The notes under the pieces were generated by a model. That model ran no database searches. It was given only the letters and a program-made list of their open reading frames with translations, and was not told where the DNA came from. Below, one piece after another: positions 1 through 50,362 of a stretch of 50,362 nt of DNA; positions within the stretch are counted from its first letter, which is position 1; every line of letters starts with the position of its first letter. This stretch comes from a virus. Made by a program: the position numbers and the translations under genes. The stretch is from UHGV virus genome UHGV-0113347; one strand, written 5' to 3'.

Positions 1-8423: not shown

Positions 8424-9641
8424 ATGCCAACTGAATATGCTCGCGACAACCTTGGTCGCTATCAGACTGATGGATTAAGTGCAAAAGACTTTAACAAGGT
8501 CTTCGATCTTATCCGTAAACAGCAGCGTCAGAATCGGCGAAACGCGCGACGTACACTCACCCCAAGGATTATGGGGATGCGTAACCGCGAACTTGAGGCA
8601 TTCCTCAGCCTTGGGAAAAAGAAAGATGGCACCTACTTTACGCCCGAAGATATACGCAGTTTCAACACCTCAAGGCAGGCTCATAAAACCAAATTCAAGA
8701 GCACGGTACCCGGCATTACCTATGCTCAGCTGGTGGCGCAGTCCACCAGCATTGATATAAAACGCGCTAACAACAAGGTTTCTGATGGCACAGGGATCAA
8801 AGCCGCGACATTCCTCGGGCTAAAACACAACCTTGCATTGATATCTGTTAATGCCTCGGATGAGTCGGTCCACCAGCATCACCGTGTCAGAATTCGATTT
8901 GAGGAATGGGATAAAGCCGTTGAGGAAATTGCTGAAGACGGTGCGAAAAAAGCCCGAATCGCTGCCGATCTCTGCAAGGGCCGGGTATCTTTCGACTGTG
9001 ATTGTGGACGCCATCAATACTGGTATCGTTATATGGCCACGGCTGGTAACTATGCTGTCGCGCCGCCAAAAGAGTATGCATTCCCCAAAATCCGCAACCC
9101 TGATCTGACTGGTGTGGCTTGCAAACATGTTTTGCACGCTATGACGCGTTTTCAGTCTCCCACATGGCACAAGGCCATCATTATTGCCCTGGAAAAAGCA
9201 GCTGAACAGGTAGCCTTCGGCGATGACAAGCGGAAGACAACAACCTATTTCAAAGGCGAACTGGCTAAATCGCTCGCGCGCAACCGGACAACAACGACGG
9301 ATCAGGCTAAAGCGGCGCGTGAGTATGAGTTATATCTGAAATCTCAGGATGCATTAGGCAAAAAACTACGCGCCAAAGATAGCGCCACGGACAACGTTCG
9401 CCGGTTGTTAAAAAAAGCTCGCACCACGGCAAACAGGAAGAATGCCGAACTAAAAGCCTCGCGGGTGAGGGAAGCCCAGGCTCGCGCTGAAGCCGACGCT
9501 CTCAAAAAAGCCCTGCAAACGCAGGCGAACAACCTCATAAAGTTTTTCATGAGTCAGGGAATGGACAAGGCCGCTGCCACCGCGCAGGCGCGAAGCATTC
9601 TTGAGACACAAATTAACGAAGCCCGTAAACGGAAAGGATAA
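8424..9641 (+). CDS. hypothetical protein with SWIM-like zinc finger and basic coiled-coil tail
   Basis: CDCGRHQYW...CKHVLHA (CxC...CxH); C-terminal ~110 aa K/R/A-rich. Confidence 0.45.
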   Translation: MPTEYARDNLGRYQTDGLSAKDFNKVFDLIRKQQRQNRRNARRTLTPRIMGMRNRELEAFLSLGKKKDGTYFTPEDIRSFNTSRQAHKTKFKSTVPGITYAQLVAQSTSIDIKRANNKVSDGTGIKAATFLGLKHNLALISVNASDESVHQHHRVRIRFEEWDKAVEEIAEDGAKKARIAADLCKGRVSFDCDCGRHQYWYRYMATAGNYAVAPPKEYAFPKIRNPDLTGVACKHVLHAMTRFQSPTWHKAIIIALEKAAEQVAFGDDKRKTTTYFKGELAKSLARNRTTTTDQAKAAREYELYLKSQDALGKKLRAKDSATDNVRRLLKKARTTANRKNAELKASRVREAQARAEADALKKALQTQANNLIKFFMSQGMDKAAATAQARSILETQINEARKRKG

Positions 9642-12788
<3,147 letters not shown>

Positions 12789-12790
12789 GA

Positions 12791-12816
12791 AAAGCCCGGC
12801 GTTCGGGCTTTTCTGT
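12791..12816. terminator. bidirectional rho-independent terminator
   Basis: aaagcccg-gcgtt-cgggcttt hairpin with T-run, between convergent genes. Confidence 0.6.
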
Positions 12817-12834
12817 TATGACGGGTTCAATTTT

Positions 12835-13833
12835 TTATCCGTTACCGCGCGACGGTTTCTGCGTGATAAACGTCTCAAGCATCTTTTCCGCAATTGCCGA
12901 CCAGGTGTGACACTGGACCTTTTCAGCATTTTTCACGCGATCAACGCGAGCAATAACCTCATCCCAATCAATCCGCGACTTGATAACCATATGGTTCACC
13001 AACTCCAGGCGATCCGGCGGAAGGCAATCGGGCGGAGTTAATATCAACGCTCCACACATTGCCGCCTCAAGAACAGTTAATCCAAGGCTTTCGGGATGCG
13101 TAACGATAAAAATGTCACTCTTACGCAATTCAGCTGCAAATTCGGTTGCTGGTACCGGAGTCCGTCTGTATGGGGTTACCGAAATATTCCCCGGCTCAAT
13201 GGTAACCAATCCGTCATCGGTCAGCGTTTTGGCCTCATACGGAACGGTCAGGCGCTGAAGGTTCATAAGGATACTTAAGGAGTGATCAAACCCACTAACA
13301 TCAAATGCCGCGTGGTCTACAAAAATACGCAGAACATCGTCTGTTTTGGTTTCCAGATGGAACAGCTCCTGATTCGCTGCCCATCCAACATGTTTGTTAA
13401 AACGATTATGACGCTCTAACCTGCCGGGATTATCCAGGTACCGCCAGGTATCATCGCGGACAGTAAAAGTAATATCGACTGGTGCCGAATCCAGCATAGA
13501 ACCGTCATATACCTGGGCTACCCATCCAGAGAATCGGCGACACAGTTGCATGCCTATTTCCCTGGGTACCGTAGTAAAATACCTCAATCCTGGTGCCAAA
13601 ATGGCCTTCGCAGAACATGCGGTCGCAGCAGTCAACACAGCTTCAACATAATCCTCCGGGCTTTCGACGCCAGGGGAATATGGACGATGGTATTGCAATG
13701 TTACCCCTGCCTCACTAAAGGCGCAGGCCAGGTTATAAGCCCACATTTCCGTATATGTTTTCACATCACTGATGGCTGCAAATTTTCGCCCAATGATCAG
13801 GATGTTCATCGGCTTTTCCTCATTCCATTGCAT
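12835..13833 (-). CDS. putative GT-B (group-1-like) glycosyltransferase
   Basis: C-terminal THPESLGLTVLEAAMCGALILTP resembles the E-x7-E/EAMA motif; last gene of the helicase operon. Confidence 0.4.
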   Translation of the reverse strand: MQWNEEKPMNILIIGRKFAAISDVKTYTEMWAYNLACAFSEAGVTLQYHRPYSPGVESPEDYVEAVLTAATACSAKAILAPGLRYFTTVPREIGMQLCRRFSGWVAQVYDGSMLDSAPVDITFTVRDDTWRYLDNPGRLERHNRFNKHVGWAANQELFHLETKTDDVLRIFVDHAAFDVSGFDHSLSILMNLQRLTVPYEAKTLTDDGLVTIEPGNISVTPYRRTPVPATEFAAELRKSDIFIVTHPESLGLTVLEAAMCGALILTPPDCLPPDRLELVNHMVIKSRIDWDEVIARVDRVKNAEKVQCHTWSAIAEKMLETFITQKPSRGNG

Positions 13834-15197
13834 TAATAATCCTCTTGCCAGTCAGCACCAGCATAGTTATCAAACCGTGAGTATTGGCCGTTAAAAGCCA
13901 ATCTCACCGTGCCAATTGGGCCATTTCGTTGCTTTCCGATAATTACCTCGGCAATGCCCTTCATTTCGCTATCCGGGTGATAAACTTCGTCGCGATACAG
14001 AAACATAATCAGGTCTGCGTCCTGCTCAATTGCTCCTGATTCACGTAAATCTGAATTTACCGGTCGTTTGTCCGCACGCTGTTCAAGCGATCGATTAAGT
14101 TGTGACAATGCCACCACCGGTACTTGTAATTCCTTCGCCAACGCCTTCAGTGAGCGAGAAATCTCGGCAATTTCCAGCGTTCGGTTATCTTGCAGCTCGG
14201 GGACGCGCATAAGTTGCAGGTAGTCGATCATAATCATGCTCAAACCACCATTTTCTTTATAAACACGACGAGCGCGGGAACGTAGCTCTGTCGGCGTCAG
14301 GGCGCTTGAGTCATCAATAAAAATATTCTGCTTGTCCAACAGAATACCCATTGCGCCAGAAACCCGCGCCCAATCCTCGTCGTTAAGTTGCCCTGTCCGA
14401 ATACGAGTCTGATCAACGCGTGCAAGAGAAGCCAGTGAGCGCATCATCAGCTGGTGGCTCGGCATCTCAAGGCTAAAAACCAATACGGGCTTATCGTTAC
14501 GAACTGCGGCATTTTCGACGAGATTCATCGCAAACGTGGTCTTCCCCATAGATGGGCGGGCGGCGACAATGATGAGATCGGACGGCTGAAGCCCTGCCGT
14601 CTTCTTATTGAGATCGGTAAATCCCGTATCAAGCCCCGTTACACCATCATGTGGTCGCTGAAACAACTCTTCTATGCGAGATACCGTTGCATCGAGAATG
14701 CTGGCGATATCTTTTGGACCACTACCGCTCTTTTGTCGTTTTTCAGCTATTTCAAAAACGCGGCGCTCGGCCATATCCAGCAATTCATTGCTGCCCCTGC
14801 CATCCTGCGCATATCCAGCTTCGGCTATTTCATTTGCGACGGAAATCATTTCACGAACAACCGCGCGTTCACGAACGATATCCGCATAAGCACAAATATT
14901 TGCCGCGCTGGGCGTGTTCTTTGACATCTCCGCAAGGTACGCAAAACCACCGGCGCGTTCTAATTTACCGTTCTGTTCAAGTGCTTCAGCAAGTGTTATC
15001 AAATCAATCGGTTTGCCATGACTTAATAACCTCTCCATCTCACTGAAAATTTCACGATGAGCACTGGTATAAAAATCATCAGCAACTATACGATCTGCAA
15101 CTTCATCCCAGCGGCAGTTATCAAGCATTAAGCCACCAAGTACAGCTTGTTCTGCACTAAGGGAATTTGGCATGGATTCAAGAGGGGATGCAGACAT
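13833..15197 (-). CDS. ban: replicative DNA helicase, DnaB family (P1 Ban-like)
   Basis: N-terminal AEQAVLGGLMLDN, Walker A SMGKTTFAMNL, DnaB-like C-terminus; ATG at 15197 preferred over track GTG at 15203. Confidence 0.9.
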   Translation of the reverse strand: MSASPLESMPNSLSAEQAVLGGLMLDNCRWDEVADRIVADDFYTSAHREIFSEMERLLSHGKPIDLITLAEALEQNGKLERAGGFAYLAEMSKNTPSAANICAYADIVRERAVVREMISVANEIAEAGYAQDGRGSNELLDMAERRVFEIAEKRQKSGSGPKDIASILDATVSRIEELFQRPHDGVTGLDTGFTDLNKKTAGLQPSDLIIVAARPSMGKTTFAMNLVENAAVRNDKPVLVFSLEMPSHQLMMRSLASLARVDQTRIRTGQLNDEDWARVSGAMGILLDKQNIFIDDSSALTPTELRSRARRVYKENGGLSMIMIDYLQLMRVPELQDNRTLEIAEISRSLKALAKELQVPVVALSQLNRSLEQRADKRPVNSDLRESGAIEQDADLIMFLYRDEVYHPDSEMKGIAEVIIGKQRNGPIGTVRLAFNGQYSRFDNYAGADWQEDY

Positions 15198-15483
15198 TAG
15201 CACTCCACCCAGGCGTGCTGAATGTCAGATATAATCGGCATACTCAAATCACTCCTAACGATATGAGTCATCACCAGAAAATCAGGATTAATGCGCCGGA
15301 CTCTTCCCGGCTGTCACACCGAATCGCCAGGATGGTGAATCCCTTTACCCGAGAAACAACAAACGGTGGCTTGCACATTCCGGCTACCTGGTTCGTTGCC
15401 TGAGCTAGGGGCAAGGTTCCCCCCTTTTAACGTCACCAGACCGCTAACGACGCATGTGCCAGACGCCGTGTTACAACCAAATA

Positions 15484-15559
15484 TGGTGGCCCCTACCGGA
15501 CTTGAACCGGTGACCGTGCGATTATGAGTCGCCAGCTCTAACCACTGAGCTAAAGGGCC
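15484..15559 (-). tRNA. tRNA, anticodon CAT (Met or lysidine-Ile)
   Basis: 76-nt cloverleaf GGCCCTT..GCTC-AGTGGTTA-GAGC..CTCATAA..GGTTCAAGTCC..AGGGGCC-A-CCA. Confidence 0.8.
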
Positions 15560-15586
15560 GGATTACTGCCAATTTTGCTTACGCTT

Positions 15587-16414
15587 TTATTTCACCGGAA
15601 CAAACGGAACAGCGGTATTACTGGTCATATACTGCGGTAATGTACCGTTCCATTTGTTGATCGCTTCCAACTCCATAACACCGGGGTTCTGGCGCAGAGC
15701 TTCACCACGTAAACGAATGGCATCAGCTTCGGCCTGGGCTTTTGTGCGAATAGCATCAGCCTGTCCGGCAGCTTCCGCGCGCAGCATGTTGGCCTCTGCT
15801 TCACGTTGTTTGACCTCTTGCTCGCGTTGCAGGGTTTTTTGGTTTGCCGTGACTTTGGCGTTAATACTGTCAATAACTGTTGGCGGGTATTCTGGCTTAC
15901 CTACATAAGAGAGGCTCATCACCTGAATGCCGATTGGCGTCATTTCTTCCTGAATGTCTTTAAGGGCTGCATCAAGCAATTCAGATTTGCCACCGTCGAT
16001 AAATTTGTCGGTGGTCATTTTGCTGGCTAACCGGTTCAGAGCATCTGCAACCTTCTGGCGTAGATCGGTATCAGTAATATCATCTACACCTTTGCGATAG
16101 GTCTGAAATACCGTTGTGACTTTTGCTGGATCAACCTTGTAGGCTACGCCGATGTGGTAACCAATGGTTGTTCCGTCGCTCATCTGGAAGCTGAACGGCT
16201 CATCGTATGTCTTCATTTGCTTAAAGGTCGGGAAGATATAAACTTCAGTATTCAAGCCTGTCCAGTAGCGACCAACGCCAACTACTTCACCGATACCTTT
16301 ATCATCCCCCAGCTTATTTACTTTGATCCCTACGTTACCTGGCTCTACCCGATCGCATCCGGTCAGACATAAAGAACCCAAAATAATCGCTGCACTAATC
16401 AACGTTTTTTTCAT
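15587..16414 (-). CDS. plp: SPFH/prohibitin-domain lipoprotein (P1 Plp-like)
   Basis: Signal peptide with lipobox LTGC; SPFH-like middle region; C-terminal E/A/Q-rich coiled coil. Confidence 0.6.
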   Translation of the reverse strand: MKKTLISAAIILGSLCLTGCDRVEPGNVGIKVNKLGDDKGIGEVVGVGRYWTGLNTEVYIFPTFKQMKTYDEPFSFQMSDGTTIGYHIGVAYKVDPAKVTTVFQTYRKGVDDITDTDLRQKVADALNRLASKMTTDKFIDGGKSELLDAALKDIQEEMTPIGIQVMSLSYVGKPEYPPTVIDSINAKVTANQKTLQREQEVKQREAEANMLRAEAAGQADAIRTKAQAEADAIRLRGEALRQNPGVMELEAINKWNGTLPQYMTSNTAVPFVPVK

Positions 16415-16631
16415 TAATTAATTTCCTGGTTTTTTCACGAAAAAAGACTACTGCGAAAGCCGGGTAAATGAGCGCGAGAAGGACTCCCAACAATACAAGT
16501 ATTGTGCTGTTAGATGAGATCATATTTGGCAAAAGCCAAACATACAGAACCAGTGACACAATCAAACAGAGGACGGCATAAATATATAACCGCACCCATA
16601 GCGTTCGACATTTGTTCGGATTGTTCTGCAT
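16395..16631 (-). CDS. small membrane protein (2 TM)
   Basis: 78 aa with two hydrophobic helices; overlaps start of lipoprotein gene. Confidence 0.45.
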   Translation of the reverse strand: MQNNPNKCRTLWVRLYIYAVLCLIVSLVLYVWLLPNMISSNSTILVLLGVLLALIYPAFAVVFFREKTRKLINEKNVD

Positions 16632-17482
16632 CCTCTCACTCCATTATTTAACGAATAAAAAAGCTGCGGTGCCGGGTGCCTCCCGGTGTCCTTTGGCTGG
16701 TTATCCACCGTGGACGGGGAAACAAGGAGAAATGAATGGACTGATATAACCATTTCCCCGCGTGCGCTTAGCCGCATTCACCGCAACGGAAAGAGCATTC
16801 TTGGTGGACCTGTAGATTGGGATATGAACCCGTTACAGGAGAATGCTCTTACCTGTTACGTGCTCCGTTTCGTGGAGCTAACGGCGGGTGATCGGGCCGC
16901 ACCAGGCTGGACTTATTTCAGCGTTATGCTCATGCCAGAGAATCAAACTGTGATGGTCGGTGCTGAACTCCGACACAGGGTTGTAGCAAGCCCCGCAAAG
17001 CGCGCACTACTGTAGTTGCGGCACATCAGCCTGTGCATTCACCACAATGTTGAGAACACTGGTTGTCACGCTGCAACGCAACATTTATTCGTAGATTGGG
17101 ATATGACCCCGTTACGCCAGTGTTCTCAACGTTGTAGTGCCGGTTACGGTTCCGGCCAGGCCTCTTCCTCAACGGGGTGTTCTCCATACGGACTACCGTT
17201 TATTGGTCGTTCCTGCGGTTTATGTTGTGAAGCCAGATGCTTATCTTCTGGTTGCTTCAAAGAGCTGCACTTCATCACAACGGTAAGAGCACTCGATGCA
17301 TTTAAGCCAAGCCCCATAAGGGAGAATGCCCTTACCTGTTGTGTTGTGATGACCGGTGCTGATCTCCGGCTTGCGGTTATTTCAGACTCTCACGGGCGTT
17401 TAATTGCCCCGCCGAACAGCTCTTTTCCGCAATAGCTGCAATGTCTTTCGCGCATCAGCCTGCGCATTCATCACAACGGTAA

Positions 17483-17546
17483 GGGTACTTCGTAGGGATT
17501 CGAACCCTCTGCCAAGCTCGGCGATCTCCGACGTCGCAAAATACCC
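17483..17546 (-). other. tRNA-like element lacking an anticodon arm (possible tRNA pseudogene or tRNA-derived RNA)
   Basis: Minus strand: 7-bp acceptor-like stem GGGTATT/AGTACCC, D-arm-like GCGA-cgtcggaga-TCGC, canonical T-arm AGGG-TTCGAAT-CCCT, no room for an anticodon arm, no CCA. Confidence 0.3.
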
Positions 17547-17559
17547 TTACCTGTTGTGC

Positions 17560-17635
17560 TGGTGCCGATTAACGGACTCGAACCGCTGACATCCTGCTTA
17601 CAAGGCAGGCGCTCTACCAACTGAGCTAAACCGGC
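17560..17635 (-). tRNA. tRNA-Thr (anticodon TGT)
   Basis: 76-nt cloverleaf GCCGGTT..GCTC-AGTTGGTA-GAGC..CTTGTAA..GGTTCGAGTCC..AATCGGC-A-CCA. Confidence 0.8.
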
Positions 17636-17637
17636 AT

Positions 17638-17713
17638 TGGCGATGGTGGATGGATTTGAACCATCGACCCGTTGATTAACAGTCAACCGCTCTAACCGCT
17701 GAGCTACACCATC
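17638..17713 (-). tRNA. tRNA-Asn (anticodon GTT)
   Basis: 76-nt cloverleaf GATGGTG..GCTC-AGCGGTTA-GAGC..CTGTTAA..GGTTCAAATCC..CACCATC-G-CCA. Confidence 0.8.
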
Positions 17714-18381
17714 ACTTGCCGGGTACGTCTCCGGCGAGGGCTTCCACCTCCGTATGCTTTTCGGCGCACCGCGCCCTGGCTGCAATTCGGTAACAGGGGA
17801 TGCATAACCCTGGCTTCCAGCGTGATTAGCGCTTTCAGCATGACGGGATATACCCGTAAATTCGTGGAACTGTACCCAAAGTGCTGTTAAGCACCGCTGT
17901 TACGCTGAAAAGAAGACGCAACAGGAAAGGACGCTGACCAACAGATGGCCCCTTCTCGTTCATCTGGTTAATCACACCAGCGCCCTTACCTGTTGTGCCT
18001 CCCCGTTCCCTAATACACAGACGGGGACACTCTGCGGTCGATTTTTTGACGGGGGACGACTCATACCCCGTGGCGTCTGGCTTCTTAGGCCGCTACCATC
18101 ATCAGATCATCGTTTGCATTTACTTTAATGGTCAGTTTCTAAACCGCCGCAAAGTCGCTAACCATGACGAAAACCCTGAAAAAAACGCCCACCCGAAGAT
18201 GGGCAAACTGGAAGCTCGTAACGCACTTCGGTGTTGCCACTTAGGCGTATGGTCAACCTGGCAACTCGGCGTCATGAGGGGGAAGGAGTCACTACCCCGC
18301 CATACTTGCCGCCGCGCCTGTCGCGGCTAACAGCTAAATCGCTCTATAAATCACGATTCATTGAGGCGATATTACACTAAT

Positions 18382-18398
18382 AAATTTATTAGAGCAAT
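18382..18398 (-). promoter_or_regulatory. C1 operator (perfect consensus) with overlapping inverted partner at 18370-18386
   Basis: AAATTTATTAGAGCAAT on plus = exact reverse complement of ATTGCTCTAATAAATTT; partner ATTACACTAATAAATTT 15/17. Confidence 0.7.
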
Positions 18399-20407
18399 AT
18401 TGCTATAACGTCATGAGCAACACCTCGAGTGTCCCCCTTACAAGACACAGAACGTCTGGCAAAAAGAGGTTCCACTCTGAAGCCACTGTCCTGATAAAGT
18501 TCTCTGATGTTTGGCGCGCCACTGTTAGTAATGAGAACCTTTGCACCTCGGCGATGAGCATCCGTCAACAGAGACGCCAGGCGTTTTTGCTCTTCAAACT
18601 TAAAGTCATGACCGGAATAGTTCGTGAATCCCTCTGTATTTGGGAGCGGTTCATACGGCGGATCGCAAAAGATGACATCTCCTTCTCCGGCAGCTTCAAT
18701 CACCGCAGCAAAATCACCACATACAAACTCAGAACGCCCTTCCGCACCAAGGAAGGCTTCCATCTCCTGCAATGGGAAATACGGAGTTTTATACTTCCCA
18801 TAACCGACATTGAACTCACCGGCTTGGTTGTAACGCGTCAATCCGTTAAAACAATGTCGGTTCAGGAACAAAAACGCCGCTGCGCGATGTAAATCATCAT
18901 AGACTTGTTTGTTAAACGCATTCCGTACTGCCAGGTATCCTTCCTGCGTGTTGTAGTCCTGGAAGAAACGATGTGCCAGAGTGATAAGTGAATGCGCCTC
19001 GCGTTGCAGAGTCTTGTAAAAGTTAATCAGGTCAGCATTCACATCATTTAGCAGATTTTCCTGGTATCCGGCATTCATGAAGACAGCTCCGCCACCAACG
19101 AAAGGCTCAATCAGGCGCTTCCCTTCTGGCAAATAGCGAAAGATTTGTTCCAGAACACCAAATTTTCCACCAGCCCATTTGAATATGGACCGTTCGAATT
19201 CTGCCGCTGGTTTAACTTTTCGCTCTTTTGTTTCACTCCCTTCCTTCTGCCGACATGCAGCCTTGGCAATCCGATCGCCAATCCAGCGCATTACTGGTAT
19301 CGCCATACTATTGCCGATCGCTTTGTAACGCGGTCCGTCAGCTGCAAGCATCGCGGCCTCTTCTTCGCTCAAATCAGGATAGTTTTTGCGAAGGTATGCC
19401 AGTTCATCTGAAGAAACTTTTTTACGCTTTTCCGTAGGGATCAATGTATGTCCATCAGGAAAACCTTGCAGCCTTTCACATTCGACAGGGATAAGACGGC
19501 GCATTCTACCGTCGACGAGCAATACAATTGGTGCTTCATGGTTACATGTCAAAGTTGGTGCCGAATTATCGGTTTTTATCTCAGCCCCTCCTTGCCCATG
19601 TGCCATGGCAACTATGTTTGTATCATCGCAAGATCTGATAGCGATGTTTGAAGTATATCTGGTAGTTTCCTTCCCCTCGCCTCTGCTCGGCGCAATATTC
19701 CGGCGCACGCCTTCGAACTCAAAAAGTACCGTTGCGGGATCGAGGTCTGTTCGAGCACTTGCGACAACAAACACGCGTCGGCGTCGTTGTGCCACTCCGA
19801 AGTATTGGGCATCAAGGATTCTCCAGGCCACCTTTCGCTGCGGTCCATAAATACAACCACACTGCGGCCACTTTGGAGCATGGCAACCGGTTTTGCCATC
19901 CCACCGCCAGAACGCGTTACTTTTTCCTGATTCAGGTCGATCACCTGGTTCAAATGGCGCATCTTCTCCAGCCAATCCGGCAAGGAAACATCCGAAGGCG
20001 TTATCTGCCGATGACAGGACTCCTGGGACATTTTCCCAGACGATAACTGTCGGTTTGAGGAAGGACTCAGACCGTTTGTCGTCAATTGCATTTGCAAGCT
20101 CCACATACTTCAAAGTTAGCGCGCCGCGTTCATCATCAAGCCCACCACGTAAGCCCGCGATACTGAATGCCTGACAAGGCGTACCCCCGACGAGCACATC
20201 AGGGGATTCGATTTCCCCAGCCAGGACTTTTTTGGCAAGTTTTGTCATGTCGCCAAGGTTGGCGACATGGGGCCAGCGGTGCGCAAGAACGGCAGATGGA
20301 AAAGGCTCGATTTCAGCAAACCACGCCGGACGCATACCCAACGGTTCCCAGGCAATACTCGCGGCTTCAATTCCACTGCAAACAGATCCATAGCACAGCT
20401 CTTTCAC
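18389..20407 (-). CDS. dmt: bifunctional DNA methyltransferase: N-terminal C5-cytosine MTase + C-terminal Dam-like N6-adenine MTase (P1 Dmt-like)
   Basis: N-terminal [21 protein letters not shown] (PCQ), ENV; C-terminal KWAGGK and DPPY. Confidence 0.8.
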
Positions 20408-21309
20408 TGCTTAGCCTCTCCACCAAGGGCATTTACCAGAGCATCAACCAGGCACGAAATTTCACTGGTCAACAGGAAGAAATCTGCGTCCAGTCGCTGC
20501 GCAACATCTTCACTATCAATATCAGAGTTCTGCTCAAGCAATTCATCCGCAAATTTGACGCTGGTAAGGCTGAAGTTATGGTCCAGTGTAAATTTAATGC
20601 GGTTCTGCCAGTCGAGTGCCAACTTAGTAACGAGCTTGCCAGCTTCCAGGTGTGTGGAAATTTCATCGCTTCCCAAATCCTGCTTTTTCACTCGGGCAAT
20701 ACCGCCATCCTCAAGCACTGCCTTAAGTTCTGCCGCATCCCCCATTTGAAATCCCTGTGGAGCACTACCATCACGTACCCAGTCGGTCAGCGTTAATTCA
20801 ATGGGATTTTCAACACTTAGGGGAACAACAGGAAGAGAACCCAGAGATTTACGCATAAGCGCGAGCATATCCTCTGCCTGCCGCGCGCTGGCATTGATAT
20901 AGATACGTTTAGTTGAACCGTCGTAGATCGCCTGGATAACAGAAAACTTTGAAAAAGCCCGTGGCAGAAGAGAATGCAGAACTTCGTCTTTCAGGGAGTC
21001 CTTCTCTGTTTTCTTCAGTTTACGCGCTTGTTCTTGCTCGAGTTTTTCAATTTTTTCTTGAATAGCTCGCTGGATAACCGGCGGGGGAAGGATTTTTGTT
21101 TCGCGCTTTGCTTCAACAAGGATAAAACCATTTCCATGCATAGCGATAACTTCGGAATTATCACCAAATGGAGATACAAAACCGAACTTGGCCATATCCT
21201 GACTACCGCATGGCGTGAAAAGGATCATTTTCTTTTTATCTTCTAAGTCGGTCAGATCCGCTTCACGAGAAAGTTTATAAATAGTAATGTTTTTCCAGTG
21301 CTTAAACAT
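20404..21309 (-). CDS. hrdC: recombination-associated protein RdgC homologue (P1 HrdC-like)
   Basis: From internal [13 protein letters not shown] start, near-collinear with E. coli RdgC as recalled ([11 protein letters not shown]...[26 protein letters not shown]...[14 protein letters not shown]). Confidence 0.85.
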
Positions 21310-21586
21310 GTTGTAACCCTTGAATATCAACCACAGAAAGCTCGTTTTTGTAGAAAAAGGCCAGGTTGAGGCACCCCCTAGTTTGAGCGTATGAGCTGGG
21401 ACCAATTTCGTTCTTCCAGACAAATGGCTTCAAATCCGTACGGCGAAGCATAAAAACGCGATTTGTTCCGCTCTGATTCCCAATGAGGCAAAAGCCTTCT
21501 TTCACCTTGATAGCCTGCAAGTTGTCGAGTTCACCGCTGGTTACACGGCTATCGAACTCTTTGCGGCTTATTAGCTCCATCTGCAT
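21302..21586 (-). CDS. hypothetical protein (94 aa), first gene of methyltransferase operon
   Basis: Start moved to ATG at 21586 (GGAG RBS); track start at 21658 would overlap the operator. Confidence 0.4.
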
Positions 21587-21657
21587 CTGACGACTCCAAA
21601 CAAATACCCATTGAAGGGCGATGGCTGAATGGTACCGAAAACACGACATAAAAAACA

Positions 21658-21674
21658 ATATTTATTAGAGCAAT
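21658..21674 (-). promoter_or_regulatory. C1 operator-like site
   Basis: ATTGCTCTAATAAATAT on minus strand, 16/17. Confidence 0.65.
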
Positions 21675-21702
21675 CATGCAATAGTTAACACCATATAGAC
21701 CA

Positions 21703-21722
21703 CAAGTAACCTAAGTTAAAAT
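21703..21722 (+). promoter_or_regulatory. possible late-promoter-like element (degenerate)
   Basis: CAAGTAACC-taagt-TAAAAT, same spacing as other copies but upstream half diverged. Confidence 0.3.
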
Positions 21723-21754
21723 AACGAAAACCAGAGCAAATAATTGGTGATGAC

Positions 21755-22039
21755 GTGGCAAGTATTGCAACAAAAGACAGCATTTGTTCGGGGCACGGAG
21801 GATTCCCATCCAGGCCTCCTGTAGAGAGTGAACCACTACTTAAAGTCAACGGAGTCGAAGTGTTAGTTGATGGTAAGCAATATGCACAGCATACCGATGG
21901 AAACAGTACGCACGGTGGGCAAGCTATATCAACCAGGGCATGGTTTACCGTCAATGGTAAAGGGATCGTATGCGTTGGTGACCCTGTTTCATGCGGATCT
22001 ACCGTAGCGTCCGGAGACGGCCTGGTTCAGGTAAGTTAG
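21755..22039 (+). CDS. PAAR-repeat-like spike-tip protein
   Basis: ICSGHGG...VNGVEVLVDG...THGG...FTVNGKGIVCVGDPVSCGSTVASG shows the repeated PAAR-type pattern. Confidence 0.5.
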   Translation: MASIATKDSICSGHGGFPSRPPVESEPLLKVNGVEVLVDGKQYAQHTDGNSTHGGQAISTRAWFTVNGKGIVCVGDPVSCGSTVASGDGLVQVS

Positions 22040-22048
22040 GAGATATCA

Positions 22049-22836
22049 TGCTGGAAAAAGACTACCAGTTATCCGCATATAAAAAATTGGCCGCCGCCGG
22101 TGGGATGAAAACACCTGGTGCCATAACATCGGCACGAAACAGTGCTAACACAGCAAAACTGCTTGCAGAAGAATTGACCGGATTAATTCTGGATACAATT
22201 GTCTATCCCGACACTATTACCAGCTATATTTCAACGATCAGAACAACCACAACCGGCTTAACGAACATTGGAGAACTGGCAACTAAGCACGCGGACCTGT
22301 TGGCTGGTTATGCTGATCTGTCAATGCTCCTTCAACTCGATATTGGTTGGGATGTTTACTGTCGTGCTAATGAGCGAGAAGTATCAGAACTGCCGATCTC
22401 TATTGCCATTGGTGATGTGACTATTACTAAATCGCTTGAGGACGCTGTAAACGCGCTTAATACATCAAGTTTAGTCGCTGCTATGGGGGAGATTAACCAG
22501 ACCCTTAACACTGGCTCAGGAAGCTCGTCAGGCTCTGGTTCAGGCGGCGGCACTGCCACTCCCCCACCAGCACTAACAGAAGAGCAAATTGAATCTCTGA
22601 AAGTAGCAACTGAACAGTTTGGGGTTGTTTTCAACCAGACAACAGCGCCCACAACTGCGTTACAACAGCAGTATGAACGAGCGAATGAAAGCGCCAACGT
22701 AGCCATAACTGCTTATAACCATGCTATCGGTACCGCGCTTGCGGAAGCATCAGCAAATAAGGTCAGCACAGCCAGCGCAGTTGCCGCTTTGGTTCCTGAT
22801 TCTGTTCTTGATGAATTAAACAAAGCGGCACAGTAA
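22049..22836 (+). CDS. hypothetical protein with Gly/Ser-rich linker (262 aa)
   Basis: ATG at 22049 after AGGAG; central GSGSSSGSGSGGG linker. Confidence 0.45.
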
Positions 22837-22856
22837 CAAAGGACTTCATTGATAAT
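22837..22856 (+). promoter_or_regulatory. late-promoter-like element
   Basis: CAAAGGACT-tcatt-GATAAT upstream of the spanin-like pair. Confidence 0.4.
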
Positions 22857-22875
22857 TTTTCTTCAGGAGGAAGAC

Positions 22876-23298
22876 ATGTCATTCTTTTCTACGTTAAAAA
22901 CAGCTTTGTCTTTGAAGGAGAAACTTGCTGCTACTGGTGTTCTTGTTCTGATTTGCGCACTTGTTGGTGCTGGGTTTGCATGGGAACGTCATCAGCTAAA
23001 GCAAGCCATGGAGAAAATTGGCAGTCTTGATCAGGCTGTTAAGGAACGTGATAAGTCAATAATGGATCTTAACCAGACCATTGAGACGATGAACAAAGCA
23101 GAGCAACATTTTCACAGCCAGGAAGTGAAAAATGAATCAGAACAAGCCAAATATGCTGACAGGCAAATGGAACGAAAAGCTGAAGTTCAGAAACAACTGG
23201 TTGCGGCGGGTAATGTTCGCCAGCGCATTCCTGCTGACACTCAGCGGTTGCTCCGGGAGTCGATCAGCGAATTTAACGCCGACGCCGACAAAGGTTAA
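22876..23298 (+). CDS. putative i-spanin (Rz-like)
   Basis: ATG at 22876 after AGGAGG; N-terminal TM LAATGVLVLICALVGAGFAW then charged coiled-coil-like domain. Confidence 0.5.
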   Translation: MSFFSTLKTALSLKEKLAATGVLVLICALVGAGFAWERHQLKQAMEKIGSLDQAVKERDKSIMDLNQTIETMNKAEQHFHSQEVKNESEQAKYADRQMERKAEVQKQLVAAGNVRQRIPADTQRLLRESISEFNADADKG

Positions 23299-23464
23299 CC
23301 ACCCTGCCCCCAAAAGTGCATTTATGTGCAGAATGCCAGAGTTTAGCAGTGAATATTTTGATGATCTGCCAGCGTATATCCTCGATACAGAAACGATGCT
23401 GAAGGGGATTAACAGGAAGAATCGCAACGTTAATGATTACAACCGTGCTATCAGCGGTAACTAA
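23213..23464 (+). CDS. putative o-spanin (Rz1-like lipoprotein), overlapping the i-spanin gene in +1 frame
   Basis: Internal ATG at 23213 gives MFASAFLLTLSGC (lipobox) then Pro-containing periplasmic region; starts inside and extends beyond the i-spanin ORF. Confidence 0.45.
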   Translation: MFASAFLLTLSGCSGSRSANLTPTPTKVNHPAPKSAFMCRMPEFSSEYFDDLPAYILDTETMLKGINRKNRNVNDYNRAISGN

Positions 23465-23475
23465 AAGGAAAAACT

Positions 23476-23835
23476 ATGTCCGATATGGAAATTGAAAAAG
23501 AGATTCTGGCCAAAGGCAAAACAGCACCACGCCTGACTCCTGATCACATCGAGAGTGTGATTGCCGAAGAGCATTATTTCACAGCTTTTGACGGCATTCG
23601 CGCTGCGCACGAAGGCGTTCGTGAGGTGCTGTCTGTTCATCCCTCTACGCGTAGCCTGACCATCTGTGTCTTGGTGCTGTGCAATGGATTCATTGTTACC
23701 GGGGAAAGCGCCTGTGCCAGCCCTGAAAATTTCGACGCGGAGATTGGCCGTAAGGTGGCCCGTAAGAACGCCATTGAGAAAATCTGGCCGCTGGAAGGTT
23801 ATCTGCTGAAGCAAAAGCTCAGCGAGCAGATTTAA
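23476..23835 (+). CDS. conserved phage protein (Gp49-like family, function unknown)
   Basis: CVLVLCNGFIVTGESACASPENFDAEIGRKVARKNAIEKIW resembles a small conserved phage family from memory. Confidence 0.35.
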   Translation: MSDMEIEKEILAKGKTAPRLTPDHIESVIAEEHYFTAFDGIRAAHEGVREVLSVHPSTRSLTICVLVLCNGFIVTGESACASPENFDAEIGRKVARKNAIEKIWPLEGYLLKQKLSEQI

Positions 23836-23905
23836 TCAACTGTAGAAATCGTAATATCAACACTCATGACTTTACTTTGGCAGGAAGCCACTAAGGACAA
23901 ACAAC

Positions 23906-24307
23906 ATGTTTGCGGTTAAACAAGAAATAAACAACGCTACTTCTTTGTTCGAAATTGAGAGTATTACCGTTGGATATCCTGGGTCAGATCAATTTAAACA
24001 GGCGTTCGAGATTGCTGAAGAACTGGGTATCAAAACGCCTGATGCGATTGAATATATCCCTGTTGCGTACGAAGATGAGGAGATGACAAAGGCAATCGGG
24101 GAAGAGCAAACTTTGAGTACAGAGCGTAAGGATGTACAGCGGGATGACTGTATCGCCGTGATTTGCTCTGGGGTTGCTTCTGAAATGTTCCCCGACCTCC
24201 CTGCCATAGGAGGTGTTGGTTATCAATTCCTCTACAAAGGTGATACGTTACGCATCTATACAAGTAGTTTGTTGATCGAAGAAGTAGGTACGGAAAACGA
24301 CAACTAA
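23906..24307 (+). CDS. hypothetical protein (133 aa)
   Basis: ORF with upstream RBS; acidic. Confidence 0.4.
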   Translation: MFAVKQEINNATSLFEIESITVGYPGSDQFKQAFEIAEELGIKTPDAIEYIPVAYEDEEMTKAIGEEQTLSTERKDVQRDDCIAVICSGVASEMFPDLPAIGGVGYQFLYKGDTLRIYTSSLLIEEVGTENDN

Positions 24308-24356
24308 TTCGCTTCAACTCTTCACAGAAATCGGTCCTCAGTGGCCGGTTTTTCAC

Positions 24357-24374
24357 TTATCCACATTATCCACT
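24357..24374 (+). promoter_or_regulatory. two tandem DnaA boxes at plasmid origin
   Basis: TTATCCACA (exact consensus) followed by TTATCCACT. Confidence 0.7.
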
Positions 24375-24379
24375 GGGTA

Positions 24380-24434
24380 GATCCAATAATCAGGTCCATA
24401 CAGATCCCAATTAGATCCATATAGATCCCTGATC
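24380..24434. promoter_or_regulatory. cluster of five GATC (Dam) sites in heptamer-like repeats
   Basis: GATC at 24380, 24403, 24414, 24424, 24431, mostly within AGATCCA/AGATCCC heptamers. Confidence 0.65.
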
Positions 24435-24473
24435 GTTGCAGGCCGCGCCACGTCTGGCTTAGAAGTGTATCGC

Positions 24474-24577
24474 GATGTGTGCTGGAGGGAAAACGATGTG
24501 TGCTGGAGGGATAAAAATGTGTGCTGACGGGTTGCTAATGTGTGCTGGCGGGATATAGGATGTGTGCTGACGGGAAA
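24474..24577 (+). repeat. five 19-bp RepA iterons (incC-like, overlapping repA promoter)
   Basis: GATGTGTGCTGGAGGGAAA-type repeats at 24474, 24495, 24516, 24537, 24559 (21-22 bp period). Confidence 0.85.
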
Positions 24578-24633
24578 GCCTGGGTAGTTATCACCACTTA
24601 TAAAAACTATCCACACAATTCGGAAAAAGTAAT

Positions 24634-25494
24634 ATGAATCAATCATTTATCTCCGATATTCTTTACGCAGACATTGAAAGTAAGGCAAAAGAACTAACAG
24701 TTAATTCAAACAACACTGTGCAGCCTGTAGCGTTGATGCGCTTGGGGGTATTCGTGCCGAAGCCATCAAAGAGCAAAGGAGAAAGTAAAGAGATTGATGC
24801 CACCAAAGCGTTTTCCCAGCTGGAGATAGCTAAAGCCGAGGGTTACGATGATATTAAAATCACCGGTCCTCGACTCGATATGGATACTGATTTCAAAACG
24901 TGGATCGGTGTCATCTACGCGTTCAGCAAATACGGCTTGTCCTCAAACACCATCCAGTTATCGTTTCAGGAATTCGCTAAAGCCTGTGGTTTCCCCTCAA
25001 AACGTCTGGATGCGAAACTGCGTTTAACCATTCATGAATCACTTGGACGCTTGCGTAACAAGGGTATCGCTTTTAAGCGCGGAAAAGATGCTAAAGGCGG
25101 CTATCAGACTGGTCTGCTGAAGGTCGGGCGTTTTGATGCTGACCTTGATCTGATAGAGCTGGAGGCTGATTCGAAGTTGTGGGAGCTGTTCCAGCTTGAT
25201 TATCGCGTTCTGTTGCAACACCACGCCTTGCGTGCCCTTCCGAAGAAAGAAGCTGCACAAGCCATTTACACTTTCATCGAAAGCCTTCCGCAGAACCCGT
25301 TGCCGCTATCGTTCGCGCGAATCCGTGAGCGCCTGGCTTTGCAGTCAGCTGTTGGCGAGCAAAACCGTATCATTAAGAAAGCGATAGAACAGCTTAAAAC
25401 AATCGGCTATCTCGACTGTTCAATTGAGAAGAAAGGCCGGGAAAGTTTTGTAATCGTCCATTCTCGCAATCCAAAGCTGAAACTCCCCGAATAA
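24634..25494 (+). CDS. repA: plasmid replication initiator RepA
   Basis: 286-aa ORF flanked by iteron arrays; length and context match P1 RepA as I recall. Confidence 0.85.
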   Translation: MNQSFISDILYADIESKAKELTVNSNNTVQPVALMRLGVFVPKPSKSKGESKEIDATKAFSQLEIAKAEGYDDIKITGPRLDMDTDFKTWIGVIYAFSKYGLSSNTIQLSFQEFAKACGFPSKRLDAKLRLTIHESLGRLRNKGIAFKRGKDAKGGYQTGLLKVGRFDADLDLIELEADSKLWELFQLDYRVLLQHHALRALPKKEAAQAIYTFIESLPQNPLPLSFARIRERLALQSAVGEQNRIIKKAIEQLKTIGYLDCSIEKKGRESFVIVHSRNPKLKLPE

Positions 25495-25779
25495 GTGTGT
25501 GCTGGAGGGCAGCTGCATTCAAAAAATGTGTGCTGCCGGGAAGGCTTGTCCAATTTCCTGTTTTTGATGTGCGCTGGAGGGGGACGCCCCGCAGTTTGCC
25601 CAGACTTTCCCTCCAGCACACATCTGTCCATCAGTTTTTCCCTCCAGCGCACATGTAATTCTCTGTCTTTCCCTCCAGCACACATATTTGATACCAGCGA
25701 TCCCTCCACAGCACATAATTCAATGCGACTTCCCTCTATCGCACATCTTAGACTTTTATTCTCCCTCCAGCACACATCG
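25494..25779. repeat. nine RepA iterons downstream of repA (incA-like copy-control locus)
   Basis: Three in one orientation (25494, 25525, 25566), six in the opposite (25607, 25638, 25669, 25700, 25730, 25761). Confidence 0.85.
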
Positions 25780-26051
25780 AAGCTGCCGGGCAAGCCGTTC
25801 TCACCAGTTGATAGAGAGTGAAGCCTGGCTGCCCGTTGAAGCAGGAAATCACCAAAATGATTCAGGCTACAACCTGAACATAGAAGAAATCCGCGTCCTT
25901 TATACGTGGAGGATGCCAAAGCATGTTGTGACACACTTGGCAAAGGAGTAAACATGCAGAGAATGCTATGTACAAGCATCTACGCATACATTATTATTTT
26001 ATGCAGCATTTTTAATTAAATTCAAAAATACAGCATAAAGGATGACTTTCG

Positions 26052-27248
26052 ATGAGTGATTCCAGCCAGCTTCACAAGGTTGCTCAAAGAGCAAACAGAA
26101 TGCTCAATGTTCTGACTGAACAAGTACAGTTGCAAAAGGATGAGCTACACGCGAACGAGTTTTACCAGGTCTATGCGAAAGCGGCACTGGCAAAATTGCC
26201 TCTACTGACTCGAGCGAACGTTGACTATGCCGTAAGTGAAATGGAAGAAAAGGGCTATGTTTTCGATAAACGCCCTGCTGGCTCTTCAATGAAATATGCG
26301 ATGTCAATTCAGAACATCATTGACATATATGAACATCGCGGAGTGCCAAAATACCGGGATCGCTACAGCGAAGCGTATGTGATTTTCATCTCCAATCTTA
26401 AAGGCGGTGTGTCAAAAACTGTATCGACGGTTTCTCTGGCGCATGCAATGCGTGCCCACCCTCATCTTCTGATGGAAGATTTAAGGATTCTGGTTATTGA
26501 CCTTGATCCGCAATCTTCAGCAACGATGTTTTTAAGCCATAAACACTCTATTGGTATCGTAAACGCAACATCTGCACAGGCTATGTTGCAGAATGTAAGC
26601 CGTGAAGAGCTGTTAGAGGAGTTTATTGTTCCTTCTGTTGTACCTGGGGTTGACGTTATGCCTGCGTCGATTGACGATGCCTTTATTGCATCCGATTGGA
26701 GAGAGCTGTGCAATGAGCATCTACCGGGTCAGAACATCCATGCTGTCCTGAAAGAAAATGTGATTGATAAGCTGAAGAGCGATTATGACTTTATCCTCGT
26801 TGATAGTGGTCCTCACCTTGACGCCTTCCTGAAAAATGCTTTGGCCTCGGCCAATATACTGTTTACACCTCTGCCGCCAGCAACTGTCGATTTCCACTCA
26901 TCGCTTAAATACGTTGCCCGCCTTCCTGAGTTGGTGAAACTCATTTCGGATGAAGGCTGCGAGTGCCAGCTTGCGACTAACATTGGTTTTATGTCCAAGT
27001 TGAGTAACAAGGCAGATCATAAGTATTGCCATAGCTTGGCTAAAGAAGTGTTCGGTGGGGATATGCTCGATGTCGTCCTCCCTCGCCTTGACGGTTTTGA
27101 ACGTTGCGGCGAGTCTTTTGACACTGTTATTTCAGCTAACCCGGCAACGTATGTTGGTAGTGCTGATGCATTGAAGAACGCGCGAATTGCCGCGGAAGAT
27201 TTTGCTAAAGCAGTTTTTGACCGTATTGAATTTATCAGATCTAACTGA
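26052..27248 (+). CDS. parA: partition ATPase ParA
   Basis: 398 aa; Walker A NLKGGVSKTVSTVSLA; long N-terminal extension typical of type Ia ParA. Confidence 0.9.
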   Translation: MSDSSQLHKVAQRANRMLNVLTEQVQLQKDELHANEFYQVYAKAALAKLPLLTRANVDYAVSEMEEKGYVFDKRPAGSSMKYAMSIQNIIDIYEHRGVPKYRDRYSEAYVIFISNLKGGVSKTVSTVSLAHAMRAHPHLLMEDLRILVIDLDPQSSATMFLSHKHSIGIVNATSAQAMLQNVSREELLEEFIVPSVVPGVDVMPASIDDAFIASDWRELCNEHLPGQNIHAVLKENVIDKLKSDYDFILVDSGPHLDAFLKNALASANILFTPLPPATVDFHSSLKYVARLPELVKLISDEGCECQLATNIGFMSKLSNKADHKYCHSLAKEVFGGDMLDVVLPRLDGFERCGESFDTVISANPATYVGSADALKNARIAAEDFAKAVFDRIEFIRSN

Positions 27249-27264
27249 GGAGTAAGAAACCCCC

Positions 27265-28266
27265 ATGTCAAAGAAAAACAGACCAACAATTGGGCGAACC
27301 CTTAATCCTTCAATATTAAGCGGATTTGATAGTTCTTCAGCCTCTGGCGATCGAGTCGAGCAGGTATTCAAGTTATCAACTGGTCGCCAGGCCACATTTA
27401 TTGAAGAGGTAATACCTCCGAACCAGGTAGAAAGCGATACCTTTGTTGATCAGCATAACAACGGGCGTGACCAGGCATCTCTTACGCCAAAATCATTAAA
27501 AAGTATCCGAAGCACTATTAAGCATCAGCAATTTTACCCTGCAATAGGTGTTAGACGGGCTACAGGGAAAATTGAAATTTTGGATGGTTCCCGGCGTCGA
27601 GCTTCTGCCATCTTAGAGAACGTAGGGTTGCGGGTTTTAGTCACGGACCAGGAGATCAGCGTTCAGGAAGCGCAAAATTTAGCGAAAGACGTTCAGACAG
27701 CATTGCAGCACAGCATTCGAGAAATAGGTCTGCGTTTGATGCGAATGAAAAATGATGGGATGAGTCAGAAGGATATTGCAGCCAAGGAAGGGCTGTCTCA
27801 GGCGAAAGTCACGCGTGCTCTCCAGGCAGCGAGTGCTCCGGAAGAATTAGTCGCCCTTTTCCCTGTGCAGTCGGAATTAACCTTTTCGGACTACAAAACG
27901 CTTTGTGCTGTTGGCGACGAAATGGGGAACAAGAATTTAGAGTTTGATCAGCTTATTCAAAACATATCCCCGGAAATAAACGACATCTTATCCATTGAAG
28001 AAATGGCCGAAGATGAAGTTAAAAATAAAATCCTGCGCTTGATAACAAAGGAAGCCTCACTACTCACGGATAAAGGTTCTAAAGATAAGTCCGTAGTTAC
28101 TGAATTATGGAAATTTGAGGACAAGGATCGCTTTGCAAGGAAGCGCGTGAAAGGCCGTGCATTTTCTTATGAGTTTAATCGACTTTCAAAAGAGCTACAG
28201 GAAGAACTCGACAGGATGATTGGGCATATCCTTAGAAAGAGCCTCGATAAAAAGCCGAAGCCTTAA
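27265..28266 (+). CDS. parB: partition centromere-binding protein ParB
   Basis: 333 aa directly after parA and before a parS-like site. Confidence 0.8.
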   Translation: MSKKNRPTIGRTLNPSILSGFDSSSASGDRVEQVFKLSTGRQATFIEEVIPPNQVESDTFVDQHNNGRDQASLTPKSLKSIRSTIKHQQFYPAIGVRRATGKIEILDGSRRRASAILENVGLRVLVTDQEISVQEAQNLAKDVQTALQHSIREIGLRLMRMKNDGMSQKDIAAKEGLSQAKVTRALQAASAPEELVALFPVQSELTFSDYKTLCAVGDEMGNKNLEFDQLIQNISPEINDILSIEEMAEDEVKNKILRLITKEASLLTDKGSKDKSVVTELWKFEDKDRFARKRVKGRAFSYEFNRLSKELQEELDRMIGHILRKSLDKKPKP

Positions 28267-28270
28267 ACTT

Positions 28271-28353
28271 TCGCCATTCAAATTTCACTATTAACCTACT
28301 GTTTTTAAAGTAAATCACTCTAAAATTTCAAGGTGAAATCGCCACGATTTCAC
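28271..28353 (+). promoter_or_regulatory. parS-like centromere (hexamer/heptamer boxes around an AT-rich bend site)
   Basis: TCGCCA at 28271 and 28338; ATTTCAC at 28282 and 28347; inverted GTGAAAT at 28333; AT-rich tract between. Confidence 0.7.
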
Positions 28354-28421
28354 CTTGGATTTTACCTTCCTCCCCTACTCCCGAAAAAAAATAAAAAAAT
28401 TGCTTGTCACGAGAAAGTCAA

Positions 28422-28441
28422 CAAGTGACTTTCAATAAAAT
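28422..28441 (+). promoter_or_regulatory. late-promoter-like element
   Basis: CAAGTGACT-ttcaa-TAAAAT inside an 8-bp inverted repeat GAAAGTCA/TGACTTTC, ~50 bp before the structural gene. Confidence 0.5.
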
Positions 28442-28492
28442 CTCTTCCGAAAAGGGATTCACACAAGTGCCTTGTGTTTAAGGAAGAGTAAA

Positions 28493-30199
28493 TTGAGTAA
28501 CTTACGCGAATACCAGAATCGTATTGCAGATATCGCAAAACGCTCTAAAGCTGTGCTTGGCTGGGCAAGCACTGCGCAGTTCGGTACTGATAACCAATTC
28601 ATTAAAGATGATGCCGCGCGTGCCGCATCTATCCTTGAAGCTGCACGTAAAGACCCAATTTTTGCGGGTATCTCTGATAATGCCACCGCTCAAATCGCTA
28701 CAGCGTGGGCAAGTGCACTGGCTGACTACGCCGCAACACATAAATCTATGCCACGTCCGGAAATTCTGGCCTCCTGCCATCAGACGCTGGAAAACTGCCT
28801 GATTGAGTCCACCCGCAATAGCATGGACGCCACCAATAAAGCGATGCTGGAATCAGTCGCGGCAGAGATGATGAGTGTTTCTGACGGGGTTATGCGTCTG
28901 CCTTTATTCTTGGCGATGATCCTGCCTGTTCAGTTGGGGGCAGCTACCGCTGATGCGTGTACATTCATTCCGGTTACGCGTGACAAGTCCGAAATCTATG
29001 AAATCTTTAACGTAGCGGGTTCTTCTTTTGGCTCCTATGCTATTGGTGATGTTCTGGACATGCAATCCGTTGGCGTGTACAGCCAGTTGCGCCGCCGCTA
29101 TGTGCTGGTTGCAAGCTCCGACGGCACCAGCAAAACTGCAACCTTCAAGATGGAAGATGTCGAAGGTCAGAATGTCCCGATTCGCAAAGGTCGCACAAAC
29201 ATCTACGTTAACCGTATTAAGTCTGTTGTTGATAACGGCTCCGGTACTCTGCTTCACACATTCAATAACAAAGCAGGCGAACAAATCACTGTTACTTGCT
29301 CTTTGAATTACAACGTTGGTCAGATTGCCCTGTCGTTCTCCAAAGCGCCGGATAAAGGCACTGAGATCGCCATTGAGGCGGAGATCAATATAGAAGCAGC
29401 TCCTGAGCTGATCCCACTTATCAACCACGAAATGAAGAGTTACACCCTGTTCCCAAACCAGTTCGTCATCGCGGCTGAGCACACGGTACAGGCGGCGTAT
29501 GAAGCACAGCGTGAATTTGGTCTGGATCTTGGCTCCCTACAGTTCCGCACCCTGAAGGAATACCTGTCCCATGAGCAAGATATGCTTCGTCTTCGTATCA
29601 TGATTTGGCGAACTCTTGCGACCGACTCCTTTGATATTGCACTACCAGCTAACCAGACCTTTGATGTGTGGGCAACCATCATTCGAGGCAAATTCCAGAC
29701 GGTATATCGCGGTATTATTGAGCGTGTTAAATCTTCTGGTGCGATGGGGATGTATGCCGGTGCTGATGCGGCATCTTTCTTCAAACAATTGCCGAAGGAT
29801 TTCTTCCAGCCAGCAGAAGATTACATCCAGACCCCATACGTCCACTACATTGGCACTCTGTTCGGCAACGTCAAAGTGTTCGAAGTACCAGAAGGTATTT
29901 GTACGAACCTGACCGCCGACGGTATCCAGTTCAGCCCAATGGATGTGCTGTGCTACGTCCGTGATGAAAATCCGGGCAAAGCGGGCTTCGTAACTGGTGA
30001 TGCAGTCCCGGCTGTCCCATTCCAGCATCCGACCACCCCGGCACTAGTCAACCGAACCACTCTGTGGGGTTCGGCTATCAACGATATGCATCCACGCAAC
30101 GGTGCTGACTACTTCACCCGTGTAACTCTGACTATGGCAAAAAATGGCGGAATTAACTTCCTGACCGGTAACACGATTGATGCTGGTGACTCTGAGTAA
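28493..30199 (+). CDS. large late structural protein (candidate major head protein; unverified)
   Basis: TTG at 28493 with AAGGAAG RBS (track start TTG 28472); ~568 aa; downstream of late-promoter-like element. Confidence 0.5.
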   Translation: MSNLREYQNRIADIAKRSKAVLGWASTAQFGTDNQFIKDDAARAASILEAARKDPIFAGISDNATAQIATAWASALADYAATHKSMPRPEILASCHQTLENCLIESTRNSMDATNKAMLESVAAEMMSVSDGVMRLPLFLAMILPVQLGAATADACTFIPVTRDKSEIYEIFNVAGSSFGSYAIGDVLDMQSVGVYSQLRRRYVLVASSDGTSKTATFKMEDVEGQNVPIRKGRTNIYVNRIKSVVDNGSGTLLHTFNNKAGEQITVTCSLNYNVGQIALSFSKAPDKGTEIAIEAEINIEAAPELIPLINHEMKSYTLFPNQFVIAAEHTVQAAYEAQREFGLDLGSLQFRTLKEYLSHEQDMLRLRIMIWRTLATDSFDIALPANQTFDVWATIIRGKFQTVYRGIIERVKSSGAMGMYAGADAASFFKQLPKDFFQPAEDYIQTPYVHYIGTLFGNVKVFEVPEGICTNLTADGIQFSPMDVLCYVRDENPGKAGFVTGDAVPAVPFQHPTTPALVNRTTLWGSAINDMHPRNGADYFTRVTLTMAKNGGINFLTGNTIDAGDSE

Positions 30200-30225
30200 T
30201 CAGGGGAAGCTCTCCGTTTAACATA

Positions 30226-30244
30226 GCGCCCCCGCGCGGGGCGC
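30226..30244 (+). other. GC-rich stem-loop between two large late genes (no U-tract)
   Basis: gcgcccc-cgcgc-ggggcgc, 7 GC pairs, 15 nt before the next RBS. Confidence 0.4.
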
Positions 30245-30259
30245 ATAACAGGGAAAGTT

Positions 30260-31849
30260 ATGTCTCAATATTCAATTCAACAGTCATTAGGTAATGCATC
30301 CGGCGTCGCGGTTAGCCCGATCAATGCCGATGCGACGTTATCTACCGGTGTTGCATTAAATAGCAGCTTGTGGGCTGGTATTGGCGTATTTGCGCGTGGC
30401 AAGCCGTTTACTGTTCTTGCGGTTACTGAGTCCAATTACGAAGATGTTCTTGGCGAACCGCTGAAGCCGTCTTCCGGCTCACAGTTTGAACCAATTCGCC
30501 ATGTGTACGAAGCTATTCAGCAAACGTCTGGTTATGTTGTCCGTGCTGTTCCGGATGATGCGAAGTTCCCGATTATTATGTTCGATGAATCAGGCGAACC
30601 GGCTAACAGTGCGTTGCCATACGGTTCTGAAATTGAACTTGATAGCGGCGAAGCCTTTGCTATCTACGTTGATGATGGTGATCCGTGTATTTCACCTACC
30701 CGTGAGTTAACCATCGAAACGGCAACAGCGGACAGCGCGGGTAATGAACGCTTCCTCTTAAAACTGACCCAGACGACTTCGCTCGGTGTGGTAACGACCC
30801 TGGAGACACACACTGTGTCTTTGGCGGAAGAAGCGAAAGATGACATGGGCCGCTTGTGTTATCTGCCTACGGCTCTGGAAGCCCGTTCTAAATATCTGCG
30901 TGCGGTTGTTAATGAAGAGCTGATTTCTACAGCGAAAGTAACAAATAAAAAATCGGTGGCATTCACTGGCGGTACCAATGGCGATCAGTCGAAAATCTCA
31001 ACCGCTGCTTACCTGCGTGCGGTTAAAGTGCTGAATAATGCGCCGTACATGTACACCGCTGTTCTTGGCCTGGGCTGCTATGACAATGCGGCTATCACCG
31101 CATTAGGTAAAATCTGTGCAGATCGCCTGATTGATGGCTTCTTTGATGTCAAACCGACATTAAGGTACGCAGAAGCACTAACAGCTGTTGAGGGTACCGG
31201 TTTACTTGGTACCGATTATGTAAGCTGTTCTGTCTATCACTACCCGTTCTCCTGCAAAGACAAATGGACCCAATCCCGTGTGGTCTTCGGTCTGTCTGGC
31301 GCGGCGTATGCGGCGAAAGCTCGTGGCGTCAAGAAAAACTCTGATGTCGGCGGTTGGCATTACTCACCGGCTGGTGAAGAACGTGCCGTCATTGCTCGTG
31401 CGTCAATTCAACCGCTGTATCCGGAAGATACCCCGGACGAAGAAGCAATGGTCAAGGGCCGTCTCAATAAAGTATCTGTTGGCACCTCTGGCCAGATGAT
31501 CATCGACGATGCTTTAACTTGCTGCACGCAGGATAACTATCTGCACTTCCAGCACGTCCCATCCCTGATGAATGCAATCAGTCGTTTCTTTGTCCAGTTA
31601 GCCCGACAGATGAAGCATAGCCCGGACGGTATTACTGCGGCTGGCCTGACTAAAGGGATGACCAAACTTTTAGATCGCTTTGTCGCCTCCGGCGCTCTGG
31701 TGGCTCCTCGTGATCCCGATGCTGACGGTACAGAACCGTATGTGCTGAAAGTTACGCAGGCGGAATTCGATAAATGGGAAGTAGTCTGGGCCTGCTGCCC
31801 GACTGGCGTAGCCCGTCGTATCCAGGGCGTACCGCTGCTTATTAAGTAA
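30260..31849 (+). CDS. large late structural protein (candidate tail sheath; unverified)
   Basis: 529-aa ORF with RBS AGGGAAAG; identity by position and size only. Confidence 0.45.
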   Translation: MSQYSIQQSLGNASGVAVSPINADATLSTGVALNSSLWAGIGVFARGKPFTVLAVTESNYEDVLGEPLKPSSGSQFEPIRHVYEAIQQTSGYVVRAVPDDAKFPIIMFDESGEPANSALPYGSEIELDSGEAFAIYVDDGDPCISPTRELTIETATADSAGNERFLLKLTQTTSLGVVTTLETHTVSLAEEAKDDMGRLCYLPTALEARSKYLRAVVNEELISTAKVTNKKSVAFTGGTNGDQSKISTAAYLRAVKVLNNAPYMYTAVLGLGCYDNAAITALGKICADRLIDGFFDVKPTLRYAEALTAVEGTGLLGTDYVSCSVYHYPFSCKDKWTQSRVVFGLSGAAYAAKARGVKKNSDVGGWHYSPAGEERAVIARASIQPLYPEDTPDEEAMVKGRLNKVSVGTSGQMIIDDALTCCTQDNYLHFQHVPSLMNAISRFFVQLARQMKHSPDGITAAGLTKGMTKLLDRFVASGALVAPRDPDADGTEPYVLKVTQAEFDKWEVVWACCPTGVARRIQGVPLLIK

Positions 31850-31858
31850 GGGAATACA

Positions 31859-32674
31859 ATGAGCAAAAACTTTTTTCAATCCGGGGCATTTTTGGGGAAT
31901 GGACTGTCCCGTTTCGCTTTGAACTCTGATCCTGTGCAGCTGATGGAGTCTGCCCGAGCAAGCGCCGAACCGCCAACAGATCCGGTTATTAATAATAATC
32001 CGGAACCGGCGGCACAGACTAACGATAACGTTCCATCTGCCCCGGCTCCAGAGCAAATCCTGGAAGGGAAAGACGGTAAAGAATGGACCGTCGAACAGGC
32101 GCACCAGATGATTCTGGAAGCTGCAAATCGAAGTGCTATGCAGAATGCGTTGAGTGATGCGGCCGACGCCGTTTTCTCCTGGGCTGATAGCGGTGATCTG
32201 ACTTTCGACTCCCTTGATGGTTTCGTTCAGGCTATCGCTGGTATCTCTGATGACGACGACTCCGAAGTTACAGAAGAACAGGACGATGCCTATAACGAAG
32301 CATGGGCAAATGTTGCTGACTTCCTCGCAGCATGCGGTGTAGATGATGACCTGATCGAAGCACTGGCTGACGATGAAGACGACGACGCTGCTGCTGATGT
32401 TGGTGCCTCTATCGCTGGTTTAGATAGCGACGACCGCGACGAACTGGAAGCGGCGTTTGTTGTTGCTGGCACTTCTGATGAAATGCTGACTGAAGCATTT
32501 AAGAAGGTTGTTCGTAACGGTGAGATCAAACTCATCCGTAAACGCCTGCGTAAAAAACGTCTGACTGCGGCTCAAAAATCGGCGCTGAAAAAAGCGCGTC
32601 GAAAAGCCCAGACCGGCGCGGCAAAACTTGCCCGCAAAAAGTCAATGAAACTGCGCCGTAAGCGCCTTGGCTAA
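31859..32674 (+). CDS. acidic protein with strongly basic C-terminal tail (271 aa)
   Basis: D/E-rich blocks in residues ~100-200; last ~50 aa K/R-rich. Confidence 0.5.
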   Translation: MSKNFFQSGAFLGNGLSRFALNSDPVQLMESARASAEPPTDPVINNNPEPAAQTNDNVPSAPAPEQILEGKDGKEWTVEQAHQMILEAANRSAMQNALSDAADAVFSWADSGDLTFDSLDGFVQAIAGISDDDDSEVTEEQDDAYNEAWANVADFLAACGVDDDLIEALADDEDDDAAADVGASIAGLDSDDRDELEAAFVVAGTSDEMLTEAFKKVVRNGEIKLIRKRLRKKRLTAAQKSALKKARRKAQTGAAKLARKKSMKLRRKRLG

Positions 32675-32709
32675 AGGAGGAGGCCGGAGAACTCCGGCCT
32701 TTAACTTGA

Positions 32710-33291
32710 ATGGCACCTATACCTTATGGGGTTTACAGCCAGGCTGACGGTGTATCGCCATTTCTGAAAGTTACTTTAACGAACTCTCAGTACCAGGTTA
32801 CCGGATATATCAGCCAGGGAGCGGCAATGAACATGGCCCAGAATTGGGAAGCGCCGTTTACCGGTATGTCCATGGGATCTGTTTCTGGTGCTCTGGGTGG
32901 TTTTGTGCAAGTAGGTACTGAAACAACGTCGGTTGCCCGTTGGAATAGCTTAATGGTTTGGGAAGGGGGGACTCCGCCGACGTTCACGCTGCCTGTAACT
33001 TTCATTGCTTTGAACAATCCATTCATTGAAGTTTCAGGCGCTATCGCCGCGTTGACAGCCATGATTAGCCCGGAACTAAAAGCGGCCAATGTTGGTGGTC
33101 GAATCCCGGAGCGCGTGACGCTAAACATTGGTCGCCGGATCAACATCACCGATGTCGCCATCCAGGACTTAAGTTTTGATCTCGATGCGCCAAGGGACAG
33201 TAATGGATATTTCCTGAAAAACACCGTCAACCTCCAGTTGACCGGTTCTTCGATATATAACAGCTCCGATATTGTTCGGGCGTTCCAGTAA
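32710..33291 (+). CDS. late structural protein (193 aa; possible tail tube-type)
   Basis: ORF in late operon; no motif recognised. Confidence 0.4.
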   Translation: MAPIPYGVYSQADGVSPFLKVTLTNSQYQVTGYISQGAAMNMAQNWEAPFTGMSMGSVSGALGGFVQVGTETTSVARWNSLMVWEGGTPPTFTLPVTFIALNNPFIEVSGAIAALTAMISPELKAANVGGRIPERVTLNIGRRINITDVAIQDLSFDLDAPRDSNGYFLKNTVNLQLTGSSIYNSSDIVRAFQ

Positions 33292-33302
33292 AAGGATTTT
33301 AT

Positions 33303-33812
33303 ATGGGGCACAATAACACTAAGGGAAACCGTAAATTTATTAAGGGCCGCTATACTGCCAACGCGGCCAAAGGCGAACGACTGGTATCTTCTGAATTCCA
33401 GCTCACTTTTGCAGGCCATGAAGATATCAGCGTACTGGTTCGCACGTCGCAAATCCCTGAAATGACACGCGAGGATGTGGAGGACTATGGTCCGAATGGT
33501 GTGAAGTTCAACCAGCACGGACCAATTCGAAACTCTGGGGAAATCCAGGTCCAGTGCGTGGAGACTATCGAAGGCGATATTCTTCAGTTCATCAAGGATC
33601 GCATTGCGGCGAAGGACTATGTTGATATCACGATGGCTGCTACCCCTGAATCCAAATCTTCCGGGGTTAACGCTGTGACAAAAGCTGCTACAACAATTGA
33701 AATGTTGGACTGCAAAATCTACAGTGATGCAATCGACTTTAGTACCGAAGATGTGACTGCCGCTGTGCGCCCGTCACTTCGTATCGTCTACAACTGGATT
33801 GAGTGGGATTAA
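33303..33812 (+). CDS. late structural protein (169 aa)
   Basis: ORF in late operon, followed by a strong terminator. Confidence 0.4.
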   Translation: MGHNNTKGNRKFIKGRYTANAAKGERLVSSEFQLTFAGHEDISVLVRTSQIPEMTREDVEDYGPNGVKFNQHGPIRNSGEIQVQCVETIEGDILQFIKDRIAAKDYVDITMAATPESKSSGVNAVTKAATTIEMLDCKIYSDAIDFSTEDVTAAVRPSLRIVYNWIEWD

Positions 33813-33830
33813 GAGTCATCCCTTGTATTT

Positions 33831-33855
33831 TAAAGCTCCTTCGGGAGCTTTTTTT
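33831..33855 (+). terminator. rho-independent terminator
   Basis: aaagctcc-ttcg-ggagcttt followed by TTTTT. Confidence 0.7.
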
Positions 33856-33983
33856 ATAACTATTTTATATAAGAATGCATCGATAACATTGTCTTGAGTT
33901 TTATGTTAGATTATTAATGTTCTAATAAACTACAATTATTGAGGTAGATGTTTGTGCCTGTACTGTTAAAGGGGGACTCTAAA

Positions 33984-34580
33984 ATGGCTGTGATTCCAAT
34001 GTCGTACTCCCCGGGTACTGTCGCTCGTCGATTTTCGATCCTGGACGGAGTTACCATCCAGGGTGTGCTTTACCAGGTTATATGGGATTCCAAAACCCCA
34101 TTTGCAGCTGTAATAGAGGCTGCGCCTTCTGTTATCGATGGTGATATGCGCCATAAGGTTGTCGCTACTCTTGAACTTCAACGTCGCCCGCAGCTTGAAG
34201 GCGTACTGGTAAGGAAGTTCTGGGAGGATAGCGATGTTGCCCAGATTGAAGGTATCGTGGTTGATGGAACCGTCCGGGATGTCGGTTTAGCTACTTTTGT
34301 TTACGAAACCGTAGCCTCAAAAGCTGGTGTTGTTTTGCTCAGTGATAATGAGCAATACGAAGGTGGAAAAGCTCTTTGGCAACACATCGCCCGTCGCTCT
34401 TCCGAGCTAAAAGTGTTTATCCTCGACACCGATGCCGCTCAGTATTACCCGTTTGACGGCGAACGTGTTTGCTATGACGGGGTAAGTATTCCTGAATCCG
34501 AGATATGGAGTGAACACCCAGATCGAAGTAAGCATGGGGTTGTTCTGGTCGCTGAATCCATAATTGGAAAGGCGGCATAG
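33984..34580 (+). CDS. hypothetical protein (198 aa from internal ATG)
   Basis: ATG at 33984 after AAGGGGG; track start TTG at 33948; AT-rich promoter-like upstream. Confidence 0.4.
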   Translation: MAVIPMSYSPGTVARRFSILDGVTIQGVLYQVIWDSKTPFAAVIEAAPSVIDGDMRHKVVATLELQRRPQLEGVLVRKFWEDSDVAQIEGIVVDGTVRDVGLATFVYETVASKAGVVLLSDNEQYEGGKALWQHIARRSSELKVFILDTDAAQYYPFDGERVCYDGVSIPESEIWSEHPDRSKHGVVLVAESIIGKAA

Positions 34581-34762
34581 CAGTAAAAAATTCCTTGCTC
34601 CTAAAAAGGGGAGAGGGCTAATCTACGTATGCTAAGCATAGATATGGCCTCAGATTAATGTTAAGCGTCTTGCAGGACGCGTAATGTTATCTGGGGCTTT
34701 CTTCTATCTGCTTGTCGGGTAATGCCTGAAGCAGATAGCCTCAAGCACCCGCAACGATTGTA

Positions 34763-35008
34763 TCAATGTCTGGCTTTTTTTCTATAGAAATCACCTGGAA
34801 GGGTGAATATCCACATCAGAAGAAATGTTGCAGCAAACATGATCCCTAATGGCCAGACCGCGCCAAAGAAAATCCATTCTAAGATCTCCTCTGCTTGTTC
34901 TTTGCGGTCGATATCGACAAGCATTTTTCGGCTGATCATGTATACACAGAAGCCAATACAAACATATCCTGCAAAAGCGATCGCTAACTGTAAAAAATCA
35001 GATTGCAT
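34763..35008 (-). CDS. small membrane protein (81 aa, 2 TM)
   Basis: ATG at 35008 with GGAG RBS ~40 nt downstream of a C1 operator-like site. Confidence 0.4.
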   Translation of the reverse strand: MQSDFLQLAIAFAGYVCIGFCVYMISRKMLVDIDRKEQAEEILEWIFFGAVWPLGIMFAATFLLMWIFTLPGDFYRKKARH

Positions 35009-35038
35009 CTCCGACCTCAAACTGAAAACGCCAGGTGA

Positions 35039-35055
35039 CTCCAGATTAGAGCAAT
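35039..35055 (-). promoter_or_regulatory. weak C1 operator-like site
   Basis: ATTGCTCTAATCTGGAG, 12/17, conserved left half. Confidence 0.35.
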
Positions 35056-35058
35056 CTA

Positions 35059-35904
35059 TCACCCTCTGAATCCTGCCGGTATACCCCATTGTTCGTTATC
35101 TTTATTTTTGGCTAAAACCGCATTAAGAGCTTCGTTTACCGTCATGCAATGCGGCAAATTATCGAAGTTTGATACCCCGCCAATATCAGGAGAACGCTTG
35201 TTCTTCAGGTAAGCATATTTCCGCGCTGCCGCCTCTACTTTCTGCTTGAACTCATGTTTTTGAGCGCGCTTTTTGGATAACCGCAGATTGTCAGCCTTTG
35301 CTTTTGCCTCAGCGATCCATGAAGTCAATTTTTTGAGTCTGCTCGTTCCGGCACCGCCGGAAACTGATCTTTTTGTTTTTTTAACTTGTGACTTCTTATT
35401 CTTTATTGCCACGTCATCCTGACAGGGGGAGGGGGTATCATTTTGACATGGGGGTGTGGATAAAAAATTAAATAAAGCCAATGTCTTAGCGAGAACAGCT
35501 TTAACCTTGGTTGCCGCTGAAGAGATCTTTAATTTGCTTTCAATCAGCGCATTTTTGGCTTGTTGTGCGAAGGCCAAAAAGGATGGCGTAAACCGGTACA
35601 GGTTAGCGCGACGTTCACGGTGATCGCCGATAACAATCTCTACAGACAGAATTCCTTTGTTTACAGCTTCACGGAATGCACGAACGACGGTTGATTGGCT
35701 ATAACCAGTTTCTGCCGCGATCAGGCGGTGAGGCTTGTGAATGAAGTATTCACTGGTTGTTGCCGCGAGATTTGCACATTGCGACAGGATATGCCCGGTG
35801 CTACGGGATAGACCGGAGTGTGTTACAAAGCAGGCCAATTCATAGCCAGAAAAAGTAAAATCGCTCATCGTTATACAGCTCAGGAAAGTGACTTTAGCCA
35901 GCAT
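35059..35904 (-). CDS. repL: lytic replicon initiator RepL-like protein
   Basis: 281-aa ORF directly downstream of kilA-like gene; HTH-like N-terminal region, basic C-terminal half; identity by context. Confidence 0.6.
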   Translation of the reverse strand: MLAKVTFLSCITMSDFTFSGYELACFVTHSGLSRSTGHILSQCANLAATTSEYFIHKPHRLIAAETGYSQSTVVRAFREAVNKGILSVEIVIGDHRERRANLYRFTPSFLAFAQQAKNALIESKLKISSAATKVKAVLAKTLALFNFLSTPPCQNDTPSPCQDDVAIKNKKSQVKKTKRSVSGGAGTSRLKKLTSWIAEAKAKADNLRLSKKRAQKHEFKQKVEAAARKYAYLKNKRSPDIGGVSNFDNLPHCMTVNEALNAVLAKNKDNEQWGIPAGFRG

Positions 35905-35933
35905 TACAATGCTGGTGGTTCTTACTACGTCTG

Positions 35934-36734
35934 TTAGCGCGTTGCCGCGACAGGTACCAGCACACCAGCATCAAGCAATCGCTTCATCAGCCACTGCTGA
36001 CCTTTGCCGGTTATACGAGTCGTGAAAGAAATCCTGCTTCCATTGCTTGTATCGATCACGGTTTCTTTAAGGGTGAAATACCCACGGGATATGTATTCTT
36101 GTTTGGGGACGTTCCTGCGTTCACCGGTTGCGATCAGAATTCCGTTATCACGCAACCAGGTGAAGAGATAGTTTTGGCCCAGGCCGAGCACTTTGGCATA
36201 GTTGCCGATTAGAACCCCGCTGGCGGTAGCAACGCGTTCGGCGAATTCGACTTTAGGTGCATCCATAAGCATTTTTTGCTCCAGCCGTTGCTTTTGCTCT
36301 GCCAGGTCGGCAGCCAAACGGAGAGCTTCAGGGAGACTCTGCGGAATAGCAGGTTGTAATCTTCCGGCTCGATAGTCGATAAATGTCTGGTTTACCTTCA
36401 GCCGAAACGCGGGAGAAATCCAGCCTGCGTACTCCACTGCGAGCAATTCATGGGCAAAAGTGCCGCCGCCACGGCCTTCGAACGAAACTATGCAATTCTG
36501 CATAGTTTCTTTTTCAAGCTCTTCGATGAGCTGTTTGGCTGACAGCGTTCTTAGCCATTGAGCTGGCGCTTTATGGGCACCGAGTCCGCTCGCTCTGTGT
36601 AGAGCATTAAGGTTGTAACGGCCAGCGCGGTCGGTCGTAATTTCAACACCACAAATAACAGGCAGAGTGGTTGAAGGATCGACATTTTGATGAAGGTTTG
36701 ATATATTCATATCCGCATTGAATGTTTGTTGCAT
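35934..36734 (-). CDS. kilA: KilA-like protein (KilA-N domain + C-terminal domain shared with Ant)
   Basis: 266 aa; C-terminal ~100 aa ~65% identical to the Ant C-terminus. Confidence 0.65.
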   Translation of the reverse strand: MQQTFNADMNISNLHQNVDPSTTLPVICGVEITTDRAGRYNLNALHRASGLGAHKAPAQWLRTLSAKQLIEELEKETMQNCIVSFEGRGGGTFAHELLAVEYAGWISPAFRLKVNQTFIDYRAGRLQPAIPQSLPEALRLAADLAEQKQRLEQKMLMDAPKVEFAERVATASGVLIGNYAKVLGLGQNYLFTWLRDNGILIATGERRNVPKQEYISRGYFTLKETVIDTSNGSRISFTTRITGKGQQWLMKRLLDAGVLVPVAATR

Positions 36735-36803
36735 TTTTTCTCCAAATTTGCATCAACCTTCAATCACCAGCTCGAAATGGTGATTCTTTGCACTTAGAAA
36801 ACG

Positions 36804-36820
36804 AAATTTATTAGAGCAAA
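36804..36820 (-). promoter_or_regulatory. C1 operator-like site for the kilA-repL unit
   Basis: TTTGCTCTAATAAATTT on minus strand, 16/17, between ant stop and kilA start. Confidence 0.65.
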
Positions 36821-36897
36821 TTTTTCTGACTCGATCCAGATCGGGTTGGTCGATCTGCTCAGAAACCTGCCAGTTTGCTGGCAGGTTTTTTCTTTTG

Positions 36898-37941
36898 TTA
36901 ACCTATTGCTACTGGTTTTAACAAACCAGCATCAAGTAGCTTGCGAGTTAACCACTGCTGGCCTTTACCCGTTAATTGGGGCGTCAGCCGTATCTGGTAG
37001 CCATTTTCATCATCCAGCACCACTTCTTTCACCGTGAAATATCCGGCGTTGATGTACTGTTGGCGCGGTACGTTTTTGCGCGCACCAAAAGCCATGAGAA
37101 TGCCGTTCTGGCGCAACCATGAGAAAAGGGCGTTTTGCTTAAGTCCAACGACCTTTGCAAAGTTCCCGATCAGGATTCCATTAGCCACTGATACCCGGTC
37201 GGCAAAATCTACTTTAGGGGCTGCGGCCACCAGCTGTTGTTCCAGCTGCATTTTCTGTTCTGCCAACTCGGCAGCCAGGCGTAGAGCTTCTGGTAATGTT
37301 TGGGGGATCGATGGGGCAGGGGAGTTTGCCTGCTGCAATTCTTCCAGTTTGTCGATCAGCGAACGGCGGACCGCTTTTGACTCGCGCGCGGCGACTCGCA
37401 GGGCTTGTTTGTAGGTCATGGTGATGACCTCAAAAGAGCGCCCAGCCCTTGTGCCATGGGATTTTGCACTTTTTGTGTAAAATTCACCTTCAAGTTCATC
37501 GAGTATTTTTTCGATGAATTTATTGTTTCTAACCTCTGGTTCTCCACATAACTTGCGTGCCTCATTGACCATCTTCAACAATGTTTGGCTGTCGATTGTG
37601 TCTCCGGTGTTGGGGATGATATTCACGGCTGGTGCTGGCGTAGCTGACGTAACAGGTGCTGTTTTTTCAACATTCAAATTATTACCGGTCATTCTATGTG
37701 CCTCCTTTCTTATTTCTGCTGCCACTGTTGCGTAACGTAGACGTCCTTGTTCAATCAAATAATCCCTGATCTCGGCTATCAGTAGCCTGTTGATCACAGC
37801 CTTATCTGTTCGGGTATAAAAACGCCTGGTTATCATGAAATAGTTAGCAATTGCGCCGGGGATCTCCCGTGTCGGCATACAGGCAGTATGCAAAGCGATC
37901 GCTTCGGCTATTTCATTACGGGTGACGAGAGGTTTTTTCAT
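36898..37941 (-). CDS. ant: antirepressor Ant (Ant1; in-frame internal start at 37692 would give Ant2)
   Basis: 347 aa; C-terminal domain paralogous to KilA; start overlaps icd stop (ATGA). Confidence 0.65.
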   Translation of the reverse strand: MKKPLVTRNEIAEAIALHTACMPTREIPGAIANYFMITRRFYTRTDKAVINRLLIAEIRDYLIEQGRLRYATVAAEIRKEAHRMTGNNLNVEKTAPVTSATPAPAVNIIPNTGDTIDSQTLLKMVNEARKLCGEPEVRNNKFIEKILDELEGEFYTKSAKSHGTRAGRSFEVITMTYKQALRVAARESKAVRRSLIDKLEELQQANSPAPSIPQTLPEALRLAAELAEQKMQLEQQLVAAAPKVDFADRVSVANGILIGNFAKVVGLKQNALFSWLRQNGILMAFGARKNVPRQQYINAGYFTVKEVVLDDENGYQIRLTPQLTGKGQQWLTRKLLDAGLLKPVAIG

Positions 37942-38159
37942 AAACCCCCCTGAACGTCGGCAGAGAAGGGGAGGTTCCAGTAACTAAGTGAATTGCGCGA
38001 GTTAGTAGAAAAACGGGCAGTAAAAATGCAGGGGCCATCAGGCAATTGAGAGCGTGCTTCGTCTTCAGTTGCTGCGATAACGAAGTGATAGTGGTGTTTT
38101 TTACAGGAATAGAAACGCCAGATGAATTCTGGGCGTGTGCAAGGATTGGCATTAACCAT
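37938..38159 (-). CDS. icd: small protein translationally coupled to ant (Icd-like)
   Basis: 73-aa ORF, stop overlaps ant start; position matches the icd-ant arrangement I recall for P1. Confidence 0.45.
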   Translation of the reverse strand: MVNANPCTRPEFIWRFYSCKKHHYHFVIAATEDEARSQLPDGPCIFTARFSTNSRNSLSYWNLPFSADVQGGL

Positions 38160-38214
38160 AGTTACGGCCTCACTAACAGGTTTAACAACCTGCTACCCGC
38201 TGTCAAACAGGTGG

Positions 38215-38295
38215 CAGGACGTGACAGGGTTGACAGACTGGCGTTAGTGAAACCAGCAGGCCGAAGCCTCCCCATCACGCCCCACCATAATTCGG
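38215..38295 (-). ncRNA. c4: candidate c4-like antisense RNA (approximate coordinates)
   Basis: Between operator and icd; contains CCAGTCTGTCAACCCTGTCAC complementary to two TTTGACAGC motifs (38199-38208, 38367-38377) on the same transcript. Confidence 0.3.
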
Positions 38296-38472
38296 GCGTA
38301 ACGCGGTTTACGGACACAAAAATACCGCAATATCGGAAATCTGCGGTTGTCCGCACTAACATTCAGGCTGTCAAACCCGGTCGCAGAATTTGCTAAGACG
38401 GTGGAACTATAAGCCTGAACGATTAAAAGGTCAATATGATGCGAAAAGATAGCATTCGCGACTTAAAAATAC

Positions 38473-38489
38473 AAATTTATTAGAGCATT
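38473..38489 (-). promoter_or_regulatory. C1 operator-like site heading the c4-icd-ant unit
   Basis: AATGCTCTAATAAATTT on minus strand, 16/17. Confidence 0.65.
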
Positions 38490-38585
38490 ATTTGTTTAAT
38501 AAATACACAGTTGGATCTAATAACCTCTTTTTTTTAAAGGCGAAAATATGTACCCTAAATGAGTTATAAGGCAGGTGAGGTTATA

Positions 38586-38717
38586 ATGAGAAAACTATTA
38601 CTACCGTTATTATTTATGGCTGGGACTGTTAATGCAGCATCAAGCGTAAAGGAGATTTGTACCGATTATACGAAATACCTTGGGCACGTTTACGCCTTTG
38701 CGATCAATGACTATTAA
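38586..38717 (+). CDS. small secreted peptide (43 aa precursor)
   Basis: ATG after AGGTGAGG; signal peptide MRKLLLPLLFMAGTVNA; AT-rich codon usage. Confidence 0.4.
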   Translation: MRKLLLPLLFMAGTVNAASSVKEICTDYTKYLGHVYAFAINDY

Positions 38718-38738
38718 TCCATGCGTAGGAGTGGATTT

Positions 38739-39056
38739 ATGCTGATTCGTTTGTTTTTAGTGCTTTCCTTTTTAACATTTAATGTTTTTGCTGATGAAGT
38801 TGACTTTTCGAAGGTAGATTGCAATTCAGTGGAAACAAGAAAAGCTCTTATTGAAGAATATAACGAAATATTATCGTCATATGGAATAACAGTGGTTGAT
38901 TCTTATAATCAAAAAACTATTCAGAAAGGAATAAATAAACTGGTCTGTTATGGGGTTTACCAATATTCAGATGGCTCTTCGGAGTATGTTATTTATAAAG
39001 CATACCCAAATAGTCTTGGTGAATTAATTAGTGAGTTTAAACCGATTAATGAGTGA
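38739..39056 (+). CDS. small secreted protein (~105 aa)
   Basis: ATG after AGGAG; signal peptide MLIRLFLVLSFLTFNVFA; ~30% GC. Confidence 0.45.
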   Translation: MLIRLFLVLSFLTFNVFADEVDFSKVDCNSVETRKALIEEYNEILSSYGITVVDSYNQKTIQKGINKLVCYGVYQYSDGSSEYVIYKAYPNSLGELISEFKPINE

Positions 39057-39063
39057 ATGGAAA

Positions 39064-39843
39064 ATGAAATTATTTAATGTAATAACATTTTGTTGTGCTA
39101 TTTTTGCTGGAAGCGCGATAGCTGATAATAAATTGCCAGATTGGCTTTCTACCTCAAAGAAAGATTATGATTTAGTAAGGGCATTCTATTTGTCTGGATT
39201 TGCTTCGAAAGCAATGAACAATCAATTTGGTTATCATTTGCCATCTGAGTTGGTTAATGATTTTAAAGATAATGAATTTGCTGCTCAGGAAAAATGGAAC
39301 ACAATTCCAATTGTGTATGGTGAAATAAAATCCATAAGAATGGTGAATAATAAACCAATTGTAGAATTATTTACTCCAGGGGAAAATGCAACGCCACTAA
39401 ATTATATCAAATTGAAAATATTGGATTCAAAGCAAGACTCTCTGTTAAAACTAAAAAAAGGGGATGATATATATGCAGTGTGCTCCGGTGCTAATTTTAG
39501 CTTAGTGCCAATTCTGAGCAACTGCACTCCAGCAACAGACGTCATTGATGCTGCACTCTCTTTTTCTGGTGAATATATGTTCCCTGCTTTTGATTCTTTT
39601 TCACCTACTAAGCAAAACGTCAAATATATATTCACAAATCAAGATCCTGTTCAGATGATGAATTTTATAGGGTACCTATCCTTAGTCGATACAACGAAGG
39701 ATAAGAATAAAATGGATATGGTTCGTAAGTGTACGCCTTGGAAGCCGGAATGTTCACAACAATTCGTTGATGTAATGGAAGGATTTGATAGCATCATGTA
39801 TAAATATGAGGGAGAATTTAAAAACTACATAGAATTAAAATAG
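39064..39843 (+). CDS. secreted protein (~260 aa), candidate superinfection-exclusion (Sim-like)
   Basis: Signal peptide MKLFNVITFCCAIFAGSAIA; AT-rich; adjacent to the immunity region. Confidence 0.4.
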   Translation: MKLFNVITFCCAIFAGSAIADNKLPDWLSTSKKDYDLVRAFYLSGFASKAMNNQFGYHLPSELVNDFKDNEFAAQEKWNTIPIVYGEIKSIRMVNNKPIVELFTPGENATPLNYIKLKILDSKQDSLLKLKKGDDIYAVCSGANFSLVPILSNCTPATDVIDAALSFSGEYMFPAFDSFSPTKQNVKYIFTNQDPVQMMNFIGYLSLVDTTKDKNKMDMVRKCTPWKPECSQQFVDVMEGFDSIMYKYEGEFKNYIELK

Positions 39844-39878
39844 TGTTTGAAAGGATAGTCAATTTAAGTTTTAACACA

Positions 39879-39907
39879 ACGCCCATTAAAGGGCGTTTTA
39901 TTGTTTT
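39879..39907 (+). terminator. rho-independent terminator
   Basis: acgccc-attaaa-gggcgt then TTTTATTGTTTT. Confidence 0.6.
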
Positions 39908-40001
39908 ACTCAAAACAACCTGATTATGTGATAACCATATCATATCCCTCATTCCACCTACACTGATTACCCCCCAGACAACAATATTCCTACTCAATGA
40001 A

Positions 40002-40021
40002 CAAATGACTACTCGTAGAAT
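40002..40021 (+). promoter_or_regulatory. late-promoter-like element
   Basis: CAAATGACT-actcg-TAGAAT, within an 11-bp inverted repeat CTCGTAGAATC/GATTCTACGAG, ~30 bp before the 40053 start. Confidence 0.5.
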
Positions 40022-40028
40022 CGGTTAA

Positions 40029-40619
<591 letters not shown>

Positions 40620-40629
40620 GGGGGCTGAT

Positions 40630-41241
40630 ATGGGGCTTAATGTTGCTTCAGTAAAGTCTTATGTATCTTCGGCATTAACGACGACATTATTTGGCTCCGG
40701 CGTTGGTGAGCGGGAAGTTGGTAAGCTGACGTCAATCATCATGAACAAAATGCTGTTCGCGCAAGGATGGCAGTTCTCTGTCGAAGTTGATGGACTGGAG
40801 GGGGCAGACTTCTTTGCCAAAGACATTACCTACCACGATTACAGCATCGAATATGAAACGATTAAAATCGGCGGAGGGAATATCCTTCAACCAACGGAGC
40901 GTTCGCCTGGGCAGATAACGATGATGGTCAGGGATACCGTTGATGGCCTCGTTTTGGACTGGTTTAAGACGGCAAAAAGTCGGGTGATCAATCCGGACGG
41001 TACCGGGAATATACCGTCTAAATATTTGCTCAATGTGCGTATTTATCGGTTGCTGTCTTCTGGCTTAACCAAACTGGAAAATGAGATGACGGTATTCCCG
41101 GTCACTACCGGCGATGTCACCTATGCGCGGGATCAGGTTACGGAATTTAAGTCATTCCCAATGACCTTCGCATTGCACAGCACGTTTAACCAATCCTCAA
41201 GTTCTTTGGCTTCCCTTCTGGGCTTTAGTTTTTCTCTTTGA
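40630..41241 (+). CDS. late structural protein (203 aa; possible baseplate/tube-like)
   Basis: ORF in the operon leading to the tape-measure-like gene; no motif recognised. Confidence 0.4.
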   Translation: MGLNVASVKSYVSSALTTTLFGSGVGEREVGKLTSIIMNKMLFAQGWQFSVEVDGLEGADFFAKDITYHDYSIEYETIKIGGGNILQPTERSPGQITMMVRDTVDGLVLDWFKTAKSRVINPDGTGNIPSKYLLNVRIYRLLSSGLTKLENEMTVFPVTTGDVTYARDQVTEFKSFPMTFALHSTFNQSSSSLASLLGFSFSL

Positions 41242-41255
41242 ATTAAGGAGCAAGG

Positions 41256-42137
41256 ATGCTTTTACCCCTTTTCCCGCTACCATCGCGGCCAACTGAATTG
41301 ATCCAGTTCCGTCAGCCAAATATTGCTGATGCGATGCGTTTCAACTCGATAACACCGGAGGAACAAGAACAACAGACAACGGCGTATTTAAAAGCCTTGC
41401 TGGCTGAACCCGCGAAATATGATCCCCTGACATGGACGGCGCAGGACCGGATTACCGCGTTATGGTGGATATTTACTGGCTCCCGTGAAACACCGGTCGA
41501 GACATTCACCTACACCTGTAAACATTGCGGTAAAGAGCATTATTACGATTGCGATATGAATGCTCTGGCTGAAGATATCCAGGTCCTGGAAGTGGAACCG
41601 TTCATTGACGATATTGAGGTGTCTGTAGAGGGCGTGCCTTATCAATGGCGTATCGTGCCGCTTGATGGTTGGGCAATGGAAATGCTGGAGATGCGCCGTG
41701 CAGCATTGCCACCTGAAGACGACGCGGAATTCAAAGAAGCGATCGTTGATTTGCGTTTTTGGGAATTCGCTTATCAGTGTGAACTTTATAACGATGTTAG
41801 CGGTACTCGTGAAGAGCAGGCTGAGCGTCGTTATGAAACGATCAAACGGATGGCCATTGATACTGAATTTATGAAGCTGGCGGCACACATCCGGCTGGCT
41901 CATGAAAAGCTCGAACATGGTTTACCGTGCTACATCGATAAAGGCGAAATGCGTCTTCGTCTCCCGCCGCACAAATGCCCAAACCAGGATACAAAGGAGT
42001 CCACAGAGGGTGCGTATACCCGTCTGTGGGTGCCCTTTCGGGCTACCGATTTCATTCCACAGGTGGGGATTGAAAAGCTATCAGACCTTAGTGTCCAACC
42101 TGGTTTTGTATGGGGGTATACCGATTCAGGACGCTGA
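41256..42137 (+). CDS. hypothetical late protein (293 aa) with CxxC pair
   Basis: YTCKHCGKEHYYDCDMN cysteine cluster; immediately upstream of the tape-measure-like gene. Confidence 0.45.
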   Translation: MLLPLFPLPSRPTELIQFRQPNIADAMRFNSITPEEQEQQTTAYLKALLAEPAKYDPLTWTAQDRITALWWIFTGSRETPVETFTYTCKHCGKEHYYDCDMNALAEDIQVLEVEPFIDDIEVSVEGVPYQWRIVPLDGWAMEMLEMRRAALPPEDDAEFKEAIVDLRFWEFAYQCELYNDVSGTREEQAERRYETIKRMAIDTEFMKLAAHIRLAHEKLEHGLPCYIDKGEMRLRLPPHKCPNQDTKESTEGAYTRLWVPFRATDFIPQVGIEKLSDLSVQPGFVWGYTDSGR

Positions 42138-42218
42138 AAGGCTCACTGAATCCTATGCGTTTTTCCTGTTGGAGAAACTGGAAGAAAAACTTAAACCGAA
42201 ACGGTAGGCGATAAGATC

Positions 42219-45200
42219 ATGGAAAGAAAAAACGCCAACATTGACGATGTTATAAGGACAGTTGAAACCTCCAGCGCAAAAGAGCTGGAAGAGCTTGCTG
42301 GTATCCGGGAAGCTGTTGAAGATTTGAAAGGTGGGCGAGTTGCTACTGTTGATCCTGTCTCTCGCAGCGTGTCGGCATTAAATCACACAATCGAAAATTC
42401 CCGGCCTGACTTTGTGGCCAAAGCGCCATCAGTAGACCCTATTGTTGACGCAATGAAACGGCTTAATTTAGGGGACGTTTCTCGTGTAGTTCAGGAAGAT
42501 GTTGCTCAACAGGAACAGCGGGCCAAATCAACCACACCAAATGGTAAAAAACGACGCAGGAAGGCTATACCAGAGGATGTAAAGGCGCAACGGACCGAAG
42601 CAGCCGAACACGCTCGCGAAATGTTCGGTCAAAAAGGCGGTGCGCAAAAAAGCCAAAACCAACGCGATGCGCGTGGTCGTTTTATTGGAAAGTCAGGGAG
42701 TAAGGCCGCAGCGGAAGATGCCCGTGCTGAACGAGCAGAAAAGGCCAGGCGAAAAGAGGATGATGAGCGTCTAAATGCTGAATCAGGTTTATTAAAAAAA
42801 CTGTCAAAAGTAGCTGAAGGCATAGGTAACCCTTCAGAGACTCGTGCCGTCGATGCGTTAGGTTATGCCGTTGCTGGTCCATTGTGGGCCGCAGGGAAGG
42901 AGCTTGGCGGGATATCAAAAGAAGTTGGTGGATCGCTTAATGGTGCCAGAAAGTCTATTGCCGATGTGATTCGTGGCAATGACGATAACAGCCGTAGAAA
43001 AGGTTTTTTTAGGCGTAAATCGCAAAATAGTGCCGATGTCGTTCAGGTTAACACCCAAAAACGGACGGTTCAGGAACTTCAGGATCAGACCAGCGAAATT
43101 AAAGAGGGCAATGACAAGATTCTCAGCGCCCTTGATCAGATAGCCAAAAACACCGGGAAAAAGAAGGGCGGCTTGCTGTCCAAATTATTTAGCCTGTTAG
43201 GGAAGGGGGCCGGTGGCGTCGCGTCGTTGTTAATGGGGCGTGGCATGCTGAAAAAAGCTGGAGCACTCGCTTTTGGCGCTCTGGGGGCAAAGAAACTTGT
43301 AGGAATGCTACGCGGTGGTGGCAAGAAGACTCTCGCCCATGAAGGCGGAGATTTGGCTGCCCGGGCAGCAGGTAAACTTGGATTAAAGGCAGTTGGTAAA
43401 GGGGCGTTACGCGCAATTCCCCTAGTCGGCACAGTGGCTGGAGGTATTTATGATGCGGTAACCGGTTGGAATGATACAGAAGCGCAACGTCGAGCGTTTG
43501 GGCTTAAATCAGGACAAGATCCATCATTCCAGCAAAAAGCCGCTTATACGTTAGCTAATGTTCTTGATATGGGGGGACTGGTATCTGGTATTAGCAGCGC
43601 CATTGGTGAGGTTCTCAAATCACTTGGATTTGAGGATATCGGCAATATGTTGCAATCATTTTCGACGGAAAGTATTGCCCTGGCCATTGATAGTGGGATT
43701 ACCAACTTAGAAACATATATTTCTAACCTTGGCGACACCATTTCTACCAAGTTCGATGATTACACAGCAAAGATTGGTGATGCTGTTTCAGCATGGTTTA
43801 GCGATACATCTAATAAGCTGCTTGAAAAGCTGGATGCCATCAAGGACTTCTTTACTGTCGATAACCTGAAACAGGTTTTCAGTGATGCAATTGATAGTGC
43901 AATTGATTTCATTCAGAACCCAGGGAAACACATTAAAGAGGCGGCTGGTAATATTTGGGATGGGGTTAAAAATTTACCAGGTAAAGCATTAGATGCAGCG
44001 GTTGATGCCGTTAAAAATACCCCTGCGGCAATGATTGTATCAAAAATACCCAATCCGATCGGCGAGGCTAATGCGAAAGAAATCACTCCAGAGTTAAAAG
44101 CTCCGGTTAATAGCCACCAGGAGACGTCTGATTCTAAAACTGAATCCGATGCCAAACAGAGTAATATTGCTACCCGCGTGATAAATGCGGCACTGGACAC
44201 GGCGAAAGATAGCAATAAAACAGTTAAAGAAACTGCTAATCAGATTATCAATGCAAATGCCGTAGAAACAGGAAATAAAGCAGCACAAACAATTGATGCT
44301 GCCTTGGGCCAGTCTGCTACAGGTAAGGAGGAAGCATTAAGTGCATATGAGATAGATAAACGTCGATTTAACAATGGCAAGGATGTTTCTTTGCCAAAAT
44401 TAAATGCTGCCGGATACCAATGGATTTCTGACAATGCCGATTATTTTGATGAGCTTGAACGTAAGTATGGGCTTGAAAAAGGGATTCTGTCAGCAGTTGC
44501 TTCCGCAGAGTCTAGTGCAGGCCAGAGAACTGGAAATCCAGTAGACAAAAACGGGAACAAACTTTCATCTGCCCTTGGGGCTTTTCAGATCACTAAAGGT
44601 ACAAGGGAGGATCTTGGACTCAGCGATGCTGATGCCATGGATACACGAAAAGCAGCTGATGGTGCCGCCAGATACCTAAGTATCCTGATGAACCGTTATA
44701 ACGGTGATCAGGGTCGTGCAATAGCTGCCTATCATGCTGGTATGGGGCATGTTGATAAGGGGAGAGTAGTCGCCGGTACCGGCGAATATGTTACTCGTGT
44801 CAGAGGGTATCAGCAGATGCTCAATAATGGTGCCGTTTATGGCTCTAAGGTAGATCATAGCGCACCAGCAATTCACGAAAAGATACCTGATAACGCTGTT
44901 ATCGATCAGTCTACTGGCCTGGCGTTTACCCCTGGTGATAGCCCGTTTGAGAAAGGCGGTCTGGTAGACAAAATTGGCAATGCTGTTGGTGTTAACGATC
45001 TGGTCAACAAATTCATGAATGGCCGGGGTATGCGTCGGGAAGTCGTTCAGGGAACGCTCGAAGAACGTGCACGAGGGAAGGGGACCGCAACAGCAGCTGG
45101 CAATGTGTATGTTGATACTCCGATGCCAGTCGAAGAGGCGCGTCCGGTGGCCAGCAACTCAAGTTACTTTGACCAACTCGGCGCACAAATGGGGATTGAT

Positions 45201-45593
45201 GGACTATTCGATAAACTCCGCAACTCGCCGGGGATGCGGAAAAATAATGTGCCTGAACCAGCCTCCACGTCCCAGGTGACGACTGCCGCCAACGATTTGC
45301 AGCAACCAACCGGTCGTATGCAGATAGACGGACAGGTTATTAGTGACCTTGGCGGCTCCGGTGCCAAGCCGACAATGCAGTTGGCTGATAATACCGTTTC
45401 ACTTGATGGTGAAACGAAGCGGCTGTTTGCGCAGATGACCTCATTGCTTGCCAGGATTGAAGAGCACACTAAAGACTCGGCGAAAGGCCAGGGAACTGTC
45501 GTAAAGGTCAGCACGCCTCAACCGGGCGTTATGCGCACGGTGCCACTGTCAATTGATGATCCGTTGATGAATGACTACGCGAGAGTTGATTGA
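42219..45593 (+). CDS. sit: tape-measure/ejection protein with soluble lytic transglycosylase domain (P1 Sit-like)
   Basis: 1124 aa; Gly/Lys/Ala-rich membrane-interacting repeats in N-terminal third; SLT-like segment SAVASAESSAGQ...GAFQI...AAYHAGMG around 44.47-44.76 kb. Confidence 0.75.
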   Translation: MERKNANIDDVIRTVETSSAKELEELAGIREAVEDLKGGRVATVDPVSRSVSALNHTIENSRPDFVAKAPSVDPIVDAMKRLNLGDVSRVVQEDVAQQEQRAKSTTPNGKKRRRKAIPEDVKAQRTEAAEHAREMFGQKGGAQKSQNQRDARGRFIGKSGSKAAAEDARAERAEKARRKEDDERLNAESGLLKKLSKVAEGIGNPSETRAVDALGYAVAGPLWAAGKELGGISKEVGGSLNGARKSIADVIRGNDDNSRRKGFFRRKSQNSADVVQVNTQKRTVQELQDQTSEIKEGNDKILSALDQIAKNTGKKKGGLLSKLFSLLGKGAGGVASLLMGRGMLKKAGALAFGALGAKKLVGMLRGGGKKTLAHEGGDLAARAAGKLGLKAVGKGALRAIPLVGTVAGGIYDAVTGWNDTEAQRRAFGLKSGQDPSFQQKAAYTLANVLDMGGLVSGISSAIGEVLKSLGFEDIGNMLQSFSTESIALAIDSGITNLETYISNLGDTISTKFDDYTAKIGDAVSAWFSDTSNKLLEKLDAIKDFFTVDNLKQVFSDAIDSAIDFIQNPGKHIKEAAGNIWDGVKNLPGKALDAAVDAVKNTPAAMIVSKIPNPIGEANAKEITPELKAPVNSHQETSDSKTESDAKQSNIATRVINAALDTAKDSNKTVKETANQIINANAVETGNKAAQTIDAALGQSATGKEEALSAYEIDKRRFNNGKDVSLPKLNAAGYQWISDNADYFDELERKYGLEKGILSAVASAESSAGQRTGNPVDKNGNKLSSALGAFQITKGTREDLGLSDADAMDTRKAADGAARYLSILMNRYNGDQGRAIAAYHAGMGHVDKGRVVAGTGEYVTRVRGYQQMLNNGAVYGSKVDHSAPAIHEKIPDNAVIDQSTGLAFTPGDSPFEKGGLVDKIGNAVGVNDLVNKFMNGRGMRREVVQGTLEERARGKGTATAAGNVYVDTPMPVEEARPVASNSSYFDQLGAQMGIDGLFDKLRNSPGMRKNNVPEPASTSQVTTAANDLQQPTGRMQIDGQVISDLGGSGAKPTMQLADNTVSLDGETKRLFAQMTSLLARIEEHTKDSAKGQGTVVKVSTPQPGVMRTVPLSIDDPLMNDYARVD

Positions 45594-45949
45594 TGGCCAA
45601 CAATAATGAAATTGATCCTTTACTGACGCTGGAGTTATCCGGCGTAAAAACGTATGAGTCCCAGGAGGAGGCCTGGGGCGCTCGTTTATATGAGTGGCTA
45701 AACACTTATCAGGGTGAGGTATACGGAGATCCGTCATGGGGCAATGTTTTACCGCAGTTTAAACACGAACCGACCAACTTGTCGCATGTTCAAATTGCGG
45801 TTGAGGCAATGCTGTTGCAAAAACTGACGGTAGATTTACCTGACATACCGATTTCTGGCTTGTCAGTAGCCGAGGGAGATGCTTTTGATAAGTTGAAAAT
45901 ATCCATTCGTATCAGGGATATAACTATCACACAGGACGTGGTGCTATGA
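45590..45949 (+). CDS. baseplate wedge protein, gp25/GpW-like
   Basis: 119 aa; LYEWLNTYQGEVYGDPSWGNVLPQF resembles the GpW/gp25 motif; ATGA coupling to sit. Confidence 0.45.
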   Translation: MMANNNEIDPLLTLELSGVKTYESQEEAWGARLYEWLNTYQGEVYGDPSWGNVLPQFKHEPTNLSHVQIAVEAMLLQKLTVDLPDIPISGLSVAEGDAFDKLKISIRIRDITITQDVVL

Positions 45950-47379
45950 GTAAAACAACACCGACTAAAGACAGTATTCGTGCAGAGTTTGAAGAGCTTG
46001 TCGAGAAAGATTCATTCTGGTCGAAGTTTGTCGGCTCTCAATTTGTCTCGATGCTGACATTGTTTATTACCCAGATTGTCTACAGGTGCTTTCAGTATGC
46101 CGATGCGGCGCTGGCTGAAGGCTTTATATCGACCGCGACGCGGCGTTCCTCTATCCTGGCAGCGGCAGAAACGAATAGTTACGTTGGTACCAAGCCAACA
46201 CCGTCATCGGGGATGATTGAGATCACCGCCACAAGTGAAGATGCCCCAGCGGTAATCCCCAAAAACATGCCTTTAATATCTGACGACCAGTACCCTTACA
46301 TGACTATGGATGTATGCAGGTTGGTTGACGGCACCGGTACGGTAGAAGTGGCACAGTTGGAAATCCAGGAGGTGACATATACCGTTACGGCAGCCAAAGA
46401 ATTTCTGGAAGTCGTGTTATCAAAGGCTCTCACTGCTGTCTGCTGTAAGCTGGAAGTATTCGTGACGACCGATGGTAAGACCACGCAGTGGTCTTCCAGC
46501 ACTATGTTCCGGTTAGCCGGTAGTAAAAGCCAGGTCTACGTTGAGTTTTATAAGCCATCCGAGCAGTTGGGGGTTCGATTCGGTGATGGGCTAATTGGGC
46601 AAATACCGCCAGAAGGCTCGACCATTACACTTAAGGTATGGTGCACCAACGGAGATATAACCCTGGTTGCTGGCCAAAACCTGACTCCTGTCGATTCTGC
46701 GGCTAATTTAGCTAATTTGATTTCAGTTAAGACAACGACACCCATAACCGCAGGTACCGATGCTGAAACAACGGAGATCACACGTAATCGTGCACAATAT
46801 TACCTTGCCTATGATGATCAGGTCGTATGGGGCGGGGACTATACGTATTTTCTGGTGCGTAACATCCCGGGACTGTCCTGGGTAAAGGCATGGGGCGAAG
46901 GCCAGCAAGAGAAATTAGATGGTGCTTATAATGTTCGGAATATCAATAAGATATTTATTTCAGGATGGCATCCAAACAAAAGCCAGTCAGAGCTTGAAGA
47001 AATGATCCTGGCCGCCTTTAAGAAGGTGCCGAATGAGTTGAACAAGAAATTCTCGTATAAAGAGGTCAGAAAACTACCCTTTAAGATCACCATCACTGGG
47101 CGGATATCGGCAAGCCTGACCATTGAGAACGTGACTGATGAGCTGAAGTCGGCACTGGAAACAAAATTTGGGCGTGACTCAACTTTCTTTGATCCGAACC
47201 GTGTCGGCAAGTACATCCTAATCAAGAAAAAAGACGTTTGGGCATTTATCGAAACGCTGGGTTATTTCCGCGACTTTTATCTGGAATTTGTCGAGTGGAA
47301 TGAGTCCAACGGCTTTTACGATTTCGTTTATCTGGATACAGAAAACTCCACCTTTAATATTTCGTATGAGGAGGAGTGA
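45946..47379 (+). CDS. baseplate wedge protein (J/gp6-like by position and size)
   Basis: 477 aa, translationally coupled on both sides in the canonical W-J-I order. Confidence 0.4.
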   Translation: MSKTTPTKDSIRAEFEELVEKDSFWSKFVGSQFVSMLTLFITQIVYRCFQYADAALAEGFISTATRRSSILAAAETNSYVGTKPTPSSGMIEITATSEDAPAVIPKNMPLISDDQYPYMTMDVCRLVDGTGTVEVAQLEIQEVTYTVTAAKEFLEVVLSKALTAVCCKLEVFVTTDGKTTQWSSSTMFRLAGSKSQVYVEFYKPSEQLGVRFGDGLIGQIPPEGSTITLKVWCTNGDITLVAGQNLTPVDSAANLANLISVKTTTPITAGTDAETTEITRNRAQYYLAYDDQVVWGGDYTYFLVRNIPGLSWVKAWGEGQQEKLDGAYNVRNINKIFISGWHPNKSQSELEEMILAAFKKVPNELNKKFSYKEVRKLPFKITITGRISASLTIENVTDELKSALETKFGRDSTFFDPNRVGKYILIKKKDVWAFIETLGYFRDFYLEFVEWNESNGFYDFVYLDTENSTFNISYEEE

Positions 47380-48215
47380 TGCAGCGTTCCTGGTTTAATA
47401 ACCGGCTTACATCAGCTAAGCAAAAGTCATTACTTTATAAATCATTGGCTGATTTGGTTCAGTCAATGATGGACACCTTTGTTGACCCATGGTTGGAGCG
47501 AATTACCAACCGGAAGTCTATTTTCTCCATGAGCAAGGAGGATCTGGAGACTAGGACAAATGAACTTGGCCAGTTTTTTACTATCAGAACGTCGAATTCA
47601 TCTTCCGTTCCGATGTTGTTACAACAGCGGTTTGATGAGATCCATTTTAAGGGTACTGAACGCCCTATAAACCAGACAATTTATCGCGAATTTAACGGTA
47701 TATCGGTTTTATGGGATCCCATATATGCTCCGGTGGACTTTGAACGTCATCCCTATGGCACGGTCCTGATTCCAGAAAGCACACTGGAAACCACCGGCGG
47801 CACATTCGGCGAGATGTTTCTGACTTCCAGAGGAATGATCAGTATTCCCATAAACGACTTGGCCCGGACAATGGGTATTACTGGAACGATAGATCAGTCC
47901 GCAATTACAGAAGAAATTCTCAGAAAGTTTAATCAGTTCGTAAAGCCTCTACTGCCACTGCATATAGTGTTTGATGGGCTTACGCTCTATTTGTCGGTTG
48001 TTGTAAATGAACAGGCCGACATGATCACTTTGAATGAGATTTCTGATACCGAAAAAGCATTCTGCTGGTTTGAAACTTCGGATACAACTTCGCTTACTGA
48101 AGTTACGTCGATTAACGCCCCGATCACTGCAACGCCGGGCGGCACTATTGTGAAAGCAACGCCTACGTTTGATCGCACCCGCGCAGATGATTTGCTGTTG
48201 GATAGCGATGCGTGA
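47376..48215 (+). CDS. baseplate/tail-fibre attachment protein (gpI-like by position)
   Basis: 279 aa, start overlaps upstream stop. Confidence 0.35.
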   Translation: MMQRSWFNNRLTSAKQKSLLYKSLADLVQSMMDTFVDPWLERITNRKSIFSMSKEDLETRTNELGQFFTIRTSNSSSVPMLLQQRFDEIHFKGTERPINQTIYREFNGISVLWDPIYAPVDFERHPYGTVLIPESTLETTGGTFGEMFLTSRGMISIPINDLARTMGITGTIDQSAITEEILRKFNQFVKPLLPLHIVFDGLTLYLSVVVNEQADMITLNEISDTEKAFCWFETSDTTSLTEVTSINAPITATPGGTIVKATPTFDRTRADDLLLDSDA

Positions 48216-48293
48216 CAATCACCCCGTCCGCAGGGCGGGGTGACAAGTTACTTATCTTACAATGAGGCTTCACAACATTGATTAGGGAAAATC

Positions 48294-48728
48294 ATGTCTG
48301 ACGTCTCAACAAACCTCTATAAGAGTCAGTTGTTGGACTATTACTATCAGCGGCGCGCTGAATCGTCCATTAACAAAGGCTCTCGATTTTTAATCAGCAA
48401 GGCCGTTTTCGGTACCAGTTCACTGGTTACTAAGAAAGGAGATGGCACTTATGAGATTGGAGAACTGCCAAAGGCTTTCGATCTGGCAGAACTGACCAGT
48501 CAATTTTGCACCATCAACCTCGTCCCAACCTACTCAGGCGGGATAATTACTGTCCGAATGGACCTTGATCAAAGTCAGTTGCAGGAAGGGAAAAACTACC
48601 CATTCAACACTCTGGTTGTTCTGGATAACGAGAATAAGCCAATCGCCATTATTTGTGTCCAAGAAGACTCGCTGTATGTGGGCAAAACATATACCGCAGT
48701 TATGGCCATAAACTCGACTACAGCATAA
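48294..48728 (+). CDS. small tail protein upstream of tail fibre (144 aa)
   Basis: ORF with RBS directly preceding the tail-fibre gene. Confidence 0.35.
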   Translation: MSDVSTNLYKSQLLDYYYQRRAESSINKGSRFLISKAVFGTSSLVTKKGDGTYEIGELPKAFDLAELTSQFCTINLVPTYSGGIITVRMDLDQSQLQEGKNYPFNTLVVLDNENKPIAIICVQEDSLYVGKTYTAVMAINSTTA

Positions 48729-48739
48729 GGATATGCTTG

Positions 48740-50221
48740 ATGAATGACGTTACAGTTGTTACATCGGTTACTTACCCATCACCCGAGTCGTTGGCTCTGG
48801 TGGCTGATGTGCAATACCACGAACCATATCTGTCAGCCGCTCTAAACCGAAAATTCAGGGGAATTGTTGACCCGGGATTTTATGCTGGTTTCTTGCCTAA
48901 GCCTGGCGGTGGAATGAACCTGTTAATCACCTCAGTGGATGGTGATAAAACCGCTGGCGCGGCGTCAGTGAATATTGGTGAATTCTACCAGGTAACTATT
49001 CAGCAGCGTAAGGATATTTCTCTTGCACTTAGCGCAGGTAAGAAATATGCAATTGTGCTGAAGGGAAGATACCTCCTTGGAGAAGATTCTTATCAGGTTA
49101 ATACCGCGTCACATATTCATGCGGCTGAATTTGTTGCCAGAACCTATACCGATTCATATCAGTTAGGAGATGGGGAACTGCTTGTTTGTACGGTGAATAT
49201 CCCTGCTGGCGTATCTGCTATTACTCAGGAAATGATAGATGTATCCGACCGCATCGATCTCACGATAGGCATTGAAATTTCCGACTCTGTAACCAGTACC
49301 AGAAGTGATGTCGCTGCAAGTTCGCTGGCAGTTAAAAAAGCCTACGATCTGGCGAAAAGCAAGTATACGGCGCAGGATGCAAGCACAACGCAAAAGGGAT
49401 TAGTTCAGCTCAGCAGTGCTACTAACAGCACGTCTGAAGTGCTGGCCGCCACACCGAAAGCTGTCAAGGCTGCATATGACCTGGCTAACGGGAAGTATAC
49501 AGCCCAGGATGCAACCACGGCTCAAAAAGGGATAGTCCAACTCAGCAGTGCTACCAATAGCACGTCCGAAGTGCTGGCCGCCACACCGAAAGCTGTCAAG
49601 GCTGCATATGATTTGGCTAATGGAAAGCAAGCGGCAGACGCTACGCTCACTGCTCTAGCGGCACTAGCTACAGCAGCAGATAAACTCCCTTATTTCACAG
49701 GTGTTGATCGTGCCGCGTTAACTGCATTGACAAGTGTTGGACGCGCCATTCTTGGTAAGACCAGTATTCAGAGCGTTCTTGATTACCTTGGTTTGGGGGA
49801 AGGCTCTGCACTGCCTGTTGGTGTGCCCGTTCCGTGGCCCTTAGAAACACCACCAACTGGCTGGCTAAAATGCAATGGTGCAGCATTTTCTTCTGAAATG
49901 TATCCCAAACTGGCAAAAGCCTACCCCACCAATAAATTGCCGGATTTACGCGGTGAATTTATCCGTGGCTGGGATGATGGGCGCGGGATTGATGCGGGAC
50001 GTACCCTGCTTTCAGGGCAGGATGGTACAAGTTTTTCTCATTACGGAGGTAATTTCGACATTGGGTCTGGTCATTCAATCAATAACTATGACCAAATTGT
50101 TTCTAACCAACCAGGATTTTCCCGTTTTTCATTTGCAGGGCCTTCACGAGGTGATGGGGTTAATTATGTAACCATTCGTCCTCGTAACATTGCGTTTAAT
50201 TATATCGTAAGGGCGGCATGA
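48740..50221 (+). CDS. tail fibre protein with tandem 44-aa repeats and phage tail-collar-type C-terminal domain
   Basis: ATG at 48740 after AAGGA; repeats AYDLANGKYTAQDA..QKG.VQLSSATNSTSEVLAATPKAVKA; C-terminal LPVGVPVPWP...GWLKCNGAAFSS..YP.LA. Confidence 0.75.
   Translation: MNDVTVVTSVTYPSPESLALVADVQYHEPYLSAALNRKFRGIVDPGFYAGFLPKPGGGMNLLITSVDGDKTAGAASVNIGEFYQVTIQQRKDISLALSAGKKYAIVLKGRYLLGEDSYQVNTASHIHAAEFVARTYTDSYQLGDGELLVCTVNIPAGVSAITQEMIDVSDRIDLTIGIEISDSVTSTRSDVAASSLAVKKAYDLAKSKYTAQDASTTQKGLVQLSSATNSTSEVLAATPKAVKAAYDLANGKYTAQDATTAQKGIVQLSSATNSTSEVLAATPKAVKAAYDLANGKQAADATLTALAALATAADKLPYFTGVDRAALTALTSVGRAILGKTSIQSVLDYLGLGEGSALPVGVPVPWPLETPPTGWLKCNGAAFSSEMYPKLAKAYPTNKLPDLRGEFIRGWDDGRGIDAGRTLLSGQDGTSFSHYGGNFDIGSGHSINNYDQIVSNQPGFSRFSFAGPSRGDGVNYVTIRPRNIAFNYIVRAA
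49337..49630 (+). repeat. in-frame 132-bp tandem repeat (~2.3 copies) inside tail-fibre gene
   Basis: gctgtcaaggctgcatatga at 49460 and 49592; diverged first copy from ~49337. Confidence 0.7.
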
Positions 50222-50362
50222 AAACGTTGGTTTAGGAGAAGGCTCGGCGCTGCCCGTTGGTGTACCTGTTCCATGGCCCTCAGCCACACCTCCAACGGGG
50301 TGGCTGAAATGCAATGGTGCAGCATTTTCTTCTGAAAAGTACCCAAATCTGGCAAAGGTTTA
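50211..50362 (+). other. start-less second copy of the tail-fibre receptor-domain block (alternative C-terminal module, truncated by window end)
   Basis: 50226-50362 is ~85% identical to 49793-49925 with mostly synonymous differences; encodes GLGEGSALPVGVPVPWPSATPPTGWLKCNGAAFSSEKYPNLAKV in the +1 frame, open only from the TAA at 50208, with no ATG/GTG/TTG. Confidence 0.5.

Follow-up and report, generated by a model that had tools for sequence, protein, structure and literature searches.

Does the segment at positions 16640-18381 of the viral genome UHGV-0113347, where two tRNA genes lie among short repeats, specify proteins or structured RNAs? The window, i.e., the whole 50,362-nt stretch of DNA that was analysed, aligns to P1-like phages with 98-99% identity and is, judging from this alignment, a P1-like phage-plasmid. 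The P1 annotation places the promoter Pban and the operator Op72 at the right end of the segment, with ban downstream on the same strand; on the minus strand, the segment represents the leader of the ban operon, which C1 represses. We consider it probable that this leader forms a non-coding RNA island that is processed into tRNAs, small RNA (sRNA)-like RNAs termed E and a further module termed X. Pban (18369..18400, minus strand; -35 TTGCTC at 18397-18392, -10 TAATAT at 18374-18369) was positioned from the P1 annotation through a 97% alignment and overlaps the bivalent C1 operator ATTGCTCTAATAAATTT (18398-18382, minus strand), which is annotated in P1 and corresponds to inverted repeat I2. A simple promoter scan of 15400-18500 detected nothing and missed Pban itself.

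The preliminary description had called the leader between the operator and the first tRNA (17714-18381) ORF-free; this leader is not empty and contains a terminated leader RNA, D, and the tmRNA-like module X. RNA D (18179..18361, minus strand, approximately 183 nt) was predicted by a terminator scan and covers the 'dicF-like region' of P1. It is closed by a strong intrinsic terminator (stem 18205-18186, U7 18185-18179) situated approximately 180 nt downstream of Pban, i.e., before the modules. Like the DicF region of the Qin prophage, it is a terminated small RNA in the early-operon leader of a prophage. Unlike DicF, it gave no match to the Rfam DicF model (RF00039) at E<=10 across 16500-18450, and the part that is shared is a segment (18230-18326) with approximately 81% identity to lambdoid and Stx2c phages. 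From these sequence comparisons, the 'dicF-like' label of P1 appears to be based on flanking similarity and not on DicF itself. Between hairpin H-M1 and tRNA-Asn, a 194-nt spacer (17714..17907, minus strand) is conserved in P1-like phages only and belongs to none of the assigned modules.

Both tRNA genes reported initially, tRNA-Asn (GTT; 17638..17713, minus strand, Rfam 74.5 bits) and tRNA-Thr (TGT; 17560..17635, minus strand, Rfam 72.9 bits), are called by ARAGORN as well as by Rfam, and nothing but these two passes the Rfam gathering thresholds (GA). A match to YrlA (RF02553; 25.6 bits against a GA of 69) is an artefact spanning the two true tRNAs, and matches to Rfam miRNA families at permissive thresholds reflect nothing beyond long hairpins. 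Where at least three repeat families had been noticed, we counted 12 direct families, among them D1 (4 copies of 23 nt), D4 (4 copies of 16 nt) and the repeat family D6 (25 nt, 96%; not to be confused with phage D6). The inverted repeat quoted at the outset is I1 (arms 17040-17062 and 17117-17139, 23 nt, 91% complementary). While the repeats are real, they are not free direct repeats: most are 5' or 3' arms of five long hairpins or conserved ends of a family of tRNA-shaped elements. They are the conserved parts of three RNA module types, E, H (the long hairpins) and X, all of which lie in the sense of the ban operon.

Could the repeats instead mirror repeated peptide motifs in two genuine small proteins? 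The stretches first described as ORF-free do contain ORFs of 45-139 aa on both strands, so that the description was literally untrue, but none of these ORFs is supported as coding. Two of them, of 109 and 139 aa (16686..17435, plus strand), correspond to the P1 genes upl and plp and run antisense across the modules. Although they are annotated in both P1 and RCS47 and both are intact in the window, their frames are not conserved: frameshifts or stops interrupt them in Ro157c2YLVW and in the P1-like loci L044 and L163, while P1 has shortened or altered versions and D6 lacks them for the most part. Moreover, P1 plp overlaps tRNA-Thr in antisense, the second ORF starts with TTG right after the stop of the first, and minus-strand RNA models account for the same DNA. 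Upl and Plp are thus extremely improbable as real proteins and, in agreement with the preliminary description, we judge both ORFs non-coding.

The E elements fold into a tRNA shape: a closing stem encloses a variable insert and two hairpins of 5 bp each, whose loops are complementary. Three clear copies and a degenerate one occur in the region. To locate them, a covariance model, R1, built from IMG/VR copies of canonical E, was searched over the 50-kb window; it matched 17478-17342, 17049-16946, 16788-16662 and, marginally, 17321-17223, all on the minus strand, while the remaining matches reached at most 12.5 bits (E 0.14 or worse). The canonical copy E2 (17342..17478, minus strand; R1 91 bits, E 1e-21) reads GUGAUG-AAU-GCGCA[GGCUGA]UGCGC ... 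GCCGG[AGAUCAGCA]CCGGU-CAUCAC, scores 91 bits on the minus strand against 7 bits on the plus strand, and is 96-98% identical to a copy in lambdoid phage mEp460. E4 (16946..17049, minus strand; 69.7 bits, E 4e-16) has a 25-mer outside the GTGRTGAATGCGCAGGCTGATGCGC pattern used for selecting the R1 seeds, and both its hairpin 1 (GCACA/UGUGC) and its hairpin 2 (GUCGG/CCGAC) are compensatory relative to the consensus. The degenerate, minimal E3 (17223..17286, minus strand; repeat D5) retains a recognizable 3' hairpin and closing stem only, and its R1 match is marginal (12.2 bits, E 0.17). E5 (16657..16788, minus strand; R1 34.1 bits, E 4e-7) belongs to a second class, considered below, and its closing stem is followed by a terminator-like U6 (16662-16657).

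Base-pairing in the E fold is maintained across copies. Double changes affect 4 of the 5 pairs of hairpin 2, the outer closing stem covaries (UA 20, GC 6, AU 2), and none of 500 shuffles reached these values, with the caveat that the sequence similarity kept by mobile phage modules can make such support look stronger than it is. Hairpin 1 shows compensatory changes in the copy from phage D6 as in E4. The loop-loop pairing is conserved, but the collection pattern fixed loop 1, so no covariation signal is possible there. The initial suggestion of structured RNAs in place of proteins is supported in that minus-strand modules are kept with compensatory changes across unrelated phages. Neither E2 nor E4 matches any Rfam family at E<=10; canonical E and module X apparently constitute large, unnamed RNA classes outside every Rfam family.

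To what known RNAs are the E elements related? E5 scores 37.8 bits (E 3.5e-6) on the Rfam model STnc100 (RF02076), under its gathering score of 47, but the validated sRNAs PasD2 (41.4 bits) and PasD1 (37.7 bits) likewise fall under 47. PasD1 and PasD2 (EcOnc13) are prophage-encoded, Northern-validated and Hfq-dependent, and their mapped 5' end falls where the closing stem begins (PMC8550237; bioRxiv 10.64898/2026.05.13.724894); in EPEC they are stable, abundant Hfq-bound sRNAs pairing with many mRNA targets (PMC8550237). E5 shares with them the closing stem (U)GGUG/CACC(A), the AAU linker, a 5' hairpin and a variable middle, and the 3' hairpin abuts the closing stem in the Rfam consensus alignment. 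Conversely, R1, derived from canonical E, also matches E5 and aligns the PasD closing stem. The genomic niches agree as well, both being found in the interval from Q to the lysis genes and in the neighbourhood of tRNAs. Canonical E differs by its complementary loops GGCUGA and AGAUCAGCA, which the Rfam model misses, whereas the loops of the STnc100-like class are different and show no obvious complementarity. It is also far more widespread, in several proteobacterial classes and in virulent phages, and the E elements of this region stand in a tandem array among hairpins and tRNAs inside an operon leader. On the basis of sequence and fold comparison, E is most likely a sister to STnc100 and to the PasD sRNAs of EPEC.

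E is present in at least 120 viral contigs, and phage records with E number in the hundreds. Genomes of 54 bacterial species from several proteobacterial classes contain its exact 25-nt start, and 54 of 54 genome loci match the E model at 47 bits or more. Two settings dominate, just downstream of a cI-type repressor gene and between Q and the lysis genes. A tRNA lies within 1 kb of E at 14 of 120 viral loci among the matches listed, meaning that E is not strictly tied to tRNAs, but at these loci, again among the matches listed, E and the tRNAs are co-oriented in 14 of 14.

Such settings invite the view that the modules act in cis only, as attenuators, antiterminator-like signals or RNase III/E processing sites tuning ban and its neighbours. 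The modules do occupy long-operon leaders (that of Pban here, those of PL and PR' in lambdoid phages), terminator-like sites lie at 18186-18205 and after E5, and the H stems, at more than 20 bp, have the length of RNase III substrates. However, many E copies are followed by a terminator of their own, like stand-alone sRNA genes, and X has sigma-70 promoters of its own, both in T1-like phages and in phage Moogle. The abundance and many targets of the Hfq-bound PasD relatives (PMC8550237) also argue against purely local action, as does the finding of the same modules in virulent phages, within tRNA arrays that have no operon behind them to regulate. We therefore regard an exclusively cis-acting role as unlikely and favour an island of separate RNA products.

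The five H hairpins, on the minus strand, combine a conserved base with variable tips. Their folds range from -37 to -51 kcal/mol (z -4.7 to -6.3), and none of 200 shuffles was equally stable. H-M1 (17908..17997, minus strand; -50.2 kcal/mol, z -4.8), detected by an arm motif search, has a base formed by CACAACAGGUAAGGG and CCUUUCCUGUUG; a U-rich tract lies after the hairpin. The 5' arm of H-M2 (17469..17558, minus strand; -45.4 kcal/mol, z -5.6) begins 1 nt after tRNA-Thr, whose CCA is encoded. H-M3 (17273..17343, minus strand; -37.8 kcal/mol, z -5.2) has an 89% identical copy adjoining tRNA-Thr in Klebsiella phage 5 LV-2017. H-M4 (17040..17139, minus strand; -51.4 kcal/mol, z -6.3) is the inverted repeat I1 and carries a T-arm-like GGGGUCAUAUCCC in its tip. 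The tip of H-M5 (16779..16860, minus strand; -37.4 kcal/mol, z -4.7) is a minihelix, CCUGUA-ACGGGUUCAUAUCCCAAUC-UACAGG-U-CCA-CCA (T-arm-like plus NCCA), and directly 5' of this module lies a small hairpin, GCUCCACGAAACGGAGC (16862..16878, minus strand), which recurs before H in viral contigs with compensatory changes (e.g., GCCACACGAAACGUGGC). Of 150 unique upstream flanks, 118 terminate in the 3' arm of a helix (median z -2.7), and T-loop motifs were observed in 14 flanks against 0.7 expected. The 3' arm of H and the 5' strand of the E closing stem share 3-6 nt, so that the two helices cannot be complete at the same time. H could be taken for a decayed tRNA gene, but phage D6 carries an H hairpin in addition to a true tRNA-Ser, the two lying in series, and H is therefore a separate module. 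We also rejected the idea that the H 3' arm and hairpin 1 form a nut-like boxA/boxB site, since many H arms lack a boxA-like UGCUCUUU and the modules are found in virulent phages too.

The tip of H-M2 (17483-17546) is the tRNA-like element that had been described as having acceptor-like, D-arm-like and T-arm features but no anticodon arm, and folding confirms this. It comprises a 7-bp acceptor-like stem (UAUUUUG/CGAAGUA, two U-G pairs), a D-like hairpin, a 12-nt linker where the anticodon arm would be and a canonical T-arm, AGGGUUCGAAUCCCU, with a canonical T-loop (UUCGAAU as reference). Its 3' end is C-CCU instead of NCCA, and the whole crowns a stem of approximately 17 bp. Neither ARAGORN nor the Rfam tRNA model RF00005 (E<=10) calls the element. 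The same tip is also found on H hairpins adjoining X in non-P1 phages. The D-then-T order is normal, whereas YrlA is permuted, with the T-arm before the D-arm, and has a Ro-binding stem. A parallel is the phage-encoded, tmRNA-like RNA of mycobacteriophage DS6A, which consists of a tRNA-like domain (TLD) only; a similar TLD-only molecule inhibits tmRNA, perhaps through titration of SmpB (Hudson et al. 2014, PMC4131195). The M2 tip resembles the DS6A RNA in its acceptor stem, D region and T-arm, with nothing at the anticodon position. It differs in having U3-G70 instead of G3-U70, in encoding CCU instead of CCA, in being embedded atop a long stem and in showing no similarity to the Rfam tmRNA models.

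A different proposal relates the tRNAs and the tRNA-like element to host anticodon nucleases, as targets, replacements or decoys. Defences that cleave tRNAs and phage tRNAs that counter them are an established theme, and the region does hold phage tRNA genes and a tRNA-like tip with a canonical T-arm. The M2 tip, the M5 minihelix and E nevertheless all lack an anticodon stem-loop, the substrate of such nucleases, so that there is no loop to cut. The analysis tied nothing in the window to a nuclease, E has base-pairing, Hfq-bound sRNAs as its relatives (PasD, STnc100), and one module is tmRNA-like. A nuclease-related role, as the preliminary description had envisaged, is accordingly very unlikely.

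A further alternative is that the repeats matter at the DNA level only, as recombination linkers or scars at mosaic boundaries or as remnants of tRNA genes. Comparison of P1, RCS47, Ro157c2YLVW, D6 and Klebsiella phage 5 revealed cassette breakpoints in or beside hairpin arms, near-identical cassettes are common to unrelated phages such as HC6 and IME11, and tRNA fragments are found in tips, e.g., the T-arm and CCA in M5. Against this stand a strand-specific signal (91 versus 7 bits for E2) with G-U pairs in stems, compensatory changes in hairpins and pseudoknots, co-orientation with tRNAs at all 14 loci among the matches listed, and an exact 25-mer kept across several proteobacterial classes. 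We regard this alternative as having a slim chance; an RNA island whose modules also recombine is the reading that we prefer.

Phage tRNA clusters such as the tRNA region of T4 yield tRNAs and small stable RNAs from one precursor, which RNase P and further tRNA-processing enzymes of the host mature; some lack an encoded CCA. The cluster described here, which would follow a comparable route, differs in that E, H and X are other RNAs, common to temperate and virulent enterobacterial phages.

Module X (17999..18176, minus strand) resembles the mRNA domain of tmRNA. It is present in at least 120 viral contigs, with homologues in 335 phage records, and the Rfam model tmRNA_permuted scores 24.1 bits in the window, 33.1 bits in IME11 and 27 bits in HC6, all below the GA of 47. 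X contains a resume context, AUAAAU with UA at -5/-4, followed by the resume codon GCA and then by AAC GAU...UAA. The putative tag frame of 10 codons (18117-18088) reads ANDDLMMVAA, the stop codon UAA (18087-18085) sits in a hairpin loop, and two H-type pseudoknots follow downstream. The tag of E. coli SsrA is ANDENYALAA. Across 98 unique contexts the 10-codon frame is intact in all 98, though in a stretch without indels frame retention alone is weak evidence; these contexts hold 18 tag-stop combinations and 16 tag sequences, all of the form AN[DE][DEN]xx[LM]x[AV][AP]. In alignment A4 the stop-codon helix (79-102) occurs as GC in 17 and AU in 15, and double changes affect 3 of 5 pairs in PK2 S1, 3 of 3 in PK2 S2 and 4 of 5 in PK3 S1. 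In total, 98 double-change cells were observed against 27.8 in shuffles, and none of 500 shuffles reached 98.

While the resume context, the 10-codon tag frame, the stop in a hairpin loop and the subsequent pseudoknots are all shared with SsrA, X differs by the lack of a flanking tRNA-like domain (G3:U70, T-arm, CCA) and, where promoters are visible, by their position directly upstream of X. In T1-like phages and in Moogle these are sigma-70 promoters of its own, with a transcript start approximately 10 nt before X. ARAGORN -m revealed neither a tmRNA nor an enclosing tRNA-like domain in 129 X loci, and Rfam tmRNA models gave no match at E<=0.01 in ten other X loci. Upon inspection, neither the E closing stem nor the M2 tip has G3:U70 or an encoded CCA, and alifold of 17 X-H-E composites gave no closing pairing of the X 5' end with sequence after E. 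A 'permuted tmRNA' called by ARAGORN in Moogle is an artefact in which pieces of real tRNAs are taken as the tRNA-like domain, except that the ARAGORN resume consensus, with its tag, matches X.

Might X, the following H (often with a D/T-arm elbow tip) and E together constitute a phage-borne, topologically rearranged tmRNA analogue, taking over or blocking ribosome rescue in infection? We put this forward tentatively, as a possibility that we find doubtful. In such an analogue the tag template and the tRNA-like part would lie side by side and not nested, and it would be used by at least six phage families (P1-like, lambdoid, T1-like, N4-like, Ackermannviridae, Felixounavirus). It would add a phage tag, ANDDLMMVAA or a variant, or else draw off SmpB and stalled ribosomes by titration. 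We found no account in the literature of these modules or of a tmRNA-like RNA in enterobacterial phages.

Based on these features, we propose how the island may be expressed. Once C1 repression is lifted, Pban would transcribe the minus strand; part of this transcription would halt at the leader terminator (approximately 18179), giving the RNA D of approximately 183 nt. Read-through would yield a polycistronic precursor comprising X, tRNA-Asn, tRNA-Thr and alternating H and E modules, ending at the terminator-like site of E5 or continuing towards ban. Host tRNA-processing and duplex-specific RNases would presumably cut this precursor into stable pieces, with RNase P acting at the 5' ends of tRNA-like parts, RNase E within GAAU linkers and RNase III in the H stems of more than 20 bp. 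The predicted products are the two tRNAs, several tRNA-shaped E RNAs and X. By fold homology to PasD and STnc100, the E RNAs may be Hfq-associated, base-pairing sRNAs whose specificity would be carried by the variable insert and/or the 3' tail, while X may template trans-translation or interfere with it. The conserved H arms could double as recombination joints, allowing modules to travel between phages as cassettes.

P1 is a textbook phage, and its reference annotation holds two hypothetical proteins in this stretch; reading the stretch as an RNA island corrects the annotation of P1 and of many relatives. The tie with PasD and STnc100 links the abundant sRNAs that are associated with virulence in EPEC and EHEC to a far larger family, and it suggests a mode of origin and spread for such sRNAs, namely as cassettes whose joints are conserved hairpin arms. 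If X does take part in trans-translation, it would represent the first tmRNA-like device in enterobacterial phages, with a new topology, and phage manipulation of ribosome rescue would become directly testable.

The window is a P1-like phage-plasmid, and its segment 16640-18381 shares 98-99% identity with vB_EcoM-813R1, RCS47 and P1. In the P1 reference annotation the right end of this segment is the C1-controlled promoter Pban with operator Op72, dmt lying beyond, and the minus strand downstream of Pban carries trnA, trnT, a few small genes, a third tRNA and ban. Based on this annotation of Pban/Op72 and of ban on that strand, the segment is the leader of the ban operon, with minus-strand sense. 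The two tRNAs of the preliminary description were confirmed (tRNA-Asn, 17713-17638; tRNA-Thr, 17635-17560). The third tRNA (15484-15559, minus strand) has anticodon CAT and is a tRNA-Met according to ARAGORN; its P1 counterpart is annotated tRNA-Ile2 (trnI), presumably lysidine-modified. Between it and the RNA array, 15587-16631 (minus strand) holds two ORFs, one of 275 aa that is lipoprotein-like and is labelled 'putative serine protease' in RCS47, the other of 78 aa and membrane-like. RCS47 and Ro157c2YLVW have the same content; P1 and D6 have tciA/B/C at that position, so a cassette has been swapped here. A strong intrinsic terminator ~180 nt past Pban delimits a leader RNA of ~183 nt (18179-18361, minus strand), whose middle (18230-18326) shows ~81% identity with lambdoid, cdtI and Stx2c phages. 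It overlaps the 'dicF-like region' labelled in P1 (18171-18273), a segment with no match to the Rfam DicF model. The tRNAs, Pban and the 'dicF-like' label were already known.

Plus-strand genes, upl and plp, are annotated across the repeats in P1 and RCS47, plp of P1 overlapping tRNA-Thr in antisense. The suspicion that these ORFs are non-coding was borne out by translated searches of relatives, so that the proposed test of conservation as proteins favours it: frameshifts and stops interrupt them in Ro157c2YLVW and two further P1-like contigs; in P1 there is a frameshift and the C-terminus differs; and in D6 almost nothing is left of them. They are almost certainly not protein genes.

A repeat finder returned 12 direct families and 10 inverted pairs, among them the inverted repeat quoted earlier, and the 'direct repeats' are mostly the paired arms of five long hairpins, termed H: M1 (17997-17908), M2 (17558-17469), M3 (17343-17273), M4 (17139-17040) and M5 (16860-16779), all of which fold in minus-strand sense (z-scores -4.7 to -6.3). 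The base of H is often conserved (CACAACAGGUAAGRG / CYCUUWCCGUUGUG) and the tip varies freely, T-loop motifs in tips being enriched ~20-fold (14 observed versus 0.7 expected). The reported tRNA-like element lacking an anticodon arm is real and forms the tip of M2, with a 7-bp acceptor-like stem, a D-like hairpin, 12 nt at the anticodon-arm position, a canonical T-arm and a 3' end in CCU in place of CCA; tRNA finders do not call it. Such D-arm/T-arm tips also occur in non-P1 phages, in H hairpins directly after or before X, a module resembling the mRNA domain of tmRNA. At the M5 tip, U-CCA-CCA comes after a minihelix that resembles a T-arm. It is very improbable that these structures are nuclease decoys.

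H hairpins directly follow tRNAs (tRNA-Thr in the window, tRNA-Ser in D6) and precede X or E, a tRNA-shaped module; the 3' arm of a helix lies directly upstream of E in 118 of 150 unique flanks. Because differences among P1, RCS47, Ro157c2YLVW, D6 and a Klebsiella phage start and stop in or beside H arms, these arms also serve as cassette joints. P1 lacks 17294-17466 and Ro157c2YLVW lacks 17347-17559, while extra tRNA cassettes sit at module junctions: tRNA-Tyr between Asn and Thr in Ro157c2YLVW (2433-2519 of its locus L003), and, in D6, tRNA-Ser(UGA) with an E element on one side and an H hairpin on the other (1638-1724 of L004). That the repeats are DNA-level scars seems improbable. A small hairpin, GCUCCACGAAACGGAGC (16862-16878, minus strand), directly 5' of H, recurs at loci L011, L014, L029, L047 and L094 with compensatory variants (e.g., GCCAC...GUGGC) and is a further recurrent mini-module.

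The first lead to E was a sub-threshold STnc100 match at 16785-16665 in a permissive Rfam scan. In distant BLAST searches a 40-nt piece beside each hairpin turned up in 153 records from diverse phages, and an exact-pattern scan found E in at least 120 viral contigs. The aligned consensus is 5' GUGGUG-AAU-GCGCA[GGCUGA]UGCGC - 10 to 140 variable nt - GCCGG[AGAUCAGCA]CCGGC-CACCAC 3', in which the termini pair over up to 9 bp, the outer pairs covary and the hairpin loops are mutually complementary (GCUGA/UCAGC). As in tRNA, an acceptor strand, a short linker and a D-like arm come first, then variable sequence at the anticodon position and a T-like arm that directly abuts the acceptor 3' strand. 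A covariance model trained on 50 viral copies, whose alignment shows compensatory changes in hairpin 2 and the outer closing stem, detects E2 (91 bits), E4 (69.7), E5 (34.1) and, marginally, the degenerate E3 in the window, all on the minus strand; no other match exceeds 12.5 bits, with E of at least 0.14. E4 lies outside the model seeds, and each of its two hairpins shows compensatory changes.

The exact 25-mer opening E occurs in genomes of 54 species, with a model match of at least 47 bits at every locus (L131-L184 of the genome-contig scan). With Enterobacterales, Aeromonas, several Betaproteobacteria, Martelella alba and a Geobacteraceae MAG, the range of hosts sharing this identical 25-mer is unusually wide. 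Janthinobacterium, Massilia, Undibacterium, Xenophilus, Marinobacterium, a Moraxellaceae MAG and a Lysobacterales MAG are among the 54. E is most commonly placed either just downstream of the gene for a cI-type repressor or in the interval from Q to the lysis genes, and among the matches listed a tRNA within 1 kb of E was co-oriented in 14 of 14 cases. That the modules are purely cis-acting signals is unlikely. The lambdoid phage mEp460, which shares E2 with the window, carries the Hfq-binding RNA IsrK (L005, 4980-5056, plus strand; 67 bits) and then a C4-like antisense RNA, both in its rightward early region.

STnc100 and PasD are prophage sRNAs linked by structure in a 2026 preprint (bioRxiv 10.64898/2026.05.13.724894); in EPEC, PasD1 and PasD2 are abundant RNAs that depend on Hfq and have been validated by Northern blot (PMC8550237). 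With PasD sequences located by published coordinates, PasD2, PasD1 and E5 score in the same range on the Rfam STnc100 model (41.4, 37.7 and 37.8 bits), and the mapped PasD 5' end is the start of the closing stem. E5 therefore links the window to an sRNA family that has been validated, and adds a new member to it. E2 and E4 are a sister class undetected by Rfam. In the virulent Klebsiella phage K751 (Taipeivirus, Ackermannviridae), STnc100 is matched in full at 48.8 bits, which exceeds the gathering score (L007, 398-612, minus strand), and X, H and E accompany it within >3 kb that lack annotated features.

Downstream of the leader terminator, X (18176-17999, minus strand) has matches in 335 phage records, with Ackermannviridae, N4-like and T1-like phages among them. 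It weakly matches the Rfam permuted-tmRNA model, the aligned part being the tmRNA resume region: AUAAAU, then GCA AAC GAU GAU CUG AUG AUG GUA GCG GCC UAA, encoding ANDDLMMVAA. Among the matches listed in a second scan, the 10-codon frame is intact in 98 of 98 unique contexts, which are free of indels there, so frame retention alone is weak evidence. Tags follow AN[DE][DEN]xx[LM]x[AV]A (e.g., ANDDVVLMAA, ANEEMYLAVA, ANDEQFLAVA). In these 98 contexts the frame is closed by a UAG eight codons upstream, and the interval holds no AUG, GUG or UUG and a single CUG, making ordinary translation unlikely. The tag end and stop fall within a hairpin, followed by two H-type pseudoknots, all with compensatory changes (98 double-change cells, where shuffles give 27.8 and slid controls 13-23). 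In T1-like phages and Moogle a consensus sigma-70 promoter directly upstream would start the RNA ~10 nt before X. H follows X, and E lies within 150-250 nt after X in 20 of the 98 contexts (among matches listed). Several results speak against X being a tmRNA: no tRNA-like domain flanks it, ARAGORN calls a tmRNA in none of 129 X loci, and the sub-threshold scores on Rfam tmRNA disappear in a larger search. A Moogle tmRNA call at X was rejected, being built on parts of real tRNAs. When 543 RefSeq bacterial viruses were surveyed in 2014, ssrA was confined to mycobacteriophages (PMC4131195), as expected if X was missed for want of a tRNA-like domain. X-H-E as a rearranged phage analogue of tmRNA is a tentative and rather doubtful proposal.

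Elsewhere in the window, an Rfam sok antitoxin RNA (34576-34750, minus strand; 89.7 bits) implies a hok/sok-type addiction module. Reference P1 is not known to carry one, its addiction module being phd/doc. At 38207-38412 (minus strand) lies the immI immunity region, as is typical of P1 and P7, with its C4 antisense RNA (68.8 bits) and a1/b1 target sites (47.5 bits).

Neither Rfam 15 nor the searchable literature yielded a description of the canonical E class, the H grammar or X. On balance we favour a C1-repressed polycistronic non-coding precursor that would yield two tRNAs, several tRNA-shaped sRNAs of the STnc100/PasD superfamily and a tmRNA-like RNA, its hairpin arms doubling as recombination joints. 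Processing enzymes would release these products, which may depend on Hfq and, possibly, take part in ribosome rescue.

What the first reader, a model, noticed from the sequence alone, without database searches (positions are those of the whole stretch)
38490..39907. AT-rich three-gene island of secreted proteins beside the immunity region
38.5-39.9 kb drops to roughly 30% GC against ~50% elsewhere and encodes three consecutive proteins with cleavable signal peptides (43, ~105, ~260 aa), with its own promoter region and terminator. The composition marks it as separately acquired. Position next to the c4/ant region suggests a superinfection-exclusion (Sim-type) function acting in the periplasm, but the products have no motif I recognise.
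Basis: partly seen in the sequence, partly recalled or inferred. Interest (0 to 1): 0.45.

Follow-up and report, generated by a model that had tools for sequence, protein, structure and literature searches.

The report
Phage P1 sim superinfection-exclusion operon

Summary
Window 38490-39907 has 33% GC against 48% elsewhere, the lowest value in the 50 kb. It carries three same-strand ORFs with signal-peptide N-termini and a strong terminator, and it lies next to the C4 RNA/icd/ant immunity region. It is the phage P1 simABC operon: the segment is 100% identical to P1, while the flanks are about 99.5% identical. The "Sim-type exclusion" interpretation is therefore correct because this is Sim itself (Devlin 1982; Kliem & Dreiseikelmann 1989; Maillou & Dreiseikelmann 1990). 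Novelty: already known.

Extra anatomy found here:
- The swapped segment is 38488-40000, bounded by the C1 operator Op51 and the late promoter LPsit.
- At least four alternative cassettes occupy this site in P1-like plasmids, almost all encoding exported or membrane proteins.
- P1 simA is the 5' 41-codon remnant of a 163-215-aa gene that is intact in relatives.
- simB and simC travel together and are under purifying selection (dN/dS 0.2-0.34), but evolve faster than the neighbouring tail genes.
- SimC's centre is a divergent PF12869-type OB-fold candidate with conserved cysteine pairs.

SimC's molecular target remains unknown. Both structure models were of low confidence.

The parts
38473..38489 (-). 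C1 repressor operator Oc4 (former Op51), AAATTTATTAGAGCATT. It marks the left edge of the variable cassette. It belongs to the divergent c4-icd-ant promoter region, not to sim itself.
   Evidence: Annotation of NC_005856 transferred by alignment (offset checked). P1/P7 homology ends at 38487.
38488..40000 (+). The whole exchangeable cassette (1513 bp, 33% GC): the segment that is replaced by unrelated cassettes in other P1-like phage-plasmids.
   Evidence: blastn breakpoints against P7 are 38487|38488 and 40000|40001. The same right-hand breakpoint is seen against L005, L006 and L009.
38495..38521 (+). PsimA, a predicted sigma-70 promoter (-35 at 38495-38500, -10 at 38516-38521).
   Evidence: Annotated only as 'predicted' in NC_005856. 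The consensus scan did not recover it. Its function is unverified here.
38586..38717 (+). simA' (43 aa; annotated from 38559 as 52 aa): a signal peptide plus 26 residues. It is the 5' remnant of a longer exported-protein gene (163-215 aa) that is intact in relatives.
   Evidence: PHROG 3933 match: residues 10-50 against profile positions 1-41 of 213. 90-93% identity to the first 41 residues of 163-215-aa proteins in L005, L006 and L009, and 69% to the 179-aa protein in L008. In DNA alignment A2 the P1 TAA stop aligns with a GAA/GAG Glu codon of the full-length genes. A GGTGAGG Shine-Dalgarno sequence lies ahead of 38586.
38739..39056 (+). simB (105 aa; annotated from 38721 as 111 aa): an 18-aa signal peptide (VFA/D) plus an 87-aa mature domain with two conserved Cys.
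   Evidence: AGGAG lies 7 nt ahead of 38739. PGAP calls the 105-aa form in four plasmids. PHROG 14329, E 3e-71. Homologues: 61% in L008, 92% in L009, 52% as the N-terminal domain of D6 orf79. Invariant Cys70 (C28 conserved in 5 of 6 rows) in alignment A3. dN/dS 0.20.
39064..39843 (+). simC (= sim; 259 aa; annotated from 39049 as 264 aa): the exclusion protein. It has a 20-aa signal peptide (AIA/D) and a soluble mature protein of about 239 aa.
   Evidence: 100% protein identity to P1 SimC and 99.6% to 'sim region ORF 2' of M34382. The largest protein cluster (777 members) is the 259-aa form. No membrane-spanning segment after the signal peptide. dN/dS 0.31-0.34.
39247..39525 (+). Central domain of SimC (residues 67-159 in the 264-aa numbering): a candidate OB-fold of the PF12869 (tRNA_anti-like) type. 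It contains the conserved Cys pair in the motifs AVCSG and SNCT.
   Evidence: PF12869 at E 1.1e-3, 19.0 bits, below the 23.5-bit cut-off. Four of 8 SimC relatives match PF12869, best E 2e-14. The Cys columns are conserved in alignment A1. Weak Foldseek hits to the low-confidence model are nearly all OB-fold proteins.
39878..39907 (+). Intrinsic terminator of the sim operon: a 7-bp GC-rich stem, a 6-nt loop and a T run.
   Evidence: Terminator scan. RNA fold -12.7 kcal/mol, z = -3.44.
38207..38292 (-). C4 antisense RNA of the immI region (neighbour, not part of sim). It confirms the 'beside the immunity region' statement.
   Evidence: Rfam RF01695, 68.8 bits, E 1e-12. Also annotated in the P1 record.

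Best explanation
This is the simA'-simB-simC operon of a P1-type phage-plasmid, the classical 'superimmunity' locus. It is transcribed away from the c4-icd-ant immunity operon and ends at the hairpin at 39878-39907. SimC is exported through the Sec pathway, loses a 20-residue signal peptide and stays as a soluble periplasmic protein. There it blocks a superinfecting P1 after adsorption, at the step where DNA crosses the envelope into the cytoplasm. That much is shown in the literature. The following is inferred here. Mature SimC consists of an N-terminal helical segment, a disulfide-stabilised OB-fold-like barrel and a C-terminal helical domain with a second Cys pair. It most likely acts by binding a component of the ejecting tail tip, with the Sit transglycosylase/tape-measure-like protein as the prime candidate, rather than by masking the receptor. 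SimB is a small periplasmic partner that is co-inherited with SimC. P1 simA is a truncated relic and probably dispensable.
For: Identity: 99.9% over 38300-40050 to four P1 records, and a match to the original sim sequence M34382. SimB and SimC proteins are 100% identical, and there are no differences from P1 anywhere in 38397-40919. [quoted passage not shown] Sim is listed with T4 Imm and P22 SieA as blocking DNA translocation (PMC9952470). The simC 'superinfection exclusion gene' is attributed to Maillou & Dreiseikelmann 1990, 'purification of the processed protein' (PMC2409434). simA, simB and simC are non-essential for plaque formation by CRISPRi (PMC10695390), as expected for an accessory gene. 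Export: signal-peptide features on all three products and no later membrane-spanning segment. Conserved Cys pairs fit an oxidising compartment. simB-simC linkage: the same order and the same locus occur in a divergent P1-like plasmid at 61% and 40% identity and in L009. Both genes are under purifying selection. OB-fold lead.
Against: Nothing functional was tested here. From my own recollection of Devlin 1982, the Sim phenotype was described for multicopy clones, so its strength from a single-copy prophage is uncertain. SimC's target is unknown. The proposed binding to Sit or the tail tip is by analogy only. The OB-fold assignment is below Pfam's threshold (19.0 vs 23.5 bits), and the AlphaFold models are of low confidence (pLDDT 56.7 for SimC, 47.8 for SimB). 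PsimA is only a predicted promoter. No role has ever been shown for SimB.
Confidence: 0.9

Rival explanations
1. The cassette is a general envelope 'moron'. Its natural role in a single-copy prophage is something other than self-exclusion, such as altering envelope properties, excluding unrelated phages or plasmids, or host fitness. On this view the Sim phenotype is mainly an over-expression effect.
For: The same site in related phage-plasmids holds unrelated cassettes of exported or membrane proteins: P7 has a lipoprotein with weak TraT similarity plus DUF5384; others have a full-length SimA protein with a YfjT-like protein, or an SH3-domain protein. The locus is AT-rich, a composition typically silenced by H-NS (general knowledge). 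The sim genes are dispensable for plaque formation.
Against: Published genetics names sim as the P1 exclusion determinant. simB and simC are maintained by purifying selection and stay linked at this locus across about 60% protein divergence, which fits a specific function tied to P1-type phages. The simBC module is confined to P1-like plasmids: 182 of 183 places in E. coli genomes are on plasmids.
Confidence: 0.1
2. SimC works by binding nucleic acid: its OB-fold captures the incoming DNA end in the periplasm, rather than binding a phage or host protein.
For: The nearest Pfam family is PF12869, which is described as a nucleic-acid-binding OB-fold and has been linked to DNA binding in C. difficile TcdC. 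The weak structural neighbours are SSB and tRNA-synthetase OB domains.
Against: In contractile-tail phages the DNA is normally shielded by the tail tube and tape-measure conduit while it crosses the periplasm (general knowledge). OB-folds also bind proteins and sugars. The match is sub-threshold and the model is of low confidence.
Confidence: 0.1
3. All three products are required parts of one complex, with SimA acting as a genuine small accessory peptide as the P1 annotation suggests.
For: The P1 record calls simA and simB a 'putative superimmunity accessory function'. The three ORFs are tightly packed in one operon.
Against: P1 SimA is only the first 41 residues of a 163-215-aa protein, ended by a stop that aligns with a Glu codon. 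That stop is itself polymorphic: it is AAA in Klebsiella p160070-MCR, which gives a fused ORF. In L009, simB-simC sit upstream of a full-length simA, so the order is not conserved.
Confidence: 0.07

Closest known systems
Phage P1 sim region (simA, simB, simC; NC_005856 46786-48070; M34382)
   Same: It is the same locus. The cassette has identical nucleotide sequence, SimB and SimC are identical in protein, and the neighbours are the same: Op51/c4/icd/ant on one side and LPsit/pmgC/tub/pmgB/sit on the other.
   Different: The window is a P1 variant, not the reference. The flanks differ by about 0.5% and there are two substitutions in the c4 a1b1 element. My preferred start codons (43, 105 and 259 aa) are shorter than those in the 2004 annotation (52, 111 and 264 aa).
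Ltp lipoprotein of Streptococcus thermophilus phage TP-J34
   Same: It is a prophage-encoded, exported protein that blocks DNA injection after normal adsorption (abstract of PMC3952083). From memory, it acts on the tape-measure protein. This is the mechanistic model I favour for SimC.
   Different: There is no sequence relationship. Ltp is a membrane-anchored lipoprotein of a Gram-positive host, whereas SimC has no lipobox and is predicted to be soluble in the periplasm.
T4 Imm / Sp and P22 SieA
   Same: They act at the same stage, preventing phage DNA translocation into the cytoplasm (PMC9952470; PMC10883804 abstract).
   Different: These are integral inner-membrane proteins. SimC has only a cleavable signal peptide. 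No Pfam, NCBIfam or PADLOC similarity was found.
PF12869 (tRNA_anti-like) OB-fold proteins, e.g. the extracytoplasmic domain of C. difficile TcdC
   Same: SimC residues 67-159 align to profile positions 52-144 of 146. Relatives reached from SimC pass the family threshold. The motif is shared: D[FY]xxNExxAxxK[WY] followed by beta strands and a Cys pair.
   Different: SimC itself scores below the gathering cut-off. It carries extra N- and C-terminal helical regions found only in the small SimC family. No function is established for this Pfam family in the periplasm.
P7 upf50.5/upf50.0 cassette and the 'SimA-domain protein' + YfjT-like cassettes of other P1-like plasmids
   Same: They occupy exactly the same site between Op51 and LPsit and also encode signal-peptide or membrane proteins.
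   Different: Their proteins are unrelated to SimB and SimC. P7's lipoprotein has a weak TraT-like match (E 7e-5, below cut-off). Their functions are untested.

Membership tests
Phage P1 sim (superimmunity / superinfection exclusion) operon | Sequence identity to the P1 sim region and to SimC | tested here: met
   99.9% over 1751 nt to NC_005856, AF234172, AF234173 and OP279344. SimC and SimB are 100% identical in protein. There are no differences from P1 in 38397-40919.
Phage P1 sim (superimmunity / superinfection exclusion) operon | Location between the immI region (Op51, c4, icd, ant) and the late tail operon (LPsit, pmgC, tub, pmgB, sit) | tested here: met
   Annotation transfer, Rfam C4 and a1b1 hits and the ORF list.
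Phage P1 sim (superimmunity / superinfection exclusion) operon | SimC is made as a precursor with a cleavable N-terminal signal sequence | tested here: met
   Met at sequence level: n-, h- and c-regions with an AIA/D site and no later membrane-spanning segment. Processing is reported by Maillou & Dreiseikelmann 1990 (title cited). The cleavage itself cannot be tested here.
Phage P1 sim (superimmunity / superinfection exclusion) operon | Confers exclusion of superinfecting P1 after adsorption | not testable with these tools
   Literature only.
Pfam PF12869 tRNA_anti-like OB-fold (SimC residues 67-159) | Score at or above the curated gathering threshold (23.5 bits) | tested here: not met
   19.0 bits, E 1.1e-3.
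Pfam PF12869 tRNA_anti-like OB-fold (SimC residues 67-159) | Homologues reached from SimC belong to the family (transitive homology) | tested here: met
   phmmer hits P0012 (E 1e-8), P0014 (6e-5) and P0015 (8e-4). P0014 and P0015 carry precomputed PF12869 hits. Four of 8 alignment members match, best E 2e-14.
Pfam PF12869 tRNA_anti-like OB-fold (SimC residues 67-159) | Five-stranded beta-barrel with a helix between strands 3 and 4 | tested here: inconclusive
   The AF2 model shows strands at 88-99, 102-108, 140-146 and 149-154 and a helix at 126-132, but pLDDT is below 50 there. Foldseek gave no hit at E <= 1e-3; its weak top hits are OB-fold proteins. The PDB profile search found nothing.
Known membrane-protein exclusion systems (T4 Imm/Sp, P22 SieA) and catalogued defence systems | Sequence similarity to a family model | tested here: not met
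   PADLOC gave 0 families for all three proteins. There is no relevant Pfam or NCBIfam hit.
Known membrane-protein exclusion systems (T4 Imm/Sp, P22 SieA) and catalogued defence systems | Integral membrane topology | tested here: not met
   The highest 19-residue hydropathy after the signal peptide is 1.25 for SimC, 0.45 for SimB and -0.3 for SimA.
Lipoprotein-type exclusion proteins (T5 Llp, F TraT, TP-J34 Ltp) | Lipobox with an invariant Cys at +1 of the mature protein | tested here: not met
   The predicted cleavage sites are VNA/A, VFA/D and AIA/D. No L-[AS]-[GA]-C motif is present (sequence).

The most novel reading that the evidence does not exclude
The Op51-LPsit junction of P1-like phage-plasmids is a dedicated swap site. 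At least four unrelated cassettes of envelope-targeted proteins compete for it: simA'BC, a TraT-like lipoprotein with DUF5384, full-length SimA with a YfjT-like protein, and a SimA-domain protein with an SH3-domain protein. Each may set a different entry-exclusion specificity. Within the site, SimC would be a periplasmic OB-fold protein that, together with SimB, captures the ejecting tail tip or Sit protein. P1's textbook 'simA' would be a dead 5' fragment of a larger exported protein.
Probability: 0.35. Interest if true: 0.4.

Novelty: already known. Interest (0 to 1): 0.15.

Why it matters
As a scan result it only re-identifies a locus described in 1982-1990 and annotated in the 2004 P1 genome, so it adds no new biology in itself. 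The residual value is that the molecular target of Sim has never been determined. Four results from this work give concrete handles for solving that old mechanism and for reading exclusion compatibility among the P1-like plasmids that spread resistance genes:
- the OB-fold lead in SimC;
- the conserved simB-simC pairing;
- the recognition that P1 simA is a remnant;
- the map of alternative cassettes at the same site.

Tried and rejected
- **Family libraries.** Pfam, NCBIfam and PADLOC gave no significant family for any of the three proteins. PHROGs gave only families of unknown function.
- **Homologue searches.** The 5.8-billion-protein search found only near-identical SimC and SimB sequences. 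An exhaustive HMMER search of 1.84 billion representatives found 15 hits, most of them fragments. A profile search added nothing beyond PF12869-bearing proteins.
- **Structure.** AlphaFold2 of SimC with 8 sequences reached pLDDT 56.7, and SimB with 7 sequences reached 47.8. Both are too poor for fold assignment. Foldseek of the SimC model against the PDB gave no hit at E <= 1e-3, so no further fold searches were run. A PDB profile search gave one meaningless hit.
- **SimB-SimC fusion in D6.** D6 orf79 carries a SimB domain, but its C-terminal 160 residues are unrelated to SimC.
- **Relatedness of the P7 cassette.** Its proteins are not related to the Sim proteins.
- **Literature.** The P1 genome paper (PMC523184) and the three primary sim papers are not held in the library. 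Details of those experiments therefore rest on citing papers and on my own recollection.
- **Adsorption block or receptor masking.** Rejected as a mechanism, because the literature places the block at DNA entry.
Full report

Yes. The interval 38490-39907 has 33.2% GC, against 48.1% for the rest of the 50,362-bp window. It is the lowest of all 1,418-bp windows: the minimum starts at 38451, the mean is 47.6% and the SD is 3.0%. The drop begins near 38400 and ends near 40000.

Three consecutive + strand ORFs fill the interval. Each begins with a basic n-region, a strongly hydrophobic core and a small-x-small site (VNA/A, VFA/D, AIA/D). None has a later membrane-spanning segment.

A hairpin at 39878-39897 followed by a T run is a convincing intrinsic terminator (-12.7 kcal/mol, z = -3.4). 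The "own promoter" is the weakest element. It exists only as a predicted feature in the P1 record, and the consensus scan found no excess of promoter-like sites. The immunity region is indeed adjacent: Rfam finds the C4 antisense RNA at 38207-38292(-) and its a1b1 target element at 38360-38412(-), with icd and ant1/ant2 beyond.

**2. What is it?**

Megablast against phage records gives 99.9% identity over 38300-40050 to four phage P1 genomes, and a match to M34382, "Bacteriophage P1 sim region proteins". The annotated features under the match are simA, simB and simC, labelled "superimmunity". The only two differences from NC_005856 in that stretch lie at 38376 and 38396, outside the cassette. 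Over 7.75 kb the window is 99.46% identical to P1, with no difference anywhere in 38397-40919. SimB and SimC are 100% identical in protein. The window is therefore a P1-type phage-plasmid, and the finding is the sim operon.

**3. What is known about it?**

Papers in the library state the following:
- Superinfection exclusion in P1 is conferred by sim (PMC9177967).
- Sim may prevent superinfecting phages from injecting DNA into the cytoplasm (PMC8546580).
- Sim is grouped with T4 Imm and P22 SieA as a blocker of DNA translocation (PMC9952470).
- simC is the exclusion gene whose processed product was purified (Maillou & Dreiseikelmann 1990, cited in PMC2409434).
- simA, simB and simC are non-essential for plaque formation in a CRISPRi screen (PMC10695390).
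- simABC is already listed among eight low-GC variable regions of P1-like phage-plasmids (PMC9603915).

The primary papers and the 2004 P1 genome paper are not held. Three further points come from my own memory of those papers: adsorption is normal, transfection bypasses the block, and processing depends on SecA.

**4. Anatomy beyond the annotation**

*(a) Boundaries.* Homology to P7 stops at 38487, the end of the C1 operator Op51 (38473-38489), and resumes at 40001, the late promoter LPsit. The exchangeable unit is therefore 38488-40000.

*(b) Alternative cassettes.* P7 carries instead a glycine-zipper lipoprotein (weak TraT-like match, E 7e-5, below cut-off) and a DUF5384 protein, both with signal peptides. 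Other IncY plasmids carry a 163-215-aa "SimA-domain protein" followed either by a YfjT/YkfB-like secreted protein or by a secreted protein plus a 394-aa SH3-domain protein. In PLSDB the c4/icd flank occurs at >=80% coverage in 452 records. The counts by cassette type are:

| Cassette type | Records (>=80% coverage) |
|---|---|
| P7-type | 166 |
| P1-type sim | 137 |
| SimA-full/YfjT-type | 81 |
| SH3-type | 20 (plus 42 diverged or partial matches) |

In complete E. coli genomes the simBC module is present at >=80% coverage in 128 of 5,426 genomes, and 182 of 183 places are on plasmids.

*(c) simA is a remnant.*
- P1 SimA matches only positions 1-41 of a 213-position PHROG profile.
- It is 90-93% identical to the first 41 residues of the 163-215-aa proteins in L005, L006 and L009.
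- DNA homology runs to about 38725, and the P1 TAA stop (38715-38717) aligns with a Glu codon of the full-length genes.
- The annotated simB start (ATG 38721) is the next internal Met codon of that ancestral gene.
- simA' and the annotated simB are in one frame separated by that single stop. In Klebsiella plasmid p160070-MCR the stop is AAA, and a fused 166-aa ORF is annotated.
- A divergent P1-like plasmid (L008, about 70% nucleotide identity in the flanks) has the presumed ancestral layout at the same site: full-length simA (179 aa), simB (108 aa, 61% identity) and simC (264 aa, 40% identity).
- In L009 the order is simB, simC, full-length simA, then a YfjT-like gene.

*(d) simB and simC are real, linked genes.* dN/dS is 0.20 for simB and 0.31-0.34 for simC, against 0.05-0.12 for pmgC, tub and pmgB. 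Against L009, dS for the cassette (0.23) exceeds that of the flanks (0.01-0.07), which indicates a separate history. The SimB domain also occurs as the N-terminal domain of D6 orf79, fused to an unrelated C-terminus.

*(e) SimC family and fold.*
- SimC is very rare. Only 15 representatives reach E <= 1e-3 among 1.84 billion proteins, and most are fragments.
- Residues 67-159 match Pfam PF12869 (tRNA_anti-like OB-fold) at 19.0 bits, below the 23.5-bit cut-off.
- The distant relatives P0012, P0014 and P0015 do belong to that family. Four of the 8 alignment members match it, best E 2e-14.
- Two Cys pairs are conserved: AVCSG...SNCT within the barrel, and CTPWKPEC in the C-terminal helical region.
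- The AlphaFold model is of low confidence (pLDDT 56.7), although its strand-helix-strand order fits an OB-fold.
- Foldseek gave no significant hit. Its weak top hits were almost all OB-fold proteins.
- The SimB model was also poor (pLDDT 47.8), showing one helix packed against three strands.

**5. Mechanism**

*Shown in the literature:* SimC is an exported, processed protein that excludes superinfecting P1 at the DNA-entry step.

*Shown here:*
- the sequence features for export;
- the absence of a membrane anchor or lipobox;
- the conserved cysteines;
- the linkage and selective constraint of simB and simC;
- the truncated state of simA.

*Inferred:* SimC is a soluble periplasmic protein built on an OB-like barrel. 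It binds a component exposed during ejection, most plausibly the Sit transglycosylase/tape-measure-like protein encoded about 2.4 kb downstream, by analogy with Ltp of TP-J34. SimB assists or stabilises it.

*Rivals:*
- The natural role is not self-exclusion at single copy (confidence 0.10).
- SimC binds the DNA itself through its OB-fold (0.10).
- SimA is a true third component (0.07).

**6. Comparison and verdict**

The locus is a member of the P1 sim operon, and every testable defining feature is met. It is not a member of any catalogued defence family and shows no similarity to Imm, Sp or SieA. The resemblance to those, and to Ltp, is functional only. SimC's membership of PF12869 is probable by transitive homology but fails the curated threshold, so it is recorded as a lead.

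Novelty is "already known" and interest is low (0.15). The remaining open question is the 35-year-old one of Sim's molecular target, for which the domain, linkage and allele data above provide starting points.

Noticed in passing
window 38376 and 38396: These are the only two differences from the P1 reference in 38300-40050: C for A at 38376 and A for C at 38396. Both fall inside the Rfam c4-a1b1 element (38360-38412, - strand), the upstream target sites of the C4 antisense RNA. Whether they affect C4 pairing was not examined.
   Followed up: partly
window 42251-42587 (start of sit): A patch of 17 substitutions in about 340 nt (about 5%) relative to P1, against about 0.2-0.5% elsewhere, gives 6 amino-acid changes in the first 108 residues of the Sit transglycosylase/tape-measure-like protein. 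It looks like a recombination patch. It may be relevant if Sit is the target of Sim.
   Followed up: partly
window 38715-38741: simA' and the annotated simB start are in the same reading frame and are separated by a single TAA. In Klebsiella pneumoniae plasmid p160070-MCR (L010) the codon is AAA, and a 166-aa simA'-simB fusion ORF is annotated.
   Followed up: yes
window 39879-39923: A 45-bp stretch that covers the sim terminator hairpin and its 3' flank recurs at 100% identity in P1-like plasmids that lack simB and simC (hits H60-H64 and H107-H108). This suggests the terminator is a separate small module shared between cassette types.
   Followed up: no
L003 3973-4494 (phage P7 upf50.5, the positional allele of sim): The P7 lipoprotein at the sim site has a sub-threshold match to TraT, the F-plasmid surface-exclusion lipoprotein (E 7e-5, 23.1 bits against a 31-bit cut-off), and to glycine-zipper domains. 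RefSeq labels it 'DNA methyltransferase', which looks like a mis-annotation.
   Followed up: partly
L007 2848-3744 (phage D6 orf79): This 298-aa protein has a signal-peptide-like N-terminus, a SimB domain (52% identity) and an unrelated 160-aa C-terminal region. It lies about 0.9 kb from a second icd/ant-like module of D6.
   Followed up: partly
window 39250-39330 and 38718 region (simC and the simA/simB junction): A published in-silico search reports two adjacent ArgR-box-like sequences inside simC and a third at the simA/simB junction of P1. None has been tested for binding (PMC2409434). I did not re-scan for them.
   Followed up: no

Follow-up and report, generated by a model that had tools for sequence, protein, structure and literature searches.

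The repeat behind a P1-like tail-fibre gene very probably heads a silent cassette of a Min-type multiple-inversion region

The window, which is the whole analysed stretch of 50,362 nucleotides of the virus genome UHGV-0113347, very probably ends inside a multiple-inversion region of the Min type (p15B) belonging to a P1-like phage-plasmid. The repeated sequence behind the tail-fibre gene is the head of the first silent cassette, which would be fused to the gene by two successive inversions and not by deletion or recoding. The system is of an already known kind. An earlier note on this DNA had proposed that the downstream copy is coding and could be expressed solely as a fusion, in a host-range cassette switch. 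This part of its reading is supported, with the constant 5' part of the fibre gene as the fusion partner.

The tail-fibre genes of the window are encoded on the plus strand. The gene R (48294–48728), the first of the P1 late tail-fibre operon R-S, is an ORF of 144 residues with 92–97% nucleotide identity to R of P1 and P7. In the annotation of P1, the late promoter LPs lies upstream of this gene. The gene S (48740–50221) corresponds to the tail-fibre gene S of P1, and its product carries a Collar domain at residues 361–408 in addition to three Phage_fiber_2 repeats, in agreement with the earlier identification of the upstream gene as a tail-fibre gene. The constant 5' part of S, named Sc, extends to the crossover core (48740–49789) and is 92–97% identical to S genes of the P1, P7 and p15B type. 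Sc contains the three fibre repeats and a 132-bp tandem duplication at 49340–49603. The expressed variable cassette, of type F (49790–50221), is in frame with Sc, encodes 143 residues followed by a TGA stop codon, and has a variable middle between a conserved entry block and the likewise conserved terminus RPRNIAFNYIVRAA. The window is P1-like and matches the plasmid pMCR_SCKP-LL83 (L003) over positions 47400–50362 at 94.4%. It is a P1-type phage-plasmid whose sequence stops 134 nt into its second cassette.

The direct repeat claimed behind the tail-fibre gene is real. Positions 49780–49917 and 50219–50356 are 84% identical over 138 nt without gaps, and the second copy is cut off by the end of the window at 50362. 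The similarity starts sharply at 49780 and 50219, about 13 nt earlier than had been noted, and the 80 nt to the left match at a random level. The motif ACSTTGGTTTRGGRGAAGG, common to the heads of both copies, occurs twice in the window compared to 0.00 occurrences expected from 100 shuffles, and the longest exact run shared by the copies is 31 nt. Starting at GGT (49790 in one copy, 50229 in the other), the comparison covers 132 nt (44 codons). The 22 differences between the copies are located in the third (18) and second (4) codon positions, with none in the first, and of the 20 codons that differ, 15 do so synonymously. The resulting dS is 0.73 and dN 0.059, which gives a dN/dS of 0.08 (Nei-Gojobori, 44 codons). 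The argument that mostly synonymous differences mark the downstream copy as coding is supported, and both peptides quoted in support of it were reproduced exactly. The frame of the downstream copy reads TAA (50208–50210, plus strand) GGG CGG CAT GAA AAC GTT and continues with GGT, so that the TAA closes it 18 nt ahead of the first cassette codon, as previously described. This frame contains neither ATG, GTG nor TTG between 50211 and 50362; the start of an independent downstream gene, which would have spoken against the fusion reading, is likewise missing from the first 44 codons. The sequence TAA GGG CGG CAT ... also precedes silent cassettes in relatives. No promoter or terminator of its own was found between S and the silent cassette: the region 48100–50362 contains no terminator-like sites and one promoter-like match, compared to 3.3 expected.

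At the head of each repeat copy is a crossover site of 26 bp with the core TT, of the type used by the Gin/Cin/Hin/Pin/Min invertase family. Site 1, TTCTTGATTACC TT GGTTTGGGGGAA, is located at the Sc/Sv junction (49776–49801, plus strand; core 49788–49789). Site 2, GGCATGAAAACG TT GGTTTAGGAGAA (50215–50240; core 50227–50228), has the same plus orientation, and its left half contains the TGA stop codon of S (50219–50221). It heads the start-less silent cassette B, of which the first 134 nt, or 44 codons and two bases, are present (50229–50362, plus strand) before the window ends. Only these two sites, both direct, are visible in the window, which up to its end at 50362 shows neither a site of opposite orientation nor an invertase gene. 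Like the sites of the Din family, they are 26-bp imperfect palindromes with a 2-bp core, positioned at the junction of the constant and variable parts of a fibre. The architecture of site 1 is the same as that of P1 cixR, TTATCCAATACC TT GGTTTAAGAGAA (cixL and cixR were taken from the P1 annotation). Site 1 is also a close match to the site TCCTCAATTACC TT GGTTTAGGAGAA of the EC958 prophage Phi2, at which inversion was observed (PMC4134206), and the window sites fit the published consensus and the observed sites (PMC4134206, Table 3). The earlier note had set the repeat apart from the inversion switches of P1 and Mu. That distinction is not supported: both copies begin with a site of the type used by P1 Cin, Mu Gin, and p15B Min.

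The silent cassettes of nine related arrays are, with few exceptions, headed by a site of the general form ..CAT[A/G]AAAACG TT GGTTT[A/G]GG[G/A]GAA. In these arrays 65 sites were found, 64 of them full-length, and all 64 have the core TT. Position 6 of the full-length sites is occupied by A in 35 cases, G in 21, and T in 8, and the stop codon equivalent to that in site 2 is TAA in most sites and TGA in others. In several records, the similarity to the window begins at query positions 136–139, which correspond to 49785–49788 and are located on the crossover site.

Eight P1-type relatives that share the junction or a cassette with the window have arrays that run on to five to nine sites. Among all nine related arrays the number of sites ranges from three to nine, and in each of them all plus sites come before all minus sites, which is an ordering that an inversion-only system preserves. 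Each site in the arrays heads a start-less fibre tip, with the plus sites near S and the minus sites near a gene of a serine invertase. Cassettes on the opposite strand are present in all eight P1-type relatives examined, and a Cin-like serine invertase gene is located at the far end of the array in all seven whose records reach there. The invertase of the relative L005 has a Resolvase (PF00239) and an HTH_7 (PF02796) domain and shares 74% identity with P1 Cin. The enhancer annotated within P1 cin has an aligned counterpart in the 5' end of the invertase gene of three relatives. NCBIfam provided no specific equivalog for the recombinase, fibre, or chaperone. When the segments of the L002 array are designated A B C D E F G H, the L003 array reads A B −G −F −H C D E, with the segments 99–100% identical, and the two arrays are two inversions apart, each between a plus and a minus site. 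The central segments of L004 and L005 are in opposite orientations. Isomers that differ by inversions between opposed sites are thus found among the relatives (L002 and L003), and also in E. coli E2348/69. The comparison of related genomes that the earlier note had called for bears out the role of the downstream copy as a cassette, whereas the opposite-strand cassettes and the invertase found there speak against the deletion mechanism that it had put forward.

The protein encoded by cassette F is 100% identical to those of silent cassettes in L002 (minus strand), L003, and L006, and it is expressed in L005. The head of cassette B matches that of the L006 cassette at 7445 with 100% identity and other cassette heads with 95–99%; the L006 cassette encodes 153 residues and is followed by a tfa gene. 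The 134 nt do not fix the type of cassette B, because variants of the entry block (LET/SAT and MYPKLAKA/KYPNLAKV) are reassorted among cassette bodies. Only one cassette in the arrays of relatives has the tfa chaperone gene after it. Most of the array cassettes are full-length ORFs. L004 contains decayed cassettes of 62–126 residues with frameshifts, and arrays can be partly dead. Inversion alone cannot account for a cassette number that varies among the relatives (three to nine sites), which indicates that in the course of evolution cassettes are deleted or duplicated as well. The closest record for Sc in the phage collection, vB_EcoM-813R1 (L001), was left out of the comparison: its cassettes belong to a different family, it contains no site matching the motif with up to three mismatches, and the locus consists of fibre fragments and a split hin-like gene.

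The E. coli strains E2348/69 and EC958 have nearly the same sites, and inversion has been directly observed at them. The E2348/69 locus (L008, NC_011601.1) is 93% identical to window positions 49664–50362, and it is composed of a fibre with cassette F, a direct silent cassette, an inverted cassette with tfa, and an invertase gene. The 26-mer of site 1 is identical to an experimentally recombining site of E2348/69. The inversions in this strain were mapped at 1891695–1893703 and 1892127–1893703, and four coexisting isomers with three alternative C-termini were confirmed by PCR (PMC4272514). The E2348/69 equivalent of site 2 (about position 1892134 of NC_011601.1) is a mapped inversion end point.

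The following mechanism of cassette exchange is very probable for the window. Sc, ending at 49789, is joined at the 26-bp site to one member of a set of exchangeable 3' cassettes, each about 143–168 codons long, which encode the Collar-domain tip of the fibre. The remaining cassettes would be located downstream, each headed by a site and lacking a start codon, with those oriented as S near S and those of opposite orientation near the invertase gene. A serine invertase of the Cin/Min family would recombine only opposed sites, at the central TT, so that each inversion would flip a block of cassettes and join a different cassette to Sc. Cassette B is oriented as S, and it would therefore be unreachable in one step: a first inversion would turn it, and a second would fuse it to Sc. 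Every cassette would then be expressed in some members of the population and all would be under purifying selection, which would account for the mostly synonymous differences between the entry blocks. We infer that opposed sites and an invertase gene are present in the downstream DNA of the window's genome, and the exchange of cassettes presumably changes the host range.

The Min system of plasmid p15B from E. coli 15T− was described by Sandmeier, Iida, Arber and co-workers in 1990–1992 (cited in PMC6109161, PMC5786510 and PMC5903667). According to these secondary citations, it shares with the window the P1-type backbone and an Sc joined at a 26-bp site to a 3' cassette, and with the arrays of the relatives several start-less cassettes in both orientations and a serine invertase gene adjoining the array. 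The window differs in that it contains the left edge alone, in which a pair of sites of equal orientation is accompanied by one full cassette and the first 134 nt of another. There are six crossover sites in p15B and five to nine in the relatives analysed here. The homology of the window to p15B min is indirect, via L003: the protein of cassette F is 100% identical to that of the L003 cassette at 11822, and the L003 array is reported to be 99% identical to p15B min with 92% coverage (PMC5786510).

The Cin/C-segment system of P1 and the Gin/G-segment system of Mu have the invertase family of the relatives and the same outcome, alternative fibre tips, and P1 cixR has the same site architecture at the Sc/Sv junction (..ACC TT GGTTTAAGAGAA). 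However, P1 and Mu have two sites and one invertible segment with two alternatives of about 1.6 kb, each with a chaperone, U or U', whereas the system of the window type has many short cassettes (about 0.44–0.51 kb), some of them direct, with tfa after one only. The three-site "shufflon" of the P2-like prophage of EPEC E2348/69 has the same site 1 and a direct silent cassette after an F-type cassette (PMC4272514), and the Phi2 prophage of EC958 has almost identical site sequences (PMC4134206). Both are chromosomal P2-like prophages with two or three sites, whereas the window is of the P1 type and its relatives have up to nine. The R64 shufflon (Rci) and the Rin shufflon of a Bifidobacterium prophage also combine a constant 5' part with start-less bidirectional 3' cassettes and inversion between opposed sites only. 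They differ in their tyrosine recombinases and short asymmetric sites (the 11-bp rix in Rin and sfx in R64), and the target in R64 is the pilus adhesin PilV. Membership in the R64-type shufflons was rejected, since the enzyme of the relatives is a serine recombinase (PF00239, PF02796) and the sites are 26-bp imperfect palindromes. On the evidence of its sites and of the relatives' enzymes, the window system is one that works like a shufflon, outside the R64 and Rin families.

The earlier note favoured deletion as the switch, in which homologous or invertase-mediated loss of cassette F fuses cassette B to Sc. The 31-nt exact run is long enough for a rare RecA-dependent exchange, the arrays of relatives vary in cassette number (three to nine sites), and the reassortment of entry blocks implies homologous exchange within the block over evolutionary time. 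However, deletion is irreversible and costs a cassette, and when several sites coexist, inversion at opposed sites is preferred over deletion between same-oriented ones (PMC11850598). All relatives have opposed sites, and an invertase gene is found wherever the record reaches; the direct site of E2348/69 takes part in inversions, and four isomers coexist there. The edge of the homology is located exactly on the crossover site, which would be needless for a purely homologous mechanism. Deletion as the switch is very unlikely. It is also very unlikely that the window's own array has no opposed sites or working invertase, so that cassette B can be reached only by a rare one-way deletion; if this were true, the locus would be a one-way direct-repeat host-range switch, as first proposed. 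Homologous exchange in the entry block is better supported as a process that reassorts variants and alters the cassette number over evolutionary time. We regard it as highly improbable that the downstream copy is a fossil, the dead 3' end of an old tip left behind after horizontal exchange brought in a new tip by recombination at the conserved block; the synonymous pattern would then reflect only selection in another phage in the past. Relics of this sort are known, given the mosaic nature of tail-fibre genes, the dN/dS of two alleles cannot distinguish past from present selection, and the L004 cassettes demonstrate that decay is possible. Nevertheless, the crossover site in front of the copy is intact and of a type conserved in all 64 full-length sites, the same cassettes are silent in some records and expressed in others, most array cassettes are full-length, and inversion was seen experimentally at the equivalent site.

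The cassettes might instead be independent small genes whose translation begins at a non-canonical codon some 21 nt inside the cassette. The "phage tail protein" CDSs of RefSeq and PLSDB start 21 nt past the site (8601–9011 versus 8580 in L005), the matching position in the window is a CTG at 50250, and site 2 contains AGGAG. However, AGGAG is not conserved, most sites having GGGGA, and the 44 available codons lack any of the usual starts. A fragment without Sc would miss the constant fibre-repeat region, and the authors of the EC958 study judged such small cassette calls to be annotation artefacts of alternate 3' fragments (PMC4134206). This explanation has scarcely any probability. Recoding at the fibre stop codon, which the earlier note had also suggested, would carry S into cassette B by a +1 frameshift or readthrough. 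The frame of cassette B is +1 relative to S, open from 50211, and overlaps the last four codons of S. Nevertheless, readthrough of the TGA would keep the wrong frame, and GCA-TGA offers no slippery re-pairing codon. The variation of TAA and TGA among the sites implies that no signal is conserved beyond the half-site, the crossover site fully explains the conserved sequence, and the product would have two tandem tips. The suggestion thus finds no backing and is extremely improbable. A direct repeat of about 135 bp just 3' of a fibre gene superficially resembles the diversity-generating retroelement of BPP-1, with the downstream copy as the template repeat and the in-gene copy as the variable repeat. 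The probability of this is negligible, and membership in this class is refuted by the mismatch spectrum: the bases of the downstream copy at the mismatches (A 6, G 6, C 5, T 5) are not adenine-specific, and 18 of the 22 mismatches are in the third codon position, most of them synonymous. Furthermore, the in-gene copy is located away from the 3' end of the gene, and no reverse transcriptase is annotated in the loci of the relatives.

The reading of the repeat as part of a Min-type array has little discovery value, as the switching of fibre tips by multiple inversions goes back to the studies of p15B Min in 1990–1992. It explains why automatic annotation of P1-like phage-plasmids shows rows of small "phage tail protein" genes behind S, and why assemblies tend to break or get linearised at this region. 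It also shows that the fibre tip now expressed by the element is of type F. The cassette family is widespread, with matches in 181 plasmid records and in 868 of 5,426 complete E. coli genomes, and it is therefore relevant to the prediction of host range for P1-like elements with resistance genes, mcr-1 being one example (PMC5786510).

The 3′ end of the window contains two direct repeats, 49780-49917 and 50219-50356, which are 84% identical over 138 nt in an ungapped alignment. Left of 49780 and 50219, the similarity between the two regions drops to random level. The second copy reaches the end of the window, and its full length is thus hidden. The first copy belongs to P1 gene S (48740-50221), which encodes three Phage_fiber_2 repeats and a Collar domain (residues 361-408). 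The comparable coding stretch starts at the GGT codons 49790 and 50229 and is 132 nt long; eighteen of its 22 differences are at third codon positions. The changes affect 20 codons, 15 of them synonymously, and dN/dS amounts to 0.08. A TAA at 50208-50210 closes the reading frame of the second copy, in which no ATG, GTG or TTG follows up to 50362. The earlier note was therefore correct in describing a direct repeat whose downstream copy is coding, in a closed frame without a canonical start.

Each repeat copy opens with a 26-bp imperfect palindrome, TTCTTGATTACC TT GGTTTGGGGGAA at 49776-49801 (site 1) and GGCATGAAAACG TT GGTTTAGGAGAA at 50215-50240 (site 2). The motif common to both occurs nowhere else in 50 kb, and the expected number is zero. 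Both palindromes are crossover sites of the invertase family that comprises Gin, Cin, Hin, Pin and Min. The annotated cixR of P1, which reads TTATCCAATACC TT GGTTTAAGAGAA on the S strand, has the same position at the junction of the constant (Sc) and variable (Sv) parts of gene S. An inversion detected in PacBio reads of EC958 ends at TCCTCAATTACC TT GGTTTAGGAGAA and GAGAGATAAACG TT GGTTTGGGGGAA (PMC4134206), and a consensus of the family sites from Mu, P1, e14, p15B and S. boydii is given in the same paper. The stop codon of S falls within the left half of site 2, and each cassette begins with the GGT of GLGEG..., which is also the opening triplet of the right half-site. Among 65 sites collected from arrays, 64 were at full length; these 64 all share the core TT, and most of their right half-site is invariant as well.

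The window ends 134 nt into the second cassette (cassette B, from 50229), and the array was inferred via relatives with the same junction. The arrangement of Sc, the currently expressed cassette F (49790-50221) and a next cassette was found in plasmid records with up to 99.0% identity. Eight P1-type relatives (L002-L006, L009-L011) contain 5-9 sites after S with a cassette behind each; plus-oriented sites adjoin S, and minus-oriented sites are at the far end. A recombinase gene is located behind the last site in all seven P1-type relatives whose record extends there. The L005 recombinase combines Resolvase and HTH_7 domains and shares 74% identity with P1 Cin; the inversion enhancer annotated in P1 aligns with the 5′ end of the recombinase gene of three relatives. 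All plus sites precede the minus sites in nine of nine arrays, including that of Escherichia coli E2348/69, with three to nine sites per array. This order is kept by an inversion-only process, whereas random duplication would not keep it. The linear record of L006 (NZ_CP139854.1) terminates within its cassette array, and the window likewise ends within the repeated entry block; assemblies may break or become linearised in this repeat-rich, heterogeneous region.

The arrays were split at the crossover points and the segments classified. The segment order is A B C D E F G H in L002 and A B -G -F -H C D E in L003 (plasmid pMCR_SCKP-LL83), with 99-100% identity between segments. A breadth-first search permitting only inversions between plus and minus sites converts one order to the other in two inversions. 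The 143-residue protein of cassette F is identical to silent cassettes in L002 (minus strand), L003 and L006, and is expressed in L005. In several records, the similarity starts at query position 136-139, which corresponds to 49785-49788 of the window, on site 1. The paper on the L003 plasmid (PMC5786510) describes its ~5-kb segment as matching min, the multiple inversion region of p15B, at 99% identity and 92% coverage, and Min is presented in PMC6109161 as a serine-recombinase shufflon yielding variable tail fibres.

The E2348/69 chromosome is 93% identical to window 49664-50362 at a locus (L008) that is part of a P2-like prophage. The locus contains the fibre constant part, site 1 (identical 26-mer), an F-type cassette, direct site 2, a 159-residue silent cassette, an inverted 153-residue cassette with tfa, and a recombinase gene. 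Goldberg et al. reported two overlapping inversions in this strain (NC_011601.1, 1891695-1893703 and 1892127-1893703); four PCR-confirmed isomers coexist, and one protein has three alternative C-termini (PMC4272514). The end points of these inversions match sites 1, 2 and 3 of the locus within a few bases. In E2348/69 the directly repeated site therefore does recombine, its partner being the opposed site rather than site 1.

Based on the site geometry, a switch to cassette B can be proposed. The starting order would be +a +b, where a is the F segment and b is the central segment headed by cassette B. Recombination of site 2 with an opposed site would invert b alone, resulting in +a -b. Subsequent recombination of site 1 with the same opposed site would invert both segments to +b -a and place B in frame behind Sc. 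Expression of an S-oriented cassette would thus take two inversions and that of an opposed cassette a single one, which is consistent with the four isomers and three termini in E2348/69. For the window's own genome, where the opposed sites and the invertase gene would lie beyond 50362, we infer the two-step inversion.

The earlier note had proposed that the second copy is expressed by deletion between the direct repeats or by recoding at the S stop codon. Deletion could in principle fuse B to Sc, since the two copies share an exact run of 31 nt, and it probably contributes to array evolution. As a switch, however, it would be irreversible, and bacterial inversion systems with several coexisting sites prefer inversion between opposed sites over deletion between sites of the same orientation (PMC11850598). 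Opposed sites are present in all relatives, the invertase is present in those whose records reach far enough, and the E2348/69 experiments found inversions; the deletion switch is not borne out. Recoding is not supported either, because cassette B is read in frame +1, a slippery codon is absent, and the stop at equivalent sites is mostly TAA and in others TGA. It is unlikely that the second copy is a dead relic, as the site is conserved, intact cassettes exist, and cassette F is identical in silent and expressed states. RefSeq annotates some silent cassettes of L004, L005 and L009-L011 as independent "phage tail protein" genes. The start codon of these coding sequences, 21 nt past the crossover site, is non-canonical, other silent cassettes in the same annotations are listed as pseudogenes "missing N-terminus", and the EC958 authors class such calls as annotation artefacts (PMC4134206). 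The separate calls are an artefact of start-less 3′ gene segments. A DGR was ruled out by the mismatch spectrum.

All cassettes have in common about 65 N-terminal residues, GLGEGSALPVGVPVPWP..TPPTGWLKCNGAAFSSE.YP.LAK.YPT.KLPDLRGEFIRGWDDGRG, which form the entry block and are the first part of the Collar domain, and a C-terminal ..RPRN[IV]AFNYIVRA. end. The middle 60-90 residues are unrelated across cassette types. Each cassette needs the entry block whenever it is expressed, which explains why the differences are mostly synonymous. The entry variants LET/SAT and MYPKLAKA/KYPNLAKV occur in all four combinations (L002-L006, L008-L011; window 49790-49921 and 50229-50362), and one cassette body bears different variants in different plasmid records. 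Site-specific exchange at the core cannot reassort these variants, and therefore homologous recombination or gene conversion within the ~200-bp block also acts. The 134 nt of cassette B are 100% identical to the head of a 153-residue cassette of L006, which is followed by tfa. Since entry blocks are interchangeable, this match is not enough to assign cassette B to a type. The tail-fibre assembly gene (Caudo_TAP; L005 9525-10136, minus strand; L004 10008-10619, plus strand; L008 6052-6663, minus strand) is located behind only one cassette type (153 residues, GWLTGSHYHNIRSW...), and the remaining types lack a dedicated chaperone gene. Where type F is expressed, tfa is on the opposite strand in some isomers, such as L005. 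The most similar full-length junction, that of L004 (99.0%), has an F segment one nucleotide shorter (438 versus 439 nt), so that the expressed cassette is frameshifted (8141-8521), and three more cassettes, at 8579, 11640 and 12094, are cut down to 62-104 residues. These changes are either array decay or sequencing error.

The array that begins in the window very probably represents the P1/Mu tail-fibre inversion switch in its p15B Min form. The invertase family seen in the relatives, the site architecture and the position in gene S are shared with P1 and Mu, contrary to the earlier claim of a switch unlike theirs; the difference is that P1 and Mu have one invertible segment, whereas the Min form has many short cassettes. 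The R64 and Rin shufflons work in a similar way but use tyrosine recombinases, and the window system does not belong to those families. Matches to the cassette family were found in 181 plasmid records and in 868 of 5,426 complete E. coli genomes; the system is already known and widespread.

The window is recognisable from its sequence as a P1-type phage-plasmid. Its R and S genes are 92-97% identical to those of P1 and P7. Three tRNA genes with anticodons CAT, TGT and GTT (15484-15559, 17560-17713, minus strand) and the C4 antisense RNA of immI adjoining its a1/b1 target (38207-38412, minus strand) mark the tRNA and immunity regions of P1 and thereby confirm a P1-type backbone. A 286-residue reading frame (24634-25494), possibly a rep gene, lies between arrays of 21-bp and 31-bp repeats (24388-24575 and 25601-25685) that resemble replicon iterons. 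A match in Rfam to the antitoxin RNA sok (34576-34750, minus strand; 89.7 bits, gathering score 59) points to an addiction module of the hok/sok type on the P1-like backbone. Sc carries a 132-bp tandem duplication at 49340-49603, or 49361-49627 by a second delimitation, with 84-87% identity, which codes for Phage_fiber_2 repeats. Gene S is 1482 nt long in the window and L003, and 1950-2925 nt long in L004, L005, L006, L009, L010 and L011, which suggests variation of the repeat number in the fibre shaft.
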